Positions 1 to 64,000 of a stretch of 64,000 nucleotides of DNA are shown in pieces. Origin of the DNA: Alphaproteobacteria bacterium (GTDB lineage Bacteria > Pseudomonadota > Alphaproteobacteria > UBA2966); contig OZ219858.1 in assembly GCA_964291395.2 (NCBI GenBank), positions 1,024,001 through 1,088,000 of the forward strand, given 5' to 3'. The notes beneath the pieces are model-generated. The model had not been told where the DNA came from. It ran no database searches and was given only the letters and a program-made list of their open reading frames with translations. The position numbers and the translations under genes are program-made. Positions within the stretch are counted from its first letter, which is position 1. The number at the start of each line of letters is the position of its first letter.

Positions 1-1133
1 TCGTCCGGGTGACGTTCGGCGATATCGAGGTGGACGGCCGTGAAATAGGCGAGCGCCCGGGTGGCCTCCGTATGCGCCTTCATGGTCATCAGCATGTGAC
101 GGACGTCGGGGTGCTGCACGATGGGCACGGCGTCCGCGCTCGATCCGTCCACAGGACGTCCCTGCACGCGCTCGCGCGCGTAGGCGAGCGCCTGCTGGAA
201 GGCGCGCTCGGCGATCGCGATTCCCTCGAGCCCGACGTCGAGGCGGGCCATGTTCATCATCGTGAACATGCAGCGCATGCCGTCGTTCTCTTCGCCGATG
301 AGGTATCCGATGGCGCCTTCCGACTCCCCGAAGGACATGACGGCCGTGGGGCTTGCGTTGATTCCGAGCTTGTGTTCGAGCGAGACGCACCTGAGGTCGT
401 TCCGTCTGCCGGGGCTGCCGTCCGGATCGACGAGGAACTTCGGCACGATGAAGCAGGATATCCCCTTCGTGCCGGGTGGCGAGTCCGGAGTCCGGGCCAA
501 CACCATGTGGATGATGTTGTCGGCCATGTCGTGCTCGCCCCAGGTGATGAAGATCTTGGTGCCTTTGATGCGATAGTGATCTCCCGCGGGCACGGCGCGG
601 GACCTCAGAGCGCCCACATCGGACCCGGCGTGCGGTTCGGTCAGGTTCATGGTGCCCGACCATTCGCCGCTGATCAGTTTCGCGAGATAGGTCCGCTTCT
701 GCTCTTCGCTGCCATGATGGACGAGCAGGTCGACGGCGCCGTGGGTGAGCATCGGGCACAGGCTGAAGGACAGATTTGACGCCGCGACCATCTCGTTCAC
801 CGCCGTGCCGACGGCGCGCGGCAGGCCCTGGCCGCCGTAGTCCGGATCGAACGGGACGCCTCCCCAACCGCCTTCGATGAATTTCGCGTAGGCCTCCTTG
901 AAGCCTTCCGGCGTGGAGACCACGCCGTTCTCCAGACGGGTGCCCGCCTTGTCGCCGGAATGGTTGAGCGGTGCCAGTTCGTTGGCCGTGAAGCGTCCCG
1001 CCTCGCCCAGGATGGCATCTATGAGATCGGAAGAGAGATCTTCGAATTCCGTGAGCTCGGATAGCGCCTCGACGCCCGCGACCGCGTCGAGCACGAATCG
1101 CATCTCGCGAAGGGGGGCTGTGTATCCGCTCAT
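1..1133 (-). CDS. Acyl-CoA dehydrogenase (DmdC/MMPA-CoA dehydrogenase-like); 3' end lies outside the window
   Basis: Manual minus-strand translation from ATG at 1133: MSGYTAPLREMRFVL...YGGQGLP...GTMNLTEPHAGSDVG...KIFITWGEHDMADNIIHMVLAR...EHKLGINASPT. Confidence 0.92.
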   Translation of the reverse strand, partial: MSGYTAPLREMRFVLDAVAGVEALSELTEFEDLSSDLIDAILGEAGRFTANELAPLNHSGDKAGTRLENGVVSTPEGFKEAYAKFIEGGWGGVPFDPDYGGQGLPRAVGTAVNEMVAASNLSFSLCPMLTHGAVDLLVHHGSEEQKRTYLAKLISGEWSGTMNLTEPHAGSDVGALRSRAVPAGDHYRIKGTKIFITWGEHDMADNIIHMVLARTPDSPPGTKGISCFIVPKFLVDPDGSPGRRNDLRCVSLEHKLGINASPTAVMSFGESEGAIGYLIGEENDGMRCMFTMMNMARLDVGLEGIAIAERAFQQALAYARERVQGRPVDGSSADAVPIVQHPDVRHMLMTMKAHTEATRALAYFTAVHLDIAERHPD

Positions 1134-1172
1134 GGCAAGCCTCGAGAGTGCAAGACCGTCCGCTTCGGGCCG

Positions 1173-1221
1173 GATACATATGGCATGGAAGCCCGCACGG
1201 GGCAAAGAGACGGAAACGGGG
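1173..1221 (+). repeat. Displaced copy (part A) of the tsaC 5' region
   Basis: 48/49 nt identical to 3293-3341 (gatacatatggcatggaagcccgcacggggcaaagagacggaaacgggg). Confidence 0.95.
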
Positions 1222-1442
1222 GGCAGTGACTCGGTTTGAAATCTGACGCTTGCGGTAGGTCTTCAGACGGTTCGGTCCACGAGCCGTTCAGCCGACGTGC
1301 ACATCGAAGCCTCCACGAGATTCCTGCACCGTGCGATGGTCTTCACCTGCTTGTCGTCGAGCCGTTCCCCGATCGTCGGCAGGTTTTCGCCGAAGCGGAG
1401 ACCCCGAGGAGAGCCTGCGAACCATGCGAATCACGACCGTCG

Positions 1443-1766
1443 TCATTTCGCCGCCACCGCCTCGCCCTCATGTCCCGCGTCGACGCGAACCGTAACCCGT
1501 AGATTGCCGTCGAGCGCCGCGAGCATCTTCATCAGCCGGTCCAGCGTGAACCGGCCGAGATCGGCGCTGCGAATGCGCGAGAAATCCGCCGCCGCAAACC
1601 GGGTCAGCTCACCGGCCTTTCGGACAGACAGCCCGCGGTTTTCCAGAACCGCGACGATGCGGGCCGCGACGATGGCCTTGGCCTGCTTCAGGTCCGCGTC
1701 GGGATCCCCGAGGTCGCGGAACACGTTGCCGCTCCCCTCGACCAGTTCGAAGTCGCTCTCGGTCAT
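1443..1766 (-). CDS. HigA-like XRE/HTH antitoxin
   Basis: GSGNVFRDLGDPDADLKQAKA...HTH...FTLDRL; start overlaps the stop of the upstream RelE-like toxin. Confidence 0.9.
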   Translation of the reverse strand: MTESDFELVEGSGNVFRDLGDPDADLKQAKAIVAARIVAVLENRGLSVRKAGELTRFAAADFSRIRSADLGRFTLDRLMKMLAALDGNLRVTVRVDAGHEGEAVAAK

Positions 1767-2113
1767 GATGACAGTTCCCTTCTCAAGCGCGCCAGCCGGC
1801 TACCGATAAGGTCGATTTCCGCTTTCGGCGTCCTGATTCCGGATTTCGACTTCTTCCGGAACGCGTGGATCACCCAAAGGCAGTCTGCCACTTCCGTCAC
1901 GTAGACCACCCGTCAAGCGTCCGTCCGGTATCGGATGGCGATCTCCATGACGTCCGACCCGAAGCCCTTCAGCGGCTTCGCGATATCGGCCTTGCCGCCC
2001 TCTGCCGCGATCGTCAACGCCGTGTTGACCCGATCCCGTACGGCCAAAGGAAATGACTCGAACACCTTCCGTGCCGCGCCGACCCAACCGATCGGTCTCG
2101 TGTCGTGGTTCAT
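1763..2113 (-). pseudogene. RelE/HigB (Gp49-like) toxin with an in-frame TGA at 1913-1915
   Basis: AKPLKGFGSDVMEIAIRYRTDA*RVVYV...WVIHAFRKKSKSGIRTPKAEIDLI continues in the same frame to a TGA overlapping the antitoxin ATG. Confidence 0.88.
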
Positions 2114-2120
2114 GGCCTAC

Positions 2121-2147
2121 GTTGTCAATAATGACTACACCTGTCAA
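2121..2147 (-). promoter_or_regulatory. Putative promoter/operator of the higBA-like pair
   Basis: Minus-strand TTGACA at 2142-2147 and imperfect palindrome GTTGTCA-ATAA-TGACTAC at 2121-2138, just upstream of the toxin ATG. Confidence 0.55.
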
Positions 2148-2226
2148 TGGACCAGGCGCCGGGCGCGTCGTTTCGATGGACGTGCCCCCAAGGTATTCTC
2201 GTCATTGTGTCGACCCGGCATTCGGC

Positions 2227-2319
2227 GTTTGGCCGGTGGCCGGAAATGGGCCGAAGCAAACGGACGGGATCGGCGTCGTGGCTGCAACGCCGGAGTCCAT
2301 CTCGCGGGCGGCCCGACGC
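2227..2319 (+). repeat. Displaced copy (part B) of the tsaC 5' region
   Basis: 86/93 nt identical to 3341-3433; resumes where part A stops. Confidence 0.95.
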
Positions 2320-2418
2320 TTTTCCTCCGGGCCCCGCATGGTGCCGATTGTCATTTCCGAGGGACCGCCGACGGCCTGAACGGGCGTAGCGCGAACCCGA
2401 TCGCCGACACGCCGGCGC

Positions 2419-2456
2419 TTGCACGCCGTCCGGACATTTGATAACAATTTGATAAC
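2419..2456 (+). promoter_or_regulatory. Putative promoter/operator of the fitAB/vapBC pair
   Basis: TTGCAC at 2419 followed by direct repeat ATTTGATAAC at 2436-2445 and 2447-2456 (11-bp period), upstream of an RHH antitoxin. Confidence 0.5.
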
Positions 2457-2476
2457 CGACGCCTGGAGGCCAACCG

Positions 2477-2737
2477 GTGGTGACAATCAATGTGCGGCGG
2501 CTCGACGAAGACGTGGTGGACCGCCTCAAGCGGCGCGCTGCGCTGAACAACCGCTCCCTGGAGGGCGAGGCGCGCCACATTCTGCAATGCGCGGCCGACG
2601 ACGACATGGCGGCGAAACGCGCCGCGTTCCTGGAGGCGTCGGCTCGGCTGCGTAGAAAGACCAAGGGTCGCAAGCAGACCCCGGCGGAAGTGCTGATCCG
2701 CGAGGACCGTGACCACGGTCATCGCGACAACTTCTGA
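2477..2737 (+). CDS. FitA/VapB-like ribbon-helix-helix antitoxin
   Basis: TINVRRLDEDVVDRLKRRAALNNRSLEGEARHIL; GGAGG RBS; coupled to the PIN toxin. Confidence 0.9.
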   Translation: MVTINVRRLDEDVVDRLKRRAALNNRSLEGEARHILQCAADDDMAAKRAAFLEASARLRRKTKGRKQTPAEVLIREDRDHGHRDNF

Positions 2738-3165
2738 TGCGCTTCGTCGTCGATGCGAGCGTGGCGGTCAAGTGGCTGGTCGAGGAGCCCGATTCGGATG
2801 CCGCGCAGGAACTGGCGGAGAGCGGGGAAGACCTGCACGCACCGCGCCTGATGGCTTCCGAGGTCGCCAATGCGCTGTGGCACAAGGCGCGGCTGGGTCA
2901 GATCGAACGCGCCGATGCAGGCGCCGCCCTGGCTTGGGCGCCCGACATGCCGGTGCGCTGGAACGACGATGAGACCGTCAGCGCGGATGCGGTCCGTCTG
3001 GCGCTGGCCCTCGACCGCCCGGTCTACGACTGCGTGTATCTCGCGCTCGCGCACCGCATCGGCGCGGTCGTGCTGACGGCGGATCTTCGCTTCGCGAATG
3101 CGCTTGCCCCGACCGAACATGGCGAGTCCGTTCTGACGCTGACCGACTACGCCGGGACACGGTGA
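2737..3165 (+). CDS. vapC: VapC PIN-domain toxin (appears intact)
   Basis: FVVDASVAVKW...EVANAL...VYDCVYLALA...LTAD acidic PIN residues. Confidence 0.92.
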   Translation: MRFVVDASVAVKWLVEEPDSDAAQELAESGEDLHAPRLMASEVANALWHKARLGQIERADAGAALAWAPDMPVRWNDDETVSADAVRLALALDRPVYDCVYLALAHRIGAVVLTADLRFANALAPTEHGESVLTLTDYAGTR

Positions 3166-3304
3166 TGCGCCTCGCCCGGCTGCTCGGGCGCCGGATCGCG
3201 CGCGAGCGCTTCGAGGCGGCCCGAACCGCCAACGACAACACGCCGGCCTGGGGGCCGTTATTATTCACGCGTATTTTCGGGACGGAACACTAGATACACA
3301 TGGC

Positions 3305-4345
3305 ATGGAAGCCCGCACGGGGCAAAGAGACGGAAACGGGGTTTGGCCGGTGACCGGAAATGGGCTGAAGCAAGCGGACGGGACCGGCGTCGTGGCGGCG
3401 ACGCCGGAGTCCGTCTCGCGGGCGGCCCGACGCCTTCGGGATGGGGAGATCGTCGCGTTCCCCACCGAGACGGTGTACGGCCTGGGGGCGGACGCCACGA
3501 ACGACGATGCGGTCGCCGCCGTCTACGCGGCCAAGGGCCGGCCCGCGTCCAATCCGTTGATCGTCCATGTCGCGAAGCCCGATGCGGCCAGGGATCTCGC
3601 GCGCTTCGACGGGCGGGCCGAGGCGCTGGCCGCGACGTTCTGGCCCGGCCCTCTCACGCTCATCCTCTCGAAGCAGGCGGGGTGCGCGATTGCGGGACGC
3701 GCGTGCGCCGGGCGGGATACCGTCGCCCTGAGAGTGCCCGGCGGCGACGTCGCCCTTGCCCTGATCCGCTCGGCCGGCCGGCCGATCGCCGGGCCCAGTG
3801 CCAATCTCTCCGGACGACCGAGCCCGACCACGGCCCGACACGTTCATGAAGGCTTGGGCGATGCGGTCTCGATGATCCTGGATGGCGGTCCATGCACCGT
3901 CGGGATCGAGTCCACGATCATGGACCTGACCGGCGGCGAGCCGTTGTTGCTGCGCCCGGGCGGGGTGCCCGTCGAAGCGATCGAAGAACTCATCGGTCCC
4001 GTCGGCCGGCCGCACGGCGCGGGCCAGGCGGTCCCGACCTCCCCCGGGCGGGCGGAGAGCCATTACGCGCCGAATCTGCCTGTCCGGCTGGGAGCCACCC
4101 ATGCGGATCCGGATGAAGCGTTGCTTGCGTTCGGTCCGGCGGTCCCCGGCGGCGCGGCGAAGACGCTCAACCTCAGCGCCGCGGGCGACGTCATCGAAGC
4201 GGCGACGAACCTGTTCCGCATGTTGCTGGAACTCGATGCGCCCGATTTCAAGCGCATCGCCGTGATGACGGTCCCGGAGACCGGGGTGGGCCGCGCCGTC
4301 AACGACCGGCTCCGGCGCGCCGCGGCGCCCCGGCCGGACTCCTGA
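3305..4345 (+). CDS. tsaC: L-threonylcarbamoyladenylate synthase (Sua5/TsaC); GTG at 3350 is an alternative start
   Basis: AFPTETVYGLGADA, KGRPASNPLIVH, PSANLSG, GIESTI, SPG..SHYAP, Sua5 C-terminal domain. Confidence 0.96.
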   Translation: MEARTGQRDGNGVWPVTGNGLKQADGTGVVAATPESVSRAARRLRDGEIVAFPTETVYGLGADATNDDAVAAVYAAKGRPASNPLIVHVAKPDAARDLARFDGRAEALAATFWPGPLTLILSKQAGCAIAGRACAGRDTVALRVPGGDVALALIRSAGRPIAGPSANLSGRPSPTTARHVHEGLGDAVSMILDGGPCTVGIESTIMDLTGGEPLLLRPGGVPVEAIEELIGPVGRPHGAGQAVPTSPGRAESHYAPNLPVRLGATHADPDEALLAFGPAVPGGAAKTLNLSAAGDVIEAATNLFRMLLELDAPDFKRIAVMTVPETGVGRAVNDRLRRAAAPRPDS

Positions 4346-4393
4346 GCCGTCACCCGGCTTGTCCCGGCCCGGGTCATCGGATACACCGGAGAG

Positions 4394-5842
4394 ATGAGCG
4401 AACAGGCGAACCGGAAATTCGCTCTTCAAGGCCTGGAACGGGCAGTGTCCCGGATCACCGCCGTCGTCGGCCCCAAGGGGTGGACCGACGACCCGCGGGT
4501 CCTCGCGCCCCATCTCGAGGAACGGCGGGGCCTGTTCCATGGCGTGACCCCGGTCATGGTGTCGCCCGCCAGTACCGGGGACGTCGCGGAGGTCGTCCGG
4601 ATTTGCGCGGCGGCGGGCGTTGCCGTTGTGCCCCAGGGGGGTAATACGGGCCTCTGCGGGGGCGCCGTTCCCGACGAAAGCGGTGTCCAGATCCTGCTGT
4701 CTTTGGCCCGGCTCAATCGAATCCGCGAGATCGACGCCGCCGGCGGCACCATGACGGTGGAGGCCGGTTGCATCCTCGCCGACGTACAAGCCGCCGCTGC
4801 GGATGCCGATCGCCTGTTTCCCCTGAGCCTTGCGGCGGAGGGTAGCTGCCAGATCGGCGGCAACCTCTCCACGAACGCCGGAGGCACGGCGGTCCTGCGC
4901 TATGGAAACGCGCGCGATCTGGTGCTCGGCCTGGAGGTCGTGCTGCCCGATGGGCAGATATGGAACGGGCTCCGAAAGCTGAGGAAGGACAACACGGGAT
5001 ACGATCTCAAGCAGATGTTCATCGGCAGCGAGGGAACGCTGGGAATCGTTACGGCCGCGGTGCTCAGGCTGTTTCCTCGGCCGCGCTCGGTGGTGACGGC
5101 GTTCGCCGGCATGCGGGACGTCGCGAGTGCGCTGGAACTCCTCGACAGGACGCGCGCGGCATGCGGCGACGCGATTACGGGTTTCGAGCTCATGTCCCGC
5201 ATCTGTCTCGACTTCTGCTTCCGCCACATCCCGAACACGCGCGATCCCCTGGAAGAGGAACACCCGTGGTACGTGCTCGTCGAGCTTCAGTCGGGAGTCG
5301 CGGGAACCGGCCTGAAGGAGGCCGTCGAGGAGGCCTTCGCCGCCGCTTTCGAGGCCGGTGTGATCGGGGATGCCGCGATCGCGGCAAGCGAAGCGCAGGC
5401 CCTCGCCATGTGGAAGCTGCGGGAGTCGATCCCCGAATCGGAGCTGCACGAGGGCGGCAGCATCAAACACGACGTTTCCGTCCCTTTGCCCGATATTCCT
5501 GCCTTTCTGGACCGGGCCGAACGGGCCGTGGAGAAGGCCGTCCCGGGCGTCCGTATCGTAGCGTTCGGGCACCTCGGGGACGGCAACATCCACTTCAACG
5601 TCGGTCAACCGGTGGGGGCCGACAAGGAAGCGTATCTTGCCCGCTGGAACTGCGTGAACGAAATCGTTCACGATATCGTCGCGAGCTTCGACGGTAGCAT
5701 CAGTGCCGAGCACGGACTGGGCCGCCTGAAGCGCGACGAGATCACCCGTTACAAGTCGACGCTGGAGATCGATCTCATGACCAGGATAAAGGCGGCACTG
5801 GATCCCGACGGAATCCTGAACCCGGGCAAGGTCGTTCAATGA
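4394..5842 (+). CDS. FAD-linked oxidase (D-2-hydroxyacid/D-2-hydroxyglutarate dehydrogenase-like)
   Basis: PQGGNTGL, GGNLSTNAGG, LRKDNTGYDL, FGHLGDGNIH, SISAEHGLG, DP.GILNPGK. Confidence 0.93.
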   Translation: MSEQANRKFALQGLERAVSRITAVVGPKGWTDDPRVLAPHLEERRGLFHGVTPVMVSPASTGDVAEVVRICAAAGVAVVPQGGNTGLCGGAVPDESGVQILLSLARLNRIREIDAAGGTMTVEAGCILADVQAAAADADRLFPLSLAAEGSCQIGGNLSTNAGGTAVLRYGNARDLVLGLEVVLPDGQIWNGLRKLRKDNTGYDLKQMFIGSEGTLGIVTAAVLRLFPRPRSVVTAFAGMRDVASALELLDRTRAACGDAITGFELMSRICLDFCFRHIPNTRDPLEEEHPWYVLVELQSGVAGTGLKEAVEEAFAAAFEAGVIGDAAIAASEAQALAMWKLRESIPESELHEGGSIKHDVSVPLPDIPAFLDRAERAVEKAVPGVRIVAFGHLGDGNIHFNVGQPVGADKEAYLARWNCVNEIVHDIVASFDGSISAEHGLGRLKRDEITRYKSTLEIDLMTRIKAALDPDGILNPGKVVQ

Positions 5843-5868
5843 CCGCCCGTGCCGGATACGGGATCTGA

Positions 5869-7965
5869 ATGTCCGTGGGGGACGCGCACGCTTCGCCGCC
5901 GGCTGCCCCGTGGCGCATCGGGGTCGACGTCGGCGGGACCTTTACCGACATGGTGCTGGCGGACGCGGCGGGCGTGACGCGTTCGTTCAAGGTGCCGTCG
6001 GTGCCCGACGACCCGAGCGAGGGCGTGCTGCGCGTGCTCCGGGCCGCGGCGGACGCCTTCGGAGAGCCGGTCGAGGCGCTTCTGGAATCCTGCGGCCTCT
6101 TCGTTCACGGCTCCACGGTGGCGACCAACACGATGCTGGAAGGCGCGGGCGCGACGGTCGGTCTTCTGACCACCCGCGGATTCCGTGACAGCCTGGAAAT
6201 CCGACGAGGCTTCCGCGAAAACCAGTGGGATCACCGCCGGCCGTTCCCGCCGGTTCTGGTGCCCCGCTACCTTCGGCTGTCGGTGGGAGGGCGGATTGAT
6301 CGCGACGGCCGCGAGATCGAGCCGTTCGTAGCCGCGGACGTCGAGGCGGCCCTCGAAGAGTTCAGGCTGGAACGGGTCGAGGCGATTGCGGTCGCGCTGA
6401 TCAACAGTTTCCTGAACCCGATCCACGAACAGGCGTGTGCCGAGATCATTCGCGGTACATGGGATGGCGACCCGGATCTCGTGTCCCTGTCGAGCGAGAT
6501 CATGCCCATCATGGGAGAGTATGAGCGCACCTCCACGACGGTTGTGAACGCCTATCTGGCACCGCGGGTCGTGCCCTATTTGAAGGAATTGAATGCCCGT
6601 CTGGCGGCGCTGGGGCTCAGGCGTCCCTTCCTGCTGGTCCAGAGCAACGGCGGCATGACGTCCGTGGAACGCATCGCCACGCGGCCCGTAAATCTCCTGC
6701 TTTCCGGTCCGGCAGCCGGTGTCGGCGCGCTGAACGCCTACCGAAAGGCCTCGAAGACCGGAAACCTCATCTCGATGGAGATCGGCGGCACCAGCTGCGA
6801 CGTCATGCTGATGGGGCGGGGCGCCGTCCCCGTGCACGACGAGCTCATGGTCGCCGGGTACCACGTCGCCACCCCGTCCGTGGACATTCATACGATCGGT
6901 GCGGGCGGCGGCACCATCGCCGGAGTCGACGAGGGTGGCATGCTGTTCGTCGGACCCCGTGGTGCCGGCGCCCAGCCGGGACCGGCCTGTTACGGGTTCG
7001 GTGGAACCGAACCCACCGTCACGGACGCGCAGCTCGTTCTGGGCCGGTTGCGGCCCGGGTCTTATGCGGACGGTTCGATCTCGCTTGACCGGGACTTGGC
7101 CGACTCCGCCATAAAGCGCCTCGTCGCCGAGCCGCTGGGGTTGAGCGTCGAAGACGCCGCCGTCGGCATCGTCCGCGTCGTCGAGCAGCATCTCCTGCTC
7201 GCCGTTCAACGCATCAGTATCGAGCGGGGACGGGACCCCCGGGAGTTCACCCTCGTTGCCGCCGGCGGGGCGGGCCCCATGCATGGCGCCCCGGTCGGTC
7301 GAACCCTCGGCTGCGCCCGCGTCTACGTGCCGCGGCATTCGGGCGTGTTCTGTGCCCTGGGCATGCTCCATACGAACGTCCGCCACGACATCACGCGCGT
7401 GTTCCTGTCGACGATCGACGACGCCGATCCCGACGAGTTGGAAGCCGGGTTCGGCCGGTTGGAAGACGAGGCGCGGGCCATGCTGGCGGGGGAGGGCTTC
7501 GACGGGGACGCGGTCCGTCTCGCACGGGAGCTCGATCTCTCCTACCGCGGCCAACAGTGGGTCGTGCGCGTCGCCCTGGGTGACGGGGGCGGCCGGGATG
7601 CGGCGGACGTCCGGAAGCGGTTCGAAGAGGAATACGATCGCCTGTACGGGCATACCCAGCCCGAGGGAATAATCGAGGTCAGCAATCAACGCGTGGTCGG
7701 AACCGGCATGCTGCCCGGGTTGACACTCGGCGGTGTCCGGAAGGCCGCCGGCGATCCGGAGCCTTTGGAGACCCGGTCGGCGTTCGTGAGTCCCGAGATC
7801 GGCTGGCGGGACATTCCCGTCTACGCCGGCGCCGATCTCCAACCGGGCCACGGTATCGACGGACCGCTGCTCGTCGAGGAGCGGACCACGACCGTGCTGG
7901 TGGGCGCGGGTGATCGCCTCGAGATCGACGAGGCCGACAACCTCGTCATACGTCTGTCGACGTGA
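5869..7965 (+). CDS. Hydantoinase/oxoprolinase A subunit family
   Basis: IGVDVGGTFTD, HGSTVATN, EYERTSTT, SGPAAG, IGAGGG, PGPACYG, PTVTDA. Confidence 0.93.
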   Translation: MSVGDAHASPPAAPWRIGVDVGGTFTDMVLADAAGVTRSFKVPSVPDDPSEGVLRVLRAAADAFGEPVEALLESCGLFVHGSTVATNTMLEGAGATVGLLTTRGFRDSLEIRRGFRENQWDHRRPFPPVLVPRYLRLSVGGRIDRDGREIEPFVAADVEAALEEFRLERVEAIAVALINSFLNPIHEQACAEIIRGTWDGDPDLVSLSSEIMPIMGEYERTSTTVVNAYLAPRVVPYLKELNARLAALGLRRPFLLVQSNGGMTSVERIATRPVNLLLSGPAAGVGALNAYRKASKTGNLISMEIGGTSCDVMLMGRGAVPVHDELMVAGYHVATPSVDIHTIGAGGGTIAGVDEGGMLFVGPRGAGAQPGPACYGFGGTEPTVTDAQLVLGRLRPGSYADGSISLDRDLADSAIKRLVAEPLGLSVEDAAVGIVRVVEQHLLLAVQRISIERGRDPREFTLVAAGGAGPMHGAPVGRTLGCARVYVPRHSGVFCALGMLHTNVRHDITRVFLSTIDDADPDELEAGFGRLEDEARAMLAGEGFDGDAVRLARELDLSYRGQQWVVRVALGDGGGRDAADVRKRFEEEYDRLYGHTQPEGIIEVSNQRVVGTGMLPGLTLGGVRKAAGDPEPLETRSAFVSPEIGWRDIPVYAGADLQPGHGIDGPLLVEERTTTVLVGAGDRLEIDEADNLVIRLST

Positions 7966-8151
7966 GCCCGCGTCGTGGCTGAAGAGCGACGCCACCCACG
8001 CGCCGGGCTGCCCGAGAGCCAGGCGGGGCGGTGCTTGATATTCATAAAACTAGATATATAGTTATTTATTTCTGTCGTCGACTGCCGGTGCACGGCGTGG
8101 CTTGGGCAGGCTGCCATGTGTTCCCTCCGGCGGATTTTCGGTTTCCGCGCC

Positions 8152-8183
8152 GTCCGCCTAGTCTCGGCTAGTCTCGCCTAGTC
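8152..8183 (-). repeat. Tandem 10-mer (CCGAGACTAG on minus strand), about 3 units
   Basis: CTAG at 8158, 8168 and 8178, immediately after the modC stop. Confidence 0.85.
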
Positions 8184-9457
8184 ACGCTTGATTCCCCGGC
8201 AGGGTCGTCGCGGCGACCGACAGCGTCTCCCGATCGAATGCGATGGACTTGACCAGCGCGTATACCGGCAGCCCCGGCGCGAGCCGGAGGTCGGCGACGG
8301 ATTGGCGGGTTATGCGCGCCCGAAGCCGTCCGCCGCCGATGTCGATCAGGGTTTCCGCGTAGGCCGTCTCCGGGTCTTCGGCGATTTCCATGATCGTTCC
8401 CGAGAGAACGTTGCGCACGCTGATCGATCCTCGCCTTCGGGTCTGCGCGTGGCGAGCGACACGTCGCGCGCCCGGACGCGGAGCCTCACCTCGGCGCCGA
8501 TCGCAAGTCGGCCGGATTGGCGGGTTATGCGCGCCCGAAGCCGTCCGCCGCCGATGTCGATCAGGGTTTCCGCGTAGGCCGTCTCCGGGTCTTCGGCGAT
8601 TTCCATGATCGCGAGAGAACGTTGCGCACGCTGATCGATTCGGGTCTGCGCGTGCCCGTGGTGATCCAGATGCGTTACGTTACGTTGAATTTCTCGTCGT
8701 GACCCGTTACCCGCGCGGTGAGAATGACGCCGGCCTCGAATCGTCCCGTCTCGGGCTGCAGGTCGAGGCGTTCCAGCAGGTCCCGTACCGGTCCTTCCGC
8801 CAGTTTCCGGCCGGATGACAGGATGATCATCCGGTCCGCCAGGCGAGCCACTTCCGTGATGTCGTGACTGACGTAAAGAATGGGGATCGAGAGTTGTTCG
8901 TGGAGTGCCTCGAAGTACGGCAGAATCTCGTCCTTCGCCATCTGATCGAGGGAAGACAGCGGCTCGTCCATCAGCAGGAGGCGCGGTTGGGAGAGCAGGG
9001 CGCGGCCGACCGCGACGCGCTGACGCTCGCCGCCCGACAACGCCGCCGGGGCGCGGTCGAGAAGGTGTCCGATTCCCAGCAACCGGATGACGTCGTCCGA
9101 ACGAATGGTCGGCGGGGCACCCGAACGTTCGGCGCGCCGGGCCCCGTACAGCAGGTTCTTGTGCACCGACAAGTGTGTGAACAGGCTCGCGTCCTGAAAA
9201 ACGACCCCGATCGGCCGTTTGTGAGTCCCGAGGAACACGCCCGCGCCGTCGTCCTGCCAGGTCTCTCCGCCGACGACCAGCCGGCCGGACAGGCGCTGCA
9301 ATCCGGCGATACAGCGAAGGGTCGTGGACTTCCCGCAACCGGACGCTCCGAACAGGGCAGTGATGCCCCGCATCGGCGTTTCGAATGCGATATCGAGGGA
9401 GAAGGTGCCGAGGGCCCCCGCGAACGCCGCCCGAATCCGGTGCGGGTCCGCGGTCAC
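8182..9457 (-). pseudogene. modC: Molybdate ABC transporter ATPase, disrupted in the TOBE region
   Basis: GASGCGKS, LSGGERQR, LLMDEP; 5-bp duplication gives a stop at 8675; ~140-150 bp internal duplication (8298-8451 vs 8513-8654) and an 8-bp insertion. Confidence 0.85.
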
Positions 9458-10134
9458 GATCCCGACCGTCCCATACGCTTTTCGACGGCCATCATGGTCG
9501 CGACGACGACGAAGGAAAACACCAGCAGTCCGCCGGCAAGGAGGTGGGCCTCCGCCCAACGCAAGGTCTCGACCAACTCGAAGATGGCGATGGACAGGAC
9601 CCGGGTCTCCTCCGGAATGCTGCCCCCGATCATCAGGACGACCCCGAACTCACCCACCGTGTGGGCGAAGCCCAGGACCGCGCCAGTGACGTAGCCGGGA
9701 CGGGCCAGGGGCACGGCAACCGTCCAGAACGCGTCCCACGGCGAGGCGCGCAGGGTTGCGGCGACCTCGAGCGGCCGGTCGCCGACGGATTCGAAGGCGT
9801 TGCGGATCGGTTGCACGACGAACGGCATCGAATAGATGATCGACCCGATCACCAGACCTTCGAAGGTGAACGCCAGGGAGCGCGCGCCGAACATGCCTGC
9901 GACCCATCCGCCGGGGCCGTCCGGTCCCAGCAGGATCAGCAGATAAAATCCGAGCACGGTTGGCGGCAGAACCAGGGGCAATGCCACGATGGCGGCAACC
10001 GCCTCCTTCCAGAGTACCTTCGACCTCGCCAGCCACCAGGCGATGGGCGTCCCGATCAGAAGAAGCGACACGGTCGTGACGACCGCCAGTTCCATGGTCA
10101 GACGGATGACCGGCCAGAGTTCCGAGGCTTCCAA
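9454..10134 (-). CDS. modB: Molybdate ABC transporter permease
   Basis: [31 protein letters not shown]. Confidence 0.96.
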
Positions 10135-10145
10135 GGCCGGCTACC

Positions 10146-10970
10146 TCACTCGCCCGCGCCGTAGCCGTATGTTTCCTTGATGGCCCGCGCCTCGGGCCCG
10201 CGCAAGAAAGCCATGAAAGCCCGTGCCGCGGCGTTGCCGACCCCCCGGTTCAGGAGCACAGCATCCTGAGCGATGGCCGCATGGAGGTCGGTGGGCACGA
10301 CCCAACGCGACCCGGCGACGCCGTTGCCGACCTGCGAGAGGGCGACGAAGCCGAACTCGGCGTTGCCGGTGGCGACGAACTGGTAGGCCTGGCCGATGTT
10401 GATGCCTTGGACGAGCCTGGGCGCGAGGTGTTCGTATACGCCGAGCGCCCGCATCGCTTGAACGGCCGCGGCTCCATAGGGAGCCGTCGTTGGATTCGCG
10501 ATGGCGATTCGGTCGAACGACCGGTTTCGGAGCGTTGCCTTGCCGAGCTGGAGACCCGGTTCGCGGCTATATAGCGCCAAGCGGCCCACCGCGTAGGTAA
10601 ATCGGGTTCCGGGCACGGCGTATCCCTCTTCGACCGCCTTTCGGGGACGCTCCCGGTCGGCCGCGAGGAAGACCTCGTGGGGCGCGGCTTGCGTGATTTG
10701 TGCGAAGAGCTGCCCGGTCGATCCGAAGCTGAGGCTGGCCTTCTGTCCCGTCGCCTTCTCGAACGCCGCACCGATGTCGCGGGCGGCGAGGTTGAAGTTG
10801 GTGGCCACTGCTGCCCGAACCTCTTCCGCCCGAGCCGTGGCGGTGGCCCATGCCGGAACGAGTGATGCCCCCAGGAACAAGATCCCCGCCGTGAAGGGGA
10901 AAATGCCCGATCGTCCCGCTCGATCGGTCATCAGAAGGGTTTCCCGGCCCCTCAAGCGAGCTGAATGCAA
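10146..10970 (-). CDS. modA: Molybdate ABC transporter substrate-binding protein; true start may be ATG at 10931
   Basis: Signal peptide, AVATNF, FGSTGQLFAQI, IAIANP..APYG, upstream of modB. Confidence 0.94.
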   Translation of the reverse strand: MHSARLRGRETLLMTDRAGRSGIFPFTAGILFLGASLVPAWATATARAEEVRAAVATNFNLAARDIGAAFEKATGQKASLSFGSTGQLFAQITQAAPHEVFLAADRERPRKAVEEGYAVPGTRFTYAVGRLALYSREPGLQLGKATLRNRSFDRIAIANPTTAPYGAAAVQAMRALGVYEHLAPRLVQGINIGQAYQFVATGNAEFGFVALSQVGNGVAGSRWVVPTDLHAAIAQDAVLLNRGVGNAAARAFMAFLRGPEARAIKETYGYGAGE

Positions 10971-11095
10971 CCGCTCATGTCAAGTGCATCTTCCTTCATT
11001 GCGGTCTCCCGTGCCAGTCATCCCCTGAGACATGACCCTTGAATTTCCCCGGACCGACCGTCGTTCCCGCGCCGACCGCGACCGTCTGACACGGC

Positions 11096-11791
11096 CTATT
11101 CTCCGGCGGCGGCCGTGCGCGCTGCCGCCAGGTTGGCGGCGAGGAATTCGGACGTCCGTTTCTGGGCCAATACCGCCGATTCGGCGTCGTAGTCGGCCCG
11201 CTGATCGCAGTTGAATCCATGGTTGGCGTCATACATATAGACCGGGACGCCAGGGTGATGCCGCTGCACCATGGCGGCGCTTTCGGGCGGAACGTGGACA
11301 TCGTGCTCCGCGAAGTGCGCCATGAACGGACATCCGGGCCGTTCGTCGATGAACTGAATGATCTGGCCGCCATAGTAGCTGACCGCCGCATCGGCTCCGC
11401 ACCGCGTCGCCGCGAGCCATGCCAGCGAACCGCCCCAGCAATAGCCGACGACGCCGACTGCGCCCGCCTCCCGCGCAAGGCCGATGACCGTTCTCATGTC
11501 CGCGACCGAAGGTTCCCACTCGACTCCCTGGCGCAATTCGCGTCCCCGAACCAAGTCCTCGTCGCCGTAGCCCGGGACTTCGACGCCCTTCTCCACCCGG
11601 TCGTAGAGTGCGGGCGCCAGCGCAAGGTACCCCTCGGCGGCGTACCGTTCGCACATGTCCCGGATATGATCGTTCATGCCGAACGCCTCGTGCATGATCA
11701 CGATGCCGGCGCGAGGCGACTCTCGAGAGCCGGCGCGATAGACGCGGATAAAGACCCCGTCGTGCATTCTCGCTTCCATCATCTGTCCCAT
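11096..11791 (-). CDS. Dienelactone hydrolase family protein
   Basis: HEAFG, GYCWGG nucleophile motif, HGFNCD. Confidence 0.93.
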   Translation of the reverse strand: MGQMMEARMHDGVFIRVYRAGSRESPRAGIVIMHEAFGMNDHIRDMCERYAAEGYLALAPALYDRVEKGVEVPGYGDEDLVRGRELRQGVEWEPSVADMRTVIGLAREAGAVGVVGYCWGGSLAWLAATRCGADAAVSYYGGQIIQFIDERPGCPFMAHFAEHDVHVPPESAAMVQRHHPGVPVYMYDANHGFNCDQRADYDAESAVLAQKRTSEFLAANLAAARTAAAGE

Positions 11792-11913
11792 GGCGTACCT
11801 CCCGGTCCGAATTTTCCGATCGACTATAGAGGCCGTACTCCCGCGTCGCCTTCACGTGCCCCGATTATGCTAACATCACTCCCACCGAGCCCGCCGGAAG
11901 AGGACCTCGCGAC

Positions 11914-13128
11914 ATGTCCCGGAATGCGACCGAATGGAGCCAGCGGCCGAATCTCGCGCCGACACACTACGTCGACCCCCGCATCTATACCGATCAAACC
12001 CTGTTCGAGGAGGAGCGGGAGAAGATCTTCAAGAAGGTGTGGTCGGTCGTTTGCCACGAAAGCGAGGTGCCGAACGCTTGCGATTACCGGCGCTGCCAGC
12101 ATATGAGCGGCAAGGAACTCCTCGTCGTCCGTGGCAACGACATGAAGATCCGCACCTTTTACAACCACTGTTCTCACCGCGGGAATCTGCTGGCCATGGA
12201 GCCTTCTGGCAATGCCAAGCGGATCACCTGCATCTTCCACCAGTGGTCCTACGACACCAAAGGCAACTGCCTGGAGATCACGCGCCAGAAGGAAGGGTAT
12301 CAGGACCGGATCTCGAAGAAGGACATGGGCCTGAGGGAAGTCAGGACCGAAGTGGGTCTCGGCGGGTTCGTATGGGTCAACGCCGACGACGACTGCGGGC
12401 CGCTCGAGGAGTTCGTGGGCGATTCGCTGGACTACCTGAAGGAGGAGCTGTCCACGAAGCCGCTCGAGATCATCAGCTACCACAAGGCGATCGTGAACTC
12501 GAACTACAAGCTGTGGTACGACACCAACAGCGAACTCTACCATGACTTCCTGCACCACCATAACCGCAAGATCGCCCTCGTCCAGCCCGGGTACTGGGAT
12601 CGCCGGGTGCACACCCACGACCATGGGCACATCAGCGTCGATTCGATGGAATGCCGCTACGACGCTTACGAGGGCAACGACGGCTTGCAGCGGCGGCTGG
12701 GCTGGCCCGGCGGCGAGGTAGCCTGCCACAAGTTGATCGACCTGTTCCCGACCATGACCTTCATCCTCCGGGCGCCGGCCTTCCGCCTAGACACCATGGT
12801 GCCGCTGGCGCCGGACAAGGTCGTCATCGAATTCCGTGGTTTCGCCGTCAAGGGGGATTCGGCCGGAGATCGCGAGGCGCGCGTGAGGGATCACAACTCG
12901 ATCTGGGGCCCCTTCGGGCGCAACCTGCCGGAGGACGAGATCGCCATCGTCGGCCAGATGATGGCGATGAGAAACGGCGACGACAGCACCTACGTCCTGC
13001 ACGGCCGGGAAGAGCCCTCCATCCAGAACGAGATCGGCATGCGCCATTACTACGGCGAATGGAGCAGATGGATGGAACGCAGCGCCTCGGACCCGTTCGG
13101 CAATCGGTCCATCGCCGCGGCCGAATAG
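11914..13128 (+). CDS. Rieske oxygenase alpha subunit, methanesulfonate monooxygenase MsmA-like (copy 1)
   Basis: CSH-X17-CIFH Rieske motif; NSELYHDFLH and PED iron ligands; HNSIWGPFGRNL and HGREE resemble MsmA. Confidence 0.82.
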   Translation: MSRNATEWSQRPNLAPTHYVDPRIYTDQTLFEEEREKIFKKVWSVVCHESEVPNACDYRRCQHMSGKELLVVRGNDMKIRTFYNHCSHRGNLLAMEPSGNAKRITCIFHQWSYDTKGNCLEITRQKEGYQDRISKKDMGLREVRTEVGLGGFVWVNADDDCGPLEEFVGDSLDYLKEELSTKPLEIISYHKAIVNSNYKLWYDTNSELYHDFLHHHNRKIALVQPGYWDRRVHTHDHGHISVDSMECRYDAYEGNDGLQRRLGWPGGEVACHKLIDLFPTMTFILRAPAFRLDTMVPLAPDKVVIEFRGFAVKGDSAGDREARVRDHNSIWGPFGRNLPEDEIAIVGQMMAMRNGDDSTYVLHGREEPSIQNEIGMRHYYGEWSRWMERSASDPFGNRSIAAAE

Positions 13129-13197
13129 GCCGGGGACTCCCTACCCCCGCCGCCACGTAACCGCTCGGAATTGAAGGAAGATCGAGGACAACGCGAG

Positions 13198-13773
13198 ATG
13201 GCGACGACCAAGACCGTGACCGGGAAGCCGCGTGGCAAGCCGGCTGTGGCCGCCAAACCCGGCCGCAAGAAGGCGGCCGGCTCCGGGTTCGATTCCCCGG
13301 CGGAGCGGGAAAAGGCGGTGCGGGAGCTCGTCGCCCGGACCTGCCTGACGATGGACGCCTACGACTTCGACGGCTATCTCGATCTCTGTCATCCGGATTT
13401 CCGGTACACGATCACGACCTACAGCCCCGAGCTGCGAAAGGATATCACGTGGCTCGACCACGATTTCGCCGGCATGAAAACCCTGCTGGAGGTGCTGCCG
13501 CTGCACGCGAGCGACCACTTCCTGCGCCTGACCATGTCCCGGCACCTCAGCGTCTACACCGTCGACTGCATCGAAAACGACACGCGTGCCGCGGTCGTCT
13601 CGGGGCTGCAGGTCTTCAACACGGCCAGGGATGGCGGAGTCACCGAGCTTCTCGCCGTGGCGAAGTATCACGACGTCGTCGCCCTCGAGGGCGGTAGGGC
13701 CTCGTTGCTCAACCGGGAGGTCCGCCTCGATACCCGGATGCTCGGCGAAACCGGTTCCCTGATCCCGTTTTGA
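13198..13773 (+). CDS. Rieske oxygenase beta subunit, MsmB-like
   Basis: YTITTYSPELRKDITWLDHD..GMK.L...LP.H.SD; R.VRLDTR..G....IPF end; lies between two alpha subunits. Confidence 0.82.
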   Translation: MATTKTVTGKPRGKPAVAAKPGRKKAAGSGFDSPAEREKAVRELVARTCLTMDAYDFDGYLDLCHPDFRYTITTYSPELRKDITWLDHDFAGMKTLLEVLPLHASDHFLRLTMSRHLSVYTVDCIENDTRAAVVSGLQVFNTARDGGVTELLAVAKYHDVVALEGGRASLLNREVRLDTRMLGETGSLIPF

Positions 13774-13910
13774 TGGACCGCCCCGGTTCGGGGAAAGAGC
13801 CGGGTACGGTAGAATAGGGTTTAGCAGTATGGACCGGGTGTGAAGGCGTTCCGATAACGTTCGGGGTGACGGGATGCCTGAATGTAGAACTTTCGATAAG
13901 GGTTAGAGGC

Positions 13911-15125
13911 ATGCCGCGTACTGGTACCCAATGGGAAGCGAGACCGAACCTTCCGCCGACTCACTACGTCGACCCCCGTGTCTACACGGACCAGTCGATC
14001 TTCGAGGAAGAGCGCGAGAAGATCTTCGAGAAGGTGTGGGCGATCGTCTGCCACGAGAGCGAGGTGCCCAACGCTTACGACTTCCGCCGCTGCCAGCATA
14101 TGAACGGCAAGGAGCTTCTGGTCGTGCGCGGCAAGGACATGAAGGTCCGCGTCTTCTACAACCAGTGCCCGCACCGGGGGAATGTGCTGGCCTTCGAGCC
14201 GTCCGGAAACGCGAGGCGCATCACCTGCATCTTCCATTTGTGGTCGTTCGACACGCAAGGCAACTGCGTCGAGATCACGCGCGAGAAGGAAGGTTTTCAG
14301 GATCGCCTGTCCAGGAAGGACGTGGGGCTGCGCGAGGTGAAGTCCGAAATGGACGTGGGCGGGTTCGTCTGGGTCAACGTCGACGACGACTGCGAACCGC
14401 TCGACGAGTTCCTGGGTGATTCGGTCGAGTTCCTGTGCGGCGAGCTGACCACGGCGCCCTTGGAAATCATGTGCTACCACAAGGCGATCGTGCCCACGAA
14501 CTACAAGCTCTGGCATGACACCAACCGTGATCTCTATCACGAGTTCCTGCATCGCCAGAACCGCCTGATCGCGATGGGCCAGCCCGGGTACCTGGACCGC
14601 CGGTATCACATGCACGTCCACGGCCACGTTACTGCCGATCCCTCGGTCAACAGCTACAAGAACATCGAGAAGGACAGCGGTGCCAAGAGACAGATGGGTT
14701 GGCCGGGCGGTGAGGCCGCGCTGCACAAGCTCTGCAATCTCTTCCCCACGGTGACCTACAACATGCGGCCGCCGGCGTTGCGCATCGACACCATGGTGCC
14801 GCTCGGGCCCGAGGAGACGATCGTCGAATTCCGGGGCTTCGGCATCAAGGACGATTCGCCCGAAATACGCCGGGAGCGTCTCCGGGACTACAATTCCTTC
14901 TGGGGGCCCTTCGGGCGGAACCTGCCCGAGGATTTCATCGCCATCGTGGGCCAGTCGATCGGCCTCAACCATGGGCGTGGCAGCCCTTACATCCTGCACG
15001 GGCGCGAGGAAGAGACGCCCCACAGCGAGGTCTGTATCCGCCACTATTTCGCGGAGTGGAGCCGGATGATGGGCCGCAGTGCCTCGGATCCCTTCAACGA
15101 GCTTCCGGCCGTCGCCGCCGAATGA
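13911..15125 (+). CDS. Rieske oxygenase alpha subunit, MsmA-like (copy 2)
   Basis: CPH-X17-CIFH; NRDLYHEFLH; WGPFGRNLPED; clear paralogue of 11914-13128. Confidence 0.82.
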   Translation: MPRTGTQWEARPNLPPTHYVDPRVYTDQSIFEEEREKIFEKVWAIVCHESEVPNAYDFRRCQHMNGKELLVVRGKDMKVRVFYNQCPHRGNVLAFEPSGNARRITCIFHLWSFDTQGNCVEITREKEGFQDRLSRKDVGLREVKSEMDVGGFVWVNVDDDCEPLDEFLGDSVEFLCGELTTAPLEIMCYHKAIVPTNYKLWHDTNRDLYHEFLHRQNRLIAMGQPGYLDRRYHMHVHGHVTADPSVNSYKNIEKDSGAKRQMGWPGGEAALHKLCNLFPTVTYNMRPPALRIDTMVPLGPEETIVEFRGFGIKDDSPEIRRERLRDYNSFWGPFGRNLPEDFIAIVGQSIGLNHGRGSPYILHGREEETPHSEVCIRHYFAEWSRMMGRSASDPFNELPAVAAE

Positions 15126-15147
15126 TCCCGGAGGCCAGCAGCGGAGA

Positions 15148-15891
15148 TCACAGCGTCAGGGCGCTGACGCCGATCCCGGCGAGGAGCCACAACACGAACC
15201 TGCGGTAAACGGCCTTCGAGGCGCGTCGTACCAGTAGCGATCCCAACCGCACCCCCGCGGAATAGGGGATCAGCAGCACAAGCATGCGGAGAACCGTGGT
15301 CAGGCTGACCGTTCCCGCGATGATCAGAGCTGCCGCCATGAGGACGGCCAGACTGTAGGTCACGACGTAGATGTTGGCCCGGGTCTCGACCAGCTCGCCG
15401 GGCCACGAGATGAAATACAAACTGACGATCGACCCGCCGCCCGACATGAAGCCGCTGAGGGCGCCGCTCGACACGCCGACGGCCAGGTTCATGGCGAGAT
15501 TGCGCGGGCCGCTATATGTCCAGCCGGACAGCATGATCAGCGCGAAGACGACGATGAGGCCGCCGATCACGCGTCTCACGGTCTCCGGCTCGTTGATCAG
15601 CAGCATCACGGTGCCGCACGGCACCCCGATCAGGGCGGCCAGGAGGATCGGCCCCACGACCGGCCAATTGGCGTTGCGGACGCCGTGCGGTAGAAGCTGG
15701 ACCGCGCCGATGGTGACGGCCATGCCCACGATCGCGAGTGCCGACGCCGGGTTATAGACCCATGCCAGCAACGGTACCATGCTGAGGCCGGCGCCGAAGC
15801 CCGCGAATCCGTAGATCAAGCCGCCCATCAGGGCGATCCCAATGGCCAGCGCGAATCGCAGGGTAAGGAAGTCGGCCAGCAGCTCGGGCAT
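15148..15891 (-). CDS. TauE/SafE sulfite exporter family membrane protein
   Basis: G.IYGFAGFGAGL N-terminal motif, about 8 hydrophobic segments. Confidence 0.85.
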   Translation of the reverse strand: MPELLADFLTLRFALAIGIALMGGLIYGFAGFGAGLSMVPLLAWVYNPASALAIVGMAVTIGAVQLLPHGVRNANWPVVGPILLAALIGVPCGTVMLLINEPETVRRVIGGLIVVFALIMLSGWTYSGPRNLAMNLAVGVSSGALSGFMSGGGSIVSLYFISWPGELVETRANIYVVTYSLAVLMAAALIIAGTVSLTTVLRMLVLLIPYSAGVRLGSLLVRRASKAVYRRFVLWLLAGIGVSALTL

Positions 15892-15956
15892 CAAGGGATC
15901 AGGCGTTCCCCGGCAACGGAGGTTTGCCGGCATCGATCCCGATATTCGAGGCGACC

Positions 15957-16730
15957 CTAGTCCTTGAAAGATGGATCGGCGCGCTCCGCTTGGCGCATAA
16001 GGCCGGCAAAATCCCGCTCGCAGTGCCCCGGACCAAAACTTTCGAACTGCTTGGCCGTATGCTCCGCGATGTCCTCCGGAACCTCCAGGATCCTGGCGCC
16101 GGTCGACATGGCGTCGATCTGAACCTGACTGCAAGTCTCCAGATAAAACATGAGCTGCATGCTGTGGGCGATGCTCACGCCCGCCGTCAGAAGACCGTGA
16201 CTCCGCAGGATCATTGCGTAATGCGGGCTGAGGTCGCGGATCAGGCGTTGCCCTTCGCTCAGGTCATGCGCGATGCCCTCGAACGGGTGATAGCCGATTC
16301 GGTTGTGAAAACGGCACGATTGCTGGTCGATGGTCAGCAGACCACAGTCCATCGCGGAGATCGCCATGCCCGCCCGCGTGTGGGTATGCATCACCGAGTT
16401 GACATCCGGCCGGCCCGCAAGAATGCCGCTGTGGATCGTGAAGCCCGCCGGGTTCACACTGTAGTCGGACTCGGTGAGTTGATTGCCGTCGTAGTCGACC
16501 TTGATCAGGCTCGACGCCGTGATCTCCTCGAAAAAGACGCCATGGGGATTGAGGAGGAGCGTACCTTCCTCGCCGGGCACCCGTGCCGAAATATGAGACG
16601 CGCCCAGATACGTCCAGCCTTGCAAGGCCGTAATGCGGTAGGCCGCCGCCAGTTGAACCCGAGTCTCCCATTCCACCTCCGAAACGCCGTCGCGTACCGA
16701 TTTCGACGCATCCACCGCCCTGATCGACAT
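15957..16730 (-). CDS. Class II aldolase/adducin family protein
   Basis: HISARVP, FEEITASSL, GFTIHS, MHTHT, LRSHG. Confidence 0.92.
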   Translation of the reverse strand: MSIRAVDASKSVRDGVSEVEWETRVQLAAAYRITALQGWTYLGASHISARVPGEEGTLLLNPHGVFFEEITASSLIKVDYDGNQLTESDYSVNPAGFTIHSGILAGRPDVNSVMHTHTRAGMAISAMDCGLLTIDQQSCRFHNRIGYHPFEGIAHDLSEGQRLIRDLSPHYAMILRSHGLLTAGVSIAHSMQLMFYLETCSQVQIDAMSTGARILEVPEDIAEHTAKQFESFGPGHCERDFAGLMRQAERADPSFKD

Positions 16731-16810
16731 GCATCTTCCCCTGAATTCGACTTCTCCCACCTAGCCACTATAGCATCTTGCGGGTGCCGTCGAACGGCGG
16801 GGAAAGAGGG

Positions 16811-17605
16811 TCAGGACCACGGCAGATCGCCACCGCCGGTGACGTTGACATTGGCCCCGGTGATGAAGCTTCCGGCATCCGAACACAGCAAGAGCGCGGC
16901 CCCCACGAGGTCCTCCGGCAGTCCGGCGCGGCCCATCGGGCTCGTCCGTTCGATCATGGCCTGCCAGTCCGCCTTGTTTCGTCGCCGAAAGCGGTTGCGA
17001 TCGGTATCGATGAGCCCCGGAGAGAGGTTGTTGATGGTCACTCCCGACTTCACGTATTGGCGGCTCAAGTTCACGACCAGGTTGTACTGAGCGCTCTTAA
17101 GGCCCGCGTAGACCGCCAGTTCGATGATCGGGTTGGCCTGCTGGACGCTTCCGAGCGTCAAGACCCGGCCCCAGCCGCGTTCCGCCATCGCAGGCAGCGC
17201 CCGCTGGAGAAGTTGAATGGGGACGCGGTAATTCATGCGGCATTGGAGATCGATCTGCTCGACCGTGACGTCCGCGAAGGCGCTGGGGATCTGGATATTG
17301 GCGTTGCTCACGAGGATATCGACGCGCCCCAGGGCCGAGACCGCCTGGTCGTACGCGTCGAGGATGGCGCCGTCGACCGAGAGATCCCCCTCGATCGCGA
17401 AGGCCTTCACACCATGGGACCGCGCTTCGTCGACGAACTCCCTTGCGGCGTCCGGGAAGCCCACCTCGGCATCGAACGCCGACGTGTGATTGATCGCCAC
17501 ATGGGCGCCGTGCTCGGCCAACGCCATCGCGATGGCGCGGCCTATGCCCCGGCTCGCGCCGGTCACGAATGCGGTTCGACCGGAAACGTCAAAACGGTTA
17601 TCCAT
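16811..17605 (-). CDS. SDR family oxidoreductase
   Basis: TGASRGIG, YAGLK, PGLIDTD. Confidence 0.92.
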   Translation of the reverse strand: MDNRFDVSGRTAFVTGASRGIGRAIAMALAEHGAHVAINHTSAFDAEVGFPDAAREFVDEARSHGVKAFAIEGDLSVDGAILDAYDQAVSALGRVDILVSNANIQIPSAFADVTVEQIDLQCRMNYRVPIQLLQRALPAMAERGWGRVLTLGSVQQANPIIELAVYAGLKSAQYNLVVNLSRQYVKSGVTINNLSPGLIDTDRNRFRRRNKADWQAMIERTSPMGRAGLPEDLVGAALLLCSDAGSFITGANVNVTGGGDLPWS

Positions 17606-17801
17606 GTTCCTCTCCCGGTTTGCGACCTGACGTAAGCCCCACTATGCCACACGAACCGGGTCGCCGACCGGCAATCCGGCCACGAGTCCGACGCGGGGCT
17701 TGGCGCCGCGGCCGGTCATCGCCGTGTTGCGGCAATGTTCTGCTGCCAATGCCGCCAAACACGATGCTAGAGTAGCGCTGGCATTCACGGGGGGTACGAA
17801 C

Positions 17802-18065
17802 ATGCCAAAACCGGGTTCCATCAAGAAGCAACCGGAGGAAGGCACGCTTGTACGAGCCAATGAAGCGGCGCTGGTCGTGGGCGAGGATAGCGAACTGCGG
17901 CTGATTTTGCCGGACTACGAGGATGACAACGATATTCCGCAGGGCGCGCTGCTTCTCGCGGCGGTGCTGGTCCGCGCGGAGGACGAGGAATGGATCAACG
18001 AGATGTCGGCATTCCTTTTGGAACGTTACGCTGACGACGAAGAGAGCGGCCCGCCGCTCCAATAA
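17802..18065 (+). CDS. Small acidic hypothetical protein
   Basis: GGGGG RBS before ATG; protein-like composition; fills the gap upstream of the ADH gene. Confidence 0.6.
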   Translation: MPKPGSIKKQPEEGTLVRANEAALVVGEDSELRLILPDYEDDNDIPQGALLLAAVLVRAEDEEWINEMSAFLLERYADDEESGPPLQ

Positions 18066-18108
18066 TCCGTCCGAAGCCCCGAATTCCGGCTGCGCGAGGT
18101 TCGTCATC

Positions 18109-19242
18109 ATGGCGCTCATCAACTATCTGACGAGGATCCAGTTCGACTACGGTGCGGTCCAGCTCCTGAAGGAAGAACTCGAGGCGCTGGGAGTGAACAG
18201 ACCCATGATCGTGACGGATGAGGGGGTCCGCAGTGCTGGCCTCCTCGAGCCCGTTCTTTCCTCCATCGTCCAGGATCCGGAACCGACGATTTTTGACGAG
18301 ACGCCCGGGAACCCGACGGAAGAGGCGCTTGAGGCGGCTCTCGCGCTCTATGGGGAGCGCGGGTGCGACGGCCTGATCGGAGTCGGCGGCGGCTCGTCGA
18401 TCGACCTCGCCAAGGGTGTCGCCCTCATGGCGACCCACGAGCCTCCTCTGGAACGGTATGCGGCCATACTCGGTGGCGTGGAGAGGATCGCATCGGACGT
18501 CGCGCCGGTCATCGCCATTCCCACGACCGCCGGGACGGGAAGCGAAGTCGGCCGCGCTGCCCTGCTCACGCTCCGGGACGGGCGAAAACTTGCATTTGTC
18601 GCGCCCAACATGATCCCGCGCGCGGCCATCTGCGATCCGGAGCTGACACTGGGCCTGCCGCGCGGCCTCACCGCGGCAACGGGTATGGACGCCTTGACGC
18701 ATTGTATCGAGACCTTCCTGTCGCCGCGCGTGAATCCACCCGCCGATGCGATTGCCCTCGACGGAGTCAATCGCGTGATGCGGTTCATCCAACGCGCCGT
18801 CGGGGATGGGACGGATGGCGAAGCCCGTTGGAATATGATGATGGCCTCCCTCCAGGGCGGCATGACGTTTCAGAAAGGCCTTGGCGCCGTTCACGCCATG
18901 TCCCACCCCCTCGGGGGATTGAGCGAGCCGGTGCTGCATCACGGGACGCTGAATGCCGTGATCCTGCCTGCAGTACTCCGATTCAATGCCAACCACGTCG
19001 GCGACAAGTACGATCGGCTTCGCGATGCCATGGGGCTGGCCGCCGGCGCGGACGTGGCGGCGGCGATCGAGGCACTCAACCGGCGAATCGGCATGCCCGC
19101 GAACCTGAGGGAGATGGGCGTTACGGACGAGGTCCTTCCCCGCATGATCGAAGGCGCGGTGGTCGATCACTGTAACGCATCGAATCCGCGGCCCACGGAT
19201 GCTTCGGCCTACGAACGCTTGTTTGCCGAGGCCATGGGTTGA
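18109..19242 (+). CDS. Iron-containing alcohol dehydrogenase (4-hydroxybutyrate dehydrogenase-like)
   Basis: GGGSSID.AK, PTTAGTGSE, GMDALTH, HAMSH, HHG. Confidence 0.94.
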   Translation: MALINYLTRIQFDYGAVQLLKEELEALGVNRPMIVTDEGVRSAGLLEPVLSSIVQDPEPTIFDETPGNPTEEALEAALALYGERGCDGLIGVGGGSSIDLAKGVALMATHEPPLERYAAILGGVERIASDVAPVIAIPTTAGTGSEVGRAALLTLRDGRKLAFVAPNMIPRAAICDPELTLGLPRGLTAATGMDALTHCIETFLSPRVNPPADAIALDGVNRVMRFIQRAVGDGTDGEARWNMMMASLQGGMTFQKGLGAVHAMSHPLGGLSEPVLHHGTLNAVILPAVLRFNANHVGDKYDRLRDAMGLAAGADVAAAIEALNRRIGMPANLREMGVTDEVLPRMIEGAVVDHCNASNPRPTDASAYERLFAEAMG

Positions 19243-19286
19243 GCCGTGCCGGGTTCACCGAAACGCCTTTCACGGGAGTCGCCGCG

Positions 19287-20183
19287 ATGACGAACAAGCT
19301 GGGATTCATTGGCCTCGGTAGTATGGGAATGCCGATGGCGCGGCATCTGATGAAGGCCGGGCACGACGTCGTCGTTTACGATTTGAATCGAGAAGCGATG
19401 AAAGAGGCGGAGCGAGGCGGTGGAGAGGCGGTAACGTCACCGATGGACGTAGGGTCGCGCGCGGAAATCGTGTTCGCGTGCGTGAACACGCCCCGAGCCC
19501 TGTTCGATATCGTGCTCGGCGAAGACGGCGCATGTCATGGGGACCGACTGCGCGTCTTCGTCGATCTTTCGACCACGGGTCCGCCCACGGAACGGGAAGT
19601 CGCGGCCGGACTCGAAGGAACGGGCATCACGCTCGTGGACTCGCCGATCAGCGGCGGCAGGCGCGGCGCGATCGCCGGGACCCTGGCCGTCATGATGGCA
19701 GGTCAGGATGCGGCATGCGACGAGATTGAGCCGCTCGTCGGAACGTTCGCCAGGAACATCTTCCGTATCGGCGATACGCCCGGGCAAGCGCAAACCATGA
19801 AGGTCGCCAATACCTTGATGTCGAGCACTGCGTCCGCCGTTACCGCCGAGGTTCTGGTTATGGGCGTCAAAGCGGGGCTCGATCCGAATCTGATGATCGA
19901 CGTGTTCAACACGAGCACGGCCCGCAATTCCGCGACCCTGGAGAAGTTCCCCGACGCCGTGTTGACTCGAACCTTCGATTTGGGATCGATGCACGCCATC
20001 GTGCTGAAGGATCTCAATTTATACCTGGAGGCTGCCAAAGACGTTGACGCCCCGCTCATGCTGGGTCCTGCGGTCGTCGACATGTGGGAGAAGAGCATGG
20101 CCGCCAACGGTGAGAGGTCGGACAACTCGACCATCGTGAAGTTCATCGAGTCGCAGGGCGGCGTCATCGTCGGCTCGGAATAG
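19287..20183 (+). CDS. 3-hydroxyisobutyrate dehydrogenase-family NAD(P) oxidoreductase
   Basis: GFIGLGSMG, DSPISGG, MKVAN catalytic Lys. Confidence 0.92.
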   Translation: MTNKLGFIGLGSMGMPMARHLMKAGHDVVVYDLNREAMKEAERGGGEAVTSPMDVGSRAEIVFACVNTPRALFDIVLGEDGACHGDRLRVFVDLSTTGPPTEREVAAGLEGTGITLVDSPISGGRRGAIAGTLAVMMAGQDAACDEIEPLVGTFARNIFRIGDTPGQAQTMKVANTLMSSTASAVTAEVLVMGVKAGLDPNLMIDVFNTSTARNSATLEKFPDAVLTRTFDLGSMHAIVLKDLNLYLEAAKDVDAPLMLGPAVVDMWEKSMAANGERSDNSTIVKFIESQGGVIVGSE

Positions 20184-20265
20184 AGCACCGATATCCCTGT
20201 CGCCGTGAGCGATGAGGAGTGTCAGAGCGGTTTCAGTCGAACGGGAACCGCTCTAGCGTTTACCG

Positions 20266-21012
20266 ATGAGTTTCCCCTGGGACGACCTGTACACGATCGA
20301 AACGCTTATTGCGCTTATCGTTGCCGTTGTTGCCGGCGTCTCCCGCGGATTCACTGGCTTTGGTTCGTCGCTGATCATGGCCCCCATCTATGCCGTGATG
20401 TACGGGCCGGTCGTGACGGTGGGAACGGTTCTGGCCCTCGAAGTGGCGGTCTCCGTCGACTCCGTGACACGCGTGGCCCGTATCATTCCGTGGCGGACGA
20501 TGATCCCCGTTTGGATAGCGGCGTGGATCGCGGTTCCGTTCGGGACGTGGGTGCTCCTGATCGCCGACGCGGATGTCATGCGCCGGGCTATCTCGTTGAT
20601 CGTGGCTCTTCTCGCGATTCTGCTGATGGCAGGCTGGCGCTACCCCGGCCCTCACCGCCTGATTCCGAACCTCTGTGTCGGAACGCTGAGCGGCATCTTG
20701 AATTCATCGACCAGCCTCGGCGGGCCACCCCTCATTTTCTATATGCTGATGGGACCCGGCTCGACGGCCGCCGCCCGCGCTGCTTTGATCGCCAACGTCT
20801 TCGTAGTCAGCGTTCCAACCGTCGTCATACTGCTGTGGAACGGGACGCTGGACGCACTCGCGTTGTGGCGAACCGCGATCGTGTTTCCCTTCTTCCTGGT
20901 CGCGACCCAGATCGGCAACCGCATTTTTCACGCGTCGCGGGAAAAGACCTATCGCCGCGCCTCGGCGTGGCTCTTGCTCATCGTCGCGGTCGGTACCTTC
21001 GTCGCGGAATGA
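20266..21012 (+). CDS. TauE/SafE family membrane protein
   Basis: AGVSRGFTGFGS, LGGPP, hydrophobic. Confidence 0.87.
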   Translation: MSFPWDDLYTIETLIALIVAVVAGVSRGFTGFGSSLIMAPIYAVMYGPVVTVGTVLALEVAVSVDSVTRVARIIPWRTMIPVWIAAWIAVPFGTWVLLIADADVMRRAISLIVALLAILLMAGWRYPGPHRLIPNLCVGTLSGILNSSTSLGGPPLIFYMLMGPGSTAAARAALIANVFVVSVPTVVILLWNGTLDALALWRTAIVFPFFLVATQIGNRIFHASREKTYRRASAWLLLIVAVGTFVAE

Positions 21013-21116
21013 GTAGCGGCCGCGACGCGTCCGGTCCGGTCGGTTGAATTCCGTCGATGTTGTCGACATCATCGAGGAGAACGGCGTATCCGCCGTATCG
21101 CTCAAGGAACTCCGGG

Positions 21117-22682
21117 ATGGTGTCGCCAAGCAGGAGCAATTCGACGAGCCGACCCAGCCGGGCGGCGAAAATCCGTGCAGGCCTTGACCATCCGGTGGTC
21201 GACGCGGATGGGCACATGCTGGAATATGCCCCGGTCTTTCTCGACTTCCTCAAGCAGGTGGCGGGAGCGGATACGGTCAAGCGTTACGCGGCGAACTCCA
21301 AGAGGTCGCGGGCCAATCTCTGGCACACGATGTCGAGGCGCCAAGTTCGGGATTACCGGATCGGGCGGCCGCCGTTTTGGGCCGTCGCCGCCGCCCACAC
21401 GCTCGATCGGGCGACGTCCATGCTGCCCGGCTTGCTGCGCGACAGGCTCGACGAACTCGGATTCGACTACACCATCGTGTATCCGACGTTCGGATTCTTC
21501 TTGATCGATGAACCGGACGAAGAACTGCGCCGGGCGTGTTGCCGGGCTCACAACACCATGACCGCCGATATGTTCGGCCCGCACGCCGATCGCATGACTC
21601 CGGCGGCCTGCATCCCAACGGGCACGCCGGTGGAGGCCGTCGAGGAACTCGAGCATGCCGTAAAGACACTCGATCTCAAGGTTGCGATGGTGGCCAGCCT
21701 GTTTCATCGGCCGATCAAGGCGGCTCCTCACGTCGAAGACGACCCGCGTCTGCAGGCGTACTGGATCGACAACCTCGCCGTCGACAGCGAGTACGATTAC
21801 GACCCTTTCTGGGCGAAATGCGTTGAACTCGGCATTGCGCCGACCGCTCATTCTCACCTCCAGGGACACGGACACCGCCGTTCGGTGAACAACTATCTTT
21901 ACAATCAGATCGGCCACTTCGCGGATGCCGGTGAAGCGTCCGCCAAGGCGGTGTTCCTTGGCGGTGTGACCCGGCGATTCCCCGAGCTCAATTTCGCATT
22001 TCTCGAAGGCGGAGCGGTCTGGGCGTGCGGCCTGTATGCCACGCTGGTCAGCGCATGGAGAAAACGGGGGGCGCACGCCATCGGCCAGTTCGATCCTTCC
22101 AGGATCGACTTCGACGAACTCGGCGAGTATTTCGACAAGTACGGCGGGGAGTCGTTCTCGCGTGCGCTCGGTGGGCGGGTCACCAACGAAACCAAGCGGC
22201 TCGGGTATGTCAACGTGTCCTCCGACGGCACGACCAGCAAGGCCGATCTGGACCGTCTGGATGATTTTGCGGCCTGTCAGATCGAAAAGGCCGAGGACAT
22301 CATCGATCTTTTCGTCGAGCCGTTCTACTTCGGCTGCGAGGCGGACGATCCCATGGCCGCGGTCGCCTTCCGCGGCAAGGGACTCCCGTTCGATGTCAAG
22401 CTGAAAGCCGTGTTCGGTTCGGACATCGGCCACTGGGACGTGCCCGAAATGCGGGAGGTGCTGGAAGAAGCCTTCGAACTGGTAGAGGACGGGCTCATGG
22501 AAGAGGACGATTTCCGAGATTTCATGTTCACCAATCCCGTCACGCTGCACGCACGGGGCAATCCCAGCTTCTTCAAGGGTACCATCGTCGAGGACGCGGT
22601 GGACAAGCTATTGATCGAGGAGGCCGGCAAAACCGGGAAGAGACGGTCCAAGGGAAAGAAAGCGATCGCGCAGTCCGCGTGA
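21117..22682 (+). CDS. Amidohydrolase_2 family metal-dependent hydrolase/decarboxylase; start uncertain
   Basis: VDADGH, YDPFW, RRFPEL.FAFLEGG, FGSDIGHWD. Confidence 0.88.
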   Translation: MVSPSRSNSTSRPSRAAKIRAGLDHPVVDADGHMLEYAPVFLDFLKQVAGADTVKRYAANSKRSRANLWHTMSRRQVRDYRIGRPPFWAVAAAHTLDRATSMLPGLLRDRLDELGFDYTIVYPTFGFFLIDEPDEELRRACCRAHNTMTADMFGPHADRMTPAACIPTGTPVEAVEELEHAVKTLDLKVAMVASLFHRPIKAAPHVEDDPRLQAYWIDNLAVDSEYDYDPFWAKCVELGIAPTAHSHLQGHGHRRSVNNYLYNQIGHFADAGEASAKAVFLGGVTRRFPELNFAFLEGGAVWACGLYATLVSAWRKRGAHAIGQFDPSRIDFDELGEYFDKYGGESFSRALGGRVTNETKRLGYVNVSSDGTTSKADLDRLDDFAACQIEKAEDIIDLFVEPFYFGCEADDPMAAVAFRGKGLPFDVKLKAVFGSDIGHWDVPEMREVLEEAFELVEDGLMEEDDFRDFMFTNPVTLHARGNPSFFKGTIVEDAVDKLLIEEAGKTGKRRSKGKKAIAQSA

Positions 22683-22733
22683 CGGCATTCCCGGTGACGT
22701 CGCTTCACAAGCAACAAACCAGGGAGGAGAGAC

Positions 22734-23366
22734 ATGGCCGCCAATCTGAACGTCAGCATGGAAGCCTGGAACGACGGCGAGCCCATCCCGGAAGAGTACG
22801 CATTTTGCGTGCCTGCCGACGAAGGCCACGTCACCATGGGCGCCAACCTGAGCCCGGCGATGCGCTGGTCGGGCGCACCCGACGATACCAAGTCGTACGC
22901 CATCATCTGCAACGATCCTGACGTTCCCTCCGTCGCCGACGACGTCAATCAGGAGGGCAAGATCATCCCGGCCGACTTGCCTCGGGTCGATTTCTGCCAT
23001 TGGGTGCTTGTCGACGTGCCCGCCGACGTCACGTCGCTGGACAAAGGTGCGGAGTCCGGGGGCGTCGCGCCCGGGGGTAAACCCCACGGGCCAACGGACC
23101 ATGGCGTTCGCGGAATCAACCGCTACACGGAATGGTTCGAGGGCGACGAGCAGATGGCGGGTAGCTACGGGGGGTACGACGGTCCCTGCCCGCCCTGGAA
23201 CGACACCATCCTGCACCACTACGTCTTCACGGTGTATGCCCTTGATGTCGAAAGCCTCGGCTTGAGTGGGACCTTTAGCTGCAAGGAGGCACTCGAGGCG
23301 ATGGAAGGGCATGTCCTGGCGGAAGGGTCCTGTACCGGGACTTACACCCTCAATCCCGATTTGTGA
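22734..23366 (+). CDS. YbhB/YbcL PEBP family protein
   Basis: NLSP...W, DPDVP, HWVL, YDGPCPP, HHYVF. Confidence 0.93.
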   Translation: MAANLNVSMEAWNDGEPIPEEYAFCVPADEGHVTMGANLSPAMRWSGAPDDTKSYAIICNDPDVPSVADDVNQEGKIIPADLPRVDFCHWVLVDVPADVTSLDKGAESGGVAPGGKPHGPTDHGVRGINRYTEWFEGDEQMAGSYGGYDGPCPPWNDTILHHYVFTVYALDVESLGLSGTFSCKEALEAMEGHVLAEGSCTGTYTLNPDL

Positions 23367-23445
23367 TAGCCGTCGAACGGATTGCGTCCGTTAACTGCCA
23401 TGAAGGCCGCGACGTGGTTCGCCGCTGACCGCTGGAATAGTCGTC

Positions 23446-24300
23446 TCAGGCGGCGATGATCGCGGCTCCGGTCACTTGGGTCCGGTGCATCGTGCGGCGT
23501 GAGTCCGCGGGAAACGCGTTTCGACGGTGCATGACACAGCGATTGTCCCAAATGATCAGGTCACCCGTCCGCCACTCATGGGTCCACACGTACTTCCGTT
23601 GGGTGGCATGTGCCCAAAGCGCATCGAGGAGCTTCTCGCTTTCCTCCGCGTCCATGCCAACGATGTATTGCTTGGGGCGGCGCCCCAAATAGAGAACCGG
23701 CCGGTCAGTGTCGGGATGACGGCGCATCAGCGGATGGCGCGCGTGCGGTGACTCTGTTCGCACCCCCGCCACCTCCACCGAACGTTGCGGGGCGCCGGCG
23801 CTGTCATAGGTGCCATCCTGGTGCGCCGATTTGCCTGCGATCGCCGACCGCAAATGCTCGGGCAGCTCCGACGTCGCCGAGTACATATTGCAGAATTCGG
23901 TCTCGCCGCCCTCTGACGACACTTCCAGGGCATGGAGAATGCTGGCCTTGGGTGGCACGGGGTGGTTGGACATGTCCGTATGCCAGCGCAGCTCTCCGTC
24001 GCCCAGGCTACCCATCGGCTCGCCGTCGACGATGACGTTGGAAACGATGATGAGTTCCGGATGTTCCGCCGAGTACTGCTTTCCCGTCGCATTGGGGGGA
24101 CAAAGATCCAAGTCGCCGAAGTAACGGCTGAAACTGATCAGTTCCGGGTCGGAGATGAACTGGTTGCGGAAAAGCAAGACCAGGTGTTCGGACCAGGCGT
24201 CCATGATTGTCCCGGCGTCCGCCGGGTCGAGCGCTTGAGAGAGATCCGCGCCGCGAATCTCGGCTCCCAGTGCCTTGCCGGTGGGAATCACTTCGATCAT
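23446..24300 (-). CDS. TauD/TfdA Fe(II)/2-oxoglutarate dioxygenase
   Basis: LGAEI, WHTD, GGETEF, WDNRCVMHR, R.MHR. Confidence 0.94.
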   Translation of the reverse strand: MIEVIPTGKALGAEIRGADLSQALDPADAGTIMDAWSEHLVLLFRNQFISDPELISFSRYFGDLDLCPPNATGKQYSAEHPELIIVSNVIVDGEPMGSLGDGELRWHTDMSNHPVPPKASILHALEVSSEGGETEFCNMYSATSELPEHLRSAIAGKSAHQDGTYDSAGAPQRSVEVAGVRTESPHARHPLMRRHPDTDRPVLYLGRRPKQYIVGMDAEESEKLLDALWAHATQRKYVWTHEWRTGDLIIWDNRCVMHRRNAFPADSRRTMHRTQVTGAAIIAA

Positions 24301-24415
24301 GACCTTGTCCTTTGACGACTACGATGGTCGGTGCGCAACGCCGGCTGCCGAGCATACGATTTTTCCAGATCTGACGGCCCGGTTAAAGGGGCCAAAGACG
24401 AAACGAGTTGTGCGC

Positions 24416-25948
24416 TCACTGGCCTACGCTTCGCGCAACGCGGAACCCGAAATTGTAATTGCGGTACTCCAGGATGTACCGGGCTCGCTTGGCGGATCGG
24501 ACATTCTTCGGATGGCTCCCCCAGGCACCGCCTCGCATCACGCGGCGCCCGCAGTTTCCGCTCAACCAGGGCGAACCGTCCCGGGGCGCGCCCCGATAGC
24601 TGTCGTTCCAGCAGTCTTCGACCCATTCCCAGACGTTTCCATGAACGTCGTGCAAACCGAATTCATTTGGTGCAAAGCTGCCGACGGGAAGCGTTCGCTT
24701 GCGGTACACGCCTCTCTCGCCTTCCCCATATGACGACGTCCCGTTGTAGTTCGCTTGGTCCGACGTGATTGTCTGGCCCACGTGGAATGGTGACCGCGTG
24801 CCCGCCCGGGCCGCGTATTCCCATTCCGCTTCGCTCGGCAGCCGATAGATCTGGCCGGTCTTCTCGCTAAGCCAAGCGGCGTACGCCTTCGCCGTGTTCC
24901 AGCTGATGCAGACGACGGGATCGTTCTCGCCCTGCGGATACCCGGGATCGCGCCAGCTCTTCGACGTGTCCAAGCGGCCGCCCGAGCCGACCCGCACGAA
25001 GCAGGAGCCTCCCCCTGCGTGTCCCGTTTCTTCGACGAAGGATGTGAATTCTCCTCGCGTCACCTCGAATCTGCCCATGGCGAACGAGGCCACCATGACT
25101 TCGTGCTTCGGTCCCTCCACGTCGTCCCGAAACGGCTCGTCCGGCGGCGAACCCATGACGAATGCGCCGCCCGGCACCACCACCATCTCCGGGCACACGT
25201 CGCAGTCTCTGAATGTCGTGCCGGGTGGCAGATCCGGCAACAGCAGCAGGAAGGTCCCGAGAGCGGCGAATACCAGGAGCGATATGCCCATCGCCACCAG
25301 CCGCCACCTCGGGAGACGGACAGGTCCCGTCGCCAGGGGGACAAGATCCCCCGTGCCTTGAAGCGCGCCGGTGGCCGGGGCGGTCACGGGTTCGAGCCCC
25401 ACGTGACGCAGGACTTCGTCGGCGTTGCGCACGCCCAGGATCCCTTCAACGCCGGCTATGCCGTGATCGGCGACGTCCTCCAGATTCGCTGCGGGAACGA
25501 CCAGCGTGACGGGAGATTTCTCCGCGACGCGGCCGGAAAAATGCTCGCGCGTCGCGTGAAGCTTCTCTCTCATGAAATCCGCTTTTCCCACCCGCAGATC
25601 AACGTCGACGGTTCCGGTGATCCACAGGGTTGCGCCTGCGTCCTCACCGGGTCCCGCAAGGCGACCCGCCCTATCCAACGCGTGCGCGACCAATACGGGC
25701 AGCTGCCAGGAATTGCCGTCGCCGATTTCGCCCGAGGCGTCCAACCGGAAGCCACCGGGCTCGAACGGGCCCAGGACCCGCTCGATCACACCCGAGGGTT
25801 GGCGAACGAAATCATCGTAATCGGAGCTGATGGGCAGAACCGATGTCGTCCGGCCCAGGCAAACCTGCGAAATGGGCGCCGCCTCGCGCGTGATCCGCTC
25901 GATCTGAACGGGCTCTTTCGTGGTTGCGGCGAAGACGTGAACCTTCAT
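24416..25948 (-). CDS. Lon-like Ser/Lys protease domain + single TM + FGE-sulfatase (C-type-lectin fold) domain
   Basis: N-term DGNS80W, ITGTVDVDLRV...REK129, VPAANLED; TM ~217-237; C-term FRDCDVCPEMV, RLPSEAEWEYAAR, FGLHDVHGNVWEW, RGGAW, GFRVAR. Confidence 0.8.
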   Translation of the reverse strand: MKVHVFAATTKEPVQIERITREAAPISQVCLGRTTSVLPISSDYDDFVRQPSGVIERVLGPFEPGGFRLDASGEIGDGNSWQLPVLVAHALDRAGRLAGPGEDAGATLWITGTVDVDLRVGKADFMREKLHATREHFSGRVAEKSPVTLVVPAANLEDVADHGIAGVEGILGVRNADEVLRHVGLEPVTAPATGALQGTGDLVPLATGPVRLPRWRLVAMGISLLVFAALGTFLLLLPDLPPGTTFRDCDVCPEMVVVPGGAFVMGSPPDEPFRDDVEGPKHEVMVASFAMGRFEVTRGEFTSFVEETGHAGGGSCFVRVGSGGRLDTSKSWRDPGYPQGENDPVVCISWNTAKAYAAWLSEKTGQIYRLPSEAEWEYAARAGTRSPFHVGQTITSDQANYNGTSSYGEGERGVYRKRTLPVGSFAPNEFGLHDVHGNVWEWVEDCWNDSYRGAPRDGSPWLSGNCGRRVMRGGAWGSHPKNVRSAKRARYILEYRNYNFGFRVARSVGQ

Positions 25949-26496
25949 CCGTCGATGAATATCTCGCTTCCGGGATCACGAAGCGCCGCCAGCACTTCCG
26001 AATCGTTTTCGACGAGAATTTGGATCAATCCGGCGTGGGGTTCCGGCAGCGCAACCCGTCGGCACGTATTGTCGCCGACGAACACCGCCAGCCATCTCGG
26101 ATGACGGCCCGGATCATCCAAGGAGATGATGATGTACGTCTGCGCCGGCTCGGCGCGTGATTCTTCAAAACGAATGCGGCAGCCGGGGGCCACGCGTTGC
26201 GCGACGCCTCCCGCGGCTGCGGCGGCGAGTTCGGGGATATGATAGCAGGCAATCTTTTCGGTGAGGCGCCGCAATTCGGCGCGAAGTGCGGAACTTTCCC
26301 GAAGTGCGGTCTCGAGGTTCGGGTCTCTTGGGCGCGCCTCGGTAACGTAAACGTAGAGACGCCGCAGCGTGACGTGCTCACCGAACTCCATTCCATCGAT
26401 CGAGACGCCCAGCGCCGCTTCCGTCGCAAGCACGTCGAATGTCCGCTCGGCAACCGCAAGAGTGTCATCGTCGGGTAGCTCAAACCGTTCGCTCAT
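25945..26496 (-). CDS. Hypothetical protein, anti-sigma-like with LAAAAA linker
   Basis: ATGA overlaps on both sides; helical N-half, PELAAAAAG, beta-rich C-half. The ORF is well supported; the function is inferred. Confidence 0.75.
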   Translation of the reverse strand: MSERFELPDDDTLAVAERTFDVLATEAALGVSIDGMEFGEHVTLRRLYVYVTEARPRDPNLETALRESSALRAELRRLTEKIACYHIPELAAAAAGGVAQRVAPGCRIRFEESRAEPAQTYIIISLDDPGRHPRWLAVFVGDNTCRRVALPEPHAGLIQILVENDSEVLAALRDPGSEIFIDG

Positions 26497-28010
26497 CGTT
26501 CGACCCCATAGATACGAGCAAACTGTTTGCTGAACACGTCATGATCGTATGCGAACTGATCGTCGAGATCAGTCCCTTCCTCCACCGATTGTTTCAATAC
26601 CCGCAGAAATGCATGGATTTGATCGCTAATCGCCGCCAGTGCTCCGGCACCGACTTCGTACACGACACCCGATCCGCGTTCACCCACGACCGCGTCCTCG
26701 AAGCCCCTGCGCGAGATTCCCGCAAAGGCCCGTTTCGCTACATCCCGCGCCTCCTCGAGCCGCTCGTCTTCGGACGCTCGTTCCGCAGCGTCATCCGCCT
26801 GGAGAGCCACGTGGAGCGCTGCCCGCAATGCGTTGTTCACGCGCTCGTCCAGCACGACGAGCCGGTCATGCCATTCCCGGTACGTCTCGGCGCCGGCGCA
26901 GGCGATGAGCTCGCTCAAGGTGTCGCCAGTATCCCGCCGCCTTGCAGCTTGTGAAAGCCGGGCCTGTACATCCCCGAAGACTTCGGCACGCAACAGAGAC
27001 CAGGGCAGCCGATGCACGCGCGGTCCGTGCTCCATCAGACGATCCAGAGCCGTCAGGTCCACCTTGTTCAGGAACCGAACGTTCTCGAAGGGCGGCTCTT
27101 GCAACGTCGAAAGCGGGGAGGTCCACAAGGCGGCTGCTTCCGCGTCATCCAGAAGTAGAGCAACGTCGACCTCACCCGCATCCCGATCGGAGCCGATTGA
27201 ACGGGCGCGTTCGACGGCCTCGCGGTCCGTCGCGATCTCGAGGGCCGAGAGGAAAGCCATGTAGGCGTCGAACACGCTCCGAAACAGACGGAAGTTTCCG
27301 GTTTCGCCGTTCAGAGATTTCTCCCGCCAGAACGCCAGGACGGTGGCGTCCTCGACGACCAGCGTTTTCGACTCCGACCTCGCGTAATCGAGCAGCTCCT
27401 GAAACTTGCCCTGCATCTGAACGCTTGGAAGGTGTTCCTTCAGGTACGCATACAGGCGCCGTTCGATTCCATTCGCTGCGCTCCGGACGCCGCGGTCCGT
27501 CATGGGTGGTTCCAGCATGGTGTGGAACTCATCGTCGACAGCGGCGTAACCGATGGTGCCGCAGAGAAATTCGAACAAGGCGGCGAGAACCGGCATTCCG
27601 GCAAATCCCACGTTGAAGACACCGTCGTCGTAGCGCACGGCAACGCCGTCTGCCGTCAGTTCGCATCCGGGACGCCGCCAACCCCGATTAGTCACGGCGT
27701 TCTGGATCCAGCCTCGGAATCCGGAACCGGTAGCACGTTCCGGTCCCAGCAACAAATGCTCGTAGGCGCCGCGGCGGGGCGCGCACGAGTCGGCCACGTT
27801 GATCAGGTGGCAAAGCTGCAGGACGGGTACCGCATAGGCGCGGCAGACGACGAGCCGGTTGAGACGACGGCACACCTTGGTGGGATAGTGGGCCGCACCG
27901 TCCGGGGTGGTGGAGTCCGCCACCGCTTGGAGGGCGGCTCGCAGCTCGCCACTCTGTCCCGCCTCCAGGACGAGGCTTGCCGCGCGTTCTATTTCGAGCG
28001 ACATGTTCAC
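26493..28010 (-). CDS. Hypothetical 505-aa mostly helical protein, first gene of the operon
   Basis: GGAGG RBS before GTG/ATG; long ORF; stop overlaps next ATG; no motif recognised. Confidence 0.8.
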   Translation of the reverse strand: MNMSLEIERAASLVLEAGQSGELRAALQAVADSTTPDGAAHYPTKVCRRLNRLVVCRAYAVPVLQLCHLINVADSCAPRRGAYEHLLLGPERATGSGFRGWIQNAVTNRGWRRPGCELTADGVAVRYDDGVFNVGFAGMPVLAALFEFLCGTIGYAAVDDEFHTMLEPPMTDRGVRSAANGIERRLYAYLKEHLPSVQMQGKFQELLDYARSESKTLVVEDATVLAFWREKSLNGETGNFRLFRSVFDAYMAFLSALEIATDREAVERARSIGSDRDAGEVDVALLLDDAEAAALWTSPLSTLQEPPFENVRFLNKVDLTALDRLMEHGPRVHRLPWSLLRAEVFGDVQARLSQAARRRDTGDTLSELIACAGAETYREWHDRLVVLDERVNNALRAALHVALQADDAAERASEDERLEEARDVAKRAFAGISRRGFEDAVVGERGSGVVYEVGAGALAAISDQIHAFLRVLKQSVEEGTDLDDQFAYDHDVFSKQFARIYGVER

Positions 28011-28245
28011 GCCTCCTGCATGGTCAGATCACGTTCAACGCCGGTGGAATTCCTCCTGCCTGCTTTAGTCGGAGGCCGGCCTTCTTGGCAACAGCGGCAT
28101 CGAACTCACGGCCATGGGCCTGGGCGACGCCCCGCTCGGTGACATCCTGGCGCGCGTGGCGCGACTGCCGTGGGTGGGCTAATTTTCGCCATCGGGTGAC
28201 GGATCCGTACCCAATTCAAGCCCGAAAACATCGGAGGGAGCATCT

Positions 28246-28494
28246 ATGTCGTTCTACAAACCGGACCTTGGCGCAAATCCGGACGATCCCTTTGCCCGCG
28301 ATGCCGATGGAAAGCTGGTCAGGCGAGCGTTTTGGCTCGATATGAGCGACCGCTCTCTGGTGCTCGCCATGACCCGGGGAGTTGGCGCCCCTTTGACCGC
28401 GTCGGAAAAACGCGCTCATCTCGAGGACGTCGACCGTTCCCACTTGATCGATGAGGTCTGTACACAGGAAATCCTGCCACCCGAGGGGGAATGA
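28246..28494 (+). CDS. Small hypothetical protein (82 aa), divergent from the operon
   Basis: GGAGGGAG RBS; protein-like sequence. Confidence 0.7.
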   Translation: MSFYKPDLGANPDDPFARDADGKLVRRAFWLDMSDRSLVLAMTRGVGAPLTASEKRAHLEDVDRSHLIDEVCTQEILPPEGE

Positions 28495-28638
28495 CCCCCG
28501 ATCGTGCACGGCAGAGCTGGGCCTGCGGTCGTTGCCGACTGCCGAGGGTTTGTGGACAATGGTGTCGGTGCGGGCTAGAAGGGTGTCGCTGTTTCGGGGT
28601 GTCCGGGATGGTTGAGAGGATTTTGGAGGGGTGGAGCG

Positions 28639-28977
28639 ATGGATGTTGCGACGGAACGGCAGGACGACGTCTTGTCGGTCCTGGTGAGCGGTCGCATTGA
28701 CGGTTCCAATGCTGCGGCGTTCGAGGAGTCGGTTAGAGCGGCGATTTCGGACAGCGACCGAGCGGTGATCATGGACCTTGAGAAGCTTTCTTATATCAGC
28801 AGCGCGGGTCTTCGTGTTTTGCTGATGATTGCCAAGAATCTTTCGGGTCGGGACGCCAAGCTGGCGCTTTGCGCCATGTCGGATCAGATTCGGGAGGTTA
28901 TCGAGATAAGCGGTTTCGACAAGATCATCCCGGTTCACCCGTCCAAGGCCGAGGCGCTTGCGTCCCTGGACGGCTGA
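28639..28977 (+). CDS. STAS-domain anti-anti-sigma factor (RsbV/SpoIIAA-like)
   Basis: GRID, D...LSYISSAGLR with the phospho-acceptor Ser. Confidence 0.93.
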   Translation: MDVATERQDDVLSVLVSGRIDGSNAAAFEESVRAAISDSDRAVIMDLEKLSYISSAGLRVLLMIAKNLSGRDAKLALCAMSDQIREVIEISGFDKIIPVHPSKAEALASLDG

Positions 28978-29045
28978 TCTGGTGGGGTGGGCGTTTTCTG
29001 CGCCTTGTTTGTGGTTCTGGGTGCCGCGACGCGGGGGTCTGAGGG

Positions 29046-29468
29046 ATGGTCGCTGAGGTGTCCTTGCGCATGGGGGCGGCCCGGGAGGAGCTTCCGCGCG
29101 TACACGCGGCGCTTGAGGCGTTTGCGCGGGATGAGGGCTGGCCTTCTCGGCTTGAGTTTCAGATCAAGCTGGTCATCGAGGAGGTGGTCATGAACATCCT
29201 GAGTCATGGGTACGAGGATGGCGGCGATCACGACATCCTGATCGAGCTTGCCTCGGATGCGGAGAAGATCGGCATCGAGATTGTCGACGACGGTCGCCCG
29301 TACGATCCTCTGACGGAGGCGCCGGCACCGGATACCGAGGCGTCTCTCGCGGACCGTCCCGTGGGCGGGCTAGGCGTGTATCTCGTATGCGCGTTGATGG
29401 ACGAGGCCAGCTATCGGCGGGAGGACAACCTCAACCGCCTCGCCCTTACCAAACAAAAACCCGCGTAA
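29046..29468 (+). CDS. RsbW-like anti-sigma factor / Ser kinase (HATPase_c_2)
   Basis: EEVVMNILSHG, DDGRPYDP, GGLGVYLV. Confidence 0.93.
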   Translation: MVAEVSLRMGAAREELPRVHAALEAFARDEGWPSRLEFQIKLVIEEVVMNILSHGYEDGGDHDILIELASDAEKIGIEIVDDGRPYDPLTEAPAPDTEASLADRPVGGLGVYLVCALMDEASYRREDNLNRLALTKQKPA

Positions 29469-29630
29469 CCAGACGTTCAGGCCGGTTGCATCCGACAACA
29501 AACAGAAACGCAGACGGCGCATGCCGCAGCGAAGGTATGCTTAAATCCTCCGGTTAATGAATGTTTAGATGGAAACGGAGAGCGAACCGGCGTATACGCA
29601 TATCCCTCTTGCCGCATGAGGAGCAGTGTC

Positions 29631-31016
29631 ATGCCCGGGAAATGGACGCCGGATAGCTGGCGCGGCCTGCCGATTCGGCAGCAGCCGGATTATCCGGATG
29701 CTGCCGCGCTGGAGGAGGCCCTGGATCGGATACGACGGCAGCCGCCGCTCGTCTTCGCGGGCGAGGCGCGCCGGTTGCGTTCGGCGCTGGCGGGTGTGGC
29801 GGAGGGACGGGCCTTTCTGCTGCAGGGCGGCGACTGCGCCGAGAGCTTCGCCGAATTCAGCGCGGACAACATCCGCGACACGTTCCGGGTTTTGATGCAG
29901 ATGGCGGTCGTCATGACGTTCGCGGCGGCCTGCCCCATCATCAAGGTCGGGCGCTTGGCGGGTCAGTTCGCCAAGCCGCGCAGCGCGCCGACGGAGGTCC
30001 AGGACGACGTGGAGCTTCCGAGCTATCGCGGCGATATCGTGAACGGCATGGAGTTTACGGCCGAGGCTCGGGCGGCCAACCCTTCCAGGCTTCTTCAGGG
30101 CTACCACCAATCTTCCGCGACCTTGAATCTGTTGCGGGCGGTCGCGCACGGCGGCTATGCCGACCTTCGCCGCGTTCACGGCTGGAATCTGGATTTCGTT
30201 TCCCGCACCGCTCAGGGCGAGAGATACGCCGGCCTCGCCGACCGTATCACTGAGGCCCTGAGCTTCATGGAGGCATGTGGCATCACCGGTGAGTCCGTGC
30301 CGGCCGTAAGAGAGGTGGACTTCTATACCTCGCATGAGGCCTTGCTGCTCGGTTTCGAGGAGGCCATGACCCGCGTCGATTCGACGACGGGCGACTGGTA
30401 CGACACCTCGGCTCACATGCTGTGGATCGGCGACCGTACCCGTCAGGAAGATGGTGCCCACGTCGAGTTCATGCGCGGGGTCTCCAATCCCATCGGCATA
30501 AAGGCGGGTCCCACGATCGCCCCCGACGAACTGTTGCGGTTGATCGATATCCTCGACCCGGCCGTAGAGCCTGGCCGCCTCACGGTCATCGTGCGCATGG
30601 GCGCCGACAAGGTTGGTGAGCGTCTGCCACCGCTCGTTCGCGCGGTTCGGCGGGAGGGCCGCAAGGTCGTGTGGTCTTGCGATCCGATGCACGGCAATAC
30701 GGTGAAGTCGGCGAACGGTTACAAGACCAGGATGTTCGATCGGATTCTGTCGGAGGTCCGGCAATTCTTCGACGTCCACATTGCGGAGGGAACTTACGCC
30801 GGCGGTGTGCATTTCGAGATGACGGGCCAGGACGTTACGGAATGCCTCGGCGGCGCGCAGGACATCACCGAGCGCTCGCTCGCGGATCGTTACCACACCC
30901 ATTGCGACCCGCGCCTCAACGCATCTCAGGCACTGGAGCTGGCGTTTCTGATCGCCGACTCCCTGAAGGAACAGCGCGCCAACGGTCAGCCCCCGATCGC
31001 CGCCGAGGCGTCCTGA
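29631..31016 (+). CDS. Class II DAHP synthase
   Basis: [42 protein letters not shown]. Confidence 0.97.
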
Positions 31017-31228
31017 GTGTTGTTCCCGGCGCGAAACGACCGGCCGCGCACGGTGACTTATTAGGGCATGCCAGGCGCTTTCGGTTACGAGGTCTGCGGA
31101 CGGGCCGAACCCGATCCCTATGCAGTTCCCCGCACGGGTTTCGAAGAGGCCTTGGAGGCCTGCCGCGCCGGCCGCGACCCGCAGTGGGGATGATGGCGCC
31201 CGGAGTTGGCCGGCGTCAGCTCGAGGGA

Positions 31229-31696
31229 TCAGAACACCCCTGCTTCGAGGCCCGCAGCCACTGCCATTCCAAGCTCTTCGCATTGATCGACAAAGGTGTC
31301 CTGCCACTCTCCACGGCAGATCAACGGATCCTGGACGGCGCGCCATCTCAATCCCGTGACGATCGTTTCGACGCCCCGGCGCGTTCCAGTACCGTCCTGA
31401 CCCGCACGGATATAGAGGGCGTAGGGCAGCCCCTGAGTGTGTTCGAGGCAGGGATAGTAGCTTCGGTCGAAAAAATCCTTCAGCGCGCCGCTCATGTATC
31501 CAAGGTTCTCCGTCGTGCCGAGGATCACGGCCTGGGCCGCGAGGACATCGTCCGCCCCCGCTTGGAGAGGCGGGATCATCCGGACCGTCACGTTCCCGAT
31601 GTCGGGGTTCGTGGCGCCGCGTACCACCGCCTCTCTCAGCCGTTCCGTGTTGGGCGAGGGCGCATGGGCGACGATGAGCAAGCGGCGGAGGGTCAT
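31229..31696 (-). CDS. Flavodoxin family protein
   Basis: HAPSPNT, GTTENLGYMSGALKDFFDR, AGQDGTG. Confidence 0.88.
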   Translation of the reverse strand: MTLRRLLIVAHAPSPNTERLREAVVRGATNPDIGNVTVRMIPPLQAGADDVLAAQAVILGTTENLGYMSGALKDFFDRSYYPCLEHTQGLPYALYIRAGQDGTGTRRGVETIVTGLRWRAVQDPLICRGEWQDTFVDQCEELGMAVAAGLEAGVF

Positions 31697-31896
31697 GGAA
31701 GCGTGTCATCCTCTGGAACGATGCGGCCTCTACTCCGCCCGAATGAAATACCCACTCCGGACCCGTTTGGCGCCGTTGCCGGCCGCGAATGCTCCGGTCG
31801 GCACGAGCATTCCGACAAGCACTACGACAAGCCACGGCCCGACCGGTACACGAACCGTTTTCCCTTGTCTTCCGGTCCCCATTGATGCCGGCGCGG

Positions 31897-33429
31897 TCAC
31901 GCCATGCCCACGGGGGTCGGCTTGACCGCGATTTCATCATCCGGGCGAGAGGCGATCATGTCCTCCAATTCCTTGCGGACGGACCGGGCGCCGCCGTCGT
32001 CGAACAGGTTGTCCATCTCGTAGGGATCGTTCTTCAGATCGTAAAGCTCACCGGCACCCGACCCCGTCTCGACCGTCAACTTATGGGTCCGGGTGCGCGC
32101 CATGCGCAGGTCCAGAGCGACGCCGCACCGGGAGGCATTGATGTCCCATTCGTTGTAGGCGAAGTCCCGGCTCTCGACGGCCCTGCCTTCCACCAGGCCC
32201 TTGAGGCTGCTGCTGTGCGTCTCTCCCGCCGCCGACACGCCCATGTAGTCGAGTGCCGTCGCCGGTATGTCCAGCGTCGAAACCGGATCGTCGACGATCC
32301 GGTTTTCCGGGACCGACGGCCCCTGGAAGATGAGACCGATACGGACCAGCCCTTCGTAATTGATCGGACCCTTGAGGATCAGCCCGTGATCGCCGAGCCA
32401 GTCGCCGTGGTCGGTCGTGTAGATCACCAACGTGTCGTCGGCGAGGCCGAGGTCGGTGATCGCCGCCATAATTCGCCCGACGTTGTGATCGATCAGCGAG
32501 ATCATGCCGTAGTAGTTGGCGATGATCTCGCGGAGCTGCCCGTCGGTCTGATCGGGGATGCGGGAGTAATTCTGGCGGACCTTCCGCATCTCCTCGGTGA
32601 TTTGCGGCACTCCCTCGAGGCTGGCGCGGTGCCACCAGGGCCGACGGTCCAGATCCTTGACCCGCTCGGGAGGCAGATCCACCTCCTCCGGATGGTGCAG
32701 TCGTGACCATGGTTCCGGGGCGTCGAAGGGGTGGTGGGGATCCGGGAAGGACGTCCACAGGAAAAAACGGTCATCCCTGTTGTTGCGGAGAAACTCGATG
32801 GTCCGGTCTCCGACCCAGGTCGAATTGTGCCAAGCCGGCGGCAGCGCGGAATGCCAGGTCTGGACGGCGTCCGTGACCGGTTCCAGACGGGTCTCGTAGA
32901 GCTCGTTCTTGAGGCGTCCCAGGCTGTCCCCGTAGTACCAGGCTTCGTAGTGCTGGCCGCCGGGGGGCTCCATGGGATGCCAGCGGTTGTGGCCCAGGAC
33001 CACCAGCTCCACGTACTCGAACCCCATGTAGGGGCCGGACCAATCGGGCCCGTAGTCCGCCATCGACAAACGGCTCTCGGGCGTTCCCGTGGGCTCGAAC
33101 GTCAGCGCCGTCGAGAAGTGCGCCTTGCCGATGAATCCCGTTCTCACCCCCGCCTTGCTCAAGGTTCCGGCGATGCCGGCCTCGCCAATCCCAGGATCGA
33201 GGTCGATCCCGTTGTCGTGCACGCCATGGGTGTTCGACAGCAACCCCGTGAGGATCGAGGCGCGTGACGGCTGGCAGACGTTGTTCGGCGTGATGCAGGC
33301 GGAAAACCGGGTGCCCTGCCGCGCCATGATGTCCAGGTGCGGTGTCTTGATCTTGCGGCCTTCGAAGCCGAAGCAGTCACCGCGCTGCTGGTCCGATGTG
33401 ATGAGTATGACGTTGCGAACCGAATTCAT
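31897..33429 (-). CDS. Cys-type formylglycine-dependent sulfatase
   Basis: SDQQR, CQPSR, GKAH, PHHPF, TDHG, ELYDL..DP.E. Confidence 0.94.
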   Translation of the reverse strand: MNSVRNVILITSDQQRGDCFGFEGRKIKTPHLDIMARQGTRFSACITPNNVCQPSRASILTGLLSNTHGVHDNGIDLDPGIGEAGIAGTLSKAGVRTGFIGKAHFSTALTFEPTGTPESRLSMADYGPDWSGPYMGFEYVELVVLGHNRWHPMEPPGGQHYEAWYYGDSLGRLKNELYETRLEPVTDAVQTWHSALPPAWHNSTWVGDRTIEFLRNNRDDRFFLWTSFPDPHHPFDAPEPWSRLHHPEEVDLPPERVKDLDRRPWWHRASLEGVPQITEEMRKVRQNYSRIPDQTDGQLREIIANYYGMISLIDHNVGRIMAAITDLGLADDTLVIYTTDHGDWLGDHGLILKGPINYEGLVRIGLIFQGPSVPENRIVDDPVSTLDIPATALDYMGVSAAGETHSSSLKGLVEGRAVESRDFAYNEWDINASRCGVALDLRMARTRTHKLTVETGSGAGELYDLKNDPYEMDNLFDDGGARSVRKELEDMIASRPDDEIAVKPTPVGMA

Positions 33430-33617
33430 GAAAGATCACGCCCCTGGGTTTTCTCGTCGTTGCGGCAGCCCGGGCCGCACGTGCGCATTGTAACGATTGG
33501 AATCGAACCTAGCTCGCGAGACGTGAGCCCACGGCGGTTCGAGCGGGGGCCGCCGCGAGGTTTACTCCGACCCGTCTACGCGTTAGTTAGCAGCGAAGGT
33601 GCTGGACGGACGGAACG

Positions 33618-36032
33618 ATGAGATCTCACGCGCAGGTGGTGGTGATCGGCGGCGGCGTGGTCGGGTGCAGCGTTCTCTATCACCTCACGAAATTCGGCTG
33701 GAAGGACGTCGTTCTCGTCGAACGCTCGGAATTGACGTCGGGGTCTACCTGGCACGCGGCGGGCGGGTTCCACACCCTCAACTCCGATCCCAACATCGCC
33801 AAGCTGCAGGGCTACACCATCCGGCTCTACAAGGAGCTCGAGGAGATCAGCGGACAAGCCTGCGGGCTCCACCATGTCGGCGGACTCACGATCGCGACCG
33901 ACTCGGACCGCATGGATTTCCTCAAGGCCGAGCGCGCCAAGCACCGTTACATGGATCTCGAAACCGAGCTGGTAACGCCGGAAGAGGTGCGAGAGCTCTG
34001 CCCCGTTCTCAACGTCGACGGCGTCGTCGGCGCGCTCTACGACCCGCTCGACGGCCATCTCGACCCGGCCGGTACGACCCATGCGTACGCCGTCGCGGCA
34101 CGGAAGCAGGGTGCGGAGATCATCCTGCGCAACCGGGTGATCGAACTGAACCACGGGTCGGACGGCACCTGGGTCGTGGTCACCGAACAGGGGACGATCG
34201 AGACGGAATACGTGGTCAATGCCGCCGGCCTATGGGCCCGCGAAGTGGGAGAGCTGGCGGGCGTCTACCATCCTCTTCATCCGGTGGAGCACCAATACCT
34301 GGTCACCGATGACATCCCGGAGGTCTACGAGCGAGAGGAAGAGCTCCCGCACGTCATCGATCCGGGGGGCGAGACCTATTTCCGGCAGGAAGGGCGCGGT
34401 CTCGTCCTGGGAATCTATGAACAGGAGTGCGAGCTCTGGGCCGTCGAAGGAACGCCTTGGGACTTCGGGCACGAACTGTTGCCGGACAAGCTCGACCGCA
34501 TTTCGGAGCCATTGGAAAAGGCGTTTCGGCGCTATCCCTGCCTTGCCGACGCCGGCATCAAGACCGTCGTCAACGGGCCGTTCACGTTCGCACCCGACGG
34601 CAACCCGCTGGTCGGTCCCTATCCCGGGCTCAAAGGCTACTGGTGCGCGTGTGCGGTCATGGCCGGATTCAGCCAAGGCGGCGGCGTGGGTCTCACGGTC
34701 GCGGAGTGGATGATCGAGGGTGAACCCTCCTCGGACGTGTTCGCCATGGATGTCTCCCGCTTCGGCGGCTGGGCGACGCGCGCCTATACGCGGGACAAGG
34801 TGACGGAGAACTACCGTCGGCGCTTCGCGATCAGCTTCCCCAACGAGGAACTGCCGGCGGGCCGGCCGCTCCATACCACCCCGGCCTACGGGATGTGGAA
34901 GGCGCAGAACGCGGTGTTCGGCGCCGGCTACGGGCTTGAGGCCGTCAACTATTTCGCGCCCGCCGGGGAGGCCCGTTTCGAGGTGCCGAGCTTCCGACGC
35001 TCGAACGCCTTCGGGCCGGTCGGCGAGGAGTGCCGCGCGGTGCGCACGGCCGTCGGCATCAACGAGATCCACAACTTCGGCAAGTACGAGGTCGTCGGGC
35101 CGGGCGCCGAGGAATGGCTCAACCGGATTCTCGCCAACCGCATGCCGCGCGTCGGGCGCATCGCGCTCAGCCCCATGCTCAGCGACAGCGGTATGCTGAT
35201 CGGCGACTTGACGGTGTCGCGTCTCTCCGAGGACCGGTTTCAGATCATCGGCTCGTCGTCGGCGCAGGCTTTCCACATGCGCTGGTTCCTGGATCATCTG
35301 CCGGACAGCGGAATCGGAATCCGGAACGTGTCGCTCGAGCGCATCGGTTTTCAGATCGCGGGGCCCGAAGCCCGAGAGCTGCTGTCGCGCGTGACCCGCG
35401 GCGACGTGTCGAATTCGGCGTTTCCGTTCCTGTCCGTCACGGAAATGGAGGTGGGGCTGGCGCCGGCCATCGTGTGCCGGATCACCTATACCGGAGACCT
35501 CGGTTACGAGATCTACGTGCCGGCTGGTTACCAGCTGGCGCTGTATGAGGCGCTGGTCGAGGCCGGCGAGGATCTCGGCCTCAGGCCTTTCGGCATGCGT
35601 GCCATGATGTCGCTGCGGCTGGAAAAGAGCTTCGGTTCCTGGCTGCGCGAATACAAGCCCGATTACACTCCCGCGGAGACCGGCCTCGACCGGTTCGTCG
35701 CTTTCCAGAAACCCGGATTCATCGGCATGGAAGCCGCGGTGCGGCAGCGGGAGACTCCGCCGGGACGGCGCCTCGTCACCCTGGTCGTCGACGCCGATGA
35801 CGCGGACGCGTGGGCCGACGAGCCCATCTGGCACGACGGCGACGTCGTCGGATTCGTCACCTCGGGCGGGTACGCCCACTTCGTCGAAAAGAGCGTCGCG
35901 CTCGGGTTCGTTCCCGCCCGCTTGATCGAAGACGGCAACGTCTTCGAGATCGAGATTCTCGGCGACCGCCGGCCGGCGACGCTCGTCGGCGAACCCCTGT
36001 TCGACCCCGCCGGCGAGCGCATGCGCGGGTAG
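33618..36032 (+). CDS. GcvT-family FAD oxidoreductase (dimethylglycine/sarcosine dehydrogenase-like)
   Basis: IGGGVVG, TSGSTWHAAG, NGPFTFAPD, YTGDLGYE, SLRLEK. Confidence 0.93.
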   Translation: MRSHAQVVVIGGGVVGCSVLYHLTKFGWKDVVLVERSELTSGSTWHAAGGFHTLNSDPNIAKLQGYTIRLYKELEEISGQACGLHHVGGLTIATDSDRMDFLKAERAKHRYMDLETELVTPEEVRELCPVLNVDGVVGALYDPLDGHLDPAGTTHAYAVAARKQGAEIILRNRVIELNHGSDGTWVVVTEQGTIETEYVVNAAGLWAREVGELAGVYHPLHPVEHQYLVTDDIPEVYEREEELPHVIDPGGETYFRQEGRGLVLGIYEQECELWAVEGTPWDFGHELLPDKLDRISEPLEKAFRRYPCLADAGIKTVVNGPFTFAPDGNPLVGPYPGLKGYWCACAVMAGFSQGGGVGLTVAEWMIEGEPSSDVFAMDVSRFGGWATRAYTRDKVTENYRRRFAISFPNEELPAGRPLHTTPAYGMWKAQNAVFGAGYGLEAVNYFAPAGEARFEVPSFRRSNAFGPVGEECRAVRTAVGINEIHNFGKYEVVGPGAEEWLNRILANRMPRVGRIALSPMLSDSGMLIGDLTVSRLSEDRFQIIGSSSAQAFHMRWFLDHLPDSGIGIRNVSLERIGFQIAGPEARELLSRVTRGDVSNSAFPFLSVTEMEVGLAPAIVCRITYTGDLGYEIYVPAGYQLALYEALVEAGEDLGLRPFGMRAMMSLRLEKSFGSWLREYKPDYTPAETGLDRFVAFQKPGFIGMEAAVRQRETPPGRRLVTLVVDADDADAWADEPIWHDGDVVGFVTSGGYAHFVEKSVALGFVPARLIEDGNVFEIEILGDRRPATLVGEPLFDPAGERMRG

Positions 36033-36035
36033 CAA

Positions 36036-36072
36036 CCGAGACTAGCCGAGACTAGCCGAGACTAGCCGAGAC
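36036..36072 (+). repeat. Perfect tandem 10-mer CCGAGACTAG x3.7
   Basis: Units at 36036, 36046 and 36056, partial at 36066; begins 3 nt after the stop of 33618-36032. Confidence 0.95.
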
Positions 36073-38369
36073 GAGCTCCCGTTCTTTTCGTTGAGGGCCT
36101 TCAGGACCCGGGGCGGCGACAAGGGCAGTTCCTGAACCCGAACGCCCGTCGCGTCCTCGAGGGCGTTCGCCACGGCCGCCATGACCGGCACGATGGACGT
36201 CTCGCCGATGCCCCGAACGCCATAAGGGTGGTTCGGGTTCGGAACCTCGACGATGACCGCATCGATCATGGGAAGGTCCGAGGCCACCGGCATGCGATAG
36301 TCCAGGAATCCCGGGTTCTCCATCCGTCCCTGCTCGTCGTAGATGTACTCCTCGTTGAGCGCCCACCCGATTCCCTGGACGGCCGCACCCTGGTACTGGC
36401 CCTCGACGAGGTTCGGCTGGATGGCCTTGCCCGCATCCTGCGCGGCCGTGAAGCTCAGGATCTTGATGTGCCCCGTTTCCGGATCCACCTCGATGTCCAC
36501 CGCTTCGGTCGCGAAACTCGGTCCGGCGCCGGAGACGTTGGTCTCCACGTGCCCGGCGATCGGTCCGCCCGTTTTCTTCGCGTCGCGGGCGATGTCCTCC
36601 AGCGACAAGGGCTCGAAGTCGCCCGCGTTGCTGCTGGCAGGACGGGCGTGACCGTCCTCCCAGACCACCGCTTCGACCGGGATGTTCCACGTGGCGGCGG
36701 CCCGCGCTCTCAACTCGTCGATCACGACCCGGGCCACTTCGACCGTCGCCTTCCCCACGGCGAACGTCGTGCGGCTGCCGGCGCTGATGAAGTTGAAGCC
36801 GAGCGACGTCGTGTCTCCGACGGCGGGACGGATGCGCTCGGGCTCGATCCCGAGCTCTTCCGCGGCCATCACCGAGATCGACGTCCGGGTGCCGCTGAGA
36901 TCCGGATTCCCCACCGTCAGAGCGATCGTACCGTCGTCGTTGACGTTCATGGTGACGCTGGTCTCGCCGCCGATGTTGAACCAGAATCCCGAGGCCACCC
37001 CGCGCCCCTGGTTCGGACCGAGCGGCACGTTGTAGTTCGGGTGATTCTTGATGGCCTGCAGGGTCTCCACCTGCCCGACCGGCCCGAACGTCGGACCGTA
37101 GGCGGCCTTCGTCCCCTCCTTGGCGGCGTTCATCAGCCGCAGGTCCACCGGATCGATGCCGAGTTCGCGCGCCATCTCGTCCATGGCGCTTTCGACGGCG
37201 AACGCCGAGATCTGCGCCCCCGGCGCCCGGTAGGCCGTCGTCTTGGGCCGGTTGGCGACGACGTCGTAGCCGATCACCAGCACGTTCTCGAGGTCGTAGC
37301 AGGCGTAGGCGCACATCGCCGCCGGGAAGACCGGCGAGCCCGGAAAGGCGCCCGCCTGGAACATCAGCTCGGCCCATCCCGCGGTGATCCTGCCGTCGTG
37401 CCTGGCCCCGATCTTCACCTTCATGTGGGATCCGGACGTCGGCCCCGTGGCCCGGAAGACCTCGTTCCGGTGCATGGCGATCTTGACGGGCCGGCCGCAC
37501 TTGCGGGACAGCGCCAGGGCGAGGGGCTCCAGATAGACGATGTTCTTGCCCCCGAAACCGCCGCCGATCTCGGAGGCCGTGACCTTCAGCTTCGAGACCT
37601 CGATGCCGCAGAGGCGCGACGTGATCGCCCGAACCAGGAAGTGACCGGGCGTCGAGCACCAGACTTCACCCTGGCCGTCTTCCGTATAGCTCGCCACACA
37701 GGCGTGCGGCTCGATGTAACCTTGATGGACCGGGCGCGTCTTGTATTCGCGCTCGATGACGACGTCGGCCTCGGCGAAACCCTTCTCCACGTCGCCGAGC
37801 TTGATCTCGAGCCGTTTGGCGACGTTGGAGGGCCGGTCGGGCTTCGGGTGGACCCCGTCCGTGAACTGATCCTCGTTGAGAAGGGGCGCGTCGGGCTTCA
37901 TCGCCTCGACCACGTCGATGACGTGCGGCAGCACCTCGTAGTCGACGTCGATGAGCTTGAGCGCCTTGCGCGCGATGGACGCGCTGGTCGCGGCCACGGC
38001 GGCCACCGCGTGACCGTCGTACATGGCCTTCTCCCGTGCCAGCACGTTGCGGATGACGTCCCGGATGTTGACCGTCAGCTCGCCCACCTGAATCATCTCG
38101 GACGGCTGATCCTCGAAATCCTCCCGCGTGATCACCGCCTTGACGCCCTTGACGGCCTCCGCCTTCGACGTGTCGATCCCGTTGATCTTGGCGTGCGCGT
38201 GCGGACTGCGCAGCACCGCGCCGAACAGCATGCCGGGCATGATGAGGTCCGCGCCGAAACGCGCCCTCCCGGTAACCTTGTCGACACCGTCGGTGCGGGC
38301 GACGTTCGTCCCGACCCACTTCAGCTCGTGGGGCTTCTCCTGATAGCCAAGGTCTTCAGCAGCCGACAT
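36042..38369 (-). CDS. Xanthine dehydrogenase/CoxL-family molybdopterin subunit
   Basis: KVTGRARF, RSPHAHA, IGGGFGGK, AYRAPG loop, GIGE. Confidence 0.93.
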   Translation of the reverse strand: MSAAEDLGYQEKPHELKWVGTNVARTDGVDKVTGRARFGADLIMPGMLFGAVLRSPHAHAKINGIDTSKAEAVKGVKAVITREDFEDQPSEMIQVGELTVNIRDVIRNVLAREKAMYDGHAVAAVAATSASIARKALKLIDVDYEVLPHVIDVVEAMKPDAPLLNEDQFTDGVHPKPDRPSNVAKRLEIKLGDVEKGFAEADVVIEREYKTRPVHQGYIEPHACVASYTEDGQGEVWCSTPGHFLVRAITSRLCGIEVSKLKVTASEIGGGFGGKNIVYLEPLALALSRKCGRPVKIAMHRNEVFRATGPTSGSHMKVKIGARHDGRITAGWAELMFQAGAFPGSPVFPAAMCAYACYDLENVLVIGYDVVANRPKTTAYRAPGAQISAFAVESAMDEMARELGIDPVDLRLMNAAKEGTKAAYGPTFGPVGQVETLQAIKNHPNYNVPLGPNQGRGVASGFWFNIGGETSVTMNVNDDGTIALTVGNPDLSGTRTSISVMAAEELGIEPERIRPAVGDTTSLGFNFISAGSRTTFAVGKATVEVARVVIDELRARAAATWNIPVEAVVWEDGHARPASSNAGDFEPLSLEDIARDAKKTGGPIAGHVETNVSGAGPSFATEAVDIEVDPETGHIKILSFTAAQDAGKAIQPNLVEGQYQGAAVQGIGWALNEEYIYDEQGRMENPGFLDYRMPVASDLPMIDAVIVEVPNPNHPYGVRGIGETSIVPVMAAVANALEDATGVRVQELPLSPPRVLKALNEKNGSSSRLVSASLG

Positions 38370-38371
38370 GG

Positions 38372-38848
38372 TCACTCTCCTCGCATTTCCGCGGCCGTGT
38401 CGAGAACGGCCCGAATGATCTTGTCATATCCCGTGCATCGGCAAAGGTTGCCAGCCAGCCAGTAGCGCGTCTCGGTCTCCGTGGGGTCCGGACTCCTCTC
38501 CAGCAGGGCCTTGGCCGCGACCAGGAGTCCCGGCGTGCAATAGCCGCATTGAAGCGCCGCGTAGTCGAGAAACTTCTGCTGCAGCGGATGAAGGCGTTCG
38601 CCGTCCGCCATCCCCTCGATGGTTTCGATGGAGCAGTCTCCGGCCTCGGCGCCCATCACCAGGCAGGAGCACACCAGCCGTCCGTCGAGCATGACGCTGC
38701 AGGCGCCGCAATCACCCGAGGCGCAGCCCTCCTTGGTGCCCGTGAGGTGGAGCTCGTCGCGCAACACGTCGAGAAGCGTCTGCTCCGGTTCGCAGAGAAA
38801 CTCGACCTCGTCGCCGTTGACGGTCGCCGATACGTGGTATCTCGCCAT
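38372..38848 (-). CDS. CoxS-like (2Fe-2S) subunit
   Basis: GC..GDCGAC, QCGYCTPG, NLCRCTGY. Confidence 0.95.
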   Translation of the reverse strand: MARYHVSATVNGDEVEFLCEPEQTLLDVLRDELHLTGTKEGCASGDCGACSVMLDGRLVCSCLVMGAEAGDCSIETIEGMADGERLHPLQQKFLDYAALQCGYCTPGLLVAAKALLERSPDPTETETRYWLAGNLCRCTGYDKIIRAVLDTAAEMRGE

Positions 38849-38863
38849 TGTGTTCGTCCTATT

Positions 38864-39721
38864 TCACTTGCCCGCGGCCCGCGCGCGCGCGATTTCCGCC
38901 GCCCGACGTGCCATGACGCCCGTAACCTGGATGCGAAACTCCTTCGTTCCGCGCTTGTCGTCGATGGGTTTGGCGGCCGCGCTCGCCGCTTCCGAAAGCC
39001 TGGCGAGCGCCGCCTCGTCCACCGAAGTGCCCATCAGCGCATCGGCCGCCTCGTCCGGCACCAGGGCGCGTGCCGCCACGGCCCCGAGCGATACCTTCGC
39101 GGCGGTGCACAAACCGGACTCGTCGAGGGTCAGGCACACGCCGGCGCCGACGACGGCGATATCCATCTCCGTCCGCGGAATGAATCTCAGATAGGCGTCA
39201 CCCGTGCGGGGTGCCTGCTCGGGAAACAGGAAGGACGCGACCAGCTCGCCCTTCCGGAGCGATGTCTGCCCCGGTGCCGTCGCGACGTCCTCCACCGGAA
39301 CGTCGCGGCTGCCGTCCGGCCCCTCGACGGTGGCGATGGCGCCCGCGGCGATCATGGCCGGCACGGAGTCCGCCGCCGGCGAGGCGTTGCAGAGATTGCC
39401 GCCCATGGTGGCGCGGCTCTGAATCTGGGTCGAGCCGATCAGTTCGAGGGCCTCGACGACGCCCGGCCAAACCGATTTGAACGCCTCGTGTTCGCCCAAT
39501 TCCGCGCCGGTCACCGCGGCGCCGACCCGAAAGCCGCCGTTTTCCGTGGTGACGGTCCGCATCCCATCGATCTTCTTGACGTCGACGACGAGGCTGGGAT
39601 CGATCGTGTCGGCGCGCAGTTGCACGAGAAGGTCCGTCCCGCCCGCGAGCACGCGGGCGTTGTCATCGCTTGCCAGCAATGCCACGGCCGCTTCCATCGT
39701 TTCCGGCGCTTCATAACGCAT
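38864..39721 (-). CDS. CoxM-like FAD-binding subunit
   Basis: LAGGTDL, ATMGGNLCNASPAAD, PIDDKRG. Confidence 0.94.
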   Translation of the reverse strand: MRYEAPETMEAAVALLASDDNARVLAGGTDLLVQLRADTIDPSLVVDVKKIDGMRTVTTENGGFRVGAAVTGAELGEHEAFKSVWPGVVEALELIGSTQIQSRATMGGNLCNASPAADSVPAMIAAGAIATVEGPDGSRDVPVEDVATAPGQTSLRKGELVASFLFPEQAPRTGDAYLRFIPRTEMDIAVVGAGVCLTLDESGLCTAAKVSLGAVAARALVPDEAADALMGTSVDEAALARLSEAASAAAKPIDDKRGTKEFRIQVTGVMARRAAEIARARAAGK

Positions 39722-39931
39722 TTCGATGACGCTACTCCCTCACGTTGCGTTCGACTCGGTGTCGAAGGACCCCGAACATACAGATTTCGCCCCAAAGCAA
39801 CAATTCATGCCCGGAAAGCTCATTCCTGCAGGAGAAGACCCCGGCGCGGACTTGCCAAGACGACGGCGCTCCCGCCAGAGTTGCCTTGGTCACAACCGGC
39901 GAATTCCGGCATCTTATACGAGGGACCGTGC

Positions 39932-40681
39932 ATGTTGAACTACCGGCGATTCGGATCGGGCCCGACCGTCGTGCTGCAGCACGGCTATGCGGGCGGCGGC
40001 GGCTACTGGGGCGTCCTGGCGGCTCATCTGGCGGCGAATTTCGACGTCATCGCCACGGACATGCCGGCTTTCGCGGGCAGCGCCGACAAACCGGTTCCCG
40101 ACTCGATCCCGGGAATCGCCGAATCGCTCCTGGATACCCTCACGCGGCTCGGTGTCGAGCGCTTCATGCTGCTCGGTCATTCGCTGGGTTCCATGACCGC
40201 GCTGCAGGCGGCCCTCGATCACCCCGAGCGGATCGAGAAACTCGTCCTCTATGGAGGCTCGGCCACCACCGATCTTCCCAACCGGTTCGAGACCCTGGAC
40301 GAAACGGTCGCGCGAATCGAAGCGGAAACCGTCGAAGTCACGACCGCGCGGATCGCGGCGACCTGGTTCGTCGACGGCGACCGCCATCCGCTCTACGAGT
40401 TCACGAAAACCGCGGGCGCGGGGGCCAGCAAGGAGGGCGCGATCAAGCTGATGCGCGGGATGGCGGGCTGGGACGTGCGCCACCGGCTCGGCGAGGTCGG
40501 CATGCCGACGCTCGTGATCTGCGGCGACAGCGACAGATCGACCCATCCCGACTGCTCCTACGAGCTATGGCGGGGGATCCCGAACGCCCAGCTCTGCGTG
40601 CTGCCCGATTGCGCCCACAACGCGCACCTCGAGGTGTCGGAGGTCTTCAATCCGCTGATCGGCCGCTTCCTTCGTTCCTAG
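39932..40681 (+). CDS. Alpha/beta hydrolase
   Basis: HG, GHSLG, GDSD, AHNAH. Confidence 0.9.
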   Translation: MLNYRRFGSGPTVVLQHGYAGGGGYWGVLAAHLAANFDVIATDMPAFAGSADKPVPDSIPGIAESLLDTLTRLGVERFMLLGHSLGSMTALQAALDHPERIEKLVLYGGSATTDLPNRFETLDETVARIEAETVEVTTARIAATWFVDGDRHPLYEFTKTAGAGASKEGAIKLMRGMAGWDVRHRLGEVGMPTLVICGDSDRSTHPDCSYELWRGIPNAQLCVLPDCAHNAHLEVSEVFNPLIGRFLRS

Positions 40682-40724
40682 ATGTGGAGCGTCTCCACGC
40701 CACCCGTTCGGCCCGGCGGCGGCG

Positions 40725-41507
40725 CTATTTCGGCTTCTTCAGCTCCGTGACCGTGAAGCCGCCGCCCGACACGTCGAGCAGGCAGCCGTTCACGTACGAA
40801 GCCTCGTCGGACAGGAGCCACATGACGGGACGGGCAACCTCGATGGGCTCGGCGATCCTGTTGATGGGGATCGACTCGGCGATGGCGTTCCGCGCCGCCT
40901 CGTCGTGCCGCAACTGGTCGACCATATCCGTCATGGTGACCGCGGGGCGCACGGCATTCACCCGAATGCCGTCCCGGGCGACTTCCTTGGCCAGGCCCAC
41001 GGTGAAGGAGTCGATCGCGGCCTTGGACGCCGCATAGTCCGTACGTCCCGGACGGCCGCCGATGGTCGAGGCCATGGACGACACGTTGACGATGGCGCCC
41101 CCCCGTCCGCCCCGGCCGAGCGCCATGCGGCGCACCGCTTCCCGCGCGCTGACCATCGCGCCGATCACGGTGACCCGCATCAGGGAGGCGAGGACGCCGG
41201 GGTCGAAATCCTCTGCTCGTACGTATCCTCCGCCGTGCCCGGCGCTGTTGACGAAGGCGGTCAGTGGTCCGAGTTCCCTGTCCACGGTGTCGAACAGGCG
41301 TTCGACGTCGGCCGCTTCCGCGACGTCCGCCTGAACGGGAATCGCCCGGCCGCCGCCGGACTCGATTTCTTCCACGAGCGCCTGCGCGGCGTCGGCGCGT
41401 TCACGGTAGTTGACGGCGACGGCATACCCGCGACTCGCCGCGAGACGCGCGGTCTCCGCGCCGATCCCCCGCGACCCCCCCGTGACGAGAAGAACCCGTT
41501 CCATCAA
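40725..41507 (-). CDS. SDR family oxidoreductase
   Basis: TGGSRGIG, YAASK, VNAVRP. Confidence 0.93.
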   Translation of the reverse strand: MMERVLLVTGGSRGIGAETARLAASRGYAVAVNYRERADAAQALVEEIESGGGRAIPVQADVAEAADVERLFDTVDRELGPLTAFVNSAGHGGGYVRAEDFDPGVLASLMRVTVIGAMVSAREAVRRMALGRGGRGGAIVNVSSMASTIGGRPGRTDYAASKAAIDSFTVGLAKEVARDGIRVNAVRPAVTMTDMVDQLRHDEAARNAIAESIPINRIAEPIEVARPVMWLLSDEASYVNGCLLDVSGGGFTVTELKKPK

Positions 41508-41774
41508 TCGCTCCCGCGCTCCCGAATTCCAGTTTCACATACGGTGTCCGGCGGAGACGAAGGCACCGTGAGCCCGATAGGTGGGTGGCCGGGTGTCCTC
41601 GCCGCCACGCGGCGTGGCCGGGACATGCCTGTACCCGACGACGTACCATGGGAGGATCGACACTGGCAAACGGCCGTTGTCGTTGTCGGTCGTTCCCCGA
41701 CGATATGGTCGAGCCGTGCATGCGATGGTGGCGGAACGACGAAGACCACGCTCAATCCGAACGATCAGGTTCTG

Positions 41775-42263
41775 TCAAAAGCGAGGGGGCGGGCCGCACG
41801 GGAAGCAGCCGGTTGCGGTTCCTCCTCCTTGACGCTCCGCACCCGCCGATGCCGCATCCCAGTTCTGCGGCGATCCCTCGCGCAGCAGCCTGAACAGCGA
41901 TTGCCGCGTCAGATCGAAGCCTTCGACGAATGCCGAGTGAACCCTTTCCGGCGTCAACCTGTGCAGCCGGTTGTGAACGATGTCCGATCGCACGTCGTAG
42001 AGTTCCTTCACCTTGTCCTTGATTCTCTGCTCGCTCGCCTTGTCCGTTCCCAGCAGCCGCGCCGTGCGGTTGCGAACCTCGTCATAGAGCAGACACAAAT
42101 CCTCCAGCGGGAAGGGCGGCGGTCTGCCGTCCCTCAGGTCGATCACGCGCGCATACCGTTCCCGATATTCGTGAAGAAAGGGCTCCTGCGCCTGCGCGGG
42201 CGGGGGAAGCAACTACGCCAGGCGCTCGATCCACGCCTCTGGGTCGAATTGTGCCGAGGTCAC
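41775..42263 (-). pseudogene. HEPN (ApeA-like) domain remnant with an in-frame TAG at 42213-42215
   Basis: GTG overlaps the NYN stop; VTSAQFDPEAWIERLA*LL...KELYDVRSDIVH (R-X4-H motif); short, probably internally deleted. Confidence 0.6.
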
Positions 42264-43030
42264 GCCGTCGATCCCTTGCCGGCAGCCGATCCCTTCCGTG
42301 CGGCGACCTTGCGGCGGACATGAACGGCGCCCCGCTCCTTCCGAATATCGAAGCCCCCGGATTTCTCGACCAGCGTACTCAGGTTCGCACAGCCATAGCT
42401 GCGGGGATCGAAGTCGGGATGCGCGCCCTGAATGCGCTGCCCGACGCTGGCCAGGTTCTCCCAGCCGTCGGCATCGGGTTCGGTGATCGCGCCCGCAATG
42501 ATCTTTCGGGCCTTGTTCGGCGAGTCCTTCTTCTGCGCCGCGGTCCCGGCCGGCGCCGTGCCGTCCTTCTTCTCCCCGGTTCCGGCCTCCAGAAGGTTCT
42601 CGACATAGATGAAGCGGTTACAGGCGTTGCGGAAGGCCTCGACCGCCTTGCGCTCGCCGAACCCGTACACCTCGAGCCCTTCCTCGCGCAATCGTTGTGC
42701 GAGCCGCGTGAAGTCGCTGTCGGAGCTGACCAGGACGACCCCGTCGAGGGTGCGCTTGTACATGAGGTCCATGGCGTCGATCACCAGCGCGATGTCGGAG
42801 GCGTTCTTGCCCTTCGAGTTGCTGCGCTGCTGGTGCTGGAGGATCGCCAGCGACTTGATGGCCCCGTTCCACCCGGACAGGCGGCTCCCCGAGAAATCGC
42901 CGTAGATGCGCCGCACGTTGGCCTCGCCCAACTTGACGATCTCGTCGAAGATCGCCTGGGCGTGCTTCGCGCTGGTGTTGTCTGCGTCGATCAGGACCGC
43001 GAGACTCTTCGTTTCCCGGGCTTCCGGCAT
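42260..43030 (-). CDS. NYN (LabA/DUF88) domain protein with C-terminal OST-HTH/LOTUS
   Basis: LIDADN, RIYGD, GKNASD..L.IDAMD, SSDSDF, FDPRSYG..L..L. Confidence 0.93.
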   Translation of the reverse strand: MPEARETKSLAVLIDADNTSAKHAQAIFDEIVKLGEANVRRIYGDFSGSRLSGWNGAIKSLAILQHQQRSNSKGKNASDIALVIDAMDLMYKRTLDGVVLVSSDSDFTRLAQRLREEGLEVYGFGERKAVEAFRNACNRFIYVENLLEAGTGEKKDGTAPAGTAAQKKDSPNKARKIIAGAITEPDADGWENLASVGQRIQGAHPDFDPRSYGCANLSTLVEKSGGFDIRKERGAVHVRRKVAARKGSAAGKGSTA

Positions 43031-43290
43031 GGGCGCTCCTTGCGGGTGCCCCTCTTCTGAGGCGGCCCGCGCGACGTGTGGTTCATGGTTGCCGGAGGTT
43101 CTTACGGCCTTTCCGCCGCTCGCGCCATGCCTTGCCAGCCGTTCCGCTTGCCGGGATCGCATTTCTCGTCCGATTCCGGTTACGGACGATGACGTTCCAC
43201 GGATCGACAGTGTCCACCGTCGGCCAGCTGCATGCCTCCGAGATCTATCTGATCCCATGTACAAGGTGCATTGGATTTCACGGCGCCGAT

Positions 43291-43336
43291 GTGATATTTC
43301 CTCTGCACTAATTAATTATAGCAGAGTTAATGTCAC
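43291..43336 (+). promoter_or_regulatory. Putative AbiEi operator (2 x 23-bp inverted repeat)
   Basis: GTGATATTTCCTCTGCACTAATT / AATTATAGCAGAGTTAATGTCAC, 18/23 complementary, overlapping the abiEi start. Confidence 0.65.
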
Positions 43337-43953
43337 CTACCCCGACGAAACAGCGCGACCTGGTCCTGTGTCTCTGCCGCCAGAGGGGACTGGTCCGCAT
43401 GCGCGATCTTCGCGACGCCGGCGTCGGGCCCGAGACCGTTGCCCGGCTGGTTCGCGAGGGCGTCGTGGCGCGCGTGGCGCGCGGCCTCTATCAGCTCGCC
43501 GATGCGGTTCCGGATCCCCGACGCAGCCTCGCAGAAGCCTCGGCCCGCGTGCCCAAGGGAGTGATCTGCCTTGCATCCGCGCTCCAGTTTCACGAACTGA
43601 CGCTTCAAATGCCCTCCGCCGTCTGGATCGCCATCGACCGCACCGGATGGAAGCCCGACGTCGAATACCCCCCGGTCCGCTTCGTGCGATTCAGCGGCCA
43701 CGTCCTCGCGGATGGCGTGAAACGGCATCTCATCGAGGGTATCGAGGTTCCGATATTCGAGCCCGCCAAGTCGATCGTCGACTGCTTCCGGTATCGCAAC
43801 AAGATCGGTCTCGACATCGCGCTGGAAGGGCTGCGCGAAGGACTCCGCGGCGGGCGCGTCACGCCCGACCAGCTCTGGGAATTCGCCCGCACGACGCGCG
43901 CCTGGTCCGTGATGCGGCCCTACGTCGAAGCGATGGTCGCCGATGGCGCGTGA
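43330..43953 (+). CDS. abiEi: Type IV TA antitoxin AbiEi
   Basis: wHTH with RVARGLY, CLASALQFHELT, KSIVDCFRYRNKIG. Confidence 0.92.
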   Translation: MSPTPTKQRDLVLCLCRQRGLVRMRDLRDAGVGPETVARLVREGVVARVARGLYQLADAVPDPRRSLAEASARVPKGVICLASALQFHELTLQMPSAVWIAIDRTGWKPDVEYPPVRFVRFSGHVLADGVKRHLIEGIEVPIFEPAKSIVDCFRYRNKIGLDIALEGLREGLRGGRVTPDQLWEFARTTRAWSVMRPYVEAMVADGA

Positions 43954-44222
43954 GCTTCGCAATGTCGGCGCCTCCGTGCGCGCCCGACTGCTCGCCCGCG
44001 CCCGCGCCGAACAGACCGATTTTCAGATTCTCCTCACCCGTTACGCGCTCGAGCGATTGCTCTACCGACTCAGCGTCTCCGACCAGCGCGAACGGTTTGT
44101 CCTGAAGGGCGCGATTCTCTTCGCAATCTGGCAGGACGATCCCTTCCGACCGACGCGCGACCTCGACTTGCTGGGCCACGGCGATCCCGATCCCGCAACG
44201 GTTGCGGCAACCATCCGCTCTA
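43943..44222 (+). pseudogene. abiEii: AbiEii nucleotidyltransferase toxin, truncated after ~93 codons
   Basis: ASVRARLL, YALERLLYRL, FVLKGA, RPTRDLDL, then similarity ends and the 3' end of a convergent gene follows. Confidence 0.88.
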
Positions 44223-44276
44223 CGCGGACCGGGGCAACGGGGTCGAGGACACCGGGCGGCTCGGTGGCGAGGGCCG

Positions 44277-46603
44277 TCACGCACCTCGTCCGTGGATGGC
44301 GCGCCACACGCGCTGCGGCGTGGCGGGACAGTCCAAACGGTCGATGCCGTAGCGCGACAACGCGGCGATCACGGCGTTCATCGCCGCGGGATGGGCACCG
44401 ACGGTGCCCGCTTCGCCGCAGCCCTTCACTCCGATCGGATTCGTCCGGCACGGGATCTCGTTGAACGCGACGTCGAGACCGCAGAGGTCGTCCGCCCTGG
44501 GCAGGGCGTAGTCCATGAACGAACCGCTCGTCACCTGGCCGCTCGTCCGATCGATGACCAGGTCTTCGTGGAGCGCCTGGCCGACACCCTGCGCGACGCC
44601 GCCGTGGACCATGCCCTCGACGATCATGGGATTGATGACGATGCCGAAGTCGTCGACGACGGTGTAGCGAACGATCTCGACGAAGCCCGTTTCCGGGTCG
44701 ACCTCGACCTCGCAGACGTGACACCCGTTGGGCCAGGAGGCGTCCCGGCGGACATACCGCTGATGGGTGTCCAGGCTCTCGTCCAGGCCCTCCGGGCGCT
44801 GCGCCGGGTCACGCGCCAGCGCCGCAACCTCGAGCAGACCCAGGTATCGATCGGTGCCCGCAACGACGAACCGGCCGTGGACGAACTCCAGGTCACCGTC
44901 GGCGACTTCAAGCGCCCGGGCGGCGACGCGCCGCCCCTTCTCGATGACCCGGTCCGCGGCGTGATGCAGGGCGGAGCCTCCCATCTCGGTGGAACGCGAC
45001 CCGCCATGGCCGCCACCGACGGCCACCTGGTCCGTGTCTCCCTGCACGAATTCGATGCGGTCGAACGCCACGCCGAGGCGGTCCGACACGAGCTGGCGAA
45101 AGGTGGTCTCGAGGCCCTGACCGTTGGAAAAGGTGCCGACCAGAATGGTGACCGAGCCGTCCTCCCCGAAACGTATGTCGGCGCCTTCCTCCCCCGGCCC
45201 CGAGGAGTTGTCGATGTAGCAAGCGATGCCGAGACCGCGGAGCCGGCCGCGGGACTCCGACGCCATGCGCCGCCGGTCAAATCCGACGGCATCCGCCGCC
45301 GCGAGGGATGCGTCGAGATTGCCGGCGAAGTCCCCGGAATCGAAGGTCCACCCGAAAGGCGTCGTGTAGGGCATGGCGGCCGCCGGGATCATGTTGCGGC
45401 GGCGCAGGTCGGCGGGATCGAGGCCGAGCTCGCCCGCCGCCTTGTCCATCAGGCGCTCGATCACGTAGACGGCCTCCGACCGCCCGACGCCGCGATAGGA
45501 CCCGATGGGCACCGTGTGGGTGTAAACGCACTTGACGGAGCTCACCGCCGCGGGATGGCGTAGACACCGACGGCCGACGCGGCGTTTTCCGTGGTCGGCA
45601 GAGACGGCATGCGCGAGCCCGCAAAGGCGCCGAAATTGGCAATCGTCTCCACGCGAAGCGCCACCGCGCGATGATCGGGATCGAACGCGAGCGCCGCCGA
45701 CGTCACCTGATCGCGCGCCTGGTCGTCGGCCAGGAAGGCCTCGCTGCGACTCTCCGTCCAACGCACGGGCCGGCCGAGGCGCCGGGCGGCCCAAAGCACC
45801 AGCCCGTATTCGGGATAGGGAAAGTTCTTCATGCCGAAGCCGCCGCCCATATCGGTGGCGACGACGCGTATCCGCTCCACGGGGATCCTGAAGACCCGCT
45901 CGGCGAGCTGCTGCCGCAACAGATGCACGTATTGGGCCGTGGCGTGCAGGGTGAAGCGACCGCTCACGGAGTCGTACTCTCCGATGGCACCCCGCGGCTC
46001 CAACGGCGCCGCCGTCAGACGGTTGTTCACCAGGTCGAGGGCGGTGACGTGCGCGGCGGAGGCGAAGGCCCGGTCGACGGCCCGGCGATCACCGCCTTCC
46101 CAATCGATGCAGACGTTGTCCGCAGCTTCGTCCCAAACGCTCGGGGCATCCGCCGCCAGCGCGCACGCGAGATCGGCGTTCGCCGGCAAGGGTTCGTAGG
46201 ACACCACGATCCGTTCGGCTGCGTCCTCTGCCCGTTCCGGCGTCTCGGCCACCACCAGCGCGACCACCTGCCCGACGTGGCGCACACGGTCCCCCGCCAT
46301 GAGCGGCCGAGGCGGCGGATCGCTCCAGGAACCGTCCCGGTTTCGGGCCCGCAGGGAACAGGGAATGGCGCCGAGCCCGTCCCCCTCGAGATCGGCCGCC
46401 GTCATCACGCCGAGCACGCCCGGCGACCCCGCAGCACCGGCGGCGTCGATCGAGCCGATCTCCGCGTGGGCATGGGGCGAACGAACGAACCGCGCGTAGG
46501 CCTGTCCCTCGATCCGGAGATCGTCGAGGAAGCGGGCCCGCCCGGTCAGGAACCGGGCGTCCTCGACGCGAAGGACCGGCTCCCCGATTTTGGAGACGCT
46601 CAC
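44277..46603 (-). pseudogene. CoxL form II-like molybdopterin subunit with a frameshift near 45550 (may be a sequence error)
   Basis: RVEDARFLTG, MGGGFGMK in 45542-46603; SYRGVGR, GGSRS, KGCGE in the next frame; one missing base restores IPAAVSSV. Confidence 0.85.
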
Positions 46604-46792
46604 GGCAAATGGACCTGACGGCGTGACAACGGGCTCATCTCCCGGCGACCACGAACGGCGCGCCGCACAGGCTGCGGCGTCGTCGAGTGCGTGTCCAGAT
46701 GATTCCGCAATCGCAGTTCGCGATCGCGGAGCACGGCACGCCGCAGATCCGACCTCTCACCCGTTGCGCGGCGGTTTTGCTACAAGGAGCGC

Positions 46793-47644
46793 ATGGATCC
46801 CCTGATCGTCCTCGTGGTGCTTTGCGCCGCCGCGACGCACGCCACGTGGAACACGCTCGTGAAGGTCGGCGACGATCCGCTCATGACGGCGGCAGTCCTC
46901 AACATCGCGACGACGGTGATCGGGCTCGCGCTGGTGCCCGTCACCGGCCTTCCGGATCCCGGCACCTGGCCCTTCCTCATCGCCTCGGTGATCACCCATA
47001 CGGGCTATTTCCTCTGCCTGACCGGCGGCTATCGCATCGGCGATCTGTCGCACGTCTATCCCCTGGCCAGGGGATGCGGACCGGTCTACGCCGCGGTCCT
47101 GACCTACATCGTGGCGGGCGAGACGCTGAACCCGGCCGGCGTCGTGGCCGTCGCCCTGATCTGCGCCGCCATCCTGAGCCTGACATTCGTCGGAGGCCGC
47201 ATCGTCCGGGGCGGGAAGGCTCCCGTCCTGTTCGGCCTCGGCACGGGATTGTTCATCGGTTCGTACACCCTGATCGACGGTCTCGGCGTCCGACAGGCGG
47301 GTACACCACTCAACTTCATCGTCTGGGTCTTCGTTCTGCACGGATTTCCGATCGTCGCCTTCGCGTTCTGGCGGCGCAGGGCAACGCTCGGGGCGAGTCT
47401 GCGCGCCAACTGGCGACGCGGCGCCCTGGGCGGTTGCCTCGGGTTCGCCGGCTACGGCCTCGTTCTCTGGGCCATGTCCACCAACCCCATCGCCCTGGTG
47501 TCGGCGCTGCGCGAGACGAGCGTCATCATCGCGGCGATGATCGGCACGCGTCTTCTGGGCGAGCCGTTCGGACGCGCGCGCGTCGCGGCCGCCATCGTCA
47601 TGGCCTGCGGCATCGTCATGCTGCAGGGAGCCGGGTGGGATTGA
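46793..47644 (+). CDS. EamA/DMT family transporter
   Basis: HATWN..VK, GDLSHVYPLARG, SALRETS. Confidence 0.92.
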   Translation: MDPLIVLVVLCAAATHATWNTLVKVGDDPLMTAAVLNIATTVIGLALVPVTGLPDPGTWPFLIASVITHTGYFLCLTGGYRIGDLSHVYPLARGCGPVYAAVLTYIVAGETLNPAGVVAVALICAAILSLTFVGGRIVRGGKAPVLFGLGTGLFIGSYTLIDGLGVRQAGTPLNFIVWVFVLHGFPIVAFAFWRRRATLGASLRANWRRGALGGCLGFAGYGLVLWAMSTNPIALVSALRETSVIIAAMIGTRLLGEPFGRARVAAAIVMACGIVMLQGAGWD

Positions 47645-47793
47645 AGGCGGCGGCTTCGTACATCGTTCATCCAGACCCGGATCGGGGTACGGGGGCCCGC
47701 TCCGCCGCGCCGGTACGTTGTCACGCCGCCGTCGACAGGAGCATATTCCGACCTGACGGAATCCCGCTCAAGGGACTCGGGAGCAGCACGGAC

Positions 47794-48768
47794 ATGGTGG
47801 AACCCGTCAAGATCGTCTGCTGTCTGAAGCGGGGGTGCGCCGAACTGACGGCCGCCTGCGCGGAATTCGACAACGTGACGATATCGATTACCGCGCCCGA
47901 TGCAGCGGCATTGGAAGCGGAACTCAGGGACGCCGACGTCCTGGTGACCAACAACGCGTTCTACACCGCCGGCCTTGCCGAGATCGCGCACAATCGGGCG
48001 CCGAAGCTCCGCTGGATACAGTTCTATTCCACCGGCTACAACAACGCCGAGACCTTCGGACTGCCCTCCGGCGTCACGTTGACCAACGCCGGTTCCGTCT
48101 ATGCCCCTCCCGTCGCCGAGCACGCCATGACGCTGCTGCTCGCCCTGGTGCGGCAAATTCCGCACATGGAGCGCGGCAGGCTGCGCAAGCACTTCGACCA
48201 GCTGGAGACCGCGTCACACCTCAACACGCTGCGAGGGGCGACACTCCTGGCCGTCGGGTTCGGCGGCATCGGCCGCGAGGTGGCCAGGCGCGCGGCAGGC
48301 TTCGGCATGCGAGTCATCGGTGTCGCCCGCACCGCACGGGAGGACCCGCCGGCCGAGCGTGTGGTCGCCCTCGTCGAATTGCACGACGTGCTGCCGGAAG
48401 CGGACGCGGTCGTATTGTCGCTGCCGCTTCTCGACGACACGGAGGGCACGTTCGGCGCCCGGGAATTCGCTGCCATGAAGCCATCCGCGGTCTTCGTCAA
48501 CGTGGGCCGCGGGGCGCTGGTGGACGAGGACGCTCTCGTCCAGGCTCTGCGAGAGCGGCGCATCGCGGGCGCCGGACTCGACGTCTACACGGTCGAGCCG
48601 TTGCCTGTCGAAAACCCGCTTTGGGAACTGGACAACGTCATCATCTCCCCGCACGTGGGCGGCTTCGGTGACCCGGCGACGCTCCGGGACCTGACGGCCG
48701 TCGGACGAGACAACGTCGAGCGGTTCATCACGGGACAGCCGTTGAACAACGTCCTCGATATTTCGTGA
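47794..48768 (+). CDS. D-2-hydroxyacid dehydrogenase
   Basis: VAEH, GFGGIG, NVGRG, LDV..VEP, SPHVG. Confidence 0.93.
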   Translation: MVEPVKIVCCLKRGCAELTAACAEFDNVTISITAPDAAALEAELRDADVLVTNNAFYTAGLAEIAHNRAPKLRWIQFYSTGYNNAETFGLPSGVTLTNAGSVYAPPVAEHAMTLLLALVRQIPHMERGRLRKHFDQLETASHLNTLRGATLLAVGFGGIGREVARRAAGFGMRVIGVARTAREDPPAERVVALVELHDVLPEADAVVLSLPLLDDTEGTFGAREFAAMKPSAVFVNVGRGALVDEDALVQALRERRIAGAGLDVYTVEPLPVENPLWELDNVIISPHVGGFGDPATLRDLTAVGRDNVERFITGQPLNNVLDIS

Positions 48769-48927
48769 TCACGCCAACGCCTGAACGCATCCTGGTTCTC
48801 GAGCCTTGAGGGATGCACGGTCAAAATGCGAGACGCGGCGAACGGACTGCAACGAGGTCCACCCACACAGCTCGATCGGCCGGAACGCGCGTCCCGGCGG
48901 GTTCCGTCTCTCCCTTGGCGACTGCAA

Positions 48928-49008
48928 GAGACGACGAGGACCACGCAGCTTCACGACAAGCCGCCCGAGGAGATTTCGCTCGACGAGATCGAGCGCATCC
49001 CTATTTGA
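48928..49008 (+). pseudogene. 3'-terminal remnant of a tyrosine recombinase
   Basis: ETTRTTQLHDKPPEEISLDEIERIPI* resembles the TT.LYDR....ISLDEVERI.I integrase terminus. Confidence 0.5.
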
Positions 49009-49154
49009 CCAGTTGCCGGGCTCCCACGCGGGTTCTCTCCGAGCCGAGACGACCGTGGCTGTCCGGTCAGCCTGCCGAATGTCGATGGAGACAAGATCGG
49101 ACGTGGACTAATGTTCAACCTCGACACCCGGTTCCGAACATGAGAGCGAGTGGC

Positions 49155-50672
49155 ATGGCCAAGCGTCCAAACCTCCTTTTCATCATGGCCGATCAGCTTG
49201 CGCCGCAGGTGCTTCCCGCCTACGGCCACCCGCGGGCGCGTACGCCGCATCTCGACCGGCTCGCCGAGGAAGGCGTCGTGTTCGAGAACGCCTACTGCAA
49301 CTTCCCGCTCTGTGCGCCGGCGCGGTTCTCGTTGCTTAGCGGGCGGCTCCCTTCGCGAATAGGCACGTTCGACAACGCGGCCGAGTTTTCTGCCTCCGTG
49401 CCGACCTTTCACCACTATCTCCGCCTCGCCGGATACCGGACCTGTCTCGCGGGCAAGATGCACTTCATCGGCCCCGATCAGCTTCATGGCTACGAAGAGC
49501 GGATCACCACCGACATCTACCCGGCAAACTTCATATGGTCGCCGGATTGGCGGCTCGATGGAGAGAGCTGGCTGGAGTGGTACCACAGCATGCGCGCGGT
49601 GCTCGATTCCGGGGTGCACCGGCGAAGCGTCAACGTCGCCTACGACGACGAGGTGGAGTTCGAGGCGGTGCGCTGGCTGCACGAACACGCGGACGGCGGG
49701 GACGGCCGCCCCTTCGCGCTTACCGTCTCGTTCATCTCGCCCCACGATCCGTATCTCGCTCCGCCCCGCTGGTGGGAACGGTACCGTGACGTCGAGATTG
49801 ACGCGCCGCGGGTCCCCGACATCCCCCTCGAGGAACGAGACCCGCACGGCCGCCGCCACTGGTTCCTCACCGGGCGCCACCGGGATGGGGTCGGGAATTC
49901 GGACGTGCTTCGCATGCGCCGCGCCTACTACGCGCTGACGAGCTACGTGGACGCGAAGGTCGGAAACCTGCTCGACACCCTCGACGACATCGGCGCGGCG
50001 GATGACACGCTCATCGTGTTCACCTCCGATCACGGCGACTCGCTTGGCGAGCGTGGGCTCTTCTTCAAGATGTCGTTCCATGAATGGTCCGTCCGGGTGC
50101 CCCTCGTCCTGCACGCGCCGTTCGCGTTCGGTCCGCGGCGGGTGCGGGCGAACGTCGCCCATCTCGATCTTTTCCCCACGCTGCTCGAAGTGGCGGGAGA
50201 CGGCGTCCTGCCGGATCTCGCGGCTCCGATCGACGGCCGGTCGCTCGTTCCGCTGGCCTCGGGAGGCGCGGCGGACTGGCCGGATCTCGTGTGCTCGGAA
50301 TACACCGCGGAAGGCGTGTCCGCCCCCCTGCTGATGGTCCGCAAGGGATCGCACAAGCTCATATTGAACCCCGAGGACCCGCCGCTCCTTTTCGACCTCG
50401 ACGCCGACCCGGACGAGATCGAGAACCTTGCCGGCACTCCCGCCTCTTCCGGCGTGCAGGCCGAGCTCGAAGCGGTCGCGGCCCGGACCTGGGATGTCTC
50501 CGCCCTCGACCGCGCGGTGCGCGAGAGCCAGGCGGCCCGGCGCCTCGTAGGCGGCGCCCTCGGCACCGGTGCCCGCACGTCCTGGGATTTTCAGCCCGCG
50601 CGGGACGCATCGAAGGCCTACTTCCGCGAGAGCGGCGACATCCAGGAATCGTATTCGGGCCTCCTCCGGTGA
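49155..50672 (+). CDS. betC: Choline sulfatase
   Basis: MADQL, PLCAPAR, GKMHFIGPDQLHGYEERITTDIYPA, PHDPY, WDFQP. Confidence 0.9.
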   Translation: MAKRPNLLFIMADQLAPQVLPAYGHPRARTPHLDRLAEEGVVFENAYCNFPLCAPARFSLLSGRLPSRIGTFDNAAEFSASVPTFHHYLRLAGYRTCLAGKMHFIGPDQLHGYEERITTDIYPANFIWSPDWRLDGESWLEWYHSMRAVLDSGVHRRSVNVAYDDEVEFEAVRWLHEHADGGDGRPFALTVSFISPHDPYLAPPRWWERYRDVEIDAPRVPDIPLEERDPHGRRHWFLTGRHRDGVGNSDVLRMRRAYYALTSYVDAKVGNLLDTLDDIGAADDTLIVFTSDHGDSLGERGLFFKMSFHEWSVRVPLVLHAPFAFGPRRVRANVAHLDLFPTLLEVAGDGVLPDLAAPIDGRSLVPLASGGAADWPDLVCSEYTAEGVSAPLLMVRKGSHKLILNPEDPPLLFDLDADPDEIENLAGTPASSGVQAELEAVAARTWDVSALDRAVRESQAARRLVGGALGTGARTSWDFQPARDASKAYFRESGDIQESYSGLLR

Positions 50673-50859
50673 ACCGCCCGATCGGCGTTCACTCGAAGAA
50701 CGTTTTTCGTACACATCATGCAGTATCCACGCAGGCCGCTCTCTCCGCGCCGAAACGGCTTCCGCATGGGCAAGAAGCCGAGAACCCGCGTCGGCATCAC
50801 GTCGCCTATCCGCGGGAGACCCTGGCCGGCGACGGCGGGGAAGGCGTGGCCGGCCCGCT

Positions 50860-51855
50860 CTAGTCGGACGAGCCCGCCAACGTGGGTTCGCCCTCGGGCA
50901 TGCGGCCGCCGGCCGCGGCGCCCCGGGGCACCGCCGCATCGATCCGCGCGAGCTCGTCGTCCGAGAGAGTGACATCGCAGGCGGCGATGTTCTGCTCGAG
51001 GTATCGCCGTTTCTCGGCACCCGGAATCGGGAAGATGTCATCCCCCTGGTGCAGCAGCCAGGCAAGCGCCAGCTGGGGCGTCGTGCAGCCCTTGTCGGCG
51101 GCGATGCCCTCCAGCCTCTCGACCAGCGCCGCGTTGTGGCGGATGTTCTCCTCGCTGAACCGCGGGAACGCCTTGCGCCGGTCCCCGTCACCGAGATCCG
51201 CGGTGCTCTTGACGCGGCCCGTCAATTGTCCCCGCCCCAGCGGCGCGAACGCCACCACGGCGATGCCGAGCTCACGGACCACCCCCAGCATGGTGTTCTC
51301 CGGATCCCGGCTGAACAGCGAGTACTCGTTCTGCAGGGCCGTGATGGGGTGTGTCGCGTGGGCACGGCGGAGCTGGTCGCCGCTGGCCTCCGACAAAGCC
51401 AGAAAGCGGACCTTCCCGGCCTTCACCAGATCCGCCATGCCGCCCACCGTTTCCTCGATCGGCACCTTGGGGTCGGTGCGATGGAGCGTGTAGAGGTCGA
51501 TCACGTCGAGGCCGAGACGCCGCAGGCTGTCGTCGCAAGCCGACTTGACGTATTCGGGGCTGCCGTTCAGTTCGCTGAAGAATTTGGGGGTGTCGAGCAC
51601 CGCTCCCACCTTCGTGTTGACGAAGGCCTGGTCGCGCCGGCCCTTGATGGACTTGCCGACCAGTTCCTCGTTGCGTCCGTTGTCGTAGACGTCCGCCGTG
51701 TCGATCAGGGCGAACCCCAGGTCGAGCGCGCGCCGGATCGTGGCGACGGACTCCTCTTCCTCCGCCCGGCCGTATACGCCCTTGATCATGGCCCAGCAGC
51801 CGAGGCCGAGCGGCGCGAGCCGCGGTCCGTCCTTGCCCATGGTGCGCCGCTTCAT
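50860..51855 (-). CDS. Aldo/keto reductase
   Basis: DTADVY, SLRRLG.D.IDLY..H, LQNEYS, QLALAW. Confidence 0.94.
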   Translation of the reverse strand: MKRRTMGKDGPRLAPLGLGCWAMIKGVYGRAEEEESVATIRRALDLGFALIDTADVYDNGRNEELVGKSIKGRRDQAFVNTKVGAVLDTPKFFSELNGSPEYVKSACDDSLRRLGLDVIDLYTLHRTDPKVPIEETVGGMADLVKAGKVRFLALSEASGDQLRRAHATHPITALQNEYSLFSRDPENTMLGVVRELGIAVVAFAPLGRGQLTGRVKSTADLGDGDRRKAFPRFSEENIRHNAALVERLEGIAADKGCTTPQLALAWLLHQGDDIFPIPGAEKRRYLEQNIAACDVTLSDDELARIDAAVPRGAAAGGRMPEGEPTLAGSSD

Positions 51856-52169
51856 GCTTTCCCCCCTTGAATGGTCCCGTGCAACCCGCCCGTCGACCCG
51901 GGCGCGGCCATTGTCGGCAAGGGTGGCGGGGGTGGCAACAGGCTTCGCGGCCGTCCCCCTTGGCCCACCGGAAAAGCGGGGCCGGGACCGCCGCTGTCCT
52001 GCCGGGCGGCAGCGGAGGCGATTTGGACGATATCGCTCCCCGGCGATGTTGACCTCGCGGCGCCGGTGTGCTTCCTCTCGCACACGCGAACGCGCATCCG
52101 GGCCGGATTGGCCGACATGCCGCATCGAATTCGAAAGACTGTTGCACCGCCCCGAGGGAGGAGACACCC

Positions 52170-53615
52170 ATGTCCGCAAACGGATACGAGAAACTCGAGC
52201 TTTTCATAGACGGCGAGTTCCGCCAGGGAAGCGAAGGCAAGACGGAGGACGTCGTCAATCCCGCCGACGAGAACGTGCTCGGCGAGCTGCCGCACGCCTC
52301 GAAGGCCGATCTCGACGAAGCGCTTGCCGCCGCCGACCGCATGTTTCCCGTGTGGCGGGACACGCCGGCGGTTCAGCGCGCGCAGGTGTTGAGCAAGGCC
52401 GGACAGCTCATGCGGGAGCGGATGGACCCCATCGCCCGCACCATGACGATGGAACAGGGCAAGGTCCTGAACGAAGCCAGGCTCGAGGTAGGTATCTCGG
52501 CGGAGATCTGCGAGTGGTACGCGGGCGAGTGCATGCGTTCCTACGGCCGGATCATCCCCGGCCGGACGGCCAACTCGCGCGGCATGGTCCTCAAGGAGCC
52601 GGTCGGGCCGGTCGCGGCGTTCACGCCGTGGAATTTCCCGGCTTATACGCCGATGCGCAAGATTTCCGCGGCCCTGGCGGCGGGTTGCTCGGTGGTCATC
52701 AAGGCCTCGGAAGAGACGCCGGGCACGTGCGTGGCCATCGCGCGCGTATTTCAGGATGCGGGGCTTCCCGACGGCGTGCTGAACGTCGTGTTCGGCGTGC
52801 CCGCCGAGGTCTCCGAGTACCTCATCCCCCATCCGGCGATCCGCAAGATTTCGTTCACCGGATCGGTTCCGGTGGGCAAGCTCCTGTCCAGCATGGCGGG
52901 CGAGCACATGAAGCGCGCCACCATGGAATTGGGGGGGCATTCGCCGGTGATCGTTTTCGACGACGCCGATACCGAAAAGGTCGTGAAGATGGTGGTCGGC
53001 GGCAAGTTCCGCAATGCCGGACAGGTCTGCATCTCGCCGACGCGCTTCTACGTCCAGGAGAACAAGTACGGTGAGTTCGTCAGCAGGTTCACCGAGATGG
53101 CGGAGGCGATGAACGTCACCAACGGTCTCGAGGAAGGCGCGGACATGGGCCCGCTCGCCAATCCGCGGCGTCTCGACGCGATGTCGGGATTCGTGGCGGA
53201 CGCCCGGGAGCACGGCGCGGACGTGCGCACCGGCGGCGAGCGGATCGGCAACCAGGGCTTCTTCTTCCAGCCGACGGTGATGGCCGACGTGCCCGAAGAC
53301 GCCCGGATCATGAACGAGGAGCCGTTCGGGCCGGTCGTCCCGGTCACCACGTTCAAGGAGTTCGACGAAGTGATCGAGCGTGCCAACAGGCTCGAGTTCG
53401 GGCTCGCTTCCTACGCCTTCACGAGCGACGACAACAAGGCGACGGCGCTGGCCGACAAGCTCGAGAGCGGCATGGTCGGCGTCAACAGCCTCGCCGTCTC
53501 GCTGCCGGAGGCGCCCTTCGGCGGGATCAAGGACAGCGGTCACGGTTCGGAGGGCGGCATCGAGGGCCTCGAGGCCTACCAGAACACCAAGTTCGTGCAG
53601 CACTGGGCCGCGTAA
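52170..53615 (+). CDS. NAD-dependent succinate/2-ketoglutarate semialdehyde dehydrogenase
   Basis: PWNFP, FTGS, MELGG, NAGQVC, EEPFGP, PFGG.K.SG. Confidence 0.93.
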   Translation: MSANGYEKLELFIDGEFRQGSEGKTEDVVNPADENVLGELPHASKADLDEALAAADRMFPVWRDTPAVQRAQVLSKAGQLMRERMDPIARTMTMEQGKVLNEARLEVGISAEICEWYAGECMRSYGRIIPGRTANSRGMVLKEPVGPVAAFTPWNFPAYTPMRKISAALAAGCSVVIKASEETPGTCVAIARVFQDAGLPDGVLNVVFGVPAEVSEYLIPHPAIRKISFTGSVPVGKLLSSMAGEHMKRATMELGGHSPVIVFDDADTEKVVKMVVGGKFRNAGQVCISPTRFYVQENKYGEFVSRFTEMAEAMNVTNGLEEGADMGPLANPRRLDAMSGFVADAREHGADVRTGGERIGNQGFFFQPTVMADVPEDARIMNEEPFGPVVPVTTFKEFDEVIERANRLEFGLASYAFTSDDNKATALADKLESGMVGVNSLAVSLPEAPFGGIKDSGHGSEGGIEGLEAYQNTKFVQHWAA

Positions 53616-53657
53616 GCCAGGCTGCGCTGCCCGCTCTTCCAAGGGGGTGATCGTCAT

Positions 53658-53684
53658 GGCGGTTCAAGCCCGGCTTGAACCGCC
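53658..53684. terminator. Perfect inverted repeat between the convergent aldehyde dehydrogenase and tRNA
   Basis: GGCGGTTCAAGCC-C-GGCTTGAACCGCC; no clear U-tract. Confidence 0.5.
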
Positions 53685-53702
53685 CTCGATCATTTCGATG
53701 AA

Positions 53703-53777
<75 letters not shown>

Positions 53778-53852
53778 CCCCGAAGGAGGCGGACCTTGCC
53801 ACGAGTGCCGTGGCCCGGCAAGCCATCCATGACTCGTTGACCCGCGTCCCGT

Positions 53853-55373
53853 CTACCTGTCGCGCACCCGCTTCTCGACCAGTTCGTCGTAGCCGCCCAT
53901 CTCGTCGAGCGCCCGTTGGGCGGCCTCCTCGACCACGTCCCAACGGAAGTAGTGGCTCGCCCGCGTGCGGCCGACGTGCCGCGGGCCGTTGTAGAACATC
54001 TCGTACTGGATGTGCCGGCTGGCGAACTCGGAACCGACGAGGTCCCAGACGAGGCGCATGAGCTTGTAGCGCTCGACCGCGTCCTCGGCCTCCGCCATGA
54101 CGAACTTGCTGTACATCTCGCGGGTCTCGGGGTTGTCGAAGACCGAAACGTCGGCGGGCTGCTGAAAAGGGTGCGAACCCAGAAGTTCCCGAACCACCTG
54201 AACGAAATCCGGGTAGTCCCGCATGGTCCAGTCCATGGTCGCATACATGGTCTGGCGGTCGGGCGCGATGTATCCGTTGGGCCACGCCTCGGTGATATCG
54301 GTCTCGGCGGCGAGCAGCCCCTCGAGCATCGCGACGCGGATACAGAGATCGGCCAGCATGTCGCGCACGGCCGGCACCTGGGCGATGCCGTTCATTTCCG
54401 CGACTTTGCGCGTCACGCCGAGGATGAAGCGCAATTTCGACAGGAGCCGGACGTGGGCCTGATAGTTGCCCAGCACGTGCGCCGGGGTTTCGTGGAACAG
54501 GCCCCGCGAACTCTCGAGATTCTCGTACGCGAACACGTTCTCCCACGGAACGTGAACGCTGTCGAAGAAGACCACGCAGTCGGTCTCGTCGAACCGCCAG
54601 GCCAGCGGATCGTCGAGCTGGCTGGGCGCGTCCTGCTCGAAGGACCGGCGCGAGATCAGCTTGACCCCGGGAGCGTCCGTGGGAACGGTAAACGTCGCCG
54701 CGAAACGCTCCATGCCCGGCGCCAGCACCTGGAAGTTGCCGACCAGAATCTCGTCGGCGAGGACGGCGGCGGTCGCCAGGATCTTGAAGCCCCACACCGT
54801 CATGCCGGCATCGTCTTCGCCGATCGTGTGGAGGCCGGACTCGCCGCTCAACCTGGGATCGAGCGCGGCATTCTTTTCCGTCGTGAAGACCGAATCCACG
54901 CTCCGCGTCGCGGCGGGAGGGACGATCGCGTAGGTCACGAACAGATCGCCGTCGCGCACGCGCCGATAATAGTCGACGACGTGCGCTTCGAAGTCGCGGC
55001 CATCCGTCCTGGCGACCTCCGGCACGCAGGCCATGCCGGTGATCCAGCCGGCGACGTGATCCGGGGAGCGTCCATAGAGGCCCCACGAGACGTCGGACCA
55101 GGCCTGATGGGCCCGCCCCCGGGCCAGCAGGTCGTCGCGCGTCCGGGGCTTCAGGTAATTGTTGCTGCAGCGCTCGCCCGTTTCCTCTTCGAAGTAGCTG
55201 AGCTCATTGGCCCGAGAGGGGTCCGACGTCACGTCGTAAAGCTGCGCCGTCGTCCGAACGATGTTGCGAAAGGCCGGGTGCGCCGCGACGTCGTCGATGC
55301 GTTCGCCGCCCATGTAGACCTCGGGCTTTCGCCCTTTGACGTCGTCGAGATACTGCTGACCGGTTCTGAGCAT
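53853..55373 (-). CDS. 4-hydroxyphenylacetate 3-hydroxylase (HpaB) family flavin monooxygenase
   Basis: RTGQQYL, HPAF, GRSPDH, RFDETD, WENVF, FASRH.QYEMFY.G. Confidence 0.92.
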   Translation of the reverse strand: MLRTGQQYLDDVKGRKPEVYMGGERIDDVAAHPAFRNIVRTTAQLYDVTSDPSRANELSYFEEETGERCSNNYLKPRTRDDLLARGRAHQAWSDVSWGLYGRSPDHVAGWITGMACVPEVARTDGRDFEAHVVDYYRRVRDGDLFVTYAIVPPAATRSVDSVFTTEKNAALDPRLSGESGLHTIGEDDAGMTVWGFKILATAAVLADEILVGNFQVLAPGMERFAATFTVPTDAPGVKLISRRSFEQDAPSQLDDPLAWRFDETDCVVFFDSVHVPWENVFAYENLESSRGLFHETPAHVLGNYQAHVRLLSKLRFILGVTRKVAEMNGIAQVPAVRDMLADLCIRVAMLEGLLAAETDITEAWPNGYIAPDRQTMYATMDWTMRDYPDFVQVVRELLGSHPFQQPADVSVFDNPETREMYSKFVMAEAEDAVERYKLMRLVWDLVGSEFASRHIQYEMFYNGPRHVGRTRASHYFRWDVVEEAAQRALDEMGGYDELVEKRVRDR

Positions 55374-55513
55374 GACGCCGTCACTCTAGGCTTCATGCGA
55401 ACGCCGTGACAACCGGGCCTCCGAAAGCCCGGATACCCGGCGGATCGCCTTGCGCCCCCATTGCCTTCGCGGTCCGATCTGGAGTAATTGCCGGCATCGG
55501 GTGGATCAAAGAC

Positions 55514-55681
55514 ATGGCGGAACACCGCAAGACCAGGAAGGATCCCGAACGAAGCGCCCGCTTGTCGGAGGCGCTGCGCCGGAACCTTCGGCGCCGGAAA
55601 CAACAGGCCCGTGAGCGCAATCGGGAGCCCGAGGCCGAGCGGGAACGCCTCGCCGACCGATCACGCGAGGAGCGCGACTAG
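55514..55681 (+). CDS. Small basic protein of the kind found upstream of murA in Alphaproteobacteria
   Basis: RL..ALR.NLRRRK.Q.R motif. Confidence 0.75.
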   Translation: MAEHRKTRKDPERSARLSEALRRNLRRRKQQARERNREPEAERERLADRSREERD

Positions 55682-55834
55682 GCGACAAAGCCCCGGATCC
55701 CTGTCGGGAACCCCGGATTTCTCCGTCGCCTCGCGGTTTGCATCGACGTTGGATTGGGCTACAACGGCGCCGGTCCGGATCGGCCCGAAAGACGCATGAA
55801 AGGCTCGAGAAGCCTTGGTGCCGGATGAAGGTTC

Positions 55835-57145
55835 ATGGATAGAATTCGCATCACCGGCGGCGTACCGCTCGAGGGCGACATTCCCATCAGCGGGGCGAAG
55901 AACGCAGCCTTGCCGCTGATGACGGCGAGTCTGCTGACGGACGGGCCTCTGCAGCTCTCCAACCTGCCGCATCTCATGGACATCAGCACGCTGGCGGATT
56001 TGCTGACGTCGCTCGGCGTCGACATCACCATGGAGGGCGATGCGGACGACGACGGACATACCGGCCGTGTCCTGACGCTGACCTGCGGCGACCTGTCGGG
56101 AACGACCGCGCCGTACGATCTGGTGCGCAAGATGCGGGCATCGATCCTCGTGCTGGGGCCGCTGCTCGCGCGCGCCGGAACGGCGAGGGTTTCACTTCCG
56201 GGCGGTTGCGCCATCGGAACGCGTCCCGTGGATCTTCATCTGGCCGGCCTGGCGGAACTCGGCGCGGAGATCGAGTTGACGGACGGTTACATCGAGGCGC
56301 GAGCGCCGCGGGGCCTGAAAGGGTCCGTCATCCGGTTCCCCAGGGTCTCGGTCGGGGCGACCGAGAATCTGCTGATGGCGGCGACGCTGGCGGAGGGAGA
56401 AACGGTCCTCGAGAACGCCGCCCGGGAACCCGAAGTCGGCGATCTCGCGAACTGTCTCACCGCGATGGGCGCGGAAATTGACGGCATCGGCACGGATCGG
56501 CTGGTCGTCACCGGCGTCCCTCGATTGGCGGGGACCCGGTACCGCGTGATGCCCGATCGGGTGGAGACGGGCACGTTCGCCGTCGCCGCCGCGATCACGG
56601 GCGGCGATCTGACGTTGCGCCACGCGGACGCCGATGGGGTCAGCGCCGTGGCGGACGTGATGGCCCGCGCCGGTGTCGCCGTGAAGCGAAAGGCCGGAGG
56701 GCTCCGCGTCCGCCGGAACGGCGCGGGGATCAGCGCGGTCGACGTGACGACGCAGCCCTATCCGGGATTTCCCACCGACATGCAGGCGCAGGTCATGGCG
56801 CTCATGGCGTTCAGCGACGGGGCGGCGATGATCACCGAGACGATCTTCGAGAACCGCTTCATGCACGTGCCGGAACTCGCGCGTATGGGGGCCGACATCA
56901 CCGTGAGCGGATCGTCGGCGATGGTGCGCGGGGTCTCCGGGTTGAAGGGCGCTCCGGTCATGGCCACGGATCTGCGGGCCTCCGTCTCGCTCGTCCTCGC
57001 CGGGCTCGCGGCAACCGGCGACACGTTGGTGAATCGCGTCTACCACCTCGATCGCGGCTATGAACGGCTCGTGCAGAAGCTCGCGGCCTGCGGGGCGCGG
57101 ATTGAGCGCATTTCGGATCGAGGAGGGTCGGTCCGTGACGGATGA
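55835..57145 (+). CDS. murA: UDP-N-acetylglucosamine 1-carboxyvinyltransferase
   Basis: [34 protein letters not shown]. Confidence 0.98.
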
Positions 57146-57593
57146 ACCTCTCAAGTTGAGCGCGCGGGATACGGAAGATCTCTCGGTGGTCTCCACGATG
57201 GTCCAGGACGCTTTGACCCGCACCGGCGACATGGTCTTTCATCAGCGGGAACGGCGGTTCCTCGTGCTCCTGGATCGTTTCATGTGGGAGCGGGACGATG
57301 GGGAACCCGTCGACGGCAAGCTCTATCGGCGCGTCCGCTCGATACTCCACTTCGACGACGTCCTCGGCGTGAAAACCCGGAACCTCGACATGAACGCGCG
57401 GGAGGAGGTTCTGGAGTTGCTGGCAATGGGCGTTTCCGGGACCTCCGAACCCGCCTCGCAGGTGGAGCTCGTGTTCGCCGGCGGTGGCGCCGTGCGTCTG
57501 GATGTGGATTGTATCGAATGCCGGCTGACGGATCAGGGGCGGCCCTGGGTCACGCGGCGGCGGCCCCGGCACGCCGTCGACACGGCGAACTGA
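57135..57593 (+). CDS. DUF2948 family protein
   Basis: LKL.A.D.EDL.V.S..VQD, RF.WE, L.V.CIE..L.D.G.PW; position after murA. Confidence 0.88.
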
Positions 57594-57655
57594 GGCATCG
57601 CGCCGTCCGCGTCCCGGCTCCGTTCGGCACGTCAGAGCGATTGAGGAACATCACC

Positions 57656-58318
57656 GTGTCTCCGACAGAACCCATCGTCATCGCACTGCCGCGCGGACGC
57701 ATTCTGCGCGAAGTGATCGATGTCGTGCGCCGGGCCGGTGTGGAACCGGAACCGGCGTTCGACGATCCTGGCGCGCGCCGGTTGCGGTTCAGCACCAACC
57801 TCCCCCACGTCTCCATCGTCCGGGTGCGGAGTTTCGACGTCGCGACCTTCATCGCCTTCGGCGGCGCGCAGCTCGGAGTTGCCGGAAACGATGTTCTGAC
57901 CGAATTCCAGTATCCGGAGATCTACGCGCCGCTCGACCTCGGGGTGGGAGAGTGCCGCCTCGCCGTCGCCGAACCCAAGGAGCTCGGCGCCCATGACGAT
58001 CCGTCACGATGGAGCCACGTTCGCGTGGCGACGAAATACCCGTCGATCACCCGCCGCCACTTCGCGGCCCGGGGCGTGCAAGCGGAATGCATTCATTTGA
58101 ATGGGGCGATGGAGCTGGCCCCGGCGCTGGGACTTTGCCGGCGCATCGTCGACCTCGTGTCCACGGGCGCGACGCTGCGCGCGAACGGGTTGGTGGAAGT
58201 CGAACATATCGCCGACGTGACCTCCCGTTTGGCCGTCAACCGCACCGCGCTCAAGACACGATCCCGCGAGATGAACGAATGGATACAACGGTTTCGGGAG
58301 GCGTCCGATGCCGGTTAG
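57656..58318 (+). CDS. hisG: ATP phosphoribosyltransferase, short form
   Basis: ALPRGRI, VRSFDV, VATKYP, GAMELAP, VDLVSTG.TL. Confidence 0.96.
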
Positions 58319-59618
58319 ACTCGAGGTGTCGGATGCGGCGTTCGAGACCGCGTTCGCGACCTTTCTCCAAACCAAGCGTGAGGTAGCGGCAGACGTCTCC
58401 CAGGATGTCGCGCACATCATCGACGACGTCCAAGGCCGCGGTGACACGGCGGTCATTGCCTGCGCGGAGAAGTTCGAGGGCCAGATCCTGACCCCGGAGA
58501 CGCTGCGCATTTCGGAAGAAGAGGTGCGGCGGGCCGCCGCCGCCGCACCCGCCGAGGTTCGAAAGGCGCTCGCCGTCGCCGCCCGGCGAATCGAGGCGTA
58601 CCACCAGCGGCAGATCCCTCAGGATCTGGAGTTCGAGGATCGCGACGGCGTCGCGTTGGGACATCGCTGGACTCCGATTTCCACCGTTGGGCTGTACGTG
58701 CCGGGCGGATCGGCGGCCTATCCGTCGACGGTGTTGATGACGGCCATCCCCGCGAAGACCGCGGGCGTCGGCCGGATCGTCATGACGGTTCCCACGGCCG
58801 GCGGGGAACTCCACCCCGCGGTCGCGGCGGCTGCGGAACTCGCCGGCGTGACCGAGATCTATCGAGTCGGGGGCGCACATGCGATTGCCGCGCTGGCTTT
58901 GGGAACGGACGCCATACCCGCGGTCGACAAGATCGTCGGCCCGGGAAACGCCTACGTGACCGCGGCCAAACGTCAACTGTTCGGCAGGGTGGGCATAGAC
59001 ATGATCGCGGGACCCTCCGAAATTCTCGTCGTGGCGGACTCCCGGAACGACCCGGCATGGATAGCCGCGGATCTGCTGTCTCAGGCGGAGCACGACGAGA
59101 ACGCGCAGGCGATCCTGATAACGGATGACGTCGATTTCGCCGACTCGGTCGAACGGGCGATCTCCGGTCACCTGTCACGTCTCGGGCGCGCCACCATCGC
59201 CTCCGACGCGTGGCGGGACTACGGAGCGGTCATCCTGGTGGACAGCCTGGATGCCGCGCCGCCGATCATCGATCGGATCGCGCCCGAGCATCTCGAGCTC
59301 GCGGTCTCGGATCCCGGCCCGCTGGCGGGCGCCGTGCGCCACGCCGGGACAATCTTTTTGGGTCGCTACACGCCGGAAGCGGTGGGCGATTACGTGGCAG
59401 GCCCGAGCCATGTCCTGCCCACCGCGAGGAGTGCCCGATTCTCGTCGGGGCTCTCGGTGCTCGATTTCATGAAACGAACCTCGCTGGTGCGATGCGATGC
59501 CCGGAGCCTCCGAGCCGTGGGCCCGGCGGCGGCGGCCCTCGCCGAGGCCGAAGGGTTCGGCGCCCATGCCTTGTCGCTGAACATCCGTCTGAACGACGAC
59601 GGACCTTCCGAGTCCTGA
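58308..59618 (+). CDS. hisD: Histidinol dehydrogenase
   Basis: [35 protein letters not shown]. Confidence 0.97.
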
Positions 59619-59623
59619 CGACC

Positions 59624-60097
59624 GTGTCCGATCGTCATCGGATTATCGACGTCACGCTCGACGAAGGGAGCTTCGTTCGGCGAAACCCCGACGTCGATCA
59701 CGAGCGCCGGGTCGCCATTTTCGACCTTCTGCAGGAGAACCGGTTCGTCCTGACCGGCGGGGCCGAGGGTCCGTTCCGGGTGCACATCAGCGTGCGCGAA
59801 ACCCGGCTCGTTCTGGAAGTGCGGTCCGAGGACGAGCGCGATGTCGACACCATCGTTCTGGCGCTGACGCCGTTCCGCCGCATCATCCGCGAATATTTTC
59901 TGATCTGCGAGAGCTACTACAACGCCATCAAGACGGCCACGCCCTCTCGCATCGAGGCCATCGACGTGGGACGGAAGGGGCTCCACGACGAAGGCGCGCA
60001 GCTTCTGCGACACCATCTCGCGGCCAAGGTGGATGTGGACGAGGCGACTTCCCGGCGGCTCTTCACCCTGCTCTGCGTGTTGCATTTCAAGGGCTGA
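59624..60097 (+). CDS. UPF0262 family protein
   Basis: HERRVAIFDL, YFLICESYY, IEAID.GR, RRLFTL. Confidence 0.9.
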   Translation: MSDRHRIIDVTLDEGSFVRRNPDVDHERRVAIFDLLQENRFVLTGGAEGPFRVHISVRETRLVLEVRSEDERDVDTIVLALTPFRRIIREYFLICESYYNAIKTATPSRIEAIDVGRKGLHDEGAQLLRHHLAAKVDVDEATSRRLFTLLCVLHFKG

Positions 60098-60112
60098 CCG
60101 TAGCCGGAAGCG

Positions 60113-60556
60113 ATGGCTGATCTCCCCCACGCGGTCCTGTACTCGTGCACCATGAACGCGGTGCGCTCGCCGATGGCCGAGGGTATCACGAAGCACTATT
60201 TCGGCCATCAGGTCTACGTCGACTCGGTGGGCGTGAGGCAAGGTGAACCAAACGCCTTCGTCGCGGCCGTCATGGAGGAGATCGGAATCGATCTCTCCCG
60301 TCACAACCCCAAGACCTTCGATCAGCTCGAAGACACCTCCTACGACCTCGTGATCTCGCTCTCCCCCGACGCCCAGCACCGCGCCGTCGAGTTGACACGC
60401 ACCATGGCCTGCGAACTCGAATACTGGCAGACCTTCGATGCGACGGTGGTACAGGGTAGCCGCGAGACGATCCTCAATGCCTATCGCAGTGTCCGGGACT
60501 CGCTCCAGGAGCGCATTCTGCGACGCTTTTCGGACGACACCCCGCCCGGGACTTAG
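60113..60556 (+). CDS. Low-molecular-weight phosphatase / ArsC-like protein
   Basis: CTMNAVRS P-loop. Confidence 0.9.
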
Positions 60557-60708
60557 CCGTCGGAACCCCGACGGGCACCGCGCTGCGGACGGACGGACGA
60601 TGGAAGGCGGATCAAGGAAAATTCTGCGCAAGCTTGATTTTTTGGCCGTCGCACGCCTTCATTGCGGCGCAAACAGACGTAATTCGTTCCATCAATGCTG
60701 GAGGGTGG

Positions 60709-60927
60709 ATGGCTAAGGAAGAACTTTTGGAGTTTCCCGGCGTCGTGAGAGAGCTCCTGCCGAACGCCATGTTCCGGGTCAAATTGGAGAATGGTCACGA
60801 AGTGTTGGCCCACACCGCGGGAAAGATGCGCAAGCACCGCATTCGCGTGCTTGCCGGCGATAAGGTCCTGGTCGAAATGACTCCCTATGATCTGACCAAG
60901 GGCCGCATCACGTTCCGCTACAAGTAA
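60709..60927 (+). CDS. infA: Translation initiation factor IF-1
   Basis: MAKEELLE...[14 protein letters not shown]...PYDLTKGRI. Confidence 0.98.
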
Positions 60928-60939
60928 ATCAGTCTCTCG

Positions 60940-61569
60940 TTGGGCGCGCTGCCCGGTTCGCCTCTGGTCCTTGCTTCGGCTTCGCCTCGGCGCCGGCAGC
61001 TGCTTCTCCAGGCAGGTCTGGCGCCTGACGAAATCCGTACGGCGGAGATCGACGAAACCCCGCACCCGGGGGAACTGCCCGGGGACTTGGCGCGGCGGCT
61101 GGCACAGGAAAAAGCCCGTCGGGTCGCCGAGTCGCGCGCCGACGCATTCGTCCTGGCCGCCGACACGGTCGTGGCCTGTGGCCGGCGAATCCTTCCGAAA
61201 GCGTACGACGAGGAGGAAGCCCGATACTGCCTCAATCTGCTGTCGGGCCGGCGTCACCGCGTGTTTTCGGGCGTGGCGGTTGTCGATACGCGGCAGCGCA
61301 TGCGGTCCCGTCTCGTCATGTCGACCGTCGCCTTCAAGAGGCTGGAAAGATCGGAGATTGACTCCTACGTTGTCTGCGGAGAATGGCAGGGCAAAGCAGG
61401 CGGTTACGCAATCCAGGGACGTGCGGCCCTTTTTGTTCGCTGGCTTCGGGGCTCCTTTTCCGGGGTTGTCGGCCTGCCGCTTCACGAAACCGCAGCGATG
61501 CTGTCCGGGGTCGGGTATCCTGTTCTAGAAGCGCAAGGCCGGTCCGGGATGGATGCACGCGATGACTGA
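60940..61569 (+). CDS. maf: Maf nucleotide pyrophosphatase
   Basis: LASASPRR, ADTVV, GKAGGY, VVGLP. Confidence 0.95.
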   Translation: MGALPGSPLVLASASPRRRQLLLQAGLAPDEIRTAEIDETPHPGELPGDLARRLAQEKARRVAESRADAFVLAADTVVACGRRILPKAYDEEEARYCLNLLSGRRHRVFSGVAVVDTRQRMRSRLVMSTVAFKRLERSEIDSYVVCGEWQGKAGGYAIQGRAALFVRWLRGSFSGVVGLPLHETAAMLSGVGYPVLEAQGRSGMDARDD

Positions 61570-63013
61570 AGAAATCCTGATCAACGTCAGTCCCATCCTG
61601 ACGCGGGTGGCTCGGGTATCGGATGGCGAGCTCATCGATCTCGCCATCGAGCCAACGGGCCGCTGCAGTTCGGTCGGAAACATATACCTGGGGCAGGTGC
61701 TTAGCGTCGTGCCCGCCCTGCGCGCGGCGTTCGTGGACGTGGGATTGAAGCGGGACGGGTTTCTGTCTGCCGATAGCGCCCGCGAACTGGCCGCAGATCA
61801 GCACGGAGACGGTCCGCCCCCGCCGATCAACAAGCTCGTTCGCGAAGGGGATGCCCTACTCGTTCAGGTCGCCCGCGACGCCTTTGGGGACAAAGGCGCC
61901 CGCTTGACGACATCGCTCTCGTTGCCGGGGCGGACACTGATCTATTCGCCCTATAGAACCGGTGTCGCGTTGTCGCGTCGCATCCTCGACGAGAAGGAGC
62001 GTGAGCGTCTTTCCGATGCCCTGGAGGAGCTGCTGGGTGACAACGAAGGTGTGATCGTCCGAACCAATGCGGAAGGAGCCGGTCCGGAAGAGTTTTCCCA
62101 GGAATTGGACGCGCTGCGTCAAGTCTGGCGAACGACTCTTCGGGATGCGGAAAAGGTCGACCCCCCAGCCGTCATCCACACCGATCTGGGTGTTGTAGCG
62201 CGCGCCGTTCGCGACTATGTGTCTTCGCCGGAGACGGTCGTGCTCGTCGACGATGCAGAGGCGCTGGCCGATGCGAAAGCGTATGCGGGCACGATCATGC
62301 CGGCGCTGGTCGACCGCATGTCGCTCTACACCGGGAGCGGCAGTCTCTTTGACCGGCACGAGCTTGAGGATCAAGTCGCGGAGGTCTTCGAGCCGAGCGT
62401 ACCCCTGCCGGGCGGCGGCCGGATCATCATCGAAACGACGGCGGCGCTGACGGCGATCGATGTCGATTCCAAAGGGCGCAACCGGGGAAATCCCGAGGAA
62501 GCCGCGTTGCAGACGAATTTGGAAGCGGCCGAGGAGGTCGGGCGCCAGCTTCGGCTGCGGGGGATCGGGGGCGCTGTCGTTGTCGATTTCATCCAGATGC
62601 GCCGGCGGGGAAACGCCGAGCGCGTGGTGGAAGCCCTGCAGGAAGTCCTCCATGAAGATCCCGCACCGACCGACGTGGGCACGTTGTCCCGGTTCGGCCT
62701 GCTGGAGATGACCCGGCGCCGGACCGGACCGGCGCTCTCGGAGATTGTCAGCCAGGCCTGTCCGGTCTGTGAAGGCCGGGGCCTGATCGATACGGCCGAG
62801 ACGGCGGCCGATCATGCCTTGGCGACCGCGGAGCGCGAAGCCGAAGAGGACCCGGGCGGTTCGTTGACCATCGTCGCGGTTCCGGATGTGATCTCGGCCA
62901 TCGAACGGACCGCCGACGCGGACGCTCTCGGCCGGCGTTTGGGGTGTAAAATAACGCTCCGCCGGGACGAGGCATTCGCGCCCGATCATTTCGATGTCGT
63001 GCGCGACAACTAG
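61562..63013 (+). CDS. rng: Ribonuclease E/G family (RNase G-like)
   Basis: GNIYLG, AAFVD, KGARLT, LTAIDVDS, QLRLR.IGG..VVDF, CPVC.G.G. Confidence 0.9.
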   Translation: MTEEILINVSPILTRVARVSDGELIDLAIEPTGRCSSVGNIYLGQVLSVVPALRAAFVDVGLKRDGFLSADSARELAADQHGDGPPPPINKLVREGDALLVQVARDAFGDKGARLTTSLSLPGRTLIYSPYRTGVALSRRILDEKERERLSDALEELLGDNEGVIVRTNAEGAGPEEFSQELDALRQVWRTTLRDAEKVDPPAVIHTDLGVVARAVRDYVSSPETVVLVDDAEALADAKAYAGTIMPALVDRMSLYTGSGSLFDRHELEDQVAEVFEPSVPLPGGGRIIIETTAALTAIDVDSKGRNRGNPEEAALQTNLEAAEEVGRQLRLRGIGGAVVVDFIQMRRRGNAERVVEALQEVLHEDPAPTDVGTLSRFGLLEMTRRRTGPALSEIVSQACPVCEGRGLIDTAETAADHALATAEREAEEDPGGSLTIVAVPDVISAIERTADADALGRRLGCKITLRRDEAFAPDHFDVVRDN

Positions 63014-63046
63014 TAAACCGCGCGTCAGGGCGCGTATGAGGCGGCG

Positions 63047-63289
63047 GTGACGGTCGAACGTCTCCCGATCAAGCCCAAGCGGACCAAGAAGGCGGCCTGT
63101 CCCATATGCGGGTCGCCCGCCGGTCAGGACCATGAACCGTTCTGCTCCAAGCGCTGCAAGGAGATCGATCTGGGGAGGTGGTTTTCCGGCTCCTATGCCA
63201 TTCCGGCGGTGGAGCCGCCCGACGGCGCAGAACTGGAAGAGCTGATCGAGGCGGCCGAAACGGCGGGGGACGTGGACGACCCCGACTGA
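63047..63289 (+). CDS. yacG: DNA gyrase inhibitor YacG
   Basis: [20 protein letters not shown]. Confidence 0.95.
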
Positions 63290-63340
63290 TCGCGGGAACC
63301 TCGACGGGTTGGCTCAGGACAGAGGCCGTGGCGGTCGCCC

Positions 63341-63533
63341 ATCGTTCTGGAGGGCCGCGGCGGTACGGCGGCAGGTCATGAACTCGACACCTTCCTGAAG
63401 GACGCCGCGATTGAACCGACGCCGGTCACGGTGGAACATATGGAAGCGGCTCGGCGCGCTCGCCGACGTGACGGGCGAGCCGCTGCCGTTCAAGGGCGAA
63501 GACTTCGCCCATACCGACGTCGAGGTCGCGTGA
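63341..63533 (+). pseudogene. VapC PIN toxin remnant (5'-truncated, internally deleted)
   Basis: IVLEGRGG...ELDTFL...EAARRA joins, with a frame change, to LADVTGEPLPFKGEDFAHTD*; the LNFGDC segment is missing. Confidence 0.75.
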
Positions 63534-63821
63534 TCGAGCAAGAAAGTGTCGGGAAATAACTACGAATGAGTGCTTGCCGACCCGTCCTTTCTCACATAAT
63601 CGGCCGCTCAACCGACTGATGTCCCCTGACCTTCGCGACATGCTCCGTGGCCTTCGCACGGCGACCGAATTGGAATTCCAGGTTGGTGTGTCCCTTGTTG
63701 CCGGCTTACCCCTGGAAAATTCTTGGGAATTACGGCACGGAGGCCGTGGCTTGTGCTGTGGTGCCAATGCACTATGTTTGGGCGCCGAACGTGGCGTAGG
63801 GGAAACAGGAGAACCAGGGAG

Positions 63822-64000
63822 ATGGGAGTCACCGTACATCCGTTATCCGATGCGCTCGGCGCCGAGATCGGGGGCGTCGACCTCGGTGGGCCGCTGGACG
63901 ATGGGACCATCCAGGAGATCCACGATGCGTGGATGGAACATCTCGTCCTGCTGATTCGGGACCAGACGATCGATGATCCGCAACTCGTCGCATTCAGCGG
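63822..64000 (+). CDS. TauD/TfdA family dioxygenase, 5' part only
   Basis: MGVTVHPLSDALGAEIGGVDL...AWMEHLVLLIRDQ, similar to the N-terminus of 23446-24300. Confidence 0.85.
   Translation, partial: MGVTVHPLSDALGAEIGGVDLGGPLDDGTIQEIHDAWMEHLVLLIRDQTIDDPQLVAFS

Follow-up and report, generated by a model that had tools for sequence, protein, structure and literature searches.

Three overlapping genes on the minus strand

Three minus-strand open reading frames, in the order G1, G2, G3, lie within the 64,000-nucleotide stretch of DNA analysed here (the window). ORF calling places G1 at 26493..28004, G2 (183 aa) at 25945..26496 and G3 (510 aa) at 24416..25948. ATGA overlaps join G1 to G2 at 26493-26496 and G2 to G3 at 25945-25948, at both ends of G2, and a GGAGG ribosome-binding site, read from the sequence, precedes G1 on the same strand (28012..28016). 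All of these elements, which had been named in a preliminary description of the locus, were located in the sequence; only the start of G1 was revised. The ATG at 28004 stands 7 nt from the GGAGG, a GTG at 28010 only 1 nt, and close G1 homologues are 503 aa long, so the ATG is most likely the start and the product 503 aa rather than the 505 aa first given. The three ORFs are far beyond chance, since they are kept as a unit across dozens of genomes.

Downstream lie genes for TauD, PEBP and an amidohydrolase; upstream lie an 82-aa ORF, STAS, HATPase_c_2 and DAHP synthase. A domain scan of these flanks agrees with the earlier statement that they are unrelated to the triad, and GC content shows no anomaly. 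An RNA-library contig spans the G2/G3 overlap and other contigs cover parts of G1 and G3, a weak hint that the triad is expressed. We found no published description of this triad in the literature.

G3 joins a Lon-type fold to a membrane helix and an FGE-like domain

Residues 1-187 of G3 (25388..25948, minus strand) form, in an AF2 model of pLDDT 89.7, what is by fold a full Lon (S16-type) proteolytic domain without an ATPase module, making G3 a putative protease. Against Lon proteolytic domains this model gave a Foldseek E of 3e-6 (probability 1.00) and a VIA Z of 15.4, with 158-163 residues aligned within 1-187 at an rmsd of 3.1-3.2 Å and an identity of 14-19% in the structural alignments. 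A G3 profile searched against PDB sequences returned Lon or Lon-like proteins in 22 of the 24 matches listed (best E 0.0044). A Pfam scan of G3 at E≤1 yielded only FGE-sulfatase, the Lon_C gathering score not being reached; the relation to Lon is visible only by profile and fold.

The proposed dyad consists of Ser80 (codon 25709-25711, minus strand; GDGNSWQL) and Lys129 (codon 25562-25564). Ser80 is invariant in alignments of 24, 45 and 59 G3-family sequences, and Lys129 is invariant in the sets of 24 and 59 and conserved at 90% or more in that of 45; a Lon_C fold carrying these same two residues had been suggested before, and both the fold and the conserved Ser-Lys pair are borne out. In the AF2 model Ser80 precedes a helix (82-93). 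Lys129 aligns on the 'KEK-L' lysine of A. fulgidus Lon, at the start of the helix after the 'GG-x-K-E-K' turn (hmmsearch). In the Lon that this genome itself encodes it falls at the position of the catalytic lysine (hhalign probability 75%, E 2.5e-5). The DG-x-S of G3 matches the Lon PKDGPS serine only in a low-confidence global hhalign alignment (probability 4.8%); this alignment and the invariance of Ser80 suggest a possible equivalence to the Lon serine.

One hydrophobic helix follows at about residues 218-240 (25229..25297, minus strand; VAMGISLLVFAALGTFLLLLPDL), with a 19-residue Kyte-Doolittle maximum of 2.44 at 218-236, and G3 is a predicted single-pass membrane protein. The helix is preceded by R-x-x-R-W-R, and by the positive-inside rule these arginines would place the N-terminus inside and the C-terminus outside. 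Beyond it, residues 252-506 (24431..25195, minus strand) match the C-type-lectin-like Pfam family PF03781, FGE-sulfatase, at E 1.9e-64; we propose this domain as a periplasmic ligand-binding sensor. The three-part architecture is thus as first described, with a Lon-type domain, one transmembrane helix and an FGE-fold domain. None of the named FGE-fold equivalogs in NCBIfam was reached: the best model, PvdO, scored 257.6 bits versus a cut-off of 500, and GldK, EgtB, SenA and OvoA fell far under theirs. Formylglycine-generating enzyme has a catalytic cysteine pair after an RGG-[SA]-W motif; G3 reads RGGAWGSHPKNVRSAKR at the expected stretch and has no cysteine there, its cysteines being at 30, 249, 252, 316, 347, 446 and 466.

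G3 shares the proteolytic-domain fold and, by its candidate dyad, probably the Ser-Lys pair with LonA, LonB and LonC, and LonB is likewise membrane-anchored. Unlike these proteases, to whose domains it shows the low identity given above, G3 has no AAA+ module and its Lon-type domain begins at residue 1. RadA, which has the same fold without being a protease, scores VIA Z 14.4 against the G3 N-domain.

G1 and G2 belong to unassigned families and are predicted to form a complex

G1 is acidic (pI 5.15), mostly helical and cytoplasmic (AF2 pLDDT 90.6). Searches of Pfam, NCBIfam, PADLOC and PHROG gave no match for it, no PDB sequence is related to it, and a fold search gave no Foldseek match at E≤0.001 and no convincing match by VIA (best Z 5.5). 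It carries no DNA-binding, sigma-factor, regulator or enzyme signature, and sigma-70 region families are absent both from G1 and from the 17 families that 69 relatives match at E≤0.1. An acidic protein of this kind, with neither a DNA-binding nor a sigma signature and no convincing fold match, does not sustain the earlier view that G1 is a regulator. The term 'orphan' is apt in that G1 lacks annotation, but a search with its profile at E≤0.001 brings up 976 representative clusters. A conserved hydrophobic helix spans residues 129-147 (Kyte-Doolittle 1.74).

G2 has no family match in Pfam, NCBIfam or PADLOC scans, and no PDB chain is detectably similar to it in sequence. It consists of an N-domain (about 1-87), a motif (88-96) and a C-domain (about 97-183). 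The motif, PELAAAAAG in this protein (26209..26235, minus strand; translation checked), has the consensus P-x-[ALV]-A-A-A-[SA]-[ST]-G among 70 family sequences, with A92 and A93 each present in 70/70, P88 in 56/70 and G96 in 47/70; position 90 is A in 37, L in 14 and V in 14. With two invariant alanines, this is a conserved motif rather than the low-complexity poly-Ala linker that it had been taken for. PELAAAAAG looks like a cleavage site for G3, judged by analogy with the substrate of a related protease discussed below, from which a cut position would also follow. The most conserved columns of G2 fall in its C-half, with R101, S113 and L150 invariant and Q119, Y121, P151, G156, Q159, D174 and E178 highly conserved.

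Modelled together, G1 and G2 gave ipSAE values of 0.72, 0.72 and 0.74, compared with 0.00 for the best of three controls. Of 80 solved complexes 58 attain this ipSAE mark, as do 2 of 110 mismatched pairs; this calibration applies only roughly to the G1-G2 score, which used alignments made in this analysis. Contacts agree by at least 87% between runs, and partner pLDDT is at least 81. The predicted interface pairs G2 residues 2-84 with G1 residues 18-332, leaving the alanine motif and the G2 C-domain free except for residue 182; the hydrophobic G1 helix lies partly within the 144-157 stretch of this interface. These predictions support a G2 N-domain that holds G1, in line with the binding of G1 by G2 proposed at the outset.

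The triad is conserved as a unit and tends to lie among envelope genes

We surveyed 80 loci, kept out of 114 that encode a relative of the G3 N-domain. Relatives of G1 were found in 69 of them and relatives of G2 in 71. The genes almost always share one strand and run G1-G2-G3, with G2 directly upstream of G3 in nearly every case. That position of G2 is kept in six loci where G1 is displaced or on the opposite strand (L054, L063, L072, L077, L079 and L080), and in L053 both G1 and G2 stand apart from G3. No G2 lies nearby in 8 of 79 assessable G3-like loci, and the same eight have no G1 (77 assessable), so the Lon-type domain also occurs without these partners; several of the eight encode long forms of 674-1332 aa. 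Among 59 relatives the C-terminal domain of G3 is DUF4384 in eight, DUF4189 in six, FGE in three and WD40 in two, the rest being unnamed. Co-occurrence of the three genes alongside a changing protease C-terminal domain had been named beforehand as a pattern that would support the triad, and the survey agrees.

Of 12 other genomes in the same taxonomic family, 11 retain the triad, with local synteny preserved in the four close relatives L001-L004 (the 82-aa ORF; TauD in L001), a pattern suggestive of vertical inheritance. Given this and the 976 G1 clusters, the triad does not count as rare dark matter. Of the 63 loci with a full-length G1, 47 have an SLT gene immediately upstream of it, and 25 of the 80 loci carry at least three of seven further envelope-type families on the same strand; recurrent neighbours belong mostly to the envelope (SLT, lipoproteins) rather than to defence. 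Because most relatives adjoin a lytic transglycosylase gene, many of them in a larger envelope cluster, the neighbourhood suggests a biological setting in the cell envelope. In the genome studied here no SLT gene adjoins the triad and the accessory families were found nowhere; since the triad is kept alone, it appears to work without the envelope machinery. Cas families are absent from the 25 commonest neighbour families listed for 32 other loci, and there are no cas genes among the ORFs called and scanned from 21057 to 31016.

A candidate proteolytic switch across the inner membrane

We propose that the triad encodes a chromosomal three-gene transmembrane proteolytic switch, a reading to which we give an even chance. 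Its computational support comes from the predicted folds, a conserved dyad, an alanine motif with invariant residues, genes that stay linked while the sensor varies, and the modelled complex between G1 and the G2 N-domain. We infer that G2 is cut and at which position, that its fragment then carries a degron, which kind of signal activates G3, and that G1 is the output. G3 would be an inner-membrane receptor-protease with a cytoplasmic Ser80-Lys129 domain, a transmembrane helix and a periplasmic, non-enzymatic binding domain of the FGE/C-type-lectin-like kind. G2 would be both adaptor and putative substrate, its N-domain clamping G1 and its C-domain probably docking on the protease. Activation of G3 would come from a periplasmic cue, probably one tied to the envelope or cell wall, and G3 would then cut G2 within the segment P-x-[ALV]-A-A|A-[SA]-[ST]-G. 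The G2 N-fragment, now ending in [ALV]-A-A, a ClpXP-type degron, would be degraded (clpX is present in this genome), and G1, the proposed output or effector, would be freed to act.

The preliminary description had seen in this locus a CRISPR-independent, transmembrane counterpart of the Calp logic; the fold, the linkage, the G1-G2 model and the alanine motif uphold that comparison, but neither the part that cast G1 as a regulator nor the idea that a ligand activates G3 by clustering it. In a more specific form, which we regard as rather doubtful, the triad would be a one-component receptor-protease: the periplasmic lectin-like domain would sense an envelope or cell-wall cue and switch on the Lon-type protease, the adaptor would be destroyed and G1 released as a latent effector of new fold. 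The hydrophobic helix of G1 would be masked by the adaptor until release, so that the membrane, and not transcription, may be the target of G1. If true, the proposed switch would constitute a new bacterial route for passing a signal across the membrane by proteolysis, in which a gated Lon domain, an adaptor with an Ala site and a partner set free reappear in the form of a transmembrane sensor. It would involve two partner families without family or fold assignment, and would tie an uncharacterised envelope gene set to a candidate regulator.

[quoted passage not shown] Like CalpL, G3 combines a putative sensor with a stand-alone Lon domain that lacks an ATPase, and its gene is one of three adjacent ones; G2, like CalpT, is the middle protein, has two domains and carries an Ala-rich site. 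The CalpL report describes a cut by CCaCalpL in the 'LAAA' of CalpT between A204 and A205, an LAA end that is a C-degron, and a CalpT N-fragment that holds CalpS, with the cut site away from the interface (10.1101/2024.05.08.593097). The LAA|A of CalpT compares with [ALV]-A-A-A in G2, whose N-fragment is likewise predicted to hold the output protein, with the site outside the interface and a new C-terminus resembling an Ala-Ala degron. The systems differ in that G3 has a transmembrane helix and a periplasmic FGE-like domain where CalpL has a cytoplasmic SAVED domain that binds cA4, and a Pfam scan found no SAVED match in G3 or in the C-terminal domains of 59 relatives. G1, at 503 aa and with no convincing fold match, is not a sigma factor; the flanking genes show no type III CRISPR-Cas association; and the gene order is output-adaptor-protease.

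The DegS/RseP-RseA-sigmaE pathway with ClpXP, and RsgI-type systems, likewise lead from an envelope signal through adaptor proteolysis to the cytoplasmic release of a sequestered protein. According to the CalpL report, cleavage of RseA exposes VAA, an Ala-Ala C-terminal degron (10.1101/2024.05.08.593097), as the proposed cut in G2 would. In contrast to that pathway, the proposed receptor would itself be the protease, of Lon-type Ser-Lys class, and the adaptor soluble; the triad has no PDZ/S1P protease, site-2 metalloprotease or sigma factor.

The same proteolysis might instead serve defence, G1 being a latent toxic, possibly membrane-active effector that G2 keeps inactive until the surface domain of G3 detects an attacking phage or damage to the envelope, much as abortive infection works. 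The same swappable sensors (FGE, DUF4384, WD40) are carried by caspases of bacteria and by effectors of conflict systems (PMC7159879). Bacterial orthocaspases and Ser/Thr kinases fused to transmembrane helices likewise place exchangeable FGE-sulfatase, DUF4384 or WD40 C-terminal domains behind a cytoplasmic enzymatic head; in G3, by contrast, the head is Lon-type, with two dedicated co-inherited partners. Caspase proteins also often lie next to the triad: of the 89 ORFs that flank 32 stand-alone loci, Peptidase_C14 occurs in seven, FGE-sulfatase in eight and the PADLOC 'caspase' model in four, and single members match other defence models. The partial burial of the hydrophobic G1 helix in the predicted G2 interface would suit such an effector, as would a faint likeness of G1 residues 294-503 to ClyA-type pore-former bundles, but the latter (Z 3.0-4.4) falls below the tool's stated noise level. 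We nevertheless consider a defence role unlikely: none of the three proteins matches any family in PADLOC-DB 2.0 at E≤1 or in PHROG, 72,556 plasmid records and 50,697 phage records contain no relative of G1, and a triad with apparently vertical inheritance, no GC anomaly and mostly envelope-type neighbours is not what this role would predict.

G3 could also be a maturation protease that frees an active G2 C-domain, with G1 only a chaperone or anchor of the G2 pro-domain, which we think quite improbable. The location of the most conserved columns in the C-half of G2 and the persistence of G2 directly upstream of G3 in the six loci with a displaced or inverted G1 are in its favour. However, the former is equally explained by docking on a highly conserved protease domain, the [ALV]-A-A end of the N-fragment fits a degradation signal, and a G1 of 503 aa, found in 976 clusters and nearly always present, is more than a chaperone would need. 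Least likely is that there is no proteolytic signalling, the Lon fold being a non-catalytic scaffold as in RadA, whose Z nearly equals that of Lon, and the proteins structural parts of an envelope-spanning assembly with the lytic transglycosylase and lipoproteins, as the frequent SLT and envelope-type neighbours would allow, because the invariant dyad serine and lysine and the partner's Ala-Ala are hard to explain without catalysis and this genome has the triad without SLT or accessory families.

The proposed switch makes a concrete substrate-site prediction, A92|A93 in G2. The triad is present in cultured Terasakiella strains, which makes genetics feasible.

Organization and conservation of the triad

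G3, a 510-aa candidate membrane Lon-type protease with an FGE domain, is encoded on the minus strand at 24416-25948, downstream of G2 (183 aa, the putative adaptor; 25945-26496) and G1 (the proposed output; 26493-28010 in its longest form). Both ATGA stop/start overlaps reported in the preliminary description are real, the junctions reading ...GAACG-ATGA-GCG... (G1/G2) and ...GACGG-ATGA-AGG... (G2/G3). The three ORFs and the GGAGG ribosome-binding site (28016-28012) stand as well, but not the G1 start at 28010 (505 aa): the spacing from GGAGG is 1 nt to that GTG but 7 nt to the ATG (28004), and close G1 homologues are 503 aa long, so we place the start at 28004. GC content across the triad (0.61-0.65) is no different from the flanks, and a simple promoter/terminator scan yielded no signal above shuffled sequence. 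On the downstream side are genes for TauD, PEBP and an amidohydrolase, and on the upstream side an 82-aa ORF in divergent orientation, a STAS/HATPase_c_2 pair and a DAHP synthase gene.

A pattern scan of one genome per species (185,579 species) matched 168 stretches, 114 of which encode a relative of the G3 N-terminal domain, and the best 80 of these 114 were taken as loci. They come chiefly from alphaproteobacterial MAGs, and also from Terasakiella isolates and some Gammaproteobacteria; the cultured carriers include T. pusilla DSM 6293 and T. brassicae (loci L025 and L032). Profile HMMs recovered G1 in 68/80 and G2 in 69/80 loci at the first pass, rising to 69/80 and 71/80 after one iteration; G1, G2 and G3 are nearly always contiguous, in that order and on one strand. 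Some partners are missing at sequence limits (L037 has no upstream sequence at all; L012 and L024 end before G1), and in five loci (L054, L063, L077, L079, L080) G1 is divergent, yet G2 sits directly upstream of G3. Eight loci lack both partners despite upstream room (L034, L040, L059, L067, L068, L070, L075, L078); several of them have long G3 forms (674-1332 aa), and inspection recognised no alternative partner in the eight. The C-terminal domains of 59 full-length G3 relatives are DUF4384 (8), DUF4189 (6), FGE-sulfatase (3, the window included), WD40 (2) or unnamed, bearing out the expectation that the three genes would co-occur while the C-terminal sensor of the protease varies. Within the taxonomic family to which the bacterium belongs, G2 was also detected in 11 of the 12 remaining genomes, against 0 of 10 from a sister family and 0 of 38 genomes taken singly from the class's other families. 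As a separate observation, the 674-1332-aa proteins of L067, L068, L070, L075 and L078 have the Lon-type domain first and no G1 or G2 nearby, and some genomes carry several paralogues of such long proteins without G1/G2.

A Lon-type domain in G3

Pfam assigns FGE-sulfatase alone to G3 (residues 252-506, E 1.9e-64), and NCBIfam models sharing the FGE fold (PvdO, GldK, EgtB and others) all score far under their own cut-offs. Querying with residues 1-235 returned 44 proteins that have this N-terminal domain in common and different sequence behind it. S80 (within G-x-SWQL), R68, G78, H89 and G112 are invariant in G3 alignments of 24, 45 and 59 sequences, while two of these alignments keep K129 without exception and the other has it in at least 90% of sequences. 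The AlphaFold2 model of residues 1-200 (pLDDT 89.7, pTM 0.88) ranked Lon proteolytic domains at the top in Foldseek (E 3e-6, probability 1.00; 144 matches at E<=0.001), and VIA-align matched the domain to Lon over ~160 residues across model residues 1-187 (Z 15.4, rmsd 3.1-3.2 Å) and to the Lon-like domain of RadA (Z 14.4). The G3-family profile listed 24 chains among PDB sequences, of which 22 are Lon or Lon-like (best E 0.0044), with K129 coinciding with the lysine of VTQKIEAA. Aligning G3 with the Lon of its own genome by hhalign (probability 75%, E 2.5e-5) set REK-L opposite KEK-L; the serine turn (GDGNS versus PKDGPS) was aligned solely in the global run, with low confidence. By predicted fold and by profile, then, G3 residues 1-187 are a Lon proteolytic domain, as had been proposed. 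CalpL chains, the SAVED-Lon proteases of the CRISPR-associated system compared below, were not among the 50 matches listed for the domain in a second VIA look, a list filled by canonical Lon and RadA; the domain may nonetheless resemble CalpL.

The single hydrophobic helix of G3 (218-240, Kyte-Doolittle maximum 2.44) follows R-x-x-R-W-R, suggesting that the protease domain faces the cytoplasm and the FGE-like domain the periplasm. No cysteine occurs in the C-terminal segment RGGAWGSHPKNVRSAKR; since FGE enzymes have their catalytic Cys pair at this position, the FGE-like domain is probably a binding module. Its fold is the C-type-lectin fold that PMC7159879 describes for FGS domains. The genome holds two more FGE-sulfatase-domain genes (G000:C1:1312996-1313862 and C1:2563349-2564155; 44% and 31% identical to the C-terminal domain of G3), neither linked to a Lon-type domain.

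The G2 alanine motif and its predicted complex with G1

G2 has no relative in Pfam, NCBIfam or PDB sequences, and falls only in unnamed clusters of the ESM Atlas. The nearest named family there, zf-HC2 (15% of members, score 0.79), is a chance-level lead and was rejected. Sequence profiles of G1 and G2 gave no match below E 1 among PDB sequences, and Pfam searches on 69 G1 and 68 G2 relatives placed at most two members in any family. The alanine tract, previously described as an exposed linker, is present but is no mere poly-Ala linker: in an alignment of 70 sequences it is the most conserved element of G2. A92 and A93 occur in 70/70 sequences each, flanked by P88 (56/70), position 90 (A 37, L 14, V 14), A91 (44/70), position 94 (S 48, A 18), position 95 (S 41, T 15, A 8) and G96 (47/70); R101, S113 and L150 are likewise invariant.

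In a published report on the CalpL system, CCaCalpL cleaves CalpT "in an alanine rich motive LAAA between A204 and A205", the ...LAA terminus thus exposed is a C-degron routing the N-fragment to cellular proteases, CalpS is held by the CalpT N-fragment alone, and the cut site lies far from the CalpT-CalpS interface; LAA of ssrA and VAA of RseA are cited there as ends recognised by ClpXP (10.1101/2024.05.08.593097). From the analogy with the LAA-A site of CalpT, we predict that G2 is cut between the invariant alanines A92 and A93. Such a cut would leave an N-fragment ending in [ALV]-A-A, the class of ends seen by ClpXP, and clpX is present in the window's genome.

G1 belongs to no family in Pfam, NCBIfam, PADLOC or PHROG scans, and the ESM Atlas gave no useful match. 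Its AlphaFold2 model is confident (pLDDT 90.6, pTM 0.81); residues 114-133 form a small sheet in an otherwise mostly helical structure. Foldseek against the PDB returned 0 matches at E<=0.001, the wide VIA search only generic helix bundles (best Z 5.5), and the second VIA look nothing at Z>=5, its rows for long bundles, ClyA-type pore formers among them, being at noise level; these searches effectively cover only the C-terminal bundle (residues ~293-501), and we make no claim of a new fold. Among 1.84 billion representatives, a profile search detected 976 G1 relatives at E<=0.001, 602 of these at E<=1e-30; the 150 matches listed are 375-699 aa long, mostly with one full-length match and, judging by length, no large extra domain. 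G1 is acidic (pI 5.15; median 5.26 among 68 relatives).

Complex prediction paired G1 with G2 at ipSAE 0.72, 0.72 and 0.74, versus 0.00 for the best of three controls, with contact agreement between runs of at least 87% and partner pLDDT of at least 81. The ipSAE mark is met by 58/80 solved complexes and 2/110 mismatched pairs, counts that apply only roughly here because our own alignments (A3 and A4) were fed to the prediction. The predicted interface joins G1 residues 18-332 to G2 residues 2-84, leaving the alanine motif and the G2 C-domain (residue 182 excepted) outside. The modelling thus supports G1-G2 binding, in agreement with the pairing suggested at the outset, and the predicted geometry is that expected if G2 tethers G1 and offers its motif to a protease.

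Relation to known systems

The best-supported reading of the triad is a transmembrane proteolytic switch that follows the logic of CalpL-CalpT-CalpS (the protease, anti-sigma and sigma factor of the CRISPR-associated system) with different parts. G3 would be the receptor-protease, G2 both adaptor and substrate, and G1 the sequestered output; we infer the cleavage, the degron step, the cue for activation and the action of G1. The triad has no SAVED domain, sigma factor, CRISPR link or sequence similarity of partners, and is not a member of the CalpLTS family. The preliminary description, which proposed a CRISPR-independent, transmembrane version of that logic, is in part supported. Searches of the main text of openly available papers gave no published account of a membrane Lon-domain protease with G1/G2-like partners; a term search of PMC7159879 found 0 occurrences of "Lon".

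Neighbours of the triad in other genomes

Of 63 loci with full-length G1, 47 have a lytic transglycosylase gene (SLT) as the immediate upstream neighbour of G1, in the same orientation; the window and its four close relatives (L001-L004) lack it there. In 25/80 loci the triad is flanked, on its own strand, by at least three of seven further families, and in 21 by at least five. Nine unnamed accessory families (the seven plus c7 and c8), searched with one representative each, gave no Pfam match and no credible NCBIfam match, both NCBIfam rows that appeared (E 0.0067 and 0.037) being far under cut-offs. Read by eye, the example sequences mostly have hydrophobic signal-peptide-, lipoprotein- or TM-like starts, and the cluster may represent an envelope apparatus not described before. 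In the window's genome there is a single triad and no member of these accessory families, so the triad is the self-sufficient core. The 25 loci lie among L006-L033, L042, L048, L060, L062 and L074; their co-directional cluster of ~13 genes runs c8 c7 SLT / G1 G2 G3 / c6 c5 c10 c11 c9 c4 c12 (for example L031:3207-12427), with SLT the sole gene named by Pfam or NCBIfam.

Two points, the association with SLT and envelope gene clusters and vertical conservation within one family, make signalling related to the envelope more likely than mobile defence; a conflict role is the less probable alternative. G1 had no match among plasmid and phage records, and G1, G2 and G3 matched no PADLOC or PHROG model.

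The 89 ORFs flanking 32 stand-alone loci include FGE-sulfatase (8), SLT (7), Peptidase_C14 (7), DUF4384 (2) and PG_binding_1 (2), the FGE-sulfatase and Peptidase_C14 figures being pooled over all 32 loci, L044, L055, L058, L069 and L073 included, and not per locus or protein; PADLOC on the same ORFs gave four hits to its "caspase" model and scattered single members. Different protease heads that bear the same kind of surface domain may thus stand side by side. In those five loci (gammaproteobacterial and some others), the triad lies amid several ORFs that cluster with G3, eight of them in L044.

Habitat, RNA-library contigs and upstream genes

Near-identical DNA occurs in 20 runs listed from 14 studies, mostly labelled sponge metagenome, and because it recurs in such runs from many studies the organism appears to be sponge-associated. 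The comparison concerns positions 23300-28700 of the window (runs X1-X20). Contigs from an RNA library (X18) match with 0-1 differences at 25372-25632, 25794-25993 (bridging the G2/G3 overlap), 27040-27263, 27283-27472 and 27564-28030, with no listed piece across 26015-26919 (the bulk of G2 and the 3' portion of G1); such contigs are no proof of transcription, strand, level or a single transcript, and RNA libraries can contain DNA. Two further runs (X19, X20) hold chiefly 90-95% look-alikes. Reported completeness of the genome itself is 98.1%, and reported contamination 9.0%.

Beside the triad, a STAS anti-sigma-antagonist-like gene followed by a HATPase_c_2 (SpoIIAB-like) kinase gene forms a partner-switching pair at 28612-29468 (+); no conserved link between this pair and the triad was seen in other genomes. 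The divergent 82-aa ORF (28246-28494, +) has a strong GGAGGGAG ribosome-binding site and no Pfam family. Among the 80 related loci it is confined to the four closest relatives (L001-L004), where it occupies the same place upstream of G1 at 85-90% identity, and an RNA-library contig spans 28282-28487 within it.
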